In this document: piece after piece, positions 1 to 64,000 of the stretch
Layout: each line of letters starts with the position of its first letter
Numbering within the stretch: the stretch's first letter is position 1
NCBI RefSeq assembly: GCF_006345805.1
Contig: NC_043011.1
Coordinates: forward strand, 30,454,464 to 30,518,463
From: Octopus sinensis
Taxonomy: Eukaryota
Length of the DNA: 64,000 bases
Direction of reading: 5' to 3'
Program-made: the position numbers and the translations under genes
Notes under the pieces: generated by a model
Told to the model about the DNA's origin: nothing
What the model saw: the letters and a program-made list of their open reading frames with translations, nothing else
Databases searched by the model: none

Positions 1-1150
1 ATACACCAACTCATCTTATTGTAGCTTTTATCCATGAATTGTAATTATGATCTTAGTTGATCGAAGTTTTCAACTCACTATCTTATGTATTAAGTTGCTA
101 TAATTATATTTCCTATGCAGAATGCTGCTTTGGGGGGTATTTTCCATCAGCTATATAACTAAAAGTGTATATTTACGTGCACTGACATTTCTTTTAGGAA
201 AAAAAAGACACAAAAAGAAAACAAAACACGGAAGAAAAAACAAGACAAAATACATTTTCTCCTACTCACACAATCACTAACACATACTTTCACACACACA
301 CACACACACATCAAACACACACACACACGCGCACGCACACACACACGGGTAGATATACACATACAATCACGTATTCATATATGCATACAGGCCATACACG
401 CTGAGAGGGCAAAATAGTCGATTTCTCAAAAGATGTCAGTTACCACGTTCGAAAACATGAGTCGCTGTGGGAAAAATGGTCAAAAATAGTCGAAAAATCT
501 AATTAAAGATAAGCAGACGACCACCAGTTATGGAATGCTAAACGTATCTACTGTATTTCCTTCCTCACTTTTATTTTTCTTTGTATAAAATTCTTCCCAC
601 TTCCACTTTAAATCTTGTTTTCACGATCAGCTTTGAGTAAATATACATTGTTTCCCATCTCTAATATTATTCATTTCTATAATTATATAACCACAGTAGC
701 AACAACGTGTTCCTTTTTTATAATATTTTGTTGAGAGTTGTTCTTTTATTTAATATTGTTCTTTTATTTGCGTTACAATTGTTCAAACTTATATCGGACA
801 ACCAGGAAATTCGCTTTAATTTATTTCATTATCGTGTAGTCGGTTTAAATTAATGCTAAAGCCGTTCGATACTCAGGTAGAATCACGTCACGTTCATGTT
901 TGGAAAACACACGACCGCCAAAACCTAACCCCGATTTGAATGTTTTGATTCACAGGGGAAGTTCATCATAACTGGTGTGTATTTTGTCACCTTTGTTAAT
1001 GCATTCGGAGCATTCATTGTATCAAGCTTCCAACTTTGTTATGTATATATTCATAATGAATTCTAGTTAAAACAGAGCTGCCAGAAATATTGTGACCGTT
1101 GGTCTATTTACTGTTACCACATATTCTGTAATTAAGATTTTTTAAATACA

Positions 1151-1364
1151 GACGGCGAGTGGTCAGATTCGTTTGCCCGCCGGGTGATATGCTTACCGGC
1201 ATTTCTTTCATCTTTATACCCCGAATTCAAATTCTGTTGAGGTTGACTTTGCCTTTAATCCTTTCGGAGTTGATAGAATAAGTACCAGTTGAGCACTGGC
1301 GTCGATGTAATCTACTTACACCCTTCCCGTAATTGTTGGTCTTTTACCAAAATTTGAAACCAAT
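1151..1364 (+). mobile_element. tRNA-derived SINE family A (head ggcggcgagctggcaga, central gaggtcgactttgcctttcatcctttcggggtcgat domain), diverged copy
   Basis: Aligns by eye to >12 other copies in the window (e.g. 18879, 58576); B-box-like gaattcaaatt. Confidence 0.85.
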
Positions 1365-1390
1365 ATATTGCTTCATTATATGTTTACAGT

Positions 1391-1663
1391 TGGCCTAGTG
1401 GTTAGAGCTGCGGACTCGCGATCGAGAGATCGCGGGTTCGAATCTCAGACCAGGCGATGTGTGTGTGTTTACGAGCGAAACACCTAAGCTCCACGCGGCT
1501 CTGGCAGAAGGTAATGGCGAACTTCTGCTGACTCTTTCGCCACAACTTTTACTCTTTCCTCCTGCATCTTGCAGCTCACCTGTGACAGGTGGGGAACCTA
1601 TACGCCAAAGAAACCGGGAACCCGGCCCTTATGAGACAAGCATGGCTCGAAATAGGAACAACA
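1391..1663 (+). mobile_element. tRNA-derived SINE family C with (AAC)n-like tail
   Basis: A-box tggcctagtggtt, B-box ggttcgaatc; 13-bp TSD atatgtttacagt at 1378-1390 and 1664-1676. Confidence 0.9.
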
Positions 1664-2146
1664 ATATGTTTACAGTAGATTTTAACGAACGCCTTACTGC
1701 CACATCGCCTTCACAACAAAGCAAGCTCGAGGTTTCAATTTGGCGCCTTGGACTTCTGATTGCATGTCGAGTTATTTTATCTATTATTTGATCTATTTCA
1801 ACGTGACTCGGATCTGTCATTGTATTGGCCCTTCAGAAGTTTTTCTTGCTATCATTCTACTATGGTATATTCTAATTTTTATTTTAGACATGGTTGTATT
1901 GTTAAGAACCACACGGTTTCCCGGTTCGGTCTCACTGTGCAGCACTCCGAACAAGTATTTTTCTATCATGGCAATGTGTTGACCTCGTAATGGAATTTTG
2001 GAAACGAGATTGCATAGAATCGTGTAGCATATAAATCCGCTTATTGTAATTACAGATAATGCTACTACCTTGGCAGAAGGGAAGGAAGCCTCTTACCACA
2101 CTGCCACTGCTGCGCCTGTAATATATATAGATATAATATATATATC

Positions 2147-2180
<34 letters not shown>

Positions 2181-2325
2181 ATTATATCAATATATATATA
2201 TATATATATAATATATAAAATAATAATATATATATATATTATATATATATATATAGATAATATTTATTAGAGACAAACCACTACTTTGCAAAACAAACAA
2301 GGAAAGACTTCATCAATACATAAAA

Positions 2326-2372
<47 letters not shown>

Positions 2373-2373
2373 T

Positions 2374-2558
2374 AGGGAAAGTTTACGAAAAAAACAAAAG
2401 ACGAAGACAGGTGGTGTACAAAACAAAAGATGTATAGTATAACGCTCAGAATAGAAAAAGTCTTTTACGTTTTGGGCCTACGCTTTTCTACAGAAAGGTA
2501 CACAGAAAAAACAAGGAGAGAAAAAAATGTGTGTAATGGCTAACGATCTATCATGGCG
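2374..2558 (-). mobile_element. Short Penelope-like non-coding element (family H2) with decayed HHR-like motif, in (TA)n
   Basis: Reverse complement matches 17715-17900 and 30318-30443; motif cttt-CTGTAGAA-aagc gtag gccc-AAAACGTA-aaag at 2462-2497. Confidence 0.7.
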
Positions 2559-2562
2559 ACTG

Positions 2563-2620
<58 letters not shown>

Positions 2621-3007
2621 ATATTTTATTTATATACGCATATATACTTCCATACACACACATATCACATGACGACTCTTATCTAAAATAGATGAGACAT
2701 CACTTAATAAGCAACAGATAAATCGTTCAAGTAGCGCTGGATAGTGGGTTTATCATTATCAATCCAAAATGTTAAAAATATTGTATATTAAAGGTAGTAG
2801 TCGCTAATTCATTAGTCATGTAGCAACGAACTTTATTTCGCAATCATGTGACCTTGGGTCAGACTCTCTCTCTTTCTCTCTCCTCTCTCCCTCTATGTAC
2901 ATACGCACCTATGCGCACACACACATACATATTTAACACATACAATACACACACATTATATACATGTTTGACGTGTTAGCCTCTCTCTCTCACTCTCTCT
3001 CACTCTC

Positions 3008-3038
<31 letters not shown>

Positions 3039-3185
3039 CATACAATACATACATATATATATATATATTATATCTATATATATATATATAGATTATATAT
3101 ATAGATATATATATATATATAGAATAGAGAGAGAGAGAGAGAGACGCATATGGCATACGTTTTGTGTGTATTATACGTATGCCAA

Positions 3186-3414
3186 GATGGTGTGCTGGCA
3201 GAATCGTTAAGCACGCCGGGTAAATGCTTAGCGGTATTTCGTCCGTCTTTATGTTCTGAGTTCAAATTCCACCTAAGTCGACTTTTCCCCTCATCCATTC
3301 GGGCCGATTAGAAGAGAAACCCTAATTTAACACTAGAACCAACATATTCGATGACACCCCCCACTCCACAACATACCCCCAATTTCAGGTCTTCTACCTA
3401 TAGTACAAAGGATT
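3186..3414 (+). mobile_element. SINE family A copy
   Basis: gctggcagaatcgttaagcacgccggg...gagttcaaattcc...gtcgacttt. Confidence 0.85.
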
Positions 3415-3442
3415 ACGACCTGTCATATACACGTGTCTGTAA

Positions 3443-3478
<36 letters not shown>

Positions 3479-3759
3479 AAATGGGCGGAGGGCGGTTAAT
3501 ACAATGTGTAGATAGTAGCATTACGTAAGATAACAGCTACGGTACCAGCCAGATTTTCAGCTGTAACAGCAACACGCTGGAGTTAAAAATCAACAGAAGC
3601 CACGACATTTATTACATATCACAACAGCAGCACCACTACCTCCACCGCCACCACCACCACCACCACCACTACATCAATAAAAAACACAGCAACGACAATA
3701 AGAACAACACAAACAATAACCGTGTGTTGGGTGGTATCGTTGTAATGATCGACTAGCTG

Positions 3760-3880
3760 ACATTAAAGACCTGTCATAATGCAAAAATGAAAGACGGGAA
3801 ACAATGGAACGCGTTCAATGCGGACGCCATTAGTTTAAAGATGGACGACTTTCTGGTGTATAAAAATTTTGTCTGAATAG
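3760..3880. repeat. ~120-bp segment duplicated at 5994-6136
   Basis: acattaaagacctgtcataatgcaaaaatgaaagacggg...ctgaatag is near-identical in both places; the second copy has ~23 extra bp. Confidence 0.9.
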
Positions 3881-4068
3881 ATGGAGAGTTTTCTCTGAGA
3901 AACCTTAATTTGAAAGGCGTGTACTGGCATGTGCCGTGGCATATGTACCGGATGACAGTTGCATCTGATGAAGAATACATTTTGCGATATTCAATTCTTT
4001 ACTTTTGGCATTTCTTGTATTTCGTAATTTGGAAGTAGGTATATAGAAAGATAGAGTAAAAAGACAGA

Positions 4069-4114
<46 letters not shown>

Positions 4115-4189
4115 ACACATATATATATATATATATATATATTAATAAAGATATAGAGAAAGAGAATATAAGGAGATATAGACAATGAC

Positions 4190-4760
4190 AAACGAGAGAG
4201 AGAAACGAATATAATAGAAGTGTACTAAGGTAAAACAATAGAAGATATTTTTCGGAGAGAGGAGGTGGAGTAAATAAGAAGAAGAAGAAGAAGAAGAAAG
4301 ATAAGAATACGAAGAAGAAAAGAAGAAGAAGAAGAGAAGAAGAAGAAAAAAGGAGAAGAAGAAGACAAAGGAAAAGAAAAGGAAGACGAAGAAACGAAAG
4401 GAAGAAATGAAAAACAAAAAAAAGAAGAAAATGAGAAAAAGAAGAAGAAGAAAGAAGAAGAAGAAGAAGAAACAGAAGGAATAGAAAATGAAAGAAAAGA
4501 AAGAAGAAAAGAAGAAAAGAAAAGAAGAAAATGAAGAAAAAGAGAAAAAGAAAAGGAAGAAAATGAAGAAAAAGAAGAAGAAGAAGAAGAAGAAGAAGAA
4601 GAAAGGAAGGAAGAAGAAGAGGAAGAAGAAGAACACAACAATAAGGAGGAGGAGGAGGAGAAAAAGAAGAGGGAGAAATAGAGAAATGTTGAAGAAGAAA
4701 TGAGACAAGGAGGCTGGAGAGAGGAACACAGGGCAAGAAACCAACAGATATTAAGAGAGA
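4190..4760. repeat. Polypurine (GAA/GGA)n low-complexity tract
   Basis: Almost pure A/G on the + strand. Confidence 0.95.
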
Positions 4761-5384
4761 AAAGGCATATGTGAGAGGGAGAGAGAAGTGAGAGAAAAAT
4801 GAGATACAGAGTGAAAGAGAGAGGGGTGGATAGAGAGAATTAAAGAAATGCTTAGGAAAATATGAGAGTCAAGAAGGTTAGGAAAAGAGTCAAGGAAGAA
4901 ACCGACAGAGAGTAAGAATAAAGGCGCATGTGTATGTGTATGTGTGTGTGCGTGTGTAAATGAGTGAGAGTGAGAGAGAGAGAGAGTGAAAGAGAGAGAG
5001 GGAGGTAGGGAGGGAGCAAGAACACAAATAATTAGAAGCTATTCACCATGAAGAAGTCATCTCAGTACTACTACCACTATAACTACTACTACTACTATTG
5101 CAGTTGCTGCTGTTGTTGTTGTTGTTGCTGCTGCCACTACTGCTAGTTTTTATAAAGGGCACCTGATTCTCGTATCGGGTTAGGAGTATAGTACGTCACA
5201 TCCCCTCCTTATTACCTAAATGGCATTTATTTTATAAGACCCCGGGAGAATAAATGGCAAATTCGATCTCGTACAGATTTCAACTTCAACATAAATTGAC
5301 ATTACACTTCATTTTGTCAAGCACTAACGGTTCTGCCGATTGACCAAAATCTTTACCGATCCATCGTCACAAGACCACACATCA

Positions 5385-5935
5385 TTTCATTTTTGCTATA
5401 GGCGAAAGAGCTGAAATTTAGTGGGAGGAGGCTAGTCGATTATATAGACCCCTAGAGAGGATGAAAACAAAGTCGACCTCGGCGGAATTTGAACTTAGAA
5501 CGTAAAGACGGACGAAGTACCTATTTCTTTACTACCCACAAGGGGCTAAACACTGAGGGGACAAACAAGGACAGACAAACGGATTAAGTCGATTACATCG
5601 ACTCCAGTGCGTAACTGGTGCTTAATTTATCGACCCCGAAAGGATGAAAGGCAAAGTCGACCTCGGCGGAATTTGAACTCACAACGTAACGGCATACGAA
5701 ATACCTATTTCTTTACTACCCACAAGGGGCTAAACACAGAGAGAACAAACAAGGACAGACACACGGATTTAATCGATTATATCGACCCCAGTGCGTAACT
5801 GGTACTTATTTAATCGACCCCGAAAGGATGAAAGGCAAAGTCGACCTCGGCGGAATTTGAACTCAGAACGTAACGGCAGACGAAATACCGCTAAGCATTG
5901 GGACCGGCATGGTAACGATTCTGCTAACTTATGGG
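5385..5935 (-). mobile_element. SINE family A tandem multimer (3 body units)
   Basis: Repeated body aaagtcgacctcggcggaatttgaact, with the tail cctatttctttactacccacaaggggctaaacac present twice. Confidence 0.9.
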
Positions 5936-6314
5936 CCACATATTAAATGCATGTGTTATAAGTTAATTCGTATAGAGGTAGTTGCTTTGTGTAACATTAA
6001 AGACCTGTCATAATGCAAAAATGAAAGACGGGAACAGTGGAACGCGTTGAATGCGGACGCTATAAAGTGAATTTTATATCAGCCATTAGTTTAAAGATGG
6101 GCGTCTTTCTGGTGTATAAAAATTTTGCCTGAATAGTTTAGAATACTTTTACTTTTCTTAACTGATCTTTTTCTTCCTTTAGTTTGCAAAAATGAAGTAT
6201 TTTGTATGTTTCATTTGCACAAATATCTAGATGTCTACATTTTTATTTTCAAATGAAACATGAGTAAGTTGATGATAGCTGCCAAAGTTGACGATAGCTC
6301 TCCTTAGTTCTTTC

Positions 6315-6930
6315 AGTCTCACCCAACATAAAGAAAATCGGAGGAAAAACGCTTGCTATGGACACAGCTGATAGCTGGATGCGTTCTACAAATAATAGCA
6401 GACATCATAACTCTACAAATCTGCAATGCTCTAGAACTGGACGAGAGCGTACGGAGCAATTTTGTCACTCTACGTGCATCTTGGATGACCCCTGATGATG
6501 GCACCCCCGTGCCTGTGCAGGTAATCTCGAACCGGTAATACCCTTCTGTAGCACTGCCAGGCCAAAGTTTTCTTGAAATTATCCATGGGGTCTGACCGGA
6601 AATTCTTCCGGAGCCGACCAGCCAGTTAATTTTCATTAATACACAAAGTTTGCCATAGAACGTCGTCACTTTTGTCACAACTAATTTTATATGGACCATG
6701 CTACCTACCGCAGAGTCCGACTAGTAGAAGGCTACGATCGCTTGACGACATTCTAGATGTCATTCACCTTTTCATGGGTTTTGCTCGACCTAAAAAGGCT
6801 ACGATCGCTTGACGACATTCTGGATGTCATTCACCTTTTCATGGGTTTTGCTCGACCTAAAAAGGCAGGCTGTAGAAAAGCGCATCCCACAAACGGCGAG
6901 CAGTTCTTATTCAAACACACGAACAACTAT
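6315..6930 (-). mobile_element. Decayed Tx1/L1-like LINE ORF2 C-terminal (zf-RVT region) fragment
   Basis: Minus-strand translation gives PMDNF..TLAWQCYRRVLPVRDYLHRHG...HPRC...YALVQF, a degenerate form of the CCHC region after the RT; stops and frameshifts present. Confidence 0.7.
6728..6866. repeat. 67-bp tandem duplication bounded by aaggc microhomology
   Basis: 6728-6794 and 6795-6861 differ at one base. Confidence 0.95.
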
Positions 6931-8340
6931 TTTGAGAGAGAGCGATAGGTTGATTACATAAACCCAGTAATTGTCTGGTACTTTATTTTACCGATCTCGA
7001 AAGGATGAAATGCAAAGTTGACGTTAGTGGAATTTTAATTCAATGCCAGAATAAATGCTGCACGGCATTTTGTCAATCCAATAATATTTCTTAATTAGGC
7101 ACCAGGTGCTAGCAAAATAAAGACTCTTCACGTGATAATGATTAAATAAAGAAAAGGTAAGATGCACTTTTATTGCGAGTACGAATGCTTAAGAATGAAC
7201 GTTTACAGTTTTGCGGAATTTCTTAATATCGCAAGAGACTACATTCATTACTCACAGAACTGTTTTATCTGCTTTTCTGTTACCATAACGACTTCAGCGA
7301 TAAAAACCTTCTATAGGTGAGGTCGAAGAGGAAGCAGAACATCATGTTGTTTGTCGTTTTTGAGAATTCCATATCTCTGAGATCAAATCTCACAAGGACT
7401 TATTTTAATTTGTTTTTCTTTCTGGAATGATAACATCTACAAATATCAATATTTTAGAAACTCTGAGATAGCAGTAGAATGATTTTGTGTTGCGTTTCAA
7501 TTTTCTTAACATATTTAATACGACAGTATTGTTATTAGTTCTTTCTCAGTACGGAGAATGTGGTCGACTTAACCAAGTATCTGTAAATAATTCTAATAGA
7601 CACCTGTTGTTGCAATGCCTACACTTCCCGCTAGAAATAAAAGCCAAAATTTTCTCAAATCTCACTTTATTGTCTTAAAAGAACCTGTTTCATAATGCTG
7701 TCATGTTTGAATAAAAGATGTGATGTCGCGATTAGAACTCATCTAGAGTTAGGAAAAAAGCAGCAAAAGCTTACCTGAAAACTGGATACAGTATACATAT
7801 AGTAGCAGATGCAGTGCGGCATTTGTTCCGGAACATTAGGTTTTGAGTTCGGATCTCACTGAGATCAATTTTGTTTTTCATCGTTTCGTAATGGTTGTAT
7901 GTAATCGACTAACCCGTTTCCCTCAAAATTTATGGCCTTTTGCCTGAATCAGAAGTAACCACCGTTTGTTAAATGCGCTTTTGAACAGCATGTCTCTTTG
8001 ACAAGGTATTTTGCTTTTTAGTAAAACTAAAAGTACTTGACTACTGTCAACCAATTGTTACTTTCTAAAATTTGTAGCTTATCTTCTTTACTAGTTCTTC
8101 AAATCCTTAGTTCCCGTTAATTTTCAGTCATAGAAATAAATCAATGACGTTACGGCATCTAAGTATTTTAAACTCATGCTGTCTCAAAGGACGTGCAATA
8201 TATATGTACTTGAGAGGCCAATCCATCAGTATTTGTATTAGAACTATATCAAGAAAATCATTAATGCACATGAAAATAATAAATATTACCCAAACTTAGT
8301 AAAGTTTTATACTTTTCACAGTAATCATCTGTTACTGCTG

Positions 8341-8640
8341 TTTCTTCTTCTTCTTCTTCTTCTTTCTTCTTCTTCCAATCAGGACTCACGCCATTAGCCA
8401 CAAAGAATAATCTCTAATTCGAGCCTACTCTAAGCTATTAAGAATGCGTGTGGCAACTCCACCCAACACACGCGATAGACTGGCGGTTGCACGGGCGCGA
8501 AAGCTACGTTGTTATCCTCATTCTGTAAACGGTGGCTTTTAACGGGTGGAGAGCTGAACCATCCTGGGGTACAGAGGATTCGCAATCTAGACTAGGGTCT
8601 GAAAGTTTACCACACCATAGTGGGTTACACCATGGTTCCT
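8341..8640 (-). mobile_element. Putative retroposon 3' end with (GAA)n tail, family unknown
   Basis: GC-richer block ending, on the minus strand, in a (gaa)n run; no coding similarity recognised. Confidence 0.35.
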
Positions 8641-8726
8641 CTGCTTTCTGGCAGAAGTAGGAAGAAAGAATGAGAGAAAGTTGTGGTGAAAGAGTACAGC
8701 GGGGTTCACCCCCGCCCTTGCCGGAG

Positions 8727-8779
8727 CCTCATAGCGCGTTTTAACACTTTTCTGTTCCCAACTCTTCTTCTCTGTAACT

Positions 8780-8818
<39 letters not shown>

Positions 8819-8991
8819 TAACATGTATGTATATGTGTGAGTGTGTGCGTGTAAATGAGTACCCTAAAATATTAGCGAGAAAGGAACAAGTGCCTCTTCT
8901 CTTTGTAGGACGGCTTTAACATTTATAGATCGACATCTCCAGTTACAAAGAAGAGTTACGAAAAGAAAAGTGTTAAAACGCGCTATGAAGG
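8727..8991. repeat. Imperfect ~55-bp inverted repeat flanking a (TA)n/(TG)n spacer
   Basis: catagcgcgttttaacacttttct...gtaactgga versus tccagttac...agaaaagtgttaaaacgcgctatg. Confidence 0.8.
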
Positions 8992-9171
8992 TAGATGGAT
9001 AGGAACTACAGTAAGAAAATAAACTTCTGTTATTAGGTTGATTATTGCAAACTTCTTAAGGCACGTTTCTCTTCCTCTATTGATGTCTCCCCTAATTTTC
9101 AGTAGTCAATATGTGCAAAAATCTTATGCAACTTTTTCATGTCACAAAAATTATGGGCAGACTAAATATTC

Positions 9172-9547
9172 TGTTACTTGCTTCAGTCATTTTGACTGCG
9201 GCCATGATGGAGCACCGCCTTTAGTCGAGCAAATCGACCCCAGGACTTATTCTTTGTAAGCCTAGGACTTATTCTATCGGTCTCTTTTGCCGAACCGCTA
9301 AGTTAGGGGGACGTATACACACCAGCATCGGTTGTGAAGCGATGTTGGGGGGACAAACACAGACACACATATATGCATATATACGACGAGCTTCTTTCAT
9401 TTTCCGTCTACCAAATCCACTCGCAAGACTTTGGTCGGCCCGAGGTAATAGTAGAAGACACCTGCCAAAGGTGTCACGCAGTGGGACTGAACCCGGAACC
9501 ATGTGGCTGGTAAGCAAGCTACTTACCACACAGCCATTCCTACGCCT
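9172..9547 (-). mobile_element. tRNA-derived SINE family B (internal microsatellite; tail ggcggtgctccagcatggccgcagtcaaatgactgaaacaag), full length
   Basis: Reverse complement of 19116-19542. Confidence 0.92.
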
Positions 9548-10420
9548 AATGTATGAGTATAATTATTAAAACTACACGATTTTAGGCAACTAGCCTCTTC
9601 GACTGTTTATTCGTGCATATAACTAATTTTATTTGAGTGTTAGTTGCAAAACGCGTGGTTGATATGTATAGATGAATGTCTGAATCTAGTTTAGAGTGGC
9701 AGAAACAACTGTTGTAACTATACAAGAGAGGAGATGAAGGGAGAGAGGAAGAAAGATGAGCTGCATATCTGTAAGCTAAAGGTTGTGATGTGCTTGTAGG
9801 AATATTTACCAATAAGTTTAAAGCACTTGTTTTGAATGCGGTCTAAAACTGCTCTAAATATCTGTAAAGGAGCAAGCATCTTGAGAATAGTATTTCTGCG
9901 TTATTTCGTATTGCTAGTTTGGTTATTACATACTGTATTATTAAATCCAATGTTTTAATTACTGTAGTTCGAAAAAAACCTTATTACAAGTGTACTGCAT
10001 GTATTATTTTCACACATTCAGAATAGCTTCTTCCTGAATATTCAGAATAGCTGATTCATACATATTCAGAATAGCCTATTTTCTACGTATATACAATAAA
10101 CTTAATTCTACCCATGCAAAGTAGTTTATTTCTATACATACAAAACAGCTTATTTCCATACTCATAAAATGACTTATTCTTACACATTCAGAATAAGCTG
10201 TTTTTTCATGTTCAGTAAAGTATCTTTCTAACCGTTGAGAATAACTTGATTAAAGACTATGGTTTTTCTTTTGTTTTCGTTTTTTACTTTCACAAAATAA
10301 TTAGCTTTAAGATCTGCGTGCTATTTCTCTCTATTTAAAATTCACCAAATCTGTTTCCTATCACAGCATACATACATACACATGTTTGCACACATACATA
10401 CACACACCCACACCCACACC

Positions 10421-10451
<31 letters not shown>

Positions 10452-10454
<3 letters not shown>

Positions 10455-10703
10455 CCAATTAAGGACTGAACACGAAAAGTGGACAGTCAACATGCCATTC
10501 TCCACAGAAAGTCTATGTTCTCAGATCTGAGAACATAGACTTTTTGTGGAGAATGGCGATTTGACGTCTATATCTAGCATGTTGACTGTCCACTTTTCGT
10601 GTTCAGTCCTTAATTGGTATATATAAATATTTTAATCTTCGGATTCTTTCTTAATATGCTAGACCACTGGTTCTAATTGATAAATATCAATTTTTACCCT
10701 AAA

Positions 10704-10711
<8 letters not shown>
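10452..10711. mobile_element. Fold-back palindrome (centre agatct ~10525-10530) in (TA)n, Penelope-like
   Basis: 10452-10527 is the reverse complement of 10528-10623 apart from a ~21-bp indel; the 3' end aattttaccctaaatt resembles the end of the 16451-17419 element. Confidence 0.65.
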
Positions 10712-10746
<35 letters not shown>

Positions 10747-10816
10747 AGACCAAAGTGTACGTACGCCGCTATATGTATATGAAAATGAATACAAAAATGG
10801 GACAAGACGCAACATT

Positions 10817-10851
<35 letters not shown>

Positions 10852-10853
10852 AT

Positions 10854-10899
<46 letters not shown>

Positions 10900-10903
<4 letters not shown>

Positions 10904-11551
10904 TTTTGTACGATTCTCTAATTCTTTCATTCTTTCAGCCCCGCTCCCCCTCTCTCACATTTCTTGGCCTTCCATTCAGTCTCACTTTTCCTCCTCTTTC
11001 ACTTCACTCTGTCCCTTTTCTTTTTCTTTCTTTCTCGTCCCTCTCTAATTCTTCCATCCCTCTGCCTCTACCTCTCTCCTCTCCTTCCATGTGGCCGGTA
11101 TTCTGCCAAGCCTGATCTTTCTTTCTTGGTTCGACTACCATTCGTGCAACATGTATATTCCGTTCCATGTCTGCCATCTCTTATGTCCCTGTCGTAAGAT
11201 TTCACTTCCACACATACCAGCTTAATTTAATTCGTCCTTAGTCGAAAGACACCTGTTGTTAATGTCCTGTTGTTTGCAATTGTATTTGTGTACCGTCTTT
11301 GCTTTCGTCTACATTCGCTGCTTTCTTCCAAAGAATCTAGTACTCTCAGCTTAGATTTTCCTTGGGGCTGGCCAGATTGGAGCAGTATTGAATATAACCA
11401 GCCGAAACTGCAAATATGATCTGGAACTCGACTGAGGAAAGAAAACTCCGAATGACCCATCCTTGTTTTTTCTTGTCCTTTTTGTATCATCTAATTGTCT
11501 GGATGTTTTGTTGTCGCCTGTTGCGTTCTTGTCCCTTTTTTGTATTCATTG
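10900..11551 (+). mobile_element. Unclassified (TA)n-embedded element with an inverted copy of its 3' end at 10781-10815
   Basis: aatgaatacaaaaatgggacaagacgcaaca is the reverse complement of tgttgcgttcttgtcccttttttgtattcatt. Confidence 0.5.
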
Positions 11552-11664
11552 ATATATATGTATATATATATATATATATAAAACAAAGTGGAGTTTTAAG
11601 GTACCGCACAAGTGGAATTATATATAAAAGAAGGTTTGAAAATGCAATTTTAAAAGATGTTTAT

Positions 11665-11709
11665 TTACTTGACCGGTTTCACTTTTTAGAAAAAGATTGT
11701 CAAAAGTAA
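11665..11709 (-). ncRNA. Degenerate minimal type I hammerhead ribozyme
   Basis: Minus strand: TTACTT-ttgacaa-tctttttctaaaaagt-GAAA-CCGG-TC-AAGTAA; 6-bp stem I, palindromic stem III ACCGGT, GUC triplet; core mutated from CUGANGA. Confidence 0.6.
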
Positions 11710-11714
11710 CATGT

Positions 11715-12080
11715 AAAAGCTTGGTTGTGTTAGTAATTGTTTGTCACAAAATACTACAATACATATATACACATTCTTTGATAACAAGAACATGTTAAGA
11801 ACAGTTTACAAGGGAAAATCTTGGGAAAATATAAAAAAGTTTAACAAGTTCATCAAAATATTGGGCACAAAAGCTTGGTTGTGCCAGGTACTGGTTGTCA
11901 CAAAATATTACAATATGCATATACATTCCTTGATATTAAGAACATGTTGAGAACAGCTTACAAGGGAAAATCTTGGGAAAATATAAAAAAGTTTAACAAG
12001 TTCATTAAAATATTGAGCACAAAAGATTACAATATATATATATACATTCTCAAGAAAATGTTAAAGATAGTTTCCAGAAG
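11715..12080. repeat. ~153-bp tandem repeat, about 2.4 copies
   Basis: aaaagcttggttgtg at 11715 and 11869; caagggaaaatcttgggaaaatataaaaaagtttaacaag is repeated. Confidence 0.9.
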
Positions 12081-12217
12081 GAATTATTAAAAAGTTCAGT
12101 GGAATATTGGCATTGTATCTGTATAGATATACATACAGAATATTATAAGTTAAAAAAAGTTTACATTTTAGTAGTAGGGTAGCTTTAATTTGCCTGATTC
12201 ACCATGTTGTCTTTTAC

Positions 12218-13441
12218 GACAACATGGTGAGTAAAAGCAACAGTGCAGAGGAAGCTATGGATGATGCAGGAGAATTTGTGGAGTGATAGATGCGATGAAA
12301 TCCAAGAAGCTTCAAATGCTAACAATTTCAAACTTTTTACTCTCTCTTGAAAAAAGGTTTTGGGCCAGTTTCACCAAAGGTTGCGCCACTTCGGAGCAAG
12401 GATGACACAGAATTATTAACAAATCCTAAAGATATTGTTGGGAGATGGAGAGTTGCTCAATAGATCAACCGAGGATCTCTCTTTTCTTGATAATATACCC
12501 GAGAGACCAATAAAACATCTTATAGCAGAAACACCAAACCTGGCTGAAATAAAAGCAGCAATCAGGAAATTGAACAATCGAAAGGCCCCTGGTATGGATG
12601 GACTAGGTGCAGAGATATATAAACATGGTGGGGATCATCTTTGTGTAATGTTGACGGATGTGATTCAGAGGATTTGGTAAAGTGAAGAGGTTACTCTGGA
12701 TTGGCGTAATGCAACTATGGAGATACTATATAAATCTAAAGGTGGAAAGGATGTCTGTGATAATTATCACGGCTTCTGTCAGTTAGCTGTTGCTGGAAAG
12801 GTCAACTGTAGGGTAATGCTGGATAGATTGCTTCTGCACATTGCTGATGAGGTTCTACCTGAATCGCAATGTGGGTTTAGGGATAGTAGGAGTACTATGG
12901 ATATGATATTTTCGGCTAGACAGTTGCAAGAAAAGTGCATCGAACAGGATATGAACTTATACCAGGTTTTCATTGACCTAACAATAGCGTTTGCATTCTA
13001 TCTATCCCTTACAGAGATTATATGCAATATCTCCCATGATGAAAAAGTTGTCCTTTTGGGTGATTTTAATGCTCGCGTTGGTGCAGATTGGGAGACTTGG
13101 GGGTGTCCTAGGAAATCATAAGGTTGGGAATTCCAACAGTAATGGTTTGCTACTGTTACAAACGTGCGTAGAAATGGATTTGTGTGTCATGAATACAATA
13201 TTTCGACTAAAGAATAAGTATAAAACGACATGGATGCACCTTTGTTCTGAGAAATGGCATCTTATAGATTACATCCTCACCAGGAAACGAGATACTAGGG
13301 ACTTAGCTATTGTACGAGTGATGCATGGTGCAGAGTGCTGGACTGATCATAGGCTTTTGCGTGCCAAGGTGAATTTTGTTGTCAAGTCTAAGGTAAGAGC
13401 AAATAATGTCAAATTACCTACACGGATGAATGTGAATAAAC
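12218..13441 (+). pseudogene. RTE-clade LINE remnant, rearranged: linker plus RT N-half (12218-12992) followed by APE endonuclease C-half (12993-13441)
   Basis: KAPGMDG..AEIYK, LPESQCGFR, DMIFSARQLQEKCIEQ, FIDLTIAF, then LLGDFNARVG, NSNGLLLL, WHLIDYIL, TDHRLL; stops and frameshifts present. Confidence 0.92.
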
Positions 13442-13534
13442 ATACAAACTTACATACACACACACATACATACATACATACATACATACATACATACATA
13501 CATACATACATACATACATACATACATACATACA

Positions 13535-13561
<27 letters not shown>

Positions 13562-13566
<5 letters not shown>

Positions 13567-13730
13567 CGTCGGGATTCTACTAATTTTCCCCGCTACGAAA
13601 TTCATTCACAAGCCATTGGTCAGCCCGGGATTATCGTAGAAGTCATTTGACCGAGGTGCTACTCGGTAGAACTGAACTCGAAACTACACGGTTGTAAAGC
13701 AAGTGTTTTAACTATACAACCGTGATTGCA
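13562..13730 (-). mobile_element. SINE family B 5' portion, diverged
   Basis: aaattcattcacaagccattggtcagcccggg...gtagaagtcatttgaccgaggtgc. Confidence 0.7.
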
Positions 13731-14150
13731 CCGATAGAAAAATTAATGTTCCTATGGTGGGAAACGAACTCGGACCGCCCTTTTTTTGAAATATTTGAAA
13801 GTTGTGAAGTGTTTGCCTTTGTGTATCGTTTTTTATTATTTTTATTTTGGAAATAAATCTTGCGAGCGGCATGTGCAAAAACGTGCTATTTCAAGATCAC
13901 GTTTTTAATTTTACATCCGGCTTTCATGGAAATATTTCAAACGTTTTAAACACCAAATCAGGTCAATCTAATAACTTTACCAATGAAATTGCATTGTTGC
14001 TTAAGTAATATTTTAAAGCAATATCTTTAATTTTTTTTCCAAAATGTGTGTATGTGTGCGTGCGTTTGATTATATACATATATACATACATACAGGTAAA
14101 TGCATATGCATATATTCTCATATATTCACTTATTCATTTAGAGATGTTAA

Positions 14151-14189
<39 letters not shown>

Positions 14190-14920
14190 GCATGCATACA
14201 CATAGAAACAAAAATATATTTATACATGTATGTGCACACATATTCACACTAATACATATATACATGCTTGTGTGTTAATTAAGTATTTTGAAACCAAGAC
14301 TTTTGTCTCCCCGAACCGGGATGAAATTCAAGGTGGATGGCATTTACATGCAAAGATACTTAGCCCTTTTCACCCTAGGCGCAAACAATTCCATTCTAGC
14401 TTGCTTATATCGAGGCTCCGTAAATATATCTCAGATGTTTCTTTCGTACAACTGTAGCCATAAACAAGCATGTACTGATATCTCAACACATGTTACCACA
14501 TTTTTTTATAGCCCTTAGCGATATCGTTAATAACGTTTATAATGTGATTGGTTTGTTTGTTCCCCGTAAATTGCTTTCAAACTTGTTTAAGAAAAATTCT
14601 AAACAGTAATTATCCTACATTATCTTTGTCGGATCGGTATACGAAAATATATGAAAGTTGGGTGATGGTAGTGATGGCTGCGTCGGTTTGTTTACATTTT
14701 TATAAGTGTGTATGACAGATTTTGGTTGCTTTTGAATATATTCACAATCAACTACCATCAAAGGAAACGGAATAACCATTGTTGCCTATTGTAGTAGCTG
14801 TTTTGCTGAAAAGTGGCTAAAGTTTGAATGTACTTTATTCCTCTGTTATTTGCCAGGATTTTTCATAACACTGGAGTACATGATGATTTAAAGACAAAGA
14901 GCAAATGAAGTGAGAATATA

Positions 14921-15438
14921 TACCGTAAATCCTCGAGTATAGTCCACCCTTGAGTATAATAAGTAGGGGAATTTTAGGGGGTTGTACCTCTGAAAAACCT
15001 AAACCTTGTGTATAATACGCACCTCTTCTCTAACTTGAGTCGTGCGTAATTAAGCCAACAGCACCTAGTCGAACAAACACTTCCGCGCATGCGTAATACA
15101 ATAATGGTAATCTTCCTAACTGTTAAATGGGAATGTAAATATGTCTGCAAATTGTTTTTGTTACATGTTTTTCCGTGTTCTGAATACTTGTATTTTAATA
15201 AATGTTGCTTACTGTAAGTTATAGACGATTCTTTTATGAATTCATTGCTTTCAGGCTTAAGTATTTTCGCGCCCGACATCACAAAATGCGTCTGAATAAA
15301 CATTGCCGGACAGCAAATAGAGACTCGGACATTGCTTAGAAGATTTTTTTCATTTTAACCTCATATATAGTACGCACTAGGGAATTTGACCTTTAAATTT
15401 TGGGGGAAAATGCGGATTATACTCGAGGATTTACGGTA
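14921..15438. mobile_element. Non-autonomous Tc1/mariner-superfamily DNA transposon (Tc2/pogo-type ends)
   Basis: TIRs ccgtaaatcctcgagtata / tatactcgaggatttacgg with TA on both sides. Confidence 0.9.
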
Positions 15439-16368
15439 CATCGTCTTAGCTCACAGTTGTGGTAGGACTATAGTATTAGTATTAGTGTAGTTGTTGTTGT
15501 TATCAATGTAGCCATGATTATATAAGCGAAACTGCAAATGATGAAAAATACAATTTAAAATTTAGTCTGAATGACATTAAATTGGTGAGTGAAGAATGTG
15601 ATGTAAACTTTTGATTGGTCCTATTAGTTTACACCTAGTGGATCAATTAAGTGACTAATTCACTGTTGTGATTTGCTTGGTAGGAAACACTGTTTTGGGT
15701 CTCGAGATTTCAAACACGAACTATATTTCATCCACATAAAAATATTCTCCGTTGATTTGTCATCTGAGAAACGCATCTCTGTCAGAAAAATTGAAGTAAT
15801 GGAATGAATAAAACTAATTAAAAATAAAAAAGTAGCAAGTTATAAAACTATGCAATTAGAGAAACAGGTATGAAATTACTAAATAATTATAGCAAATATT
15901 CAAAATGGATCTCTTCTTCCTGCGAGTAAACTCACAGCTGGCGATAATATTTTTCATTGCTTGTTCCGGTATTTCCAAAATAATAACTTCAAATTTCCGT
16001 ATTATTTTTTTTTAGTTCAATATTACGAGTTAATCAATATTATGAGGTTTTGGTACCGTACATGATATTTAGTGTGCACTAAATGGATCTGTGTTCAGGT
16101 TATTAATGGCTCTGCGGCTTCAACCTTTTATCGTTTTTATAATACAATTTCAGCATCTCTGAAATTTGTTGTAGGATAGAAATGACAAATTTAGCGCCCA
16201 GATACAACAGAGAGAAACTAAAATAATTCAATATTCAATTCTCTGTCTCTCCGTCTCCCTTCCCCTCTCTTTCTCTTTCTTTCTCTCTCTCTCTCTCACT
16301 CTCTTTTTCTCTCTATCTCTCTCCCACACACACACAGACATATGTATATGTATATATATATATGTATG

Positions 16369-16402
<34 letters not shown>

Positions 16403-16450
16403 TGTATGTATGTATGTATGTATGTATGTATGTGTATATATATATATATA

Positions 16451-17413
16451 ATTACATTATATAATTATTTTTTTGCCACATACTGAACTTAGTAGAAATA
16501 GCAGCCAAAAAAAATTTTTTTAGCCGTTTCTACTACTTAAAGAAAATTTCTCTCAGATAATGTTTACTCCAGACAGCTCACGAAGGTTTGGAGGTAAATA
16601 CAGAAAAATATCACAAGTACATAGATCGTTTGAGTACGTTAACGTTTCAAGATTAGCCAAGTAAAATCATATAATGTAAAAATTTTTTTTGGCTGCTATT
16701 TCTACTAAGTTCAGTATGTGGCAAAGTAATTTATTTTATTTTACTAAGCCCTAATTATATAATGTAATATTTTGAATTCGCCTTAAATGGTCCTTTTACA
16801 TACTGAACACTTGGTGAAATTGATTAATTAATTTTACCCTCAATTGTTGATATTATAATTCATTTCTCTCTGTCATACTGCCTCGGTTCTCGCGGTTAAA
16901 ATATAATGTTTGCTAGATAGACCACGTGGGTGGCAAAGGAGTGCAGAGATTTACGCCTGCGCATTTTGAATTTGTTAGCACTGTCAGTCGGAGCTGGTTC
17001 ATTTGAAGCGACAAGTTCGCAGATAGGTAAGGTTCCTTCTTTTTAGTGTTTCCAAATCCAAATTAAGAAATTTTGAGCTGACGAAAGAAATGCTGATTTT
17101 ACTTGGCTAATCTTGAAACGTTAACGTACTCAAACGATCTATGTACTTGTGATATTTTTCTGTATTTACCTCCAAACCTTCGTGAGCTGTCTGGAGTAAA
17201 CATTATCTGAGAGAAATTTTCTTTAAGTAGTAGAAACGGCTAAAAAAATTTTTTTTGGCTGCTATTTCTACTAAGTTCAGTATGTGGCAAAGTAATTTAT
17301 TTTATTTTACTAAGCCCTAATTATATAATGTAATATTTTGAATTCGCCTTAAATGGTCCTTTTACATACTGAACACTTGGTGAAATTGATTAATTAATTT
17401 TACCCTCAATTGT

Positions 17414-17419
<6 letters not shown>
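16451..17419 (+). mobile_element. Young non-coding Penelope-like/retrozyme-like element: inverted 5' arm plus terminally redundant ~566-nt unit
   Basis: 16679-16853 is directly repeated at 17245-17419 (offset 566); 16472-16669 is the reverse complement of ~17094-17291; flanked by (TA)n; contains an HHR. Confidence 0.85.
17072..17134 (+). ncRNA. Type I hammerhead ribozyme, canonical core
   Basis: TTTGAG-CTGACGA-AAGA(22 nt)TCTT-GAAA-CGTTAACG-TA-CTCAAA: 6-bp stem I, 4-bp stem II, palindromic stem III; predicted cleavage after GUA at 17128. Confidence 0.88.
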
Positions 17420-17451
<32 letters not shown>

Positions 17452-17454
<3 letters not shown>

Positions 17455-17652
17455 GGAGTAAGCACATAAATGTGAAACAAGGTGGAAAAAAGAGTACTCA
17501 AATACCAGAGGTAGAGTAATATGGTCTATTTTATAGCAGCAGAAATATAACAAAAGCTGTTACTCAGAGTTTCACGTTCCCGTCCGTCCGACGGACGGGA
17601 ACGTAAAACTCGAAAAACAGCTTTTGTTATATTTCTGCTGCTTTTAAATAAA

Positions 17653-17655
<3 letters not shown>
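17452..17655. mobile_element. Fold-back Penelope-like fragment with HHR-like halves meeting at the palindrome centre (~17589)
   Basis: gcagcagaaatataacaaaagctgt...cgttcccgtccgtc | gacggacgggaacg...acagcttttgttatatttctgctgc; minus arm reads gacgg-acg ggaa cgt-GAAA-ctc t gag-TA-acag; related fragment at 30905-30985. Confidence 0.65.
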
Positions 17656-17701
<46 letters not shown>

Positions 17702-17714
17702 ATATATCTACATA

Positions 17715-17900
17715 TAGATCGCTAGCCACTACACAATCTTAATTTCCTCTCTCCTTGTTTCTTTCTGTGTTCCTTTCTGTGGAAGAGCGTAGGCTCGAAA
17801 CGTTAAAGACTTTTTCACTTCCCGAGCGCTATACTAATACATCTGTTTGTCTTCTACACCATCTGCCTTCGTCTTTTGTTTTTTTTAATGAATTCTCCCT
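17715..17900 (+). mobile_element. Family H2 short element with HHR-like motif at 17773-17808
   Basis: cttt-CTGTGGA-A-gagc gtag gctc-GAAACGTT-aaag. Confidence 0.75.
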
Positions 17901-17903
17901 ACA

Positions 17904-18048
17904 TATTAGGTTGTCCCAAAAGTTCGTAAACACTTGCGAAAATTGAATTTTTACTTGCCAAGTACTAACAAAAACAACAAAAATTATTCCTCAAAATAGA
18001 GACCATTATTTTCCAAGACTTTCTACGAACTTTTGGGACAACCTTATA
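17904..18048. mobile_element. Mariner-type MITE
   Basis: TIRs aggttgtcccaaaagttcgta / tacgaacttttgggacaacct, TA flanks. Confidence 0.88.
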
Positions 18049-18251
18049 TATATACTCACACATATATCTACAGTAAATTAACTATTTAGGGAAGTACTCA
18101 GTACAATGTAGAGTGCAGTAGTTTATCTAGGCCGCACTTGTTGCTTTAGAATTTCCACAGAATACAACCATTCGAAACATATCAAGCTGGATGGAAGTAA
18201 AGCAAAAACAGTAGGAGTACATAGTGCAAAACTAATAACATTAACAGCAAT

Positions 18252-18408
18252 AACGACGACGATGATGATGATGATGATGATTATGGTGATGATGATGATG
18301 ATGACAACGACGACGACGATGATGATGATGATTATGATGGTGATGGTGGTGGTGGTGGTGGTGGTGGTGGTGGTGATGGTGATGGCGACGAGGATAAGGA
18401 TAACATTT

Positions 18409-18465
<57 letters not shown>

Positions 18466-18480
18466 CAGTAGTAGTAGTGA
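18252..18480. repeat. Compound trinucleotide microsatellite (GAC/GAT/GGT/AGT)
   Basis: Directly visible. Confidence 0.95.
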
Positions 18481-18875
18481 AAACAGCATCTACAGCAACA
18501 GCAAGTTCGTAAAGGAAAGGACACATGTGAATCGCTAAACAAGGATATATATATACACCATTAGTTTCTAACATGCACACGCACGCGGTACTTGTGTTTG
18601 AGAAAGATTTACTAATTAAAGATAAAAGATTCCAGCTACTTTGGTGGAACCATATACTGAAGTGGTGGTGTTGGTGGTTGTGGGAATTAAATTGTCTCTC
18701 TTTCTATCTCATCCCGTTTGTAAAGTGGTGAGGCTTCTCTATAATACATTAATTTGTCAACGAAGGCTCTCCTCACTAATGCTTCATTAAAATGTCTGGC
18801 TGTGTTGAAAATCTCTCTACTGGTCGAAAATTTGTGATTCTCTTGCTGAGGCCTGTGTCTATATTTCTAATTACA

Positions 18876-19093
18876 CAAAGCGGCGAGCTGGCAGAATCGT
18901 TGCTGCGCCGGGCAAAATGATTAGCGGCATTTCGACTGCTCTTACGTTTTGACTTCAACTTCTGCCAAAGGTTGACTTTGTCTTTCATCCTTTCAGGGGC
19001 TGATAAAATAAGTAACAGTTGCACACTGGGGTCAATGTAATCGACTATCCCCCTCACTCGAAATTGCTGGTCTTGTGCCAAAATTTGAAATCA
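18876..19093 (+). mobile_element. SINE family A, full length with TSD
   Basis: 15-bp TSD atatttctaattaca at 18861-18875 and 19094-19108. Confidence 0.93.
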
Positions 19094-19115
19094 ATATTTC
19101 TAATTACAGTTATAA

Positions 19116-19542
19116 GGGCAGGAGTGGGTGTGTGGTAAGTAGCTTGCTTACCAACCACATGGTTCCGGGTTCAGTCCCACTGCGTGACACCTTGGGCAAA
19201 TGTCTTCTACTATTGCTTTGGCCGTTCAAAGCCTTGTGAGTGGATTTGGTAGACGGAAACTGAAAGAAGCCCGTCGTATATATGTATATATATACTTATA
19301 TATGTATATATATGTATGTATGTGTATATGTTTGTGTGTCTGTGTTTGTCACCCCAACATCGCTTGACAACTGATGCTGGTGTGTTTACGTCCCCGTAAC
19401 TTAATGGTTCGGCAAAAGACTCCGATAGAATAAGTACTAGGCTTACAAAGAATAAGTCTTGGTGTCGATTTGCTTGACTAAAGGCGGTGCTCCAGCATGG
19501 CCACAGTCAAATGACTGAAACAAGTAAAAGAGTAAAGAGAGA
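19116..19542 (+). mobile_element. SINE family B, full length
   Basis: tRNA-like head gtgtggtaagtagcttg...ggttcagtccc, CORE-like caccttgggcaa, internal (TA/TG)n, (aaagagt)-like tail. Confidence 0.93.
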
Positions 19543-19787
19543 GTTAGTGAGTGGTTGGAGTTCCTACTGATGTAAACGGTTTCCTTGGTGGTGCTTTATC
19601 CGGAGGTTCCACGCCATATCCCAATCTGTCACTGTTGAAATCCCACTAAGCGCCGAATAGGGGTATATTCTCCCTCTTAAATACTATGATCTATAGAGCT
19701 AGTCACACGCCGTCGGATGATATTTATTAAATGAAAGTATACAGGCCTAACTGCCATTGATGTCAAGGTAATATTTACTTAACGTAA

Positions 19788-20005
19788 AGGCTGCGAGCTT
19801 GCAGAAACATTAGCATGCCGGGTGAAATACTTCGCAGCCTTTCGTCTGTCTTCATGTTCTGAGTTCAAATTCCACCGATGTCGACTTCGCCTTTTATCTT
19901 TTTGGGGTCGATAAATAAGTACCAATTGAGCATTAGGGGTTGTTGAAATCGACTTACTCGCTCCCCCGAAATTGCTTCCCTTGTGTCAAAATATTTCAAA
20001 TCATT
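19788..20005 (+). mobile_element. SINE family A copy
   Basis: ggctgcgagcttgcagaaacattagc...gtcgacttcgccttttatc. Confidence 0.85.
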
Positions 20006-20792
20006 ATTTACAGAAGATGTGCACGCTTCCACGTACACGGACAGAAAAATCTTTACATGACTGACCTTCATCTAGAGACATCACATGGTACATCCTTTAC
20101 AGGGCCTCTCATTGATCATCTAGATAATAAATCTCCCCGAAAGTTATAGATCACAGCAGTATACAAGCACATAGTATATGCCGTTAAAAATTACATCCTT
20201 TTTACTTACATTTTTCTAGTGCTTACTGCTACTGTACGCTTGAATGGAAATTCCTAAAGCAATATAAAATGACGAGTCTATATTTAGGAAAATGATACAT
20301 TATTCATGTTGAGGATATTGTAACTTGAGTTACAGTTTCATTGTTCTTTTCTCCCTTATTGTTATTGATCAGTGGACTACAGTTTTGCTTCTTATAAAGC
20401 AACATAAAGCTAACTTTTTTCTCTAACTCGCACTCGTTTTAATTTTCTAATTCTTACTGAATCCCCGCGTGTCTGTCACTCACTTTCATTATACTTCCTA
20501 TCAATCACTTCTGTTTGTCATTTTCCAGACTCCCACTTCCCTACTCAGTGTTTGGCTTGACAGCACATAAATACACATTTCTAATTATCATATGGCTAAA
20601 TGTATATGGTTAAATGTACACATACACTCACACACATATATGTATTTATAAATAACTAATATAGACATTATCTATACACGTGTAATGAACAACAATCATA
20701 GATGTATGGAATATAATAAGATAACTTGTAATATAATTTTACATGAGACATCTTTACAGCTGTTTCGATGTATTTTGTGAATAGCAGATATT

Positions 20793-21413
20793 CTTTTCTT
20801 TTCTGCTCTAGGCACAAGGCCCAAAATTAGGGGGAGAGGGCCTGTCGATTAGATCGACCCTAGTACGCAACTAGTATTTAATTCATCGAACCCGAAAGGA
20901 TAAAAGGCAAAGTCGACCTCGGCGGAATTTGAATTCAGAACGTAAAGGCAGAAGAAATACCACTAAGCATTTCGCCCTCGAGCTAACATTTCTTATTTCT
21001 TTACTGCCCACACGTAGCTACATACAGAGAGGACAAACCAGGACAGACAAACGAATTAAGTCGATTATATCTACCCCAGTGCGTAACTGGTACTTATTTA
21101 ATCGACCCCGAAAAGATGAAAGGCAAAGTCGACCTCGGCGAAATTTGAACTCAGAACGTAGCGGCAGACGAAATACCTATTTCTTTACTACCCACAAGGG
21201 GCTAAACACAGAGGGCACAAACAAGGACAGATAAACGGATTAAGTCGATTCCATCGATCCCAGTGCGTAACTGATACTTATTTAATTGACCCCGAAAGAA
21301 TGAAAGGCAAAGTCGACCTCGGCCAAATTTGAACTGAGAAAGTAGCGGCAGACGAAATAACGCTAAGCTCTTCGCTCGGCCTGCTAACGTTTCTGCCAGC
21401 TCGCCGCCTTCTT
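20793..21413 (-). mobile_element. SINE family A trimer bounded by a single TSD
   Basis: TSD tgaatag(c/t)agatatt at 20778-20792 and 21414-21428; three body units and two different tail types. Confidence 0.9.
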
Positions 21414-21549
21414 TGAATAGTAGATATTATGACGTACATTATGCAGTTAGGTGTAACATTATAAGATAATATTACCCCAAAACAGATGAGACATAACATC
21501 AATATATATGAACTATGGTACCTTCAAAATACATGGTACCTTCAAAACA

Positions 21550-22556
21550 TCATCTTCAGAAGGGTCATCATGTTCGGTCACTTCTTAATAGATTCGCTAA
21601 ACTTTTGGAGTGGCTCAATATACCGCTCGCTATTCACAGTACAGCCGCAATCCTGAAAATGAAGGAGAATGACGCCTTTGTCATCATCAAAACCGCCATG
21701 ACTTTCTGCATCAGTCGTTGGCTCTTGAATTTCTCAGGCTTGAAGATGTATGATGGAATTCCATTTACTGAGCTTTCGTTCCCAGTCCATAAAAATATCT
21801 CCTGTCACCAGATCGAATAATAAATGAATCTTCATTACTTTCAAAAGCTCCAATCAGATTAGAGCAGACTTTCACACTTATCACTTTCAAATTGAGTATC
21901 AGCTCCGAAGTACCCACTTTGCATGCACTCCCCGATACCCAAAATCTTCCACCATCACTGAGACGTCAATGAACTGAGCTGCAGGCTTACAGATTGTGGG
22001 GTCGGCTGTTCACACTAGCTGGCGATTCGTGTTAGTGTCCTCCAACCGCGTGATTTGCCCTTAATACTGTTCATTTCATTATTCACCTTCTGCATTTATC
22101 TGTGTGGAGGCGCGTGGCTTAGTGGTTAGGGTGTCAGCACCATGATCATAAGATTGTGGTTTCGATTCCTGGACCGGACGACTCAAAACTGAGTAACGCT
22201 GCGATGGACTGGCGTCCCGTCCAGCTGGGGAATACATACGTCATAGAAACAGGGAAACCGGGCCCATGAGCCTGGCTAGGCTTTAAAAAAAAGGGTGCAC
22301 ATATCTGTGCACATTGCTCTTATCAATGGCGTCATCTCCATAAACAACGTATATCATTTTCTGGATATCAAACAGCCTGCACCCCTTCATCATGAACTCA
22401 AAGACGGCACGTTCCTTCTGCTTGGAACCAGTTAGTTGCCTTCAATGAAGAACAGGAATAAGAATGGCTCCATCATATGCAATTTGAATGACCACTGCCA
22501 GTTTATAAAAAATGTTATGCAGACTTTCGCCTTACTTTCGGTACAATCCGCCTATG
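21550..22556 (-). pseudogene. Decayed mariner transposase with its 5' TIR, interrupted by a SINE
   Basis: Minus strand: KERAVFEF..VYGDDAIDKSNVHR (HTH), GYRGVHAKWVLR (WVPR-like), VTGD, KFKSQ..QKVMA..DDKGVILL..G.TVNSERYIE; TIR-like end next to (TATG)n. Confidence 0.88.
22105..22301 (+). mobile_element. SINE family C-related copy nested in the mariner remnant
   Basis: tggcttagtggttagg...gtttcgattcc; 8-bp TSD tatctgtg at 22097-22104 and 22302-22309. Confidence 0.88.
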
Positions 22557-22560
22557 TATG

Positions 22561-22594
<34 letters not shown>

Positions 22595-23856
22595 TGTATG
22601 TATGCATGATGTGTGTATGTATGTATGTGTGTGTATGTATGTATGTATGTATGTATGCATGTATGCATGTATGTATGTATGCATGATGTATGTATGTATG
22701 TATGTATGTATGTATGTATGTATGTATGTATGTATGTATGTATGTATGTATGCATGATGTGTGTATGTATGTATGATGTGTGTATGTATGTATGTGTGTG
22801 TATGTATGTATGTATGTATGTATGTATGTATGTATGTATGTATGTATGTATGTATGTATGTATGTATGTATGTATGTATGTATGTATGTATGTATGCATG
22901 ATGTGTGTATGTATGTATGATGTGTGTATGTATGTATGATGTGTGTATGTATGTATGTGTGTGTATGTATGTATGTATGTATGTATGCATGTATGTATGT
23001 ATGTATGTATGTATGTATGTATGTATGTATGTATGTATGTATGCATGATGTGTGTATGTATGTATGATGTGTGTATGTATGTATGATGTGTGTATGTATG
23101 TATGTGTGTGTATGTATGTATGTATGTATGTATGTATGTATGTTATGTATGTATGTATGTATGCATGTATGTATGTATGTATGTATGTATGTATGTATGT
23201 GTATGTATGTATGTATGTATGTATGTATGCATGATGTGTGTATGTATGTATGATGTGTGTATGTATGTATGTGTGTGTATGTATTATGTATGTATGTATG
23301 TGTATGTATGTAGTATGTATGTATGTATGTATGTATGTATGTATGCATGATGTGTGTATGTATGTATGATGTGTGTATGTATGTATGTGTGTGTATGTAT
23401 GTATGTATGTATGTATGCATGTATGTATGTATGTATGTATGTATGTATGTATGTATGTATGTATGTGTGTATGTATGTATGCATGATGTGTGTATGTATG
23501 TATGATGTGTGTATGTATGTATGTGTGTGTATGTATGTATGTATGTATGCATGTATGTATGTATGTATGTATGTATGTATGTATGTATGTATGTATGTAT
23601 GTATGTATGTATGTATGCATGATGTGTGTATGTATGTATGATGTGTGTATGTATGTATGTGTGTGTATGTATGTATGTATGTATGTATGCATGTATGTAT
23701 GTATGTATGTATGTATGTATGTATGTATGCATGATGTGTGTATGTATGCATGATGTGTGTATGTATGTATGATGTGTGTATGTATGTATGATGTGTGTAT
23801 GTATGTATGTGTGTGTATGTATGTATGTATGTATGTATGTATGTATGTATGTATGT
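22553..23856. repeat. 1.3-kb (TATG)n array with higher-order units
   Basis: The marker gcatgatgtgtgtatg recurs about every 110-190 bp. Confidence 0.95.
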
Positions 23857-24367
23857 TTGTATTAGGTATGTATGTATTTATGTATAGTCACACGCACTCA
23901 CACATACACGCAGTACACACACACATATGTACTCCACATCATAATTACAAGATTTTAGTGGCAAAGTGAAGGAATATGACATTAAATATTACTACGATGT
24001 CAGAAGATTATGTCAACAGCAATTTTTGATGGTAGAGAATTGTATAAACATTAAAGTCAATGATGCAAAGGTTCGTATCATGTGTTTGGCAAAGGATTTT
24101 CAAGCAGTTAATGTAACTGTCTGGTGTAGTGAAAAGTGATTGCTACTGAAATATTGATCTTAGGAAGGAAAAGAGACATACTAAAATAAGACTGGTAGAG
24201 AGATCAAGGGGAAAGGAAAAAATGTGATTCTACACATACATACATACATACATACATACATACATAGATAAATACATACATACATAAACACACACACATG
24301 TACCATAAATACATGTGTATGTGTGTTTGTGTGTAAATATGTGTGCATATAACCTTATATAGATATG

Positions 24368-24401
<34 letters not shown>

Positions 24402-24405
24402 TATG

Positions 24406-24461
<56 letters not shown>

Positions 24462-24625
24462 CATACATATGTGTGTGTAAATAAGCATGACTATAACTCA
24501 TATATATATATATATATATGTATATGTATATTTATATATATATTATATATATAAATATATATATTTAAATATATTATATATATACATATATATATACATA
24601 TATATACATATATATATACACACAC

Positions 24626-24656
<31 letters not shown>

Positions 24657-25110
24657 TATACATATATATATATATAGGAACATATTATTTATGTGCATAA
24701 ACATATATGCATACTTACAAACCTACCCGCTTGCACCAGGAGAAGAAATGATTATTTTGCAGCCAACAGTCCTGAACACCAAAGGATCGATAATTTATTT
24801 AAAGTCTCAAACGTTAATGGTTTGCTATCTTTGGCAGCAGAATTATCCTTTCGCACCCCATCGCCCTTCTCTCTCTCTCTCTCTCTCTTTTTCCCTCACT
24901 CTCCACCTTTTCCTTCCCCCCCTCACTCTCTTTCTCTCCCCCAAACAGAAAGTATCTCCTTTGACCTCTTCCCACTCCTCCTCCTCCGCCTTCTGCTGAT
25001 TTGCATTCTCTTGCATTAGCAATCGTCCTTATTGTTACTCCGAATTTTCTCAGTGTTTAACTCCATTTTCCCTGAAGCATCTATCTCTCACTTCCGCCTC
25101 ACCCACTTCT

Positions 25111-25156
<46 letters not shown>

Positions 25157-25899
25157 TCTTCCTCTGATCATGTTTCTTTTTTCTCTTTCTTTCTCTTTCT
25201 TCTTTCCTTCCTCTTTCTTTCTATCTTTCTTTCTCTGATGTAGCATTACCACGTGGTTAACTCCTCAATTCCACAGAAGTCTTTAATCGATTGTTACATA
25301 ACCGAATTCAAACAAAAATCAAAGATATTCATGCTGTTCCCACAGACACCATGTTAACAGCGTACCTTGAAATATAAATAGGCTTCACCATAAAATCGGA
25401 ACTTGTCGTAGTCTGTTAAAAGTCCTAATCCTATTTAACAATCATAAAACAAATCTACAAAGTTATGTCTTTGTAGGTTCGAACTCCTTTGACAAAAGCT
25501 AATAATAATAAAATAATAAGGAGTATCATTTACAATATCATTTTATTCAAAGACTGTGGCCATTCTAGGGTACCACTATCAAATGTTTTGCTCGATTACC
25601 AGGCTAACTAATAGCCCCAGCACGTAAATCATATTGCCTGTTAGCTCTTACCTCCTTAACACATATACCAACTTCTTTTTGGAGGCGTAGTTACTGCTCT
25701 TTTCCTTTGGCGTTACCAGTCTGACAAGTCGGAAAGCGGACCAAGTCTGAAGCTTGAAAGCACCTATCGCCAAATTCCCAACGGTTTTCTGCATCAACCC
25801 TTCCTCTACCAGCTTCAATTCTGACAGCAATCTACTTCTTATCTGCGCAAATTTCAGCGCTAGCTTCTGCTACTTTAGTATCCCTGGAATCTCGATAGT

Positions 25900-26330
25900 T
25901 CTTGACTTCTCTTATTAAAGACATCCATGTTGATCCATGATTTTTGGAATGGGAAAAATGCACCGGTAGCTTGAAGAGTTTTTTGTCTTTCAAAACTTGC
26001 AGATGTGCTGACCTAACAACCTCTGTCAACTACCACTCTCAGTAAAATGTGCATACCGTCTGTATTCAAGCAGCACAGCGCCGAAAATTGTTACAGGGAG
26101 TTCTTTGTTCTCGTGTCTTTACGAAGATCGCCCTGTTCTACCTCCAAGCGAAATTCGTCTATGCGCCTTCGTTAGTACTAGCTTGGACTGTACTTGGATC
26201 ACGGAGATAACGTTTGAGAGATGACACCATGTACCTATTTGTCGTTGATACTGATAAGGTGGTGACATTTGGGTGAGAAGGTGCATTGTCCGAAATTAAA
26301 ACCCTCCTCACCAACAGGAAATTTGACAGC
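25900..26330 (-). pseudogene. pogo/Tigger-like DDE_1 transposase fragments
   Basis: Minus strand: VLISDNAPSHP (~26270-26305) and FSALCCLNTDGMHIL...KLPVHF..QKSWINMDVF (~25920-26090). Confidence 0.65.
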
Positions 26331-27000
26331 CTCCAGTTATTTACGCACAGCAGCAATGGAATTTGAGAAAAGAAAATAACAGTTATTAAACATGTGCACG
26401 TTAAACCATCGTTGTTTGGATTCGAAATAATTGATCGGTAAATAGATTTTGTCTTCCAAAACTTGCAGACACTGATCTTCGAGCACCACTCAACTTAAAC
26501 GGTGCTTACCACCTGTATTCATCCAATACAATGTCGAAAAAACGTTTCGTACTTAATTCACAACCTTGTATAGAGGCTACATTCTTGAAAACTTGCATCA
26601 CCTACAAATCATATCTACTTCTTAAAGTATATTCAATAAGCTTTCAGATGAGCTCAACTCTAGAAAAATCTGATAGGCTAATTTCTGAAAATAAACTTTT
26701 AAATTTAATACCAGATATTCTGAGAGAGATGGAAAATTTGGGCCGTAAATTTGACCTAGACCACAAATTATTACATCAGAATAGTTGACACTTTATGATC
26801 AATTGTTCTCAATTATTATTATTCTCATATTATCGTCAATGTCTATCTATGCTCTTACGAGTGCTCTCCTCCAAAAAGAAAGTTGATGTATAGGTACAAG
26901 AGCTTTTGCACAGATCATTTTTTCCTTGAGAATTTTCTTCGAATTCACAATCAACATATAAGTCGACTGTGTATAAGTATCACCCAAGAACAAAAACCAA

Positions 27001-27188
27001 TTTGTAGTAAAGATTTTTGCCAACATAACATGGCAGTCCTGGTCTATGACTAATGTTGCTGTAATTTAGCCCTAGGAAACATCGTCTCCAGTTGGTTATA
27101 CGACGCTGTCTCCTGGGGTTAAATTACAACAATATTAGTCCTAAACCAGGACTGCCATGTTATGTTGGCAAACAATCTTTACTACAAA
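27001..27188. mobile_element. Palindromic MITE/fold-back element
   Basis: tttgtagtaaagat..tgccaacataacatggcagtcctgg / ccaggactgccatgttatgttggca..atctttactacaaa; arms ~80 bp. Confidence 0.85.
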
Positions 27189-27544
27189 GTACTGTTGCTG
27201 AATATCTCACGTTGTGAGATTTAAAAATAGTAATTTCCAAAAAACAATTTATCATGGAAAACTTCCCAGGTGACAAGCCTCGTTGATTGTCTGAGGAGGA
27301 TGTGGACTGTTTCTGATTCATTGGCCCTTGACGAGAAAATGAAGGGAAAATCTTTTGCAGGTAATGTGATGTACATGGACACTCGGTTCGATACTATAAG
27401 AATAAAAATGTACTTAGTACTGCTGTAACATTTTATGATTACTTGTTAAACGAGATGATGCTATATAATACGTTAAAGCAAGTTATCCTTATGGTCAATC
27501 TTATTTGGTCTTCATTCTAATCCAGATTATACTCATTGGAGTGT

Positions 27545-28180
27545 TTTGGACGCCAAACTCAAAAACGAGATTTAAACTCTCCGATTTACAGAAATTTAGA
27601 CCCAGACCAATGCTTCCAAAGATCCCACAAATTTTTATAATTGCCTGTTCAATACACTTCTAATGAGCCCTCAGCCACTTTCATCGTGTTTGAACTACAA
27701 TTATGCCAGTTTTTGTGTTTTGGTCCAGAAACGTGCAAATATGAAAATTCAGCCGCAGTCCCTCAGATTTTCAAAAAGATTTCAAGTTTCGTAAATTTCC
27801 AAAATTGTGTTGCCAAATCGCTTCCAATTAAGTCTCAACTACCTTTCAATCTTCTTTTATACCCAACCGATACCCATTTTGGGTTTTCGGCAAAATTGTC
27901 CAAATATAGAAATTCGGTTCCAGACACCAACATTTTTGAAAGTTCGGAATTTTCATAAATTTCTAAATTAGCTTTATCTGTACTCTTCTAATGAGTCCTC
28001 ATTCATTTTCCAAGTGTGATTTGAACTTAAATTATGCCAAATTTTGTGTTTTCGGACCAAAATGCTCTAGTATGGAAATTTGGTCCACCACCACAACCGG
28101 CATTGGCGAAATTTTTGAGTTTCATAAATTTCTAGAATCGCTTTACCAATATGCTTCCAATGGACCATCAATCCGGAGAG
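27545..28180. repeat. Diverged ~165-bp tandem repeat (4 units)
   Basis: Motif cttc(t/c)aat at 27657, 27821, 27985 and 28154, preceded by ttcataaatttc-like sequence. Confidence 0.8.
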
Positions 28181-28703
28181 GGTGGTGTCCCCCAATTTGC
28201 CAAAAGAAATTAGGCCATATGTTTGCATTTGATGAAAATTTCGGATCTGAAAATAAGTAGTGCAGTGGAATACTTCGATCTAAAAAGAATGTGCAATCTT
28301 TCAGCTATGATGAATTGCATTTCTTAGATTCATTTACATACAGCATGGATTTCTGTACGATTCTCTACTTGATTGTCTGTGGTGTCCAGTTGGTCTTCAG
28401 ATCTCATACATGGTTAACTAACTTAGAGACTTTATTTTGCTGATGTGCGGAAAAGTAGTCCAAAGGTTTGCATAACGTCTTTTGAAATTGCCTTTCGCAT
28501 AAACCGATGTAATTTTTCGTCGAGATTAAGTTATCTTGAAGCGTTGCTGTGACTTCTGACATATAGACGACGGAGTTTATCATAACCGCCTGGTCAAATG
28601 GTTAAGAGGACAGGTTTCATGCTCTTCACGGCTACAATTAGGAATGGGTTCTTGGTGATGATTACGATTGATCATGTTCTTCATACACACACACATATGT
28701 ATA

Positions 28704-28786
<83 letters not shown>

Positions 28787-29057
28787 GTCATTTACTTTTA
28801 ATCTGCATGTTTGACGCAATCACTTGCCGGGGCACCCCCAGCGCCCTAGGGCAAGTGAAGGTTAAGCGTTGTTGAAATATAGCTGAAAGCTTGGGGAGGG
28901 GAAGTAGAGAAATATCTCCATGTAATACAAACACAAACATTTACATTGATAGGGTTTTTCTAAGGATGTGGGCAGTACTTGTTAGCACAATCTTTTGGAT
29001 TTCCTTGATACATGGTTCTCCAGGGATATTGTCTAGGTGTTTCTGACATCTCTTTTC
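28787..29057 (-). mobile_element. R4/Dong-clade non-LTR retrotransposon 3' end, inserted in (TAA)n
   Basis: Minus strand: KRCQKHLDNIPGEPCIKEIQKIVLTSTAHILRKTLSM* (typical R4/Dong C-terminus), then a 3' UTR running into (AAT)n; (TAA)n on both sides. Confidence 0.85.
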
Positions 29058-29080
29058 TATTATTATTATTATTATTATTA

Positions 29081-29120
<40 letters not shown>

Positions 29121-29124
<4 letters not shown>

Positions 29125-29475
29125 ATACATATACTAATGTATTTGCTTTATGTATTTTTCGCTGGCTACAATGGCGTATCGGAGTATATAAACTCACATT
29201 GTCGCCGGTGTTAAAACACCTTAGTCGTGACAGCCGAGATAACTCATCCTCGATCCCATTTGGGAGTGAAGGGTGTTTTACTGTGAAACCACAAAAACGT
29301 CGATAGCCATCACTTCCAAATGGGATTGAGTGTGAGTTTTCTCGCCTGTCCATGACTAAGGTGTGTTAACACCGGCGACAATGTGAGTTTATATACTCCG
29401 AAACGCCATTGCGTATACAAAGCATATATATATACGGAGGATATACAAAGCATATGCATTAGTATATGTATTTAA
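29121..29475. mobile_element. ~355-bp palindromic element at the polarity switch of the (TAA)n tract
   Basis: Arms ~150 bp (cggagtatataaactcacattgtcgccggtgtt and its reverse complement); TTAA at both ends. Confidence 0.85.
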
Positions 29476-29492
29476 TAATAATAATAATAATG

Positions 29493-29546
<54 letters not shown>

Positions 29547-29548
<2 letters not shown>

Positions 29549-30102
29549 GCTCTGATGCAGTACAAGGCAGTGGCTATCATGGCTTCTTGTCTTAACTGAT
29601 TGGAAGTGTTATCATGTACGTTGTTTTGTCTTGGTATAAAAGATGGGCTAGGGCAAATATTCTGCTCAATACCACAGATTTGCTTGTCAGTTGTTTGACT
29701 TTAACCAGTTGAGCATGTCCCTTAGTGGCTGACGATATGTGCATCTCTGATCACGAGCAGAAGTACTGGGGAAGCATCATAGCCATGTGTTGAGAGGGAT
29801 TCTTTGGGGTTTTAATAATTCACCTCTGGAAACATGGGCCTTTTGTTCAACATCCTTAAACAACCCTTATTCAGGGACCTTTTGAGCAGGATGGGTTATT
29901 CGACGAAAAGAAAATTCTAACTGGGCCCCACCTGCAAGGTCATGCGCTGTTTATCTTGATATAAGATCATCTGTCGCGCACATGTGGTTGTGATGCATGT
30001 GCCTAGTGTACCCTTATCAAACGGGTAGTCATGATGGGTATACTGGGCTTTGTATATTTTTACCCCACTGTCACTTTGATGGTATGCACTGCTCTCTCAC
30101 TC
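29547..30102 (+). mobile_element. ~555-bp non-coding insertion in (AAT)n, unclassified
   Basis: Complex sequence sharply bounded by (aat)n on both sides; no ORF or TIR seen. Confidence 0.55.
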
Positions 30103-30114
30103 AATAATAATAAT

Positions 30115-30175
<61 letters not shown>

Positions 30176-30197
30176 TATATATATATATATAATATAT

Positions 30198-30443
30198 AGT
30201 TGAAATTTACAGAAAAACAAAAGTCGAAGACAGGTGTATAAACAACAAGCAGGTGTATTGGTTTGACGCTTGTGAAGGTGAGAAAGTCTTATATGACCGC
30301 TAATTCCAAAAGTTATCCTTTCTGTTGAAGAGAGTAGGCTCGAAACGTAAAAGACTTTCTCACCTTCCTGAGCGTCAAACTAATGCACCTGCTTGTTGTT
30401 TATACTCCTGTCTTCGTCTTTTGTTTTTCTGTAAATTTCAATT
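30198..30443 (+). mobile_element. Family H2 element with inverted 5' arm; HHR-like motif at 30318-30353
   Basis: 30198-30290 is the reverse complement of 30351-30443; cttt-CTGTTGA-A-gaga gtag gctc-GAAACGTA-aaag. Confidence 0.78.
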
Positions 30444-30480
30444 ATACATACATACATACATACATACATACATACATACA

Positions 30481-30514
<34 letters not shown>

Positions 30515-30610
30515 AGTTCAGTAAAAATTTAGATTCAGTTGAATATGGTACTTAAGTTAAAGGCACCAGAATTTGGTATGGTATAATCAATATAAATCAA
30601 ATGGGGTGAT

Positions 30611-30853
30611 TATAATCAAAATAAGCAGCATGGATATTCAAAGGTAATGCAGTACGATCGTTTCATGCTACTCCATTTAATTAAGCAATGCATAAGTATA
30701 AAAATGAATCTTTTCAATTTAACTAAATAAATTCCATATGCAGCTTTACATTTTAAAACTGATGTATTACTTGCATTGTTTAATTAAATGAAGTCGCATG
30801 AAACGATCATACTGCATTACCTTTGGATACCCATGTTGCTTATTTTGATTATA
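30611..30853. repeat. ~85-bp inverted repeat, Penelope-like
   Basis: tataatcaaaataagcagcatgg...tacgatcgtttcatgc / gcatgaaacgatcata...ccatgttgcttattttgattata. Confidence 0.8.
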
Positions 30854-31667
30854 TATATATATATATATATAATATATATTATATATATAATATATATATA
30901 TTACACGAGTAAGCATGTAAATGCAAAGCAAGGGGGAAAATAGTACTCGAATACCGAAGTTAGAGTAATATGCTTTTTTATGACCAGCACCGCCTGCAGT
31001 CAAATTCATGTGCTTTGTGCCTCCAAATAAAACAGAAACCGCTAAACATAAAGCATAGGAGAATAATCTCCTTAATATTTTATGTGTGAAAAGGTTAACA
31101 AAATATATTCGTGTACAGCACTATTTCATTCTTTTTAGAAATCATTAGAATCACATGACTTGAGATATTTTGATTACACATTTTATGAAGCGAAACATTT
31201 TATTACGATGCGATTTAATTATAGTCTGGGAGAAATTAATGGAAAGTGAGTTTTTCAATTAATTTTTTCTCTTTGTCCACATAGAGCGTTAGTAGTATAG
31301 CAATGGAGAGGAAAAGGGAAGAAAGTTCTTAGTAACTACACACATGATGACTTATAGTGTCTTATAGTAGGTAATATTTCAGTTTTAACTGTAAACAAAA
31401 TTCACAAGTTGTTTTTCTATACATTCATTCGCCCATTATGTAGTACAAGAGACATTGACATCTCTTCATACACATAACATATGTATATATATATGTATAT
31501 ATATGTATACATATATGAATATATATATGTATATGTATATGTATGTACACTCACACACACACCACACACACACACACACACCACACGTATATATACAGAC
31601 ACATATTCATATATATATATTATATTCCTTTATTCTTTTATGCTGCAGCACCACCGTATATCTCATG

Positions 31668-31880
31668 CCTTTTACTTGTTTCAGTCATTTGACGCGACCA
31701 TGTTGGAGCACCGCCTTTTAGTCGAACAAATCGAGTCCAGGACTTATTTTTAAAGCCTAGTACTTATTCTATCTGTCTTTATTGCTGAACCGCTAGGTTA
31801 TAAGGACGTAAACACACCAATACCCGTTATCGAGCGGTGATAGGGGGGGGACAAACACACACACAAAGATACACATACGC

Positions 31881-31968
<88 letters not shown>

Positions 31969-31969
31969 C

Positions 31970-32006
<37 letters not shown>

Positions 32007-32134
32007 CTACACACGACGGACTTTCCGTCTACCAAATCCATTCACAAGGCTTTGTTCGGTCCCAGGCAGTGGGACTAAACGCAGAATCCTGTGGTTGGTA
32101 AACAAGCTTCTTACCACACAACCACGCCTGCGCC
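31668..32134 (-). mobile_element. SINE family B with expanded internal (ATCT)n/(TA)n
   Basis: tttacttgtttcagtcatttgac...ttaccacacaaccacgcctgcgcc. Confidence 0.88.
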
Positions 32135-32201
<67 letters not shown>

Positions 32202-32235
32202 GGGAGAAAATATGATGACAAAGAAATAACCGATC

Positions 32236-32438
32236 ATCTTATGAACTTCATTAGCTTACATCTGTTTCTGCTATAAGATGCAGTGAACTCATAGTCGACT
32301 GCCTGGGTAATACCTTATAACTTCATCGGAGCCTCGAATATAAAGTGCGACGCTAAAGGGTGTCACTGAGGTACTCAAATAGGAGCCCGCTGCATCTTAT
32401 AATAGAAACAGCTGTAAGCCAATGAAGTACATAAGATA
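32236..32438. repeat. ~55-bp inverted repeat containing a GAAACAGCTGTA motif
   Basis: atcttatgaacttcattagcttacatctgtttct / agaaacagctgtaagccaatgaagtacataagat. Confidence 0.75.
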
Positions 32439-32767
32439 ATCCTTTTATTCCATTCTCATTTTATTTTCTTATTACCGCTCTGTACTCGGCTAACACTTCG
32501 CTCTAAAGCACACATATATTGAGTTCTACACCAGGTTATCAGTCTTACAATGCCTAAGCAATATATATATATTTCGGAAACGCGGAGTAGATAAAACAGG
32601 AGACAACTGATGAAGGGAATGTTCGTTATGTTGCATGTCTCGTTTCTCTGTTTGTTTGTTTCGTTGTTCGAAAAAAGTTCGGTTTCTATGTTTTTGTTTT
32701 TATGTTCTCGTTCCTCATTTTGTCAACGTTGCTTTTGATGTCGTGTACCCATATATGTATGTATATA

Positions 32768-32975
32768 TGTGATCTCTTGATCACCACGAGCAAAAAAAAA
32801 TCTTTCCTCTGTCTTCCCTTCTCGGGATCTTTCCTTCTCCTTTGTTTCCGAGGAAGAGCTCCGCTCGAAACGTTAAACCCTCATTCCCTTCTTTCCTGAG
32901 CGTCAAATAATACTTTAATTGTTCCACGTCCTCGCGTTGCTGTATTTTTTCTGTGTTTTCTTGTTTGGATTAACT
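32768..32975 (+). mobile_element. Family H3 short element with minimal HHR motif at 32844-32878
   Basis: gttt-CCGAGGA-A-gagc tcc gctc-GAAACGTT-aaac; same family as 35040-35255 and 58188-58374. Confidence 0.75.
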
Positions 32976-33069
32976 TTATATATATATATATGTATATATA
33001 TATACATATGTATAATATATAATAAATAAACATATGCATAATATTGTACATTATGTACCGTACCTACCT

Positions 33070-33169
33070 NNNNNNNNNNNNNNNNNNNNNNNNNNNNNNN
33101 NNNNNNNNNNNNNNNNNNNNNNNNNNNNNNNNNNNNNNNNNNNNNNNNNNNNNNNNNNNNNNNNNNNNN
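33070..33169. other. Assembly gap (100 N)
   Basis: Run of N. Confidence 1.
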
Positions 33170-33457
33170 TCATACACACACACGTATACAAGTTTTCCAA
33201 AGAAAAGATTGACAGTAATTTAGAATTCAAAGTTTCTGCTTGCTCGCCTTTATCAGACCGTATGATGAAGGCAAACTAGCCAAGACTTAAGTTTTCCTTG
33301 TAATATCTAATATGTACTCTATGGAAACCATCATCTTTATTGTTAGATTGTTTTTATATATAATTGGACACTTGACATACAAGCAAACTATATATATATA
33401 TATATATACACACACATATATATAATCAAATTCATACCTATACATACATATACGCAT

Positions 33458-33490
<33 letters not shown>

Positions 33491-33609
33491 TATACATATA
33501 CATACATTTGCGTGTGTTTGCTTCTGTATGTGTGTATGCGTGTTTGTGTGTGCATGTGTACACACGCGTGCACGAACACACCACAAAATTTATTTCTTTA
33601 GATGTTTGG

Positions 33610-33960
33610 TTTGGGGGAAAGGGAAGACATCTGAGATTGACGCCATTAATGTTCCTCCTGAAAGTTCGTAAGTGAATAGCTGTGGAAGGGATATCATTGT
33701 ATTTCCAAAGGTGTTCTGAGAAGAGAGCCCCGGAAGTAATGACTTGTGCGGAGCCTGAGATATTAAACAGAATGAGGATGGGAAGACGGCGATATGTCCA
33801 TCCGGCTACAGTAAGCATCGGCTATTACAGCAGTAGTAGAAAAGTAAAGAATACAGACAGTACGTCTGTGGGCCAGAGACTGGACCCTGTCTGTGAGCAG
33901 CTTTCTGCAATTAAGTTGAGTCGCCTTTGCCTGGAAATGGTTTAGTTTTTCTGCGCGTGC
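33610..33960 (-). mobile_element. CR1/L2-like LINE ORF2 3' end remnant
   Basis: Minus strand: QAKATQL...LTDRVQSLAHRRTV..FYY..N..C, SHPHSV..LRTSHY, LRTFRRNINGVNL. Confidence 0.75.
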
Positions 33961-34269
33961 AGCAAAAGCGCAATTCTAGATCTGACTATAATATTTAATA
34001 AGACCTCACTGGAGATTTGTAGAATACTAATAATTGTTAAGCTGAAATAACTTCTGGTTTTAAACAGAGCTGGTCATTTGGATATGCAATCTTGGACATG
34101 TTAAAGTTGTGCTTTCACCACTGATTAGAAAATTCAACATTAGGGCGATTTTGGGTCTTTAGCTTAGTGCTGCCCACAATTAAGAGAAGCATATTGCAAT
34201 GACATGTTATTCATTTGAGCCACTTTTGGATTTTGTTGTTGAAGGCGACAAGGCTCCATATCTCTGTTG

Positions 34270-34540
34270 CAAGATACTATCGAGGATTTTCTGCTCATGC
34301 AGTCAATGGGAGTTTGGTGACTAGTGTCCAGTTTGTGAGTGGAAAATGAATTGTTGTAGAATGGTAGGGAGAAATGTAAGGTACCATAATCTGTGGAAGT
34401 GTGAGTGTTGTTGGACGTGGCGGGAATTTCTTGATGCATAGCAAGAAGAGAGTGAGAGCAAAAAGCGAATACTGGCGCACACTGTGTGAGGGATAAAATA
34501 AGTTCCTTCAACATACAATGCAATAATGCAGTTTGTTAGA
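34270..34540 (-). mobile_element. Possible second, highly decayed CR1/L2-like fragment
   Basis: Weak motifs only: PVFAFCSH and ..TKLP. Confidence 0.3.
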
Positions 34541-34920
34541 GAGCTACTAAACAAAATAGATGAAATATACAGGTGGCGCCCATTGTCAGGGAGCTTCCAT
34601 TCGAGATTCGCATCACAGACAAACTCGAAAGCTTTGATGGTGTCTTGAGTGACAGCATTACTCATTCCAAATTCCCCACAGAGAAGGGATTGTTGTTTCT
34701 AATAAAACAAGTGCTTTGACATTTTATTTTTAGTGCCACATTCCCACGAGCATGTAAACTATACCATGAATTCTGTACACACACACACACACACAACACA
34801 CACACACACACACACACACATATAAACTGAATACTAAGTATTTATAGAACCTTTGATTTACTGTCGGGTGACTTTTGGCCCACACACACGCACGCACGCA
34901 CAAACACACTTGCCATCCTT

Positions 34921-34956
<36 letters not shown>

Positions 34957-35039
34957 CCACACACATTCCTTGTCTTTGAAACTCTCTTGTTTTTAAAAAT
35001 CATGATTCGTCTACCTTTCAACTTCTGTTCTTTCAACAT

Positions 35040-35250
35040 GTGATCTCTTGAGCGCCACCAGCAAAAAAAAAATTTTTTTCCTCTGTCTTCCCTTCTCGGG
35101 ATCTTTCCTTCTCCTTTGTTTCCGACGAAGAGCTCCGCTCGAAACGTTAGACCCTCCTTCCCTTCTTTCCTGAGCGTCAATAATCATACTTTTAATGTTC
35201 CACGTCCTCGCGTGGCTGTGTTTTTTTTCTGTGTTTTCTTGTTTGGATGA

Positions 35251-35255
<5 letters not shown>
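35040..35255 (+). mobile_element. Family H3 element with minimal HHR motif at 35118-35152
   Basis: gttt-CCGACGA-A-gagc tcc gctc-GAAACGTT-agac. Confidence 0.75.
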
Positions 35256-35287
<32 letters not shown>

Positions 35288-35295
35288 TATTATTT

Positions 35296-35334
<39 letters not shown>

Positions 35335-35380
35335 ATATATATATTATATATATAGATATTATATATATATGCATATATAT

Positions 35381-35417
<37 letters not shown>

Positions 35418-35829
35418 TATGTTTATATATATTGTATGTATGTATAATATATATATATGTGTATGAATATATATATATATGAATACATATACGCATTCAT
35501 GTATGTGTGTGTGTACGTGTGTGTGTGTGTACATGTATGTATGTGTGTCTGCTTAGTTTTGCATATAGTTATATACAGAAAATATCAAGAATTAACAGAA
35601 GGGTTAATATCAGAAAATAGAGGATCATATTTATTTTTATAAGGAAACGGTTTCTATTGAATTTAAATGTGCTTCGTCCTGCCGTCTGACGAAACCATAC
35701 ACCGACGAAACTTTGAAGTCATGATGAATCTTTTAATTGTAAACACACACACTCATATATATGTACATATATATGCGTATATATATATATATATATATAT
35801 ATATACTTACCTATACATACATATGTATG

Positions 35830-36090
35830 TGTATGTATATGTATGTATGTATATATATATATGTACATGTATGTGTTTGTGTGTCTATGTTTGTCCCTCC
35901 GAAATCGCTTGACAACCGATGCTGGTGCGTTTACGTCCCCGTAACCTAGCGGTTCGGCAAAAGAGACCAATAGAATAAGTACTAGGCTTACATACAATAA
36001 ATCGTAGGGTCGATTTGCTCGAGTAAAGGCGGTGCTCCAGCATGGCCGCAGTCAAATGACTGAAACAAATAAAATATAAAAGACTAAAAG
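35830..36090 (+). mobile_element. SINE family B 3' half
   Basis: cgcttgacaaccgatgctggtg...ggcggtgctccagcatggccgcagtcaaatgactgaaac. Confidence 0.9.
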
Positions 36091-36454
36091 AATATATGTG
36101 TGTGTGTACGTATGTATATACGTATGTATACATGTATATATGCATAATACATATATATATATATATATACGTACATCTAGGCATATTTGTACATATACAT
36201 ATATATATTTCGGATATTAGCTCTACGACTATGTCTCACGACTTACCTGAGGGTGAAGTATTTGAATATATATCACCTGCGGAGAATCGTGAAACACGAA
36301 ACATTAGTACGGCTGTAGGGCATATATTCAAAGTATAGCCATATGTTCTTGCCTTTCTAACTTCTATTCAGTTGTGTGTTCTAAGATTTGTCTTCCTAAT
36401 CTTTGTAAAAACGCCATCAAATATACACATACATCCGCATATATATATACATAA

Positions 36455-36485
<31 letters not shown>

Positions 36486-36672
36486 TGTATGTATGTATGT
36501 ATGTATGTATGTATGATGTATGTATGTATTTATGTATGTATGCATATATGTATGTATGTAAATAAAATGTGTGAGTGTGTGAGGTATATATATATATATA
36601 TAATAAAACTATACGTGTATAACTATTCATATAATAGTGTGTGTATATATGTGTGTATATATATATATATGC

Positions 36673-36751
<79 letters not shown>

Positions 36752-37214
36752 ATTATATATATATATATATATATAGTTATATTGGGGTATTTATGCGTAT
36801 ACTTGGACACAACACAAGCATATTCACCCATTTATACATGAATTCATATGTAAAGGTATATTTACTTATACACACACATACACAAATAAAATAAAATAAT
36901 ATAATATATGCATATACCTGTATACACACACACACACACAGATGTATAAGTGGTTATTCGTGTTTGATAATATATATAGGTTTACATTTAAAAGTTATGA
37001 AATGTGAATGTTCATTCACTTACTCATATACACATTATTACAACAGACTCAGATGTACATAAGATTCCATATCTTTTATGCGTTTATTGCTTACATGTCT
37101 TTGAGTGTGCGCGTGTGTGTGTCACAATCTATGTATGTATGGTAGTATGTATGTATGTATGTATGTATGTATGTATGTATAATCTATCTATCTATCTATC
37201 TATCATATATCTAT

Positions 37215-37281
<67 letters not shown>

Positions 37282-37428
37282 AATTGCAGCGTGGAAGGTG
37301 TTTGTAAGCCATTTAAGAAAACACACAAAAGCCGTTCGATTCACTTCAACATTTAAGTTTATTTTTTTTAATTGTTTTCGTTTCAGCACACGATCTCAGA
37401 TCAAATCACTTGCTATGCGAGTACATCT

Positions 37429-37498
<70 letters not shown>

Positions 37499-37726
37499 CA
37501 TACATACATACATACATACGTACATATGTACATATATATACTTTCTGATTTAGTCACAAGATTAGTTGGCGGCTCTATTGACTCCAGTACTTGACTAGTA
37601 CCTTGCTTTATTGATCTCCGAAGGGATGAAAGGCAAAGCACACCTCGACAGGTTTTGAACCCAAAACCTAATGAGCCGAAAGAAATAAAGCAAAGTAATT
37701 TTCTTTAAAGTTGCCCTCTGCTCACC

Positions 37727-37762
<36 letters not shown>

Positions 37763-37914
37763 GTCTTTGTGTTACTTCTTTGTTTTGCGCGAGCGTATGT
37801 ATGTAAATATATATATATATTTATGTATGTATATAGATATAGTTATATATACTGTATATATATACACACACATATATATGTATATATACATGATATATAT
37901 ATATATATATATAT

Positions 37915-37963
<49 letters not shown>

Positions 37964-38014
37964 CAATACGTATATATATGCGTATATATGGTCTGTATGT
38001 ATGTAGTATATATA

Positions 38015-38057
<43 letters not shown>

Positions 38058-38916
38058 GTATATATATATATACATATATATAATACATATATACATATTA
38101 GACATACACACTGAGACACACACAACACATATTCTTTTCCTGATTACAATGATTGGGCCGAGATTATACTGGGACACGGCTCCCAAGGGCTTTGGCAGAT
38201 CCTATCGAAATGCGACACTTAATTTAGTTTGATACATATTGTATTCCTTTTTTGTCGAACCGCTATGTCGCAGATCTGGTGAACTCGACGGCGGGCGATA
38301 GAATCGAACTCAGAAACACGTGATTGCGAACCGAACTTCATAAACATATGTCTTATGTTTGTATGTGTGTATTTATCGAGGCTTGTATCTATTATTTGTG
38401 TATGTATGAATATCTCTATTCGCGTACGTTTGTTTGCACGTACGTATGTATGTATGTATGTATGTATGTATGTATGTATGTATTTATGTATGTATATATG
38501 TATGTATGTATGTATGTATGTGTGTATGTAGGTATGTATATATACATGTGTGTATGCATATATGAACATTAATGTATTTTTGTGTGTTGTGAGTGTATAA
38601 TATATATATATATATACATATATATTGTACTATGTATTGTGTGTATGTATGTATTATGTGTACCTAAATATATAATTGTTGTGTAATTATCGCTAAATAG
38701 TAGCCATTTTGCGTGAGTCAATCTTACGTAATTTTTACTAAATATCTCGTTAAATACTTTATAAAGCTGTCAGGTTGCTCCAGTGACATTTTAAACTTAC
38801 TTGGGTGTTGTGATAAATAGCCTTGCTTAGTCATCGGTGATCTCTGAATCTGTGTGTGTGTGTGCGTGTGTGTATGTATGTGTTTTGTGTGTGTGTGTGT
38901 GTGGAGGGGGTGCGCG

Positions 38917-38952
38917 CGTTTGACTACTTATAACTAGGTATATATACATAGA

Positions 38953-38984
<32 letters not shown>

Positions 38985-39156
38985 GTCTGCGTCTGTGTGT
39001 GTGTGTGTGTGTATGTGTGTTTGACTACTTATAACTAAGTATATATAGACTTGTGTGTGTGTGCGTGCGTTTCATTACTTGTAACTAAGTATATATATAT
39101 AGACATGAGTGTGTGTGTGCGTTTGACTACTTATAACTAAGTATACATAGACATGT
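38917..39156. repeat. Minisatellite: gtttgactacttataactaagtatatatagac x4 with variable (TG)n spacers
   Basis: Units at about 38918, 39019, 39069 and 39121. Confidence 0.9.
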
Positions 39157-40084
39157 GTTTGTATGTGTATGTGTATGTGTGTGTGCGTGTGTGTATGTGT
39201 GTGTGTGTGTATGTGTGTGTGTGTGTGTGAATGTCTTCGACACTAGCCTTTGTAGGTATGTGTCTTATGTATTTGATTTAATGTATATCTTTTAGCATCA
39301 TTACGTATATGTGTGAGAGCGAGAAAGAAAGAAAGAAAAAAGAAAGAAAGAAAAGAAAAAGAAAGATAGATAGATAGATAGAGAGAGAGACATCATATTT
39401 ATCTTTGTGTATGTATGTGTATGACCTTATGTAACTTTGTGTATGCGTGCGTAAATATTTGCATATACGTAACTCATCTTCAGTGTTTATTTTCTTGTTG
39501 CCATGTGTAACTCTGTCCATATATGTTTAACTGTATTATACAATTGTATATCTATAGATTATAGATTTTTTTTTTCTGTTTAGAAGTGCATGTGTGGTCA
39601 ATATCGATGAATGTGTGCCTGTATCTATTCACTTACGTACGTTGCTGTTTGTCGCTGAAAATATACTTCTTTAGATGTTCTCGTGTGTTTGTCTTTACTT
39701 TGCATGTACGCATCTGTGTCCATACTGAGCACGTGCTTACATCTGTGTTTGCATCTGCTAATTTTCATGGAATGTTTTGTATAGGTGTATGTGTATGTGT
39801 TTGTGTGTGCGCTAGCGATTGCATGTGTGTATGTGCGTCTGTGTGCGTGTGTGTGTGTGTAACTTATTGTCAGGAGTTTAAGTGGTGATAACGAAGTGTA
39901 AAACTCCTTTGAGGTTTGAAAATCTGGGTCGAGGAGTCGTTTGCTAAAAGACTGACTTTAAGTGGCCGCTTTTCCCTCCAATCACACGTTACAATCTTTT
40001 AAAGTAAAGAAAGGATAAAGCGCGACAAGACAAATTTCTGAGAGGACGGGGTGGTCACTGCTAAGATTTGACTGGTTCTCCGGC

Positions 40085-40250
40085 GGTTACGACGACAACG
40101 GTTCCAGTTGATCCGATCAACGGAAACAGCCTGCTTGTGGAATTAACGTGTGCAAGTGGCTGGGCACTCCGCAAACGCGCCTACCCTTAACTAGTTCACA
40201 GGGAGATTCAGTGTGACACAGAATATGACAAGGCTGACCCCCTTTAATCA
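40085..40250 (+). repeat. Interspersed repeat (family D); decayed second copy at 42918-43030
   Basis: Shared gtgcaagtgg...ccttaac...gacac. Confidence 0.6.
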
Positions 40251-41137
40251 ATGGTGTGCCCAGTCTGTATTGCTCTGGAGTCAAACCACCACCACCACCG
40301 CCACCACCACCACCACCAACAACAACAATAATGTTACCTCTACGATAGAATACTCGCCATCGATATTCGTAAATAATTAAGTGGAAATCTTCACCATTTC
40401 TTTGACAAGATACGAAAAGCTGTGGCATTCATGCTTTTCTGAAGCAGTGCTAGTGATGTCAGTCAAGTAAATCTGACCCCGACTAGGTTTAGAATCACAA
40501 CTGAGTAATTCAATGACCAGGTTTTACCCAAGAGCTAAATTTGGCATTATTCCCACCGCCCTAGCACTTACACATTAATATACTCAGTCTGTACATTTCC
40601 AGGCTCTGTCTTCGAACATCAGATTAGATGGGCATATCCTATATGTTCGCGAGACTTTAGATCATGTAGAGCAAAGTAAATATATATAGTCATACACTTA
40701 CATAATACATACACATATACCCAGAATATTACATTAAATTATGTAAAAAGTCATGATATTTTTTATGGGAATATGTATAACTGCATACTCTTTTTTCTTC
40801 TACAAGTCATGCATGAAGCGAATCCAGTACGGAGTGGTCCCTTTTAATCTTTAATTAACCACAAAAAAGAAAGATGATAGCAGAAACTAAATATCCCAGT
40901 TTGGTGATTTAACATTTGTTGCAATTGTAGCAGGTTCATGCTTTCCTGCCCTTTTACTTTGGTATAGGTTGTCGTATGCGTGTGTGTTTGTGTAAAAAGG
41001 AACAATGGGATGGGAATTAGTGAGATTCGGCCTTGTACAAAAGCATTAGAAGTGTAAGGGAAGTGGCTTCTATTGCCTTCAGGAATCGAAAGTGTATTGA
41101 CGATTCAGCTAAAGGTAACTTTCTGCTTTAGAATGTT

Positions 41138-41345
41138 CATCTTCACTACAGTATATACCACCTTCACTACGACGTATGACAGCTATAAAATGCTATATAT
41201 CCTCTTCTTTACGATATATTATCTTCACTATGATATATTCCGCCTTTAAGTACGGTATATACTATTTTCTATACGAGATAGATAAGCCGTTTTCGCTACG
41301 GTATATAGGACTACTCTACCCGGTACAATACCTTCACTAACATAT
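41138..41345. repeat. Decayed ~20-bp minisatellite (approx. ccttcactacggtatatac), about 10 units
   Basis: Recurring cttcactac / tacggtatata. Confidence 0.8.
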
Positions 41346-42223
41346 GATTAAAAAATACAAATATTTAAACATTGAATAAGCCGTACAAAAACATGTTTCC
41401 CCACCTGCATTGTCTCTGTGCGCGACCTGATTTATATAACGTATCTGAATAATTGCTTCATTTTTTGACAACGATCAAATGTCTCGTATTTTCAAATGAC
41501 GTAAGGAGTCATCTCGTATTTTAAAATGACGGTATCGTTTTGTACAATACACCTGAAGAAAAAAGAATGCTTGTAAAATAACACTGGCTCCAATTTGGGA
41601 CTGTATTCACAGTGTAGCTACAACTTACGTAACAAGTTTCTATTTTTATATCTTGTTTAGCGTGGAACATCAGAAAGTGACTGAATAGCTCTAAAGTAAA
41701 TGTACAATGTTTTGGCTGGTCTAAAGCATTCATTTTTAATTTATAGGGCAGGTAATTTTAATTTATAGGGCAATATAGAACGGTGACCATATATGTTCTC
41801 GTTTTATTTTATCGGAGTTGTTATCAATTCTTCATATGTCAGCGATTGCTTTAGCTGTGACCTTTAGAAGAGTTTACCTATTGATTATAAAGGTGACACA
41901 TTTGCTTTCATAATGCGTGTGTATAGATATATGTCTGTGTATCGCGCTCACTTTTCCTCTCTCTCTCTCTTTCTCTTTATGTGTATGTATATATACATGT
42001 ACATAGTACATCCATCTATCTGTTTCCCATAAGATGTTTGCTGCTGGTGCACCTGAACTTTTAATTTTTCACCTTTAATTTTTCGACTCCCTCGGATTCA
42101 TGTCTGGTTATGCTAGTGGCTCTACGATATGGTTACCGTTGGCTTCCATGGAACCTACTCGCCCTTTTCTAACCCTAATTGAGTAACACTGTAATTGTGT
42201 ATGTGCACTCACACGCACACACA

Positions 42224-42278
<55 letters not shown>

Positions 42279-43279
42279 GAAAGACAGAGACAGAAAGAGA
42301 GAGAGAGAGCAAAAAGAGAGAAAGAGAAAGTGGAGACATACAGGTGTTTGTGTGTGTATGAATATAGCTGTTTGAAGGTGACATATTGGCAGAAAAATTC
42401 AAATGTCAGGTACAACAACTTGTAAAAGAGTGATGGGTTCCAGCAGGTTAGCGTGCCTAGAACACAGAGGTCGGATATTTTAACTATGAATACACTAGAG
42501 ACAGACATAACAGTCAAACAATCGTCTGCCACTATAATTCAATATTTGTTTGCTTCCTCTCGAAGCAAAGATCATTTCTATAAATCAATGAATTACTTTG
42601 CATGCATTGGATGTATATTTATTTAATTCTGATACCCAAGTTCGTGCCCTTCTTCATTCAGAATTTATTGTCTTAGCTCGCATACGTCATGTATTCTTAG
42701 TTAAATGACAATAACGAGCATTTACAATCAAGTATCCTGCGCATCATTAGATCCTGGATTACGAGAAATGATTCGTTTTTCTAGCAGCCTAGCTTGGTCT
42801 GAACAGAACTCTTTGATTTGTAAAAGACAGTCAGTGAGAGTTCAAGCAGCCTTAATAGAAAACCAATACTGAAAGCTAAGAACTAAAGGCAATGTGAGTG
42901 TACATCCAATCAGAGAGTGCAAGTGGTTGATACATGTACGGATAAATGAATCCTTAACGTAAATCTCAGAAACACAATCTACACGACATGGTATTTGTCA
43001 TGGTTGTATCTTTTGAATTACAGGTACAAGCCATTCGACGGTCGTCTGTATGGTTTCAGTTTTCTCAATTTCGGGGCGTAAGGAAATGACATTTTTCCAA
43101 GATGCCACGCAGCGGAATCAAAACCGGACCTGGTGGTTACGAAGTGAACTTCTTAAACCTTCAGCCATATTGTGCCGTGTCACCAGCACCCCCACCACAT
43201 GCACATATATGTAGAATATATAATCATATATATATATTTATATGTATGCACATGCATATATATATATATATATATATAT

Positions 43280-43416
43280 ACCAAATCCACTCACAAGGTT
43301 TGATCGGTCCAAGGCTATAGTAGAAGACAATCGCCCAAGGTGCCACGCAGTGGGACTCAACACGGAACCATATGGTTGGGAAGCAAGCTTCTTACCACCC
43401 CCCCACGCCTGCGCCT
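43280..43416 (-). mobile_element. SINE family B 5' half
   Basis: ccaaatccactcacaagg...gtgccacgcagtgggact...cacgcctgcgcct. Confidence 0.85.
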
Positions 43417-44363
43417 ATATATATATATATATATATAATATATATATATATAAAACATATAGTATCAGAGGTTCAGGTCTTTCCTCCAACATGGTTAGTC
43501 GCTTCACAGTATGAGGACCAGTGTCTGATGAGAGGCTTACTGCTGTTTTCTATTAGCAATTAAAAGAAAAATGAGTGAGTGTAACTTGATTTGTGAAGTC
43601 TAAACGTATAGCCGTAGAAACAGTGTCCTCTGGACTTTGGACATGCCATAGTTATTGTTGGTTTTTAGTATCATATCAACCGTACATGAAGAGTCCAATG
43701 TTGCAAGACATTTCGTCTATAGCCATTTTGTGCTCCTCAGAGAGTGTAGAGTAAATGACTCCCTTCCTTGCCAAAGATGTCAGCAGTGATTTGAGAGAGA
43801 TTTGGCAGTTGTTTTGAGTAGGTTACTCTTGCGGATTCTTCTGAGTGATTTTCCACATCTATCATTTCTACAAGCACTCCCATTTACACAAGCCCCCAAT
43901 TCTTGTTTTTTATTTTTCATTTATTTTATTCTTTACTTTTCTTTCATTTTCTTTCTTTCTTTTCTTCCTTCATTCCTTCCTTCTTTCTTCCTCATTCGCC
44001 CTCCTTACCCACCCACCCTCTCTCTCTCGCCCACTCACTCTTGGTTTTTCTTCAACCATGAAAATTATTCTTCGTTGTGTGAGAATTCTCTCTCTTACTT
44101 TTTGTTCATCTGCCTCTTTCCTCCGCCCTCTCTCTCCCCCTCCTCCCTCTCTCTCCCCCTCCTCCCTCTCTTTTTCTCTCCCCTTCTCTCTCTCTCTCTT
44201 TGTTAACGCCACCAAATATTTCTCTAGTGAGTCAGGTAATATAGTTTTAGAGAAATTTTCACCTCAACAATTTTATTTGGTTTTTAAACTTTCCTATAAC
44301 TTATCATCGACAGAGCTGCTTGAAAACAGTTGCTTATATCTTGTATGTACCAATAAGACCACG

Positions 44364-44404
44364 CTTCACTGAAGAGATCTAATCAGAACGAAACATGTCC
44401 AAAG
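44364..44404 (+). ncRNA. Minimal type I hammerhead ribozyme, decayed stems
   Basis: cttca-CTGAAGA-gatct aatc agaac-GAAA-CATG-TC-caaag: intact core, palindromic stem III ACATGT, GUC triplet. Confidence 0.6.
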
Positions 44405-44584
44405 TTATCACCGTACTTATACCTAAGATCATGCCCACACACTGCTTCGTGTCCATTCCATTTACATTTTTACTTTAATTCGAATTACTGAGTTGTGCTC
44501 CTTAATGGCTTTATAATATTTTTACATGATAAATAGTAGTGGCCTAAGGCTAAAGACTTTCTGATGGCAAACTCTCATGAGTAC

Positions 44585-44905
44585 AAGCCAGCTGGATCGT
44601 TAGAGCGCTCGAAGAAAATACTTTGCGGCGTTTGTTCCGGTTCCGTACATTCTGAGATCAGAATGTAATCAACCTAATCCTTTTGTCTGTCCTTGTTTGT
44701 CTCCTCTATGTTTAGCCCCTTGTGGGCAGAAAAAGAAATAAGAATGGTTAGCATACTGGGAAAAATGTTTAGCGATGTTTCGTCCATCTTATGTTTCGAG
44801 TTGAAATTCCATCGAGTTCGGCTTTTCTTTTCATTCTTTCGGAGTCGATAAAATTAGTACCAGTCGAGTATTTGGGTCGTTGTAACCGACTAACCTCTAA
44901 ACTAA
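44585..44905 (+). mobile_element. SINE family A diverged dimer
   Basis: Tail tttgtctgtccttgtttgtc...aaagaaata joined to agaatggttagc. Confidence 0.8.
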
Positions 44906-44915
44906 TTTCTGTGTA

Positions 44916-44973
<58 letters not shown>

Positions 44974-45424
44974 TGTATGTGTGTGTGTGTGTGTGTATGT
45001 GTTTGACACACACACATACACACACAGTATTTAGACTGATACAGATATGTAGACCTAAATAATGTCAGGCAAACGGCCTTAAACTTGCATACACAACATA
45101 TATATGCAAACCTCATTAACCAGCTGACACACACACACACACACATGTGTATGAATATATACATACTTACATTCACACGCGTACGTGTATGAATGAATAT
45201 ATACATACATACATACATACACTCACACAGGCACGTGTATGAATGTATACATACAAACACTCACGCAAACACGTACACATACATACGCGCGCGCACACAG
45301 CACACAACACACACATGCGATCATACAAACACAAACGTGCCCATCTAATAGAGCAATTTTTGAAAATGACGAAACCTTAATTACATTAATCAGTGGCTGT
45401 AAATTTGTGTGTGTGTGTGTGTGC

Positions 45425-45471
<47 letters not shown>

Positions 45472-46461
45472 TGTGTGTGTATTTGTGGATATTTGTATAA
45501 TGGCCCCATTATTCAGTATACGATGTTAGCTATGTTGTTATGGGAAACGTTTATGCAACAACACTTTACGCAGGGAAATGATTCCTTGGAGCGGGAGTAC
45601 AGTAAATGCAACGCTGCTTTATTGTAGGGGGGGGGGCCTTAAGTGTCGCTCTCCAAGTCAGGGCTTATTGATATAATGGCCCCTTGTTCTTTTGTTCAGG
45701 AAAATAATCAAGTCATTTTCTACTATTGTTGGCTTCCATTAAGTAAATCAACAGATTATACACAGCAGCAGCAGTAGTAGTAATAGCATTACTAGCAGTA
45801 GTGATTGTTGGTTAATAGCTGGTATTGTTGTTGTTGTTACTTTAATGTAATTATTATTCTATTGTGGTTGTTGTTGTTGTTGTTGTGGCTGCAACCACTT
45901 ATGTTGCTGTCGATACGGTCTCTGTTACCATCGTTATATTACTTTGATATTGCAGTTGTTTGTGTTGCTGTTGTTGTTGGTGTTGTTGTTGTTGTAGCAT
46001 ATGCTACTTTTGATGTACTTCCTGATGTGGTTATTGCTTCCAACAAGTAAAAATGTTGTTGTTTTTGCAGTATATATATATATTTTTTAATTTTCTCTAT
46101 GGTGTCACATTGTCGATGTTGCAACTGTTGTTCTGCTTTTATTATATCGTACAAAGAAGCAGAGGGACAGTCCCCACTGCTTTCTTCCCAGGCTAAAGTA
46201 ATGGTTAATAGATTTCATCGTTTAACTTGAACTTGTACCGCTTGATTTTCGTAAGAGAGTTTCAAATGGCTTATTTACTCTGAGAATGGAAGATTAAGCT
46301 AAGTGTTTTGTCTAAATGTTTGAACAGGGTATCTGAGTGGTAGAAAATGGTGGTAGAAGATTAATTTCATTCGTCTGCGCATTAACCATACAGCTTCATA
46401 GTTCTGAGCAATATTTCTGCAACTGTTTTTGTTGTTTAGTCATGTGCCTGTCCCAATTAAA

Positions 46462-46691
46462 CATACCTATTTCTTTACTACCCACAAGGGGCTAAACACA
46501 GAGAGGACAAACAAGGACAGACAAACGGATTAAGTCGATTATATCGACCCCAGTGCGTAACTGGTACTTATTTAATCGACCCCGAAAGGATGAAAGGCAA
46601 AGTTGACCTCGGCGGAATTTGAACTCAGAACGTAACAGCAGACGAAATACGGCTACGCATTTCGCCCGGCGTGCTAACGTTTCATACCTAT
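46462..46691 (-). mobile_element. SINE family A, young 5'-truncated copy
   Basis: Near-consensus sequence; catacctat flanks both ends. Confidence 0.9.
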
Positions 46692-47608
46692 GATCAAAAG
46701 TGTTCCAGTCATGATTATATCATTTACTGTTTTTAAACAGATACTACCAATAAATGACAATACTTATTCAATGACGGTAAGGAATAATTTGAGAGAGACT
46801 TGGCTACTGTTTGTTTCTATTAGGTGGAATGACGACACAAAAACCCCGTAGTAGGTTAATTAATTATAGCTGTTGAAAGCGCAGTTGCAATAATACCCTT
46901 CCAGTCTCATCGCCATTTGTCCACACCCACACATTCACACAAGTTACCAGCTATTTGGGAATTTGGGATGAGCTGAGAGAGAGAGAGAGAGAGGTCAGGT
47001 AACACCAAAACTGATTTATTTGTTAGACTGATTGCTTCTATCCACCGAGACAGTCCTGCCACTCGCTTCAACAATCTCATACCGAACATTCCACACAAGC
47101 TACACCCTGACAATATACCTGTTTTCATTTCGCTATTCAGTTACACATTACTAGCTCAGAACAAAACACAATGAACCAAGCTTTAACACTTATATACTAC
47201 TTGACAGTATAGTTACACCCTCCCCCCTTTTAAGCAAAATAAGTGGCCAATCAGAAACCTTCATTCAGAGCTGAAAATAAAACATCGCAAGAATGAAGCA
47301 CCTCAAAACAAAAATGAATTAAACTTGAAAAACTAAATTTAAAAGTTTCGTTTTTGGAAAGTCAACAACTATTGAAAATGTCGCAAGACGCAACGAAAAT
47401 TTTAGAAAAATAAGTAAATATTTTAGAAAAATTTTAGAAAAATACGTAAATGAGTGTAATTTTTTACCGGTGAGTGTGTTAAAGGCACTAAAAGAGAATG
47501 AGTCTCCCCATACACAACTAAGTAAAAAAGTGAAACGAAAATAATGTTTCGAAATATTCAAATCATCCTTATTTCTCCCAAAATATTTAAAAATTATTTC
47601 ACATATTG

Positions 47609-47673
<65 letters not shown>

Positions 47674-47729
47674 GTTGGTTTCATATTTATAAAGACACTC
47701 ACCAAATCCCAATTGAAGGACATTGTCAT

Positions 47730-48320
47730 CGTTGTTTTTTCTTTAACAACAGGTCAACCCTAATCTAGTAGACGCATGACCAAAGACAATCTGGTTTGAT
47801 CATTCACGCCTTTCTTCACAGATATAGTACATCTGGAAGGACATTATGCAACGTAGATAGTGGAGTGTAGTTTTTAAAGGGACTTGGTTAGAGAGGCTTC
47901 ATCATTCGCTGGTAGAGATGATAGAGGTACTGTTTGAGCAGACTTATGGAGAAAGCATACAAGCTGTGACTTTCCTGTCATTTTTAGGCATTGTGTATTT
48001 CGAACTACCTTATAAATACCTGTCCTTTCTATTCAAAAGGTGTGTAATCTGAAGAAAATTTAGCTGCTATTTTTAGCAGGTTAAGTTACTGAATAGTGAT
48101 TAATTTGCTTCTATAGTTTTTAGTTGAATAGTTTTTAATATAGTTGGCGGCCCAAGGTTCGGTGAGACCTATGAGTAAAACCATCCAAGCCGTGGCCAAT
48201 CCATATATTTCTAAGATATAATATATCTAGGACTACATTACCTCGTATATCCTTGCTGTTTAAAGATAACAGTGAGATTTGGTTGCTATTTCTAGCCAAC
48301 CGAATGACGCATAGAGATTC
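47730..48320 (+). repeat. Cluster of ancient interspersed repeat family E (..ctaggactacatta..gatttggctgctatttctagc..)
   Basis: Three decayed units here; similar motifs near 7626(-), 43800, 46795, 50696(-) and 56390. Confidence 0.6.
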
Positions 48321-48894
48321 TCTTTCTGGTTCGACCCACTTCCCGCATTGGCTAATTTGATGTGTTTGCTAATTCTTGTGCATCTTCCAATGCACGTATT
48401 TATTCTATTTTATTGATCCCCGGGCCTAAAACTAACACTTTCCTTGAAATACGAATACAAATGTTAGTAAACTTGTATTTCCGTTCTGTCACCAAATACA
48501 ATTAAACGAAAAACTTAAAATCTTAAGATGAAAGCAATACTGCTTGGAGATAAATTAACATGTGAGCGATAACAAAAAGTGAATTTAAGAATGTTTACGT
48601 TTTCTCTTTACACAGTTTCCAATTTGTGCATGACTAACCAAACTGTCACCATAACAACGCCATGGTAATGCAGGAAAATGTATATTTGCCTAAAGAAATA
48701 TATGTTTAGACATCAATAAAAAAAACTGAATAAAATAGGATAAATTAATTCATTGGAGAATTCTAAGAACTTGTGGATGTGTGACTAAATCTGAAACCGT
48801 GTTATGTATCTTAATTTATGACACATGCCAGGTATGTGTACGAGGGTTCTCGCAAGTGTGATGACAAAGTGGGCATAACCTTTTTATTAAGTTA

Positions 48895-49250
48895 TACAGG
48901 CCGTTCAAATTACACGTGTTGGTAGAGTAACTCTTCCTCTGTACAAGGAATACGAATTTGCCGTACTCCTCAACATAGGCTCTATTGTAGACGATACATT
49001 TGCGCCATCGTTGAACTCAGCTCTCGAACCCTCTTTGAAAAATAAATTCAGTTGTGCAACATTGTAGTTACTTCTTCCCAGCAATTTCAGCTTGTCATTG
49101 TCATCAAAACATTGTGGAAGCAGAGTGCGACACCAGGTCAGGGCTGTACGGTGAGTGGGAGAACCACTGATCAACACAATTTGTTTATTTTTCGTAAACA
49201 ACTTCCAGCCTTCAGTGAATGTCGAACAGCATGGACCACTTATTTTGTTA
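48895..49250 (-). pseudogene. Mariner transposase C-terminal remnant
   Basis: Minus strand: HSPYSPDL and FFKEGFES*VQRWRKCIVYNRAYVE. Confidence 0.8.
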
Positions 49251-50341
49251 TGAATTTAGTTACTTCTGCTTGAAATCTTCTATTTGTCTGAAAGGAAAAA
49301 ACACGAGTAAGAGTTAATATAAAGGAATAATTACTCAGTTGAAATGACCTATATTAGTTACTAAAAAGATTATGCAAACTTGTGCATTACATTCAAAACA
49401 ACTGTCGGGCAGTTTTAAACCAACGATGAATCTAAGCCACATACGTACTACACTAGGGTATGTACCTAAAAAAATGAAGAAAGTAAAAGAGAGAGGGTTT
49501 CATTTCATCCATATGAGAATACGCCTTTCTATCATGGTTGTTACCTCTTCAAGGATATCGTCCCCTCATTTTGGTTGTTATTTTCTCTTGCTTTCTTGTG
49601 TCTTCACCTTGGTTGCAATCTACTCCTGTGGATTTAGTAGAGGGTTTCTGTTCGAAATTCTAACGATGTTACCATATACAACCGATATATGAAGTTGACC
49701 GAAAGCTACAGAGGGCTGAAATGCTGTGACTGTAATAACAAAAATGAATACACTAGTCAAGATACATTTTATAATATGTATGCGGCTTAGTGCTTGAGTT
49801 AGAAATCAATATTTCATGCAGTTTGTGAAGTGGACACTAACATAAATAATGTAGTAGTAATCCAAAAAAATCATAATTAATTAAAGTTGCACTCGTAAGT
49901 AATGATATAAAAATAATTAGCTTAATAAATTATTCTGGTTAGGAAAAGCAGAGGTTCTAGATCATTACTAATCATTGAGATAATTATTTTTTTCTCATTA
50001 CTAAGAGTCTAATCTGAATTAATTAAAAATTTCTTGTGTCACTATATTAATTATGTTAGTGCTCAGTTTACTTTCAGCTTTTCGTGCAATAGGCGACTCT
50101 GAACATCCCCCCCTCATTCCCAAGTAATTTTCTTGCTTTTAAATGTATTGTATATGAAAAGATTAACAACATGGTTAAGTTTCTGCTCATGTAGATGTTG
50201 TATATAATAACAAGGTATTCACACCCGCCCATAGATACAATGTCAGTAAAAATTATGGCTATATACAGAATAATATCATTGAAACATCATTGTATTTAAA
50301 CACCTTCTACATATTTAGACACGCATAAATAAATGTATACA

Positions 50342-50558
50342 TATGAGGCGGGGTACTGAAAAGTTCCTAGCTTTAAGGGTATTGCAAAAGGCGTGATTGG
50401 AGGCTCAGCCTTCCGAGTTCTTTTACAAGGTATAGAAAAACTGAAGGACCGCTGCAGTAAGAGTGCGAATCAGGGAGGGGAATATTTTGAAGAAAATCAC
50501 AACTGATCCTCTTGTATTTTCTTTCACCCAAAGCAGGAACTTTTCAGCACAGCCTCGT
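50342..50558 (+). mobile_element. Mariner-derived MITE
   Basis: TIRs ..gtactgaaaagttcct / aggaacttttcagcac..; internal transposase C-terminal remnant (..EKLKDRC...GEYFE). Confidence 0.85.
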
Positions 50559-51467
50559 GCACTTATGTGCTCGATCACACACACACACACACACACAAAC
50601 ACAAACACAAACACAAACACACACACACACACACACGCACACACGTACTTAATGGTTGATCCGCTAGAAGTAACAGCGTGTGTTAGTTGATCTGCTAGAA
50701 ATGACTGCGAAAACTACATCTTAGCAGATTACAAAAAAAGGACGGATATACTGCTGAATGTAATCCAATATATTGTCTAAAAATGAGATGAGATGGTCAT
50801 GGCTGGGACGCTTTGAGCATATATCTACTTCGAAACGAGCTCACCTGGTGCTAAACTATAACTATGTGTAAATATGTATGTAAACGTAAATATTTCGTTT
50901 AAACGTACGTTTGAAACGTGCATCACAAATTACGTACGAATAAAGACACACACGTACATGCGTGTTTGCACACACACGCGTGCACACGCGTACACACAGA
51001 GACTCGCCTGCAAGATCACCTGTGTTACTGCACTCTCACCTTTTCATATTCCAGCGCGATCTATGACTAAACATTTCATTAACACCTGGCTTTCCACCCG
51101 CTTCGTTTTTCAGGTGTTGCAGGAGTAATAAAATCGAGGCCAGACAGTTCAAAACCCACCCCCTTCTCTCTCTCTCTCCCCCTTCTCCCTCGCTCTGTCT
51201 CTCAATAAGTAGTTAAATAAGTATGCATTTACCGTTGACTTTCAAACCACACACATGTGCGCGCGCGCGCGAACGAATCTTCTTTCAAGACGTTCAATAT
51301 CATTGTTGGAGAGCGTTGCAAACATGCCTGATTTTATTGTTTCGGCTTTGAGTTCAGTGTGAGGGTTCGATACACAATCGGTAAATTCTCAATGTGTCCA
51401 TTTCACACGTTCGATACACTTAGAAGCTATTCTGTTTTATGTGCTAGCTCCCGCTAACTTTAGAAAA

Positions 51468-51742
51468 CAGTGTTTCCCAAACTTTTTCAGGCTGCCGCCC
51501 TCAGGCCACATTCCTAGCGCCCCCTCGCCCTCTCCATCACAAATATAGACCGCTTTCTGCAGAAAATTCAAAACAACTGTATTTTACAAATAAAACTTAA
51601 ACTTAATTAAACTACCAATATATTTTTTTACATCTATCACCCCATTTTGGCCACCCCATTATCATCCCCCTTTTCATCAACGCAATCCTGGATCTTTCCA
51701 CCGCTCCCAAGGGAGCAGTACTTCCCACTTTGGGAACCACTG
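51468..51742. mobile_element. hAT (Charlie-like) MITE
   Basis: TIRs cagtgtttcccaaa / tttgggaaccactg; near-TSD ctttagaa on both sides (left copy offset by 2 A). Confidence 0.85.
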
Positions 51743-52414
51743 CTTTAGAACATGGTTACGCCTCTGCCTACACTTGCAATAATCTGGTATGATGTGTATC
51801 ATTTCTTTATAAATAGTCCTCCAAAGGTTCAAAATAAGCGAGAATATAAAGTTTTGAAGGCAACTGAAATCAAAGAAAATTAAAAATTTCAAAGGTTTTA
51901 CTAAGACTTACAAATAAATGTATGTTAGAAAACCTTGTCTTTCCAGCTCTCTGCGCTTTGATTTCAATCCCTACCGAGTTCAGCATTGCCTTGCAACCTC
52001 TTGGGGATTGATAAATAAAGTATCACTCCAGTACTGGATTCGATTCCTTTTTTCTTTTTCTTTTTTTCTCTTTAAGAAATCGGCTGCGGCCCGACCTGGT
52101 CCCCACAACTCCATCTGGAATCGAGGTCTTAAGTCAAATCAGGTTAAGTAGTTATAAACATCGATTTCGACTATTTCCAGTTGCGGTACTGCATTCTTTG
52201 AAATTTCTGTCTATAGTAACAATAATAGTTTTTAAAATACATATTTGAATATTTGTATTGTTTTCAGTATGTTTTAAAAATGTTTTGTTATAGTTTAGGA
52301 GGAGAGGTGGGTTGTTTATTTATCACCTTTCATTCAACATGTTCTCTGGTATTTGTAAATGCTTTGATGCGATAATAAACGAATAAAATATAATAAAACA
52401 AAAACAAATATATA

Positions 52415-52615
52415 GATCGAGCTGTTACAGTAGAAAACAATCGATAAGTTACGATACACTTAATCCATATATTAATGTAAAACTTAATCGATAAATTACA
52501 CGAAAAAAAATCAATCACGAGATTTCAGTAACGCCAATCGATAAATAACAGTAACTTGATCAATAAGTTATTGTAAAAGTAATAGGTAGATGACATACAA
52601 GCAATCAATAAATTT
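52415..52615 (+). repeat. Decayed ~23-bp tandem repeat with AATCRATAA core, 9 units
   Basis: Cores at 52415, 52439, 52462, 52486, 52509, 52536, 52558, 52581 and 52603. Confidence 0.75.
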
Positions 52616-52706
52616 AATCAGTGTTGTGATTCTATAGAATTAATATGTAGTGAAAGAGCTGAGGATCAATGTGAAAACACTGTTGTTGTCGTTGTTCTTG
52701 TTGTTA

Positions 52707-52900
52707 AGGTAGCGAATTGGTAGAATCGTTAGCTCACCGAACCAATTTCTTCTCCCTTTCTGTTCTGAGTTCTAATTTCTCCGAGTTTTGACTTTTTTCC
52801 TTCCATCCTTTCGGGGTCGATAAAATAAGTACCAGACTTCAGTGTAATTGACTTACTCCTCCCACTAAATTTCAGGCCTTGTGCCCACAGAAGAAAGGAT
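52707..52900 (+). mobile_element. SINE family A copy
   Basis: ggtagcgaattggtagaatcgttagc...catcctttcggggtcgataaaataagtacc. Confidence 0.85.
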
Positions 52901-53928
52901 TATTATTGTTGTTATTATTAACTACGAAAGCGTATAGTTCTAAAAGCCTAATGTGTGTGCAGATTTGTTTTGCGTTTAGGACTGAAATTCTGTTATCAAC
53001 TTTTAACGACATCAGCCTTACAGAGATGTCATCGTTGTTGTTGTTATGTTGCTCTATATCGACACTGATAAAAGAAAATCCCTATGATCAAAGGTATTAT
53101 AGCAGCAACCAATCTGTCTGTTTTTTCCTTCAAGTATAGTGCACTTCTGACTATATTATTTTATGTGTCTGTTGTTTTTTTTTTATCATGTAAGGTGAGG
53201 TTTGAAGGAGATAGAGACTCTGCGTGCAATGTAATTCTCTTATCAAATGATCTGATTGAAGTGTTCCAATGAGCTTTTAATAGCTTCGCAAATCCGTTGT
53301 ATTAAACAAGTACAATTTTTTGTTGGTTGTTTTCGTTCTTGCTTAGCCCATAGCAAGCCCTGGTCAAAGATATCGTCAAAGACATTCCAACCAAAATCAT
53401 TCCGTCTTATCTCTATATGCAAGAAACTCAAGACTACACTATTTTTTACATGTCTTTCTCCAAGAGGATACGATGCTATTTTGTTACACTTCTTTTATGT
53501 TCAGATTTCATATCATAGTAAAGACAACTTTGTCTTTCATCCTTCCAAGATCGACGGAATAAGGTACCACACAAGTATTGGGTGCAATTTAATCGATTAA
53601 CCCCGTCTGCCAAAATATGTGGCATCTTGTCTTTGTTACAAATTCCTAGTAGCTAATCATCTACCGTTTCTGCTAAGGTACTACGTTATAACTTGTCAAG
53701 AGTGGAAAGCAGGATGATATCGGTAGACTCCAACTTGGAGCCAAAAAAAGGCCTGCGAACCACGATAGATTGGATTTTGCAACTATTGGCAAATAGTATT
53801 GATATATCGAAAAAGACATTTTCCTCACATATTCTTTCTTTCCCAATAAAGTAGGATTATAAGCAAAAAAAAAAAAAAATCGTTATTATTTATTAGCTTT
53901 CAGCACGACAGCCATAAAGCAAGATATA

Positions 53929-54152
53929 TACGACGGGGTGCTGAAAAGTTCCTGGCTTTAAGGGTATGGTAAAAAGCCTAGTTGGCGATCCAACCATCCG
54001 AGTCCTTTTATAGAGCTCCGAAAAACTGAAGGACCACTGCAAGAAATGGGTGTGTATCTGAGAGGGGAATATGTTGAGTAAAATCATAATTAACTAATCC
54101 CCCTGTACTCGCTGCTACCCAAAACCAGGAACTTTTCAGTACTTCCCTCGTA
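53929..54152 (+). mobile_element. Mariner-derived MITE (same family as 50342)
   Basis: ta-cgacggggtgctgaaaagttcctgg / ccaggaacttttcagtacttccctcg-ta. Confidence 0.88.
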
Positions 54153-57100
54153 AGGGCCTGATTTGTCAAATCAGTGTTCCGGTTTCGAACCACAGCTGCA
54201 TCGTAAACGTAAAAGCTTGCGAAGGGAATATTTGAAATCACTATTCTCATTACAGTGTTCAGGTTCGATCACTTATATTTTGATTTCGAATTTCAGTTGG
54301 GCTGATTTTATCTTTCATTCACACCCATCCCTCCGCATCAACGCCTTTATCAACCACCTGTATTGGTACTTCATTTCTGTTAAAAATGGCATTGTGTTTC
54401 CTAAAAATACAAACCAATTTTTTGTTCTGGGGGGTTCAATTGAAAGTATAGAAGGCAATAAAAAAAAAATAAATTCAAACATTGAGAAAAGAAGCAAATA
54501 TTTTTTCTTGTATTTCTGAAGCAATAACAAACTACTGGAAGCGAAAGAGGATTGAAATAATTGTGTTTCACATACACACACATACATGAAAATACATATA
54601 CACTCATACATGTGTGTGTGTGTGTATGTGCGTGTATGTATATACACACGCAAAACGCGCATACGTAGATACATGCATAATAAGTATGAAACAAATAAAC
54701 TGTAGAGGAAAATAAATATAAAGGAGAGAAACCCAAAATACTATATGTAACAAAGATTTTTCTCTCAGAATTTTGTTAATAATGCCTGACACTAATACAT
54801 TTTATGACACATGATTACTAACACACATGGAAAGCATTCGTATAGACATTAGTATGTATGTATGTCTAATTATCTCGTCATGTTGTAAATATTGTAAATA
54901 TTGAAAAACTGTGAGAACTGTTGCGGCAAAAATTCCACGGTGTGTGCACAGCACTTTTCGTCTTTCCTTGGTTGAATTGTAAAATATCTAACTTTGGGGG
55001 CATGATGGTGGATTGTTCGTATACCATCAGTCATATAGTAATTATGCCTATATCCGAAACAACTGTCACGGCGTCTTGTTGGTGATAGTTACTACTATTA
55101 AGTCGCTCCGTACATTAAAAGAACTCAACGAACAAATGGTAATTGTTATTGAGTTCGAGTCTTGCGGACTTGAGTCTCGCTAGAAACTCTAATTGCAGCT
55201 TTGTTACAACTAATTCTAATACCACAGCAGAACGATATTAGAATGAAATCGATAAGATTAAATGAAAAACGTTGTGCTGTTACCTCAAAGTTGTAAATTC
55301 AGTTCACATACCTCCAGGGCGGACTGTCCACTACAAATTTGTGCAAGCACTAACAAAGAACTTCTCTCTGGTTGACCGATCTCAAGTGATAATATTTCTG
55401 TAGAGTGTCTTGCTTTTATTTAAGATAATGTTGTTAACAGCCATATTTCTCTGTTAACGAAGAGTATGTCTGAACTTATACGAGTTCGTTTGTTGATTGC
55501 AACGCCGTCACATTTAACTTTGAAGCAAAACTCCACTAATTATATTTCCTTGAGCAAAAGCTACACAATGATGGAGGAAGGAATATACAATTACTTAAAT
55601 AAATAGCATTTTAAACAATTGCCCATTGTTCTCTTTTGCATTACCTATTGTCTATCCATTTCTTTGCGATAAAATTTTCCTTCCAAATTAAGGAATAACT
55701 TGTAGTTATCTTTTAATTGCCACTGATTGAGCTAGTTGACATCGCTCACTTTCAAAAGAAAAAAAAAACATCCTTTATATTCTAATAAGATATCTCTATA
55801 TGCAGTTTAATGAAAGTCTATAAAAGCTTGAATGGTGTTAGTACCCGGAATGGGAAAAGAGTGAATCCAAGGATCCAGATATCTAACAACGTTAATTCTG
55901 AGGTCACTGCCGTTACTCCTAACAGGAATGAGGATGATTTTTAACATAGTCACAAGGCAACACATTTTAGTGGAGAGTGCAGTCAATTAGCTCAACCTCA
56001 GTAATCAACTGGTATTAATTTATCACACCCTATGGTATCAATTAAAGAGACATTAACTGAATAATATGTGCTAGACATATTATGTGGCGATCAACTAATC
56101 TTGACAACTACAACCCTCCTCTCTTACGAACAATAAGAATTCCGTTGATGATGATGGTGATGATGATGTGGTGATTTAATGAACCAAAAAGTCCAGAGGG
56201 TTGGGTTGCTGCTTTTTATTCTTGTTGCTATTGTTGTTTACGCCAGTTCAGTTCTGATTCAATACATTGATGATCAAAAACATTCCACTCGTGGCACTCT
56301 CGCTGATTATTTTTCAGACAGCGTAATCTAGAAACATATCATCCAATGTCTGATTCCTTTTTAAAGACATTTGGGTCTGTGATGTAAAATAGATTTACTC
56401 TGCATTCCTAGTAGATCTAACGACTACTTAGAGACTCACTCATTAGGTTGCCATTCCGGTTTCTTTTGTGGGATTTAGATTTCAGAGGAATCTTCCCCCA
56501 AGAAACAATGGAATTTACAGCAATGATTAGTAACTGAAGTGACCACTTTAGGTTACAAGCGCGAGTTGGGTTAATAGACATCTTGGGTTGCCCAGAAGTC
56601 AGAATCTCCTTCCTCCATTTTGATCCTGTGGTCTTAAAGAGCTCAGACCAGTACATTTGTCATTAGTTTGACTACATGGCTGATAGAGTTGTGTTGACCC
56701 TTAGATGTTCTACTCCAATTTTCTCTTAATAAGATTGTGAACCTATTTACCCATAGCTTGGGATCTGTAACCTGGAAAGTGACCCATAAAAAGTTTTATC
56801 AATCAGAACCAGTTGTCAAGCGGTTGTCATATTTTGAGGCCACTAACTACAATTTATTATACTGCGGATATGATTGACTATTGCTAATAACATCGTTTAG
56901 AAAAAGTGCCTTGCTCGGACACACAACGAAATACTTACATTAGATATGAGCATTCAGAAGATGACTTAGCTGACAAACAGACGAATTGAGATAGATTTTC
57001 TGTAAAAATATGGCGTTATGGCCTAAACTTTAAACAATCGTTTGATTCTTTTTTATTGTATGAATGTATTTCATCAGTAAGATAATTGGAAATTGTTTTT

Positions 57101-57414
57101 TTCCAAATCACACTTTTTATAGAATATCCCACTTCACCCATCTGTTATCGCAAGTAGTCGTTAGTTATTATTATTTATCTGAAATCAAATCCATTTATAT
57201 ATGTAGAAGTTTCGAGAGTTCAGTTGTGTTTACGTATTGTACGACCTTTATTTTACCCTACCATTCACAACAAAAATAATAATAAAATAAATCAATATCG
57301 TCTGGTCAATCATAATCTACAATCGATACCCTTAGGCTTTCTCCATTATATACATATACATATATATACATACATACATACATACATATTATATATATAT
57401 AATATATATATATA

Positions 57415-57520
<106 letters not shown>

Positions 57521-57750
57521 TACACTCTTCTGCTTATATTCTCCATACAACTACATTTGAGAATCTTTCTAAAGTACGTGAGACATTTTAACAAAATGTA
57601 GGTCTCTGTACCTCCGTGATTCATATCCGTATATTTTTCAACAAAAGTTAACAATGTGAAGATAGCGAGACTAACTGAAATTCAATTATCGTTTAATAAT
57701 GCCATCACCTTCATCTTAGGCACACACATACACGTGTGTGTCTGTGTGTA

Positions 57751-57805
<55 letters not shown>

Positions 57806-58053
57806 CTATAGATATATTATATATATATATATATTATATATATATATTTATATATATGTGTGTGTGTGCGTGTGTGTATGTGTTTATATTCAGTTATTTC
57901 TGTAAATATATTTTTCTTTTTATTTGTTAATATTTCATCGATTACTTCGATCTGTCTAGTCGTAATTTTATATGAATATAGCGCAGCATTTACAAAGCAT
58001 GCGCAGGCGAATATCCCTGACTGTATATATGAATGGATACACAAACTTACGTC

Positions 58054-58090
<37 letters not shown>

Positions 58091-58187
58091 TATATATATA
58101 TATTATATATATATATATATTACATATATATATGTATGTATATATTCATATATATATATTATATATATTATATATATATATATATAT

Positions 58188-58374
58188 AGTTAATCCAAAC
58201 ATGAAAACACAAAGAGAAAACAACAACGCGAGGATGTGGAACAAATATAGTATTATTGGACGCTCAGGAAGGAAGGGAAGAAGGAAGGTTTAACGTTTCG
58301 GGCGAAGCTCTTCGTCAGAAACATAGGAATAGAGAAGATCGAGAGAAGGGAAGACGGAGGAAAAAAAATCGCCA
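58188..58374 (-). mobile_element. Family H3 element with HHR motif at 58288-58322 (canonical CUGACGA)
   Basis: Minus strand: gttt-CTGACGA-A-gagc ttc gccc-GAAACGTT-aaac. Confidence 0.78.
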
Positions 58375-58393
58375 ACATACATACATACATACA

Positions 58394-58424
<31 letters not shown>

Positions 58425-58575
58425 GTGTGTATATGCGTGTGTGTGTGTCTGAGTGTGTGTTTGTGTGTGTGCGTGTGTGTGTGTGTGTGTTGTGTGTGTG
58501 TGTGTGCGTGTGTGTGTGTGCTTGTGAGCGCTCAGGTGATAGTGAAATTTGGGAGATTTCTTGGGAGGTGAAAAA

Positions 58576-58790
58576 GGCGGCGAGCTGGCAGAAACGTTAG
58601 CACACCGGACGAAATGCATAGCGGTATTTCGTCTGCCGTTACGTTCTGAGTTCAAATTCCGCCGAGATGAACTTTACCTTTCATCCTTTCGGGGTCAATA
58701 GATTAAGTACCAGTTACGTACTGGGGTACATCTAATCGACTGGCCCACCTCCCCCAAAATTTCGGGCCTTGTGCCTAGAATAAAAAAGGA
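58576..58790 (+). mobile_element. SINE family A, full length
   Basis: ggcggcgagctggcagaaacgttagc...ggccttgtgcctagaataaaaaagg. Confidence 0.93.
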
Positions 58791-59033
58791 TATCTTGGCG
58801 GTAAAAGTTCACTTAATGAAGATGGACAGTTAAACCTAATCTAAAGAAGTTAACTCATCAGTCACACGACCGGCATGTTAACTGGTAACTAGCCTGCCAA
58901 AGTAGAAGAAATTTACTTGATACGATTTCCTGCAGTGAATTTGTTTCTTTTCAGTTGCAAATTGCTGTTTGTAAACGTGCAAGATTTAATACATAGCCTA
59001 TTAAAATCTTAGCTGATAATTTGTGTGTGTGTG

Positions 59034-59064
<31 letters not shown>

Positions 59065-59475
59065 GACTATGATGATTATGTGTCTGATCTACGCCATCTT
59101 CGACTCTTTAATTCACTGATATTTACGCTTTAGCTGAGGATTATTGAAGACAACACTAATGAGCTTTAAACAATCTTACGGTTTGGTGTTAAATAAAAGT
59201 GAAACAACTAAAGCTTGTTACGTTGATTCTACCACGCAGTTCTATCATAGTTACATATTGCTTACGCCACCACATCCACCGTCGTCACTGCCATAACCTT
59301 CACAGACACAATAGGAGCGTCACTAATTAGAATTGAAACTTGCAGTTTTCCAAATTGAAAATCTGTAACTTAAATGGGTGAACTATTGATGTTTCAGTTT
59401 AGTGAGATTTTTTGTTATGTTCCTGGTGTTCAAGCTATACATACTGTTCAATGCTATACTTTGCTATATATACAA

Positions 59476-59699
59476 GGCGGCGCGCTGGCAGAATCGTTAG
59501 CATACCGGGCGAAATAGAGGTATTTCGTCTGTTTTTACGTTCCGAGTTCATATTCCGCCGAGGTCAACTTTGACTTTCATCCTTCGATAAATTAAGTACC
59601 AGTTGTGTACTGGGATCGATCTAATCGACTGATTCCCTCCCCCAAAATTTCGGGTCTTGGTGCCTAGAGTAGAAAAGATTCTGCCAGCTCGCCGTCTTA
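59476..59699 (+). mobile_element. SINE family A followed by an inverted copy of its ~20-bp head
   Basis: attctgccagctcgccgtct at ~59678-59697. Confidence 0.88.
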
Positions 59700-59984
59700 G
59701 ATTTATAGGAATATTAACGTGTCCCTTAGCAGACTAGAGTCGTGGAACACTACTAAACAGTTCGTTCTCAGTAATAAAACTAAGACAGCTAACTTGTTGG
59801 GAATCATATATCTGTTTGAATTTAGTGCTACAATTACTTGTTAATTTCCCAAATTTACGACTGCAAGCAGTAAAGTATTTCTACTCGCTAAAGTACCGAT
59901 TTCGAGTCTTACGCATTTTCACTCATACAACCATCATCTGTGTGTTTGTGTGTGTGTGTGTGTGCGTGTGTGTGTGCTTCAGTA

Positions 59985-60200
59985 TGGCCTAGTGGTTGGG
60001 GTATTGCAGTTACGATCAAGAGATCGTAATGATGGCTAATATTCTTGGACCGGGTGAATGTTGTGTTCTTGAGCAACACGCATCCACTCAGGCAGCTCTG
60101 CGATCACTTCAATATTTGACGTATGGTACATTGTGCCACACATAAGGATATGGTCGACTCCAAAGAAGGAATGAGCTTATGAGACGCATATCTATTCGAT
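59985..60200 (+). mobile_element. SINE family C-like, diverged
   Basis: tggcctagtggttgggg...gttgtgttcttgagcaa. Confidence 0.6.
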
Positions 60201-60204
60201 CACT

Positions 60205-60590
60205 CTCTTTTACTCTTTTACTTGTTTCAGTCATTTGACTGCGGCCATGCTGGGGCACCACCTTTAGTAGAGCAAATCGACCCCAGGACTTATTCTTTGT
60301 TAGTACTTAATCTATCGGTCTCTTTTGTCGAACCGTTAAGTTACGGGGACGCAAACACACCAGCATCGGTTGCCAATCGATGTTTGGGGGGACAAACACA
60401 GACACACAAACACACACACCACACACACACACACATATATATAATATATATATATATATATATACATATATACGACGGGCTTCTTTCAGTTTCCGTCTAC
60501 CAAATCCACTCACAAGGCTTTGGTCGGTCTGAGGCCATAGTACAAGACACTTGCTCAGGGTGCCACGCAGTGCAACTGAACCAGGAACCA
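60205..60590 (-). mobile_element. SINE family B, slightly 5'-truncated
   Basis: ctcttttactcttttacttgtttcagtcatttgactgcggccatgctgg... Confidence 0.92.
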
Positions 60591-60831
60591 TAAATAATAT
60601 AAACGAATCATTTGCAGAACTTGTTCAGTAAGAAATTTCTGAACCGTCTTTCTCGAACTACGAGAGACTACCATTATTAATATATATAATGTGTATAAAC
60701 GCATATACTCAAACATATACCTACCTACCTACTACCTACCTACCTACCTACCTACCTACCTACCTACCTACCTACCTACCTACCTACTTACCTACCTACT
60801 TACCTACCTACATACCTACCTACATATATAC

Positions 60832-60886
<55 letters not shown>

Positions 60887-61573
60887 GTATATATAGTCAT
60901 AAAATCGCATTTACTCATAAAGCTGCGTTCAATCATAAATGGTACACTGCTGAAAATTTCCTATTTCCTTCCTGCACAGTATTTATATAAAAGAGACTTA
61001 CACCTCTTCCACGCACATATCTACGCTTACACAGATTAGGTCTTAATCCTGTTAGATAGATATCATCCTCCTTAACATTTTACTGCCGCGTTCAATAGAA
61101 ATCAATGCCATTGCTGCCAAATAATGTACATTGTCTGTTCAATGAAATAGATACTGCCTATAGATTATTTTAGTTTGATTCCACCATATTTAGACCATTA
61201 TTCAATGAAATTTGGAGAAGAATGCTTCACTTGAACAAATTTTGTTCACTATTACCTTACTTTTTTTTTCCTGTTTGTTTTATATTTTTTTCTGCTACTC
61301 ACAGTAATGGGTGTAGAGATATGGCATTCTATCTCTTATACCAATAACATTTTGTTTTCAATTTTATATAGAATCAATTTTTCAGTATATGTTTGGCATA
61401 ATCATTTTTTGGTCCTCATTCTCTAGCATTCATGTGACTTTGTGTACAAAAAAAAGAACAAAATATATATTTTGCACAAAACTTACATACACTTACGTAT
61501 ATGCATATTATATGTGTATGTACGTATATATATATGCATATATATGTATATATATGTGTATGTATGTATATAC

Positions 61574-61610
<37 letters not shown>

Positions 61611-61807
61611 CATATATATATATATATACATATATATATATGTACATACATATGAATATAAACGTTTATATGATTTATATATACATAATTCATATATATA
61701 TATATATATATATATATGATTTATCTGATTCCATTTGTACACCTATACACACATACAAACGCATATTTGATATATATATATACATACATATATATATATA
61801 TAAATAG

Positions 61808-61842
<35 letters not shown>

Positions 61843-62111
61843 GTGGGGAGGAGTGCATATCTATGTATATGTGTATGTTGCACATTTGCTTACAACCACT
61901 ACTGAATGGATTTTGAAAATTTCTATTAACACACAACAATGTGCTTTGTCTGTTTCCGTCGAGGGACCTTTCTTGAACGAATTTTCTAATTTACCCTATG
62001 TACACAGTGAATTGTTTAAATACTGTTGTGTTTGTCAAATTCTTTCACTTTAAACATGAATCCCTTGAATTACTTGCGTGGTTGTATAAGCTGATAAATG
62101 TTCATTTCAAA

Positions 62112-62318
62112 TTTTGGCGCAAGGCCAGCAATTTCAAGAGAGGGTGTCAGTCGATTACACCGACCTCCAAGTACTCGACTGATACCCATTTTATTGATCC
62201 TGAAAGGGTGAAAGACAAAAAGCACTATGTTGGAATTTGAACACAGACCTTAAAGACGGACGAAATACTGCTGAACACTTTGCCTAGCGTGCTAGCAGTT
62301 TTGTCAGCTCGCCGCCTT
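62112..62318 (-). mobile_element. SINE family A copy
   Basis: ...gacggacgaaatactgct...gtcagctcgccgcct. Confidence 0.85.
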
Positions 62319-62976
62319 ATACAGCTTATAAATATTGTGTATACGTGTGTGTTTGTGTGTCCATGTATGCATATATATATAATTGTTAGCATGCTTGAAA
62401 AATATTTGCGTACCATTATTTTATCGACCATAAATATTAAAAGTCCTTCAGTATAACCTGTTAAGATGCACCTTTGTTACATAATAAAGAACTTCTCTTT
62501 ATGTATGGATAATCATTCTTCTTTTTTTTCTTTTCAGGATGTCAGCAACTACATATGGTGTCCCTCTATAACCAAACTACACTAAAAACTTGCCGTTCTT
62601 CAACTTTTTCTACAATGACCCAAACCAATTTGTGTATAAAGCAATCAAGAAATCAAACTGCAATAAACCAACCATTCTCCTTGAAATTCCGATCACAATG
62701 GGTTAAAACCAAGTTCACTGGGCAGGACCTAAACTGGACTTGTGTGTTTATATAGAAACACTAATACCACATATATATGTATATATGTAATATATAATAT
62801 ATATAATAAACAATATATATATATAGCTGTAATCTTTGATGTCAAAGAACAATCTGATAGACACCAAAAAAAAAAAAAGATCTTAAAAGAAAAAGAGAAA
62901 GAACTAACATCATTTCGGACAATTGAATTCTTGAACTGATGTTTCGAATTTAACCCGGTGTGTATGTGCATACTTA

Positions 62977-63025
<49 letters not shown>

Positions 63026-64000
63026 ATATGCACATTACTTTAGATACTGGACGAGTAGAAAGAGGCTACAACTGCTATGTTACTTGAATTAAAGACAAGA
63101 AAAACAAACAATGGTGTTTATTAATTAAAACTGGTAGAAACCGGATTCTCAACCAGAACAACAACACAATACATGGATGTACGCATCAACATACTCACAC
63201 CACCATACACAGTCATGTATATTTATAAATATACATATATCCTAATATATATATGGATGTATGTACATACAGTATAGTTGATTTCTAGCCTAGATTATTA
63301 AACCAGGTGGCTTGTGAGGTTTCACTGTATGTATACATTCATCCTCACCTGTTTGTAAATTAATCAATGAAATGTAGACTACAACGAAGAAACAATGATG
63401 ATAAGGCTACCGCGAAGGAAGATGGTGAGAAGGAAGAGGATGAAATATACGATGAAGGTAGAGATGGGAATGGCGAAGTAGATTACGAGAGTGATCACGA
63501 TGAAAGACAATTATAAAAGAAACTTTGATGCTACACACTCACACACACACACACACACACATACATATAAACATATTGTATATAATGTTGCTTGAATTGT
63601 CGGATTTTACATTGAATAGTGATTGATAAAATGAAGAGACAATAAAAACATTCACTATTTGAAAGAACTGCCTCCAGTGGTTTACATTTAAATCTGACCT
63701 AATATTATACCATATCATTCCCAATACAACCAGCATCGCAAATAGCTTCATTAACACTGATATAAAATCAGTTCCCATTTAAACAGACGACAAATGTTTA
63801 GGCAGGGTTGAGTAGTTAAAAAATTCACTTCATACTAAAGTGATGCAGATTTCACACTCAGCGCATGGCTCTTGTTGAAGTGGGTTAAATTTTTTTTTTT
63901 TTTACCCAGAGCCTCAAGGCAACCCAAGGTTTCTGGTAAAATTGGGTTGATAGAAAACGTGTGGAGGCCTATAATAGGGACTGTATCTGATGTGTAATGC

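What the first reader, a model, noticed from the sequence alone, without database searches (positions are those of the whole stretch)
16451..17419. Young, protein-free ~566-nt retrozyme-like unit with an intact hammerhead ribozyme
Seen: a 175-bp direct repeat at 566-bp offset (about 1.3 units) and a ~200-bp inverted copy joined at the 5' side through a short templated tataatgtaa linker. Also seen: (TA)n flanks, no ORF, repeats that look identical, and a canonical type I HHR at 17072-17134 with self-complementary stem III ACGUUAACGU. Known: partial-tandem plus inverted ends and minimal type I HHRs typify Penelope-like elements (PLEs), and non-LTR retrozymes yield circular RNAs. Inference: a recently active non-autonomous element copied from a circular or multimeric ~566-nt RNA, possibly undescribed in this lineage. 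A donor-like AG|GTAAGG (~17025) lies just upstream of the HHR.
Basis: partly seen in the sequence, partly recalled or inferred. Interest (0 to 1): 0.75.

Follow-up and report, generated by a model that had tools for sequence, protein, structure and literature searches.

The report
Penelope-hitchhiking ribozyme repeat, paired ends
This is one of hundreds of copies of a 560-base, protein-free jumping repeat that carries a predicted self-cutting RNA and lands in TA repeats, and its back-to-back copies almost always end at two different fixed points, which likely records a borrowed Penelope-type enzyme starting to copy the RNA from both cut DNA strands.

Summary
In detail: a 176-nt perfect direct repeat at 566-nt offset, a 203-nt inverted arm, TA flanks, no ORF, and one complete type I hammerhead fold (predicted cut 17128/17129). 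The hammerhead is neither minimal nor textbook, and Rfam misses it.

The unit is a family: 362 exact ribozyme 30-mers, 730 exact end-plus-TA junctions, arrays of at least 15 units, and subfamilies down to about 67% identity that keep the ribozyme and a covarying fold.

3' ends fall at two sites about 85-95 nt apart. Of 109 head-to-head insertions, 99 pair one end of each kind, 1 pairs like ends and 9 are unclassifiable. A young protein-coding Neptune Penelope-like element in the same genome does the same (15 of 15 resolved; 34-nt tail). The two arms share private variants, and 69 of 99 junctions are not palindromic.

Best reading: a non-autonomous Penelope-mobilised retrozyme, primed once from each target strand, on an uncut multimer or a circle. 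Cleavage, circles, expression and the partner enzyme are not shown.

The class is published. The scan noted the same two-site rule earlier in other families of this and other genomes.

The parts
16341..16450 (.). Left flank: (TATG)n grading into (TA)n; target microsatellite
16451..16669 (-). Inverted arm, u241-481 with a ~20-nt deletion in the S1 hairpin; its 3' end is the tail-less site S1; carries only the 3' half of the ribozyme
16670..16677 (+). 8-nt filler between the arms, identical to u471-478 (the S1 end sequence); possibly templated
16678..17419 (+). Direct arm, 1.31 units (u391-566 + u1-566); its 3' end is the tailed site S2
16854..17419 (+). Full 566-nt unit; predicted highly self-paired RNA (z -5.14 linear, -5.75 circular) with compensatory changes across subfamilies
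17025..17032 (+). Splice-donor-like AG|GTAAGG; a GGTA-type motif is kept in 17 of 18 aligned A/B units and 4 of 4 C units; splicing not shown
17072..17134 (+). Type I hammerhead fold; core CUGACGA 17078-17084, stem II 17085-17114, GAAA 17115-17118, palindrome 17119-17126, predicted cut after 17128; likely active as a dimer
17217..17227 (+). Acceptor-like TTTTCTTTAAG; a pyrimidine run plus AG is kept in 18 of 18 aligned A/B units; use not shown
17286..17334 (+). Site S1: bulged hairpin GG(C)..GCC + CU followed by an AU-rich run where short ends join (TA)n; inferred first priming site
17379..17419 (+). Site S2: hairpin GGUG..UACC + CU followed by an AU-rich run where tailed ends join (TA)n; inferred second priming site
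17420..17452 (.). Right flank (TA)n

Best explanation
The element is a non-coding ~560-nt hammerhead-bearing repeat whose back-to-back insertions in (TA)n carry one arm ending at site S1 and the other at site S2, and it is likely a non-autonomous retrozyme copied in trans by a Penelope-like (probably Neptune-clade) reverse transcriptase-endonuclease. Shown: family, target, two fixed ends, their pairing, a shared source for both arms, copying across the unit junction and the predicted cut, covarying RNA fold. Inferred steps: (1) tandem arrays are transcribed; (2) the ribozyme, probably as a dimer through its palindromic helix III, cuts slowly and the monomer may be ligated to a circle; (3) a protein dimer binds the two-hairpin S1/S2 domain and cuts both strands of a TA tract; (4) one DNA end starts reverse transcription at S1, the other at S2, on an uncut multimer or a circle; (5) the two cDNAs stop at unrelated points and are joined 5' to 5' by short homologies or fillers. 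A single productive priming gives the one-armed copies.
For: Two ends only, paired: 99 S1+S2, 1 S2+S2, 0 S1+S1, 9 with an unclassifiable end among 109 inverted insertions; 32 of 36 in the sample chosen by the ribozyme alone, the other 4 unclassifiable. Same rule in an intact, 99-100% young Neptune element of this genome with 4,428-nt tandem units: 15 of 15 resolved inverted insertions end at 4394 and 4428. Arms of one insertion differ by 1.1% on average against 3.9% between insertions; 63 of 69 closer than the median. 69 of 99 junctions have 5' ends over 60 nt apart and in 25 of 99 neither arm can contain the other. 189 of 278 arms pass the predicted cut, 45 at least twice; 179 tandem junctions in 180 insertion records. 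Arrays carry fixed private variants and mostly singleton internal variants (123 of 131 in A, 65 of 80 in B). 11 of 112 predicted pairs change on both sides; 47 such cells against 17.7 in shuffles. The helix III palindrome persists in different letters: CGUUAACG, CGUUGACG, CGUACG, CGCG. In vitro, a Penelope-like protein cuts and extends both strands, starts at two internal sites that bound the tail, and is predicted to be a dimer (PMC11167929).
Against: No autonomous element sharing the termini was found: local-alignment z of -0.5 to 2.1 against the NepY end and 0 to 3.0 against the NepX end for subfamilies A-C; only a short ACCCT-like motif before S2 is shared. PMC11167929 saw no difference in start site between the two strands in vitro. 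14 of 99 junctions are near-palindromic (5.5 expected, p about 0.001), so fold-back contributes to some. Circle versus linear multimer is not resolved; 8 (A) and 15 (B) within-array variants are shared by several units; 5' ends show no excess at whole-unit lengths (6 against 5.8 expected). The ribozyme lacks G10.1-C11.1, and 8 of 9 Xenopus dimers tested did not cleave in vitro (preprint). Covariation counts sequences, not events, and the structure was predicted from the same alignment.
Confidence: 0.72

Rival explanations
1. Fold-back (self-priming): one cDNA is made, folds back on itself and is recopied to give the inverted arm, which is then joined to the target at the other fixed site (the model favoured for rotifer Penelopes in PMC3846280).
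For: Excess of near-palindromic junctions: 8 of 99 within 5 nt (1.9 expected), 14 of 99 within 15 nt. It would also explain shared private variants.
Against: 69 of 99 junctions differ by over 60 nt; in 25 of 99 neither arm can contain the other; arm lengths are uncorrelated (rho 0.14, p 0.16); the S1 arm is the longer one in 37 of 99.
Confidence: 0.12
2. The template is only an uncut linear multimeric transcript; the ribozyme is a retained, rarely active part and no circle is made. (A variant of step 2 of the best explanation, compatible with the rest of it.)
For: Most arms pass the cut (46 of 52 reaching it in the sample not chosen by the ribozyme). Ribozyme mutants did not affect insertion in vitro for the Anolis element. 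The window copy has one complete ribozyme only.
Against: Ribozyme and palindrome are kept with compensatory changes over ~33% divergence; arrays reach at least 15 units and are homogeneous; a weak excess of stops lies at cut+0..11 (6 of 52 against 60 of 1519, p 0.02, chosen after a lead; not seen in all arms, p 0.18).
Confidence: 0.35
3. The unit is the terminal repeat of an unrecognised full-length Penelope-like family (for example Hydra clade), and the copies are its 5'-truncated ends plus local tandem amplification.
For: Anatomy matches a pLTR (donor-like site, ribozyme, two ends). My partner search was limited: 40 GIY-YIG loci fetched, four protein queries, no Hydra query.
Against: S2 runs straight into u1 in 179 junctions, in subfamilies A, B and C alike; none of 194 locus records has a Penelope ORF joined to the unit (16 have one nearby, apart from it or across a TA run). 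The published octopus Hydra ribozyme differs in sequence.
Confidence: 0.1
4. A DNA-level foldback or satellite repeat amplified by recombination in TA tracts, with a chance ribozyme-like motif.
For: Rfam finds no hammerhead.
Against: Fixed 3' ends with scattered 5' ends, dispersal over many contigs, strand-specific RNA-type covariation including G-U pairs, and the same end rule in a coding retroelement.
Confidence: 0.02

Closest known systems
Metazoan non-LTR retrozymes (Cervera and de la Pena 2020, PMC7229834; seen: parts 2-3 of 6). Li, Clavereau, Pollet 2026 preprint 10.64898/2026.07.22.740005 (seen: parts 1-3 of 5; supplements closed)
   Same: Non-coding tandem units, one type I hammerhead per unit, low GC, highly self-paired predicted RNA, co-occurrence with Penelope-like elements, palindromic helix III suited to dimers.
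   Different: Unit 557-582 nt, above the 170-400 nt with shown circles but within the preprint's 51-972 bp; circles and cleavage untested here; no pLTR homologue found; the parts I read do not describe head-to-head arms or two fixed ends.
Endonuclease-bearing Penelope-like elements with inverted pLTR and tail (Craig et al. 2021, PMC8557442, seen: abstract, passages, section 11, supplement rows; Arkhipova et al. 2013, PMC3846280, seen: passages)
   Same: [quoted passage not shown]
   Different: No ORF; tail about 85-95 nt instead of 30-40; the one-sided tail is here a near-strict rule (99 of 100 classifiable).
PAc, Poseidon element of Anolis (Frangieh et al. 2024, PMC11167929; seen: parts 1-2 of 4)
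   Same: Two internal start sites that bound the tail, AT-rich target, copying of uncut RNA.
   Different: No strand difference in start site reported in vitro; inverted products not analysed in the parts read.
L1 twin priming (recalled, not read here)
   Same: Two target ends prime on RNA and give a head-to-head inversion.
   Different: Here both start sites are fixed and structured, and the two arms overlap in template coordinates.
Penelope minimal hammerheads (Cervera and de la Pena 2014, PMC4209133; seen: parts 1-2 of 4)
   Same: Palindromic helix III, extra nucleotide after A9, long helix II, low expected monomer activity.
   Different: Six-pair helix I and an 8-nt palindrome; no G10.1-C11.1; lies in a non-coding unit.

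Membership tests
Type I hammerhead ribozyme | Core CUGANGA / GAAA / NUH with helices I-III in type I order | tested here: met
   kept in subfamilies A, B, C
Type I hammerhead ribozyme | G10.1-C11.1 pair and match to an Rfam hammerhead model | tested here: not met
   variable base of helix II; no Rfam hit. Lowers 'canonical', not 'hammerhead'
Type I hammerhead ribozyme | Self-cleavage | not testable with these tools
   bench test
Metazoan non-LTR retrozyme | Tandem units of a few hundred bases, each with a type I hammerhead | tested here: met
   arrays of 2 to at least 15 units; the window copy itself has 1.3 units and one full ribozyme
Metazoan non-LTR retrozyme | No protein; no LTR pair flanking a core | tested here: met
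Metazoan non-LTR retrozyme | Highly self-paired monomer RNA | tested here: met
   predicted only: z -5.1 to -5.75; covariation
Metazoan non-LTR retrozyme | Accumulates as circular RNA | not testable with these tools
   only assembled contigs of runs guessed to be RNA were served
Penelope-mobilised non-autonomous element | Partial tandem, inverted truncated arm, one-sided tail, microsatellite target | tested here: met
Penelope-mobilised non-autonomous element | Sequence similarity to the terminus of an autonomous family | tested here: inconclusive
   none with NepX, NepY or other ends seen; search not exhaustive, Hydra and Naiad not queried
Autonomous Penelope-like element | RT plus GIY-YIG ORF | tested here: not met

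The most novel reading that the evidence does not exclude
Penelope-type insertion is an obligatorily asymmetric double priming: an enzyme dimer seats on a two-hairpin RNA platform and gives one start site to each strand of a TA break, and this retrozyme is a small RNA circle that has evolved its own such platform, without sequence homology to its helper, and is rolled by both enzymes at once.
Probability: 0.35. Interest if true: 0.75.

Novelty: new variant of a known kind. Interest (0 to 1): 0.5.

Why it matters
How Penelope-like elements form their inverted ends and one-sided tail is an open question named in PMC8557442 and only partly answered in PMC11167929. Here a short non-coding family with hundreds of young copies, and an intact coding Neptune element in the same genome, give a counted rule (one end of each kind) and two defined RNA hairpins that can be mutated in the existing in vitro assay. 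It also ties retrozymes to Penelope enzymes by insertion footprint rather than by sequence likeness. The element itself is one more retrozyme family, and the scan has noted the rule in other families, so it is a general property, not special to this locus.

Tried and rejected
Rfam: no hammerhead hit. No tRNA in the window; the bacterial promoter scan is uninformative here.

Apparent partners that were coincidental neighbours: L071 (subfamily B copy in the TA tract beside a truncated Neptune); L080 (downstream ORFs look like an APE-RT LINE).

Whole-unit-length stops as a circle signature: no excess (6 of 124 S1 arms against 5.8; 11 of 143 S2 arms against 6.6). 5' ends at the cut itself: 4 of 278 within 3 nt, 3.5 expected.

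RNA: no RNA holder listed on record; only contigs of runs guessed to be RNA. They cover the unit and show no joint skipping donor to acceptor; this is no evidence for or against expression or splicing. Contigs of organisms A-D (coded) hold family pieces, and loose ends into TA occur at both S1 and S2 in X16/X17.

Family D (L059) looked related but is not alignable above noise (z -0.6 to 2.2).

A Hydra-clade search was left out because I had no tool-supplied query; that partner remains open.

Literature searches found no paper counting paired ends or reporting octopus retrozymes; PMC13282606 has no 'hammerhead' or 'ribozyme' in its main text (passages). Subscription papers, Repbase/Dfam and preprint supplements were not visible, so the family may be catalogued under another name.

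Full report
Observation. The element spans 16451-17419 between (TATG)n/(TA)n and (TA)n tracts. With u1 = 16854, it reads: an inverted arm (u481 to u241, with a ~20-nt deletion), an 8-nt filler, then u391-566 and a full unit u1-566. The direct repeat is 176 nt and identical. No frame over 49 aa lies inside. One complete type I hammerhead fold lies at 17072-17134 with a predicted cut after 17128. Rfam does not detect it; it has a long interrupted helix II without G10.1-C11.1 and an 8-nt palindrome in helix III whose dimer helix is predicted at -11.6 kcal/mol.

Family. The genome (2.72 Gb; octopus-like by my recall, not by a call) gave 1,624 candidates, of which 40 were scored, mostly at 92-100% identity. 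An exact 30-nt ribozyme pattern occurs 362 times; 15 hits carry the window's own palindrome variant. An exact S2-end-plus-TA pattern occurs 730 times (subfamilies A and B); reversed controls gave 0. Subfamily B (558 nt, ~75% identical to A) has copies 98-99% alike and arrays of at least 15 units. Subfamily C (~582 nt, ~67% identical in the alignable part) is older. All keep the ribozyme core with different stems and palindromes.

RNA fold. The unit folds far better than shuffles (z -5.14, 0 of 100; circular z -5.75 for A and -5.51 for B on 25 shuffles). On 18 aligned units (16 representatives of 131 full units at 94% clustering, plus references), 11 of 112 pairs change on both sides, 47 cells against 17.7 in shuffles. 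Relatedness and fitting inflate this. The fold has a rod centred on the ribozyme and a second domain with two hairpins, each ending in CC-CU before an AU-rich run.

Two ends, always paired. I parsed 180 insertion records from three samples: chosen by the ribozyme pattern (first-listed hits on contigs C1-C4), by the S2 end (C1-C2), and top DNA hits. Dropped: 6 cut by the fetched edge, 1 complex, 3 duplicates, and records under 80% identity; undetected segmental duplicates are possible. 3' ends fall at S1 (u~471-483) or S2 (u566), just after the two hairpins. Of 109 head-to-head insertions, 99 pair S1 with S2, 1 pairs S2 with S2 (L088, whose second end is not in TA), none pairs S1 with S1, and 9 have an unclassifiable end. 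By sample: 32 of 36, 37 of 39, 30 of 34. One-armed copies in the ribozyme-chosen sample use S1 14 times, S2 6 times, other once, so both sites work alone. The window copy fits the rule.

Same rule in a coding element. The genome holds young GIY-YIG elements. NepY has 4,428-nt tandem units, an upstream ORF region and a 784-aa RT/GIY-YIG frame with a Neptune-type CxxxxCxxC linker (clade label from PMC8557442 passages and recall), and copies 99-100% alike. Of 20 stretches fetched, 18 are inverted; in the 15 with both outer ends in view, one arm ends at 4394 and the other at 4426-4428. This sample was chosen by the S2 end. Its termini do not align with the unit above noise, so it is a candidate helper, not a shown one.

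How the arms arise. Arms of one insertion are more alike than arms of different insertions (1.1% against 3.9%; 63 of 69), so they share a source; gene conversion or one active source at a time could also do this. Simple fold-back fails for most: 69 of 99 junctions have 5' ends over 60 nt apart and in 25 neither arm can contain the other, though 14 are near-palindromic, more than chance. Arms pass the predicted cut 255 times (189 of 278 arms); a small excess of stops just 3' of the cut appears in one sample (6 of 52, p 0.02) and in one-armed copies (5 of 70, p 0.008) but not overall (p 0.18), and TA-like microhomology there could explain it. The template is therefore mostly uncut or re-ligated RNA. 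Arrays are homogeneous with fixed private variants, which fits rolling-circle copying but also homogeneous multimers.

Mechanism. Shown: target, two ends, pairing, common source, read-through. Inferred: transcription, slow dimer-dependent cleavage and ligation, a Penelope protein dimer that primes S1 from one DNA end and S2 from the other, and end-joining of the two cDNAs. This extends PMC11167929 (two start sites bounding the tail, both strands extended, predicted dimer), which however saw no strand difference. I put the overall reading at 0.72 and a circular template at about even odds. With a single full ribozyme, the window copy is probably a product, not a source of circles.

Splice-like sites. 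Donor-like and acceptor-like motifs flank the ribozyme and are conserved, recalling the intron of Penelope ends (PMC4209133). I saw no spliced genomic copy in the parsed records and no such joint in contigs.

Standing. The class is published, as is the one-sided tail in qualitative form. My searches found no count of paired ends in print. I recorded the pairing idea and counted it before opening the scan's notes, which show the same rule in other families; these are unchecked notes and are not counted as support. Verdict: real, a new variant of a known kind, interest 0.5.

Noticed in passing
L317 4299-4330 of the NepY unit; L046, L047, L050, L059 (NepX ends): Two young Neptune families carry hammerheads with the U3-A8 core in place of C3-G8, 65-100 nt before their 3' ends. 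The variant is known from Schistosoma (PMC4209133).
   Followed up: partly
L053 1174-4874; L317: NepX and NepY have a long upstream frame overlapping the RT/GIY-YIG frame, not the single ORF usual for Penelope-like elements; frameshift or intron not resolved.
   Followed up: no
L059 6400-7500 (also L055): Family D: another tandem-plus-inverted hammerhead repeat in TA, palindrome CAAUUG, not alignable to A-C.
   Followed up: partly
L056 6520 and 6916; L059 850; L034; L131; L134 7575: Several further unrelated hammerhead repeats with palindromic helix III beside TA tracts.
   Followed up: no
window 17453-17653: A ~200-bp very abundant repeat with inverted arms 17519-17561 / 17616-17658 shares the right TA tract.
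   Followed up: no
family A, u199-216: 11 of 93 5' ends in the ribozyme-chosen sample cluster just upstream of the ribozyme; sampling bias and microhomology not excluded.
   Followed up: no
window 5458-5889 and 20994-21359; 11715-12025; 6728-6866: Partial tandem repeats of 184, 152 and 67 bp; the 184-bp one also recurs in fetched loci.
   Followed up: no
window 12988-13650 +: A 220-aa frame that resembles a LINE endonuclease fragment (by eye).
   Followed up: no
L040, L041: GIY-YIG hits unlike the Penelope ones, resembling host SLX1-type exons (recalled).
   Followed up: no
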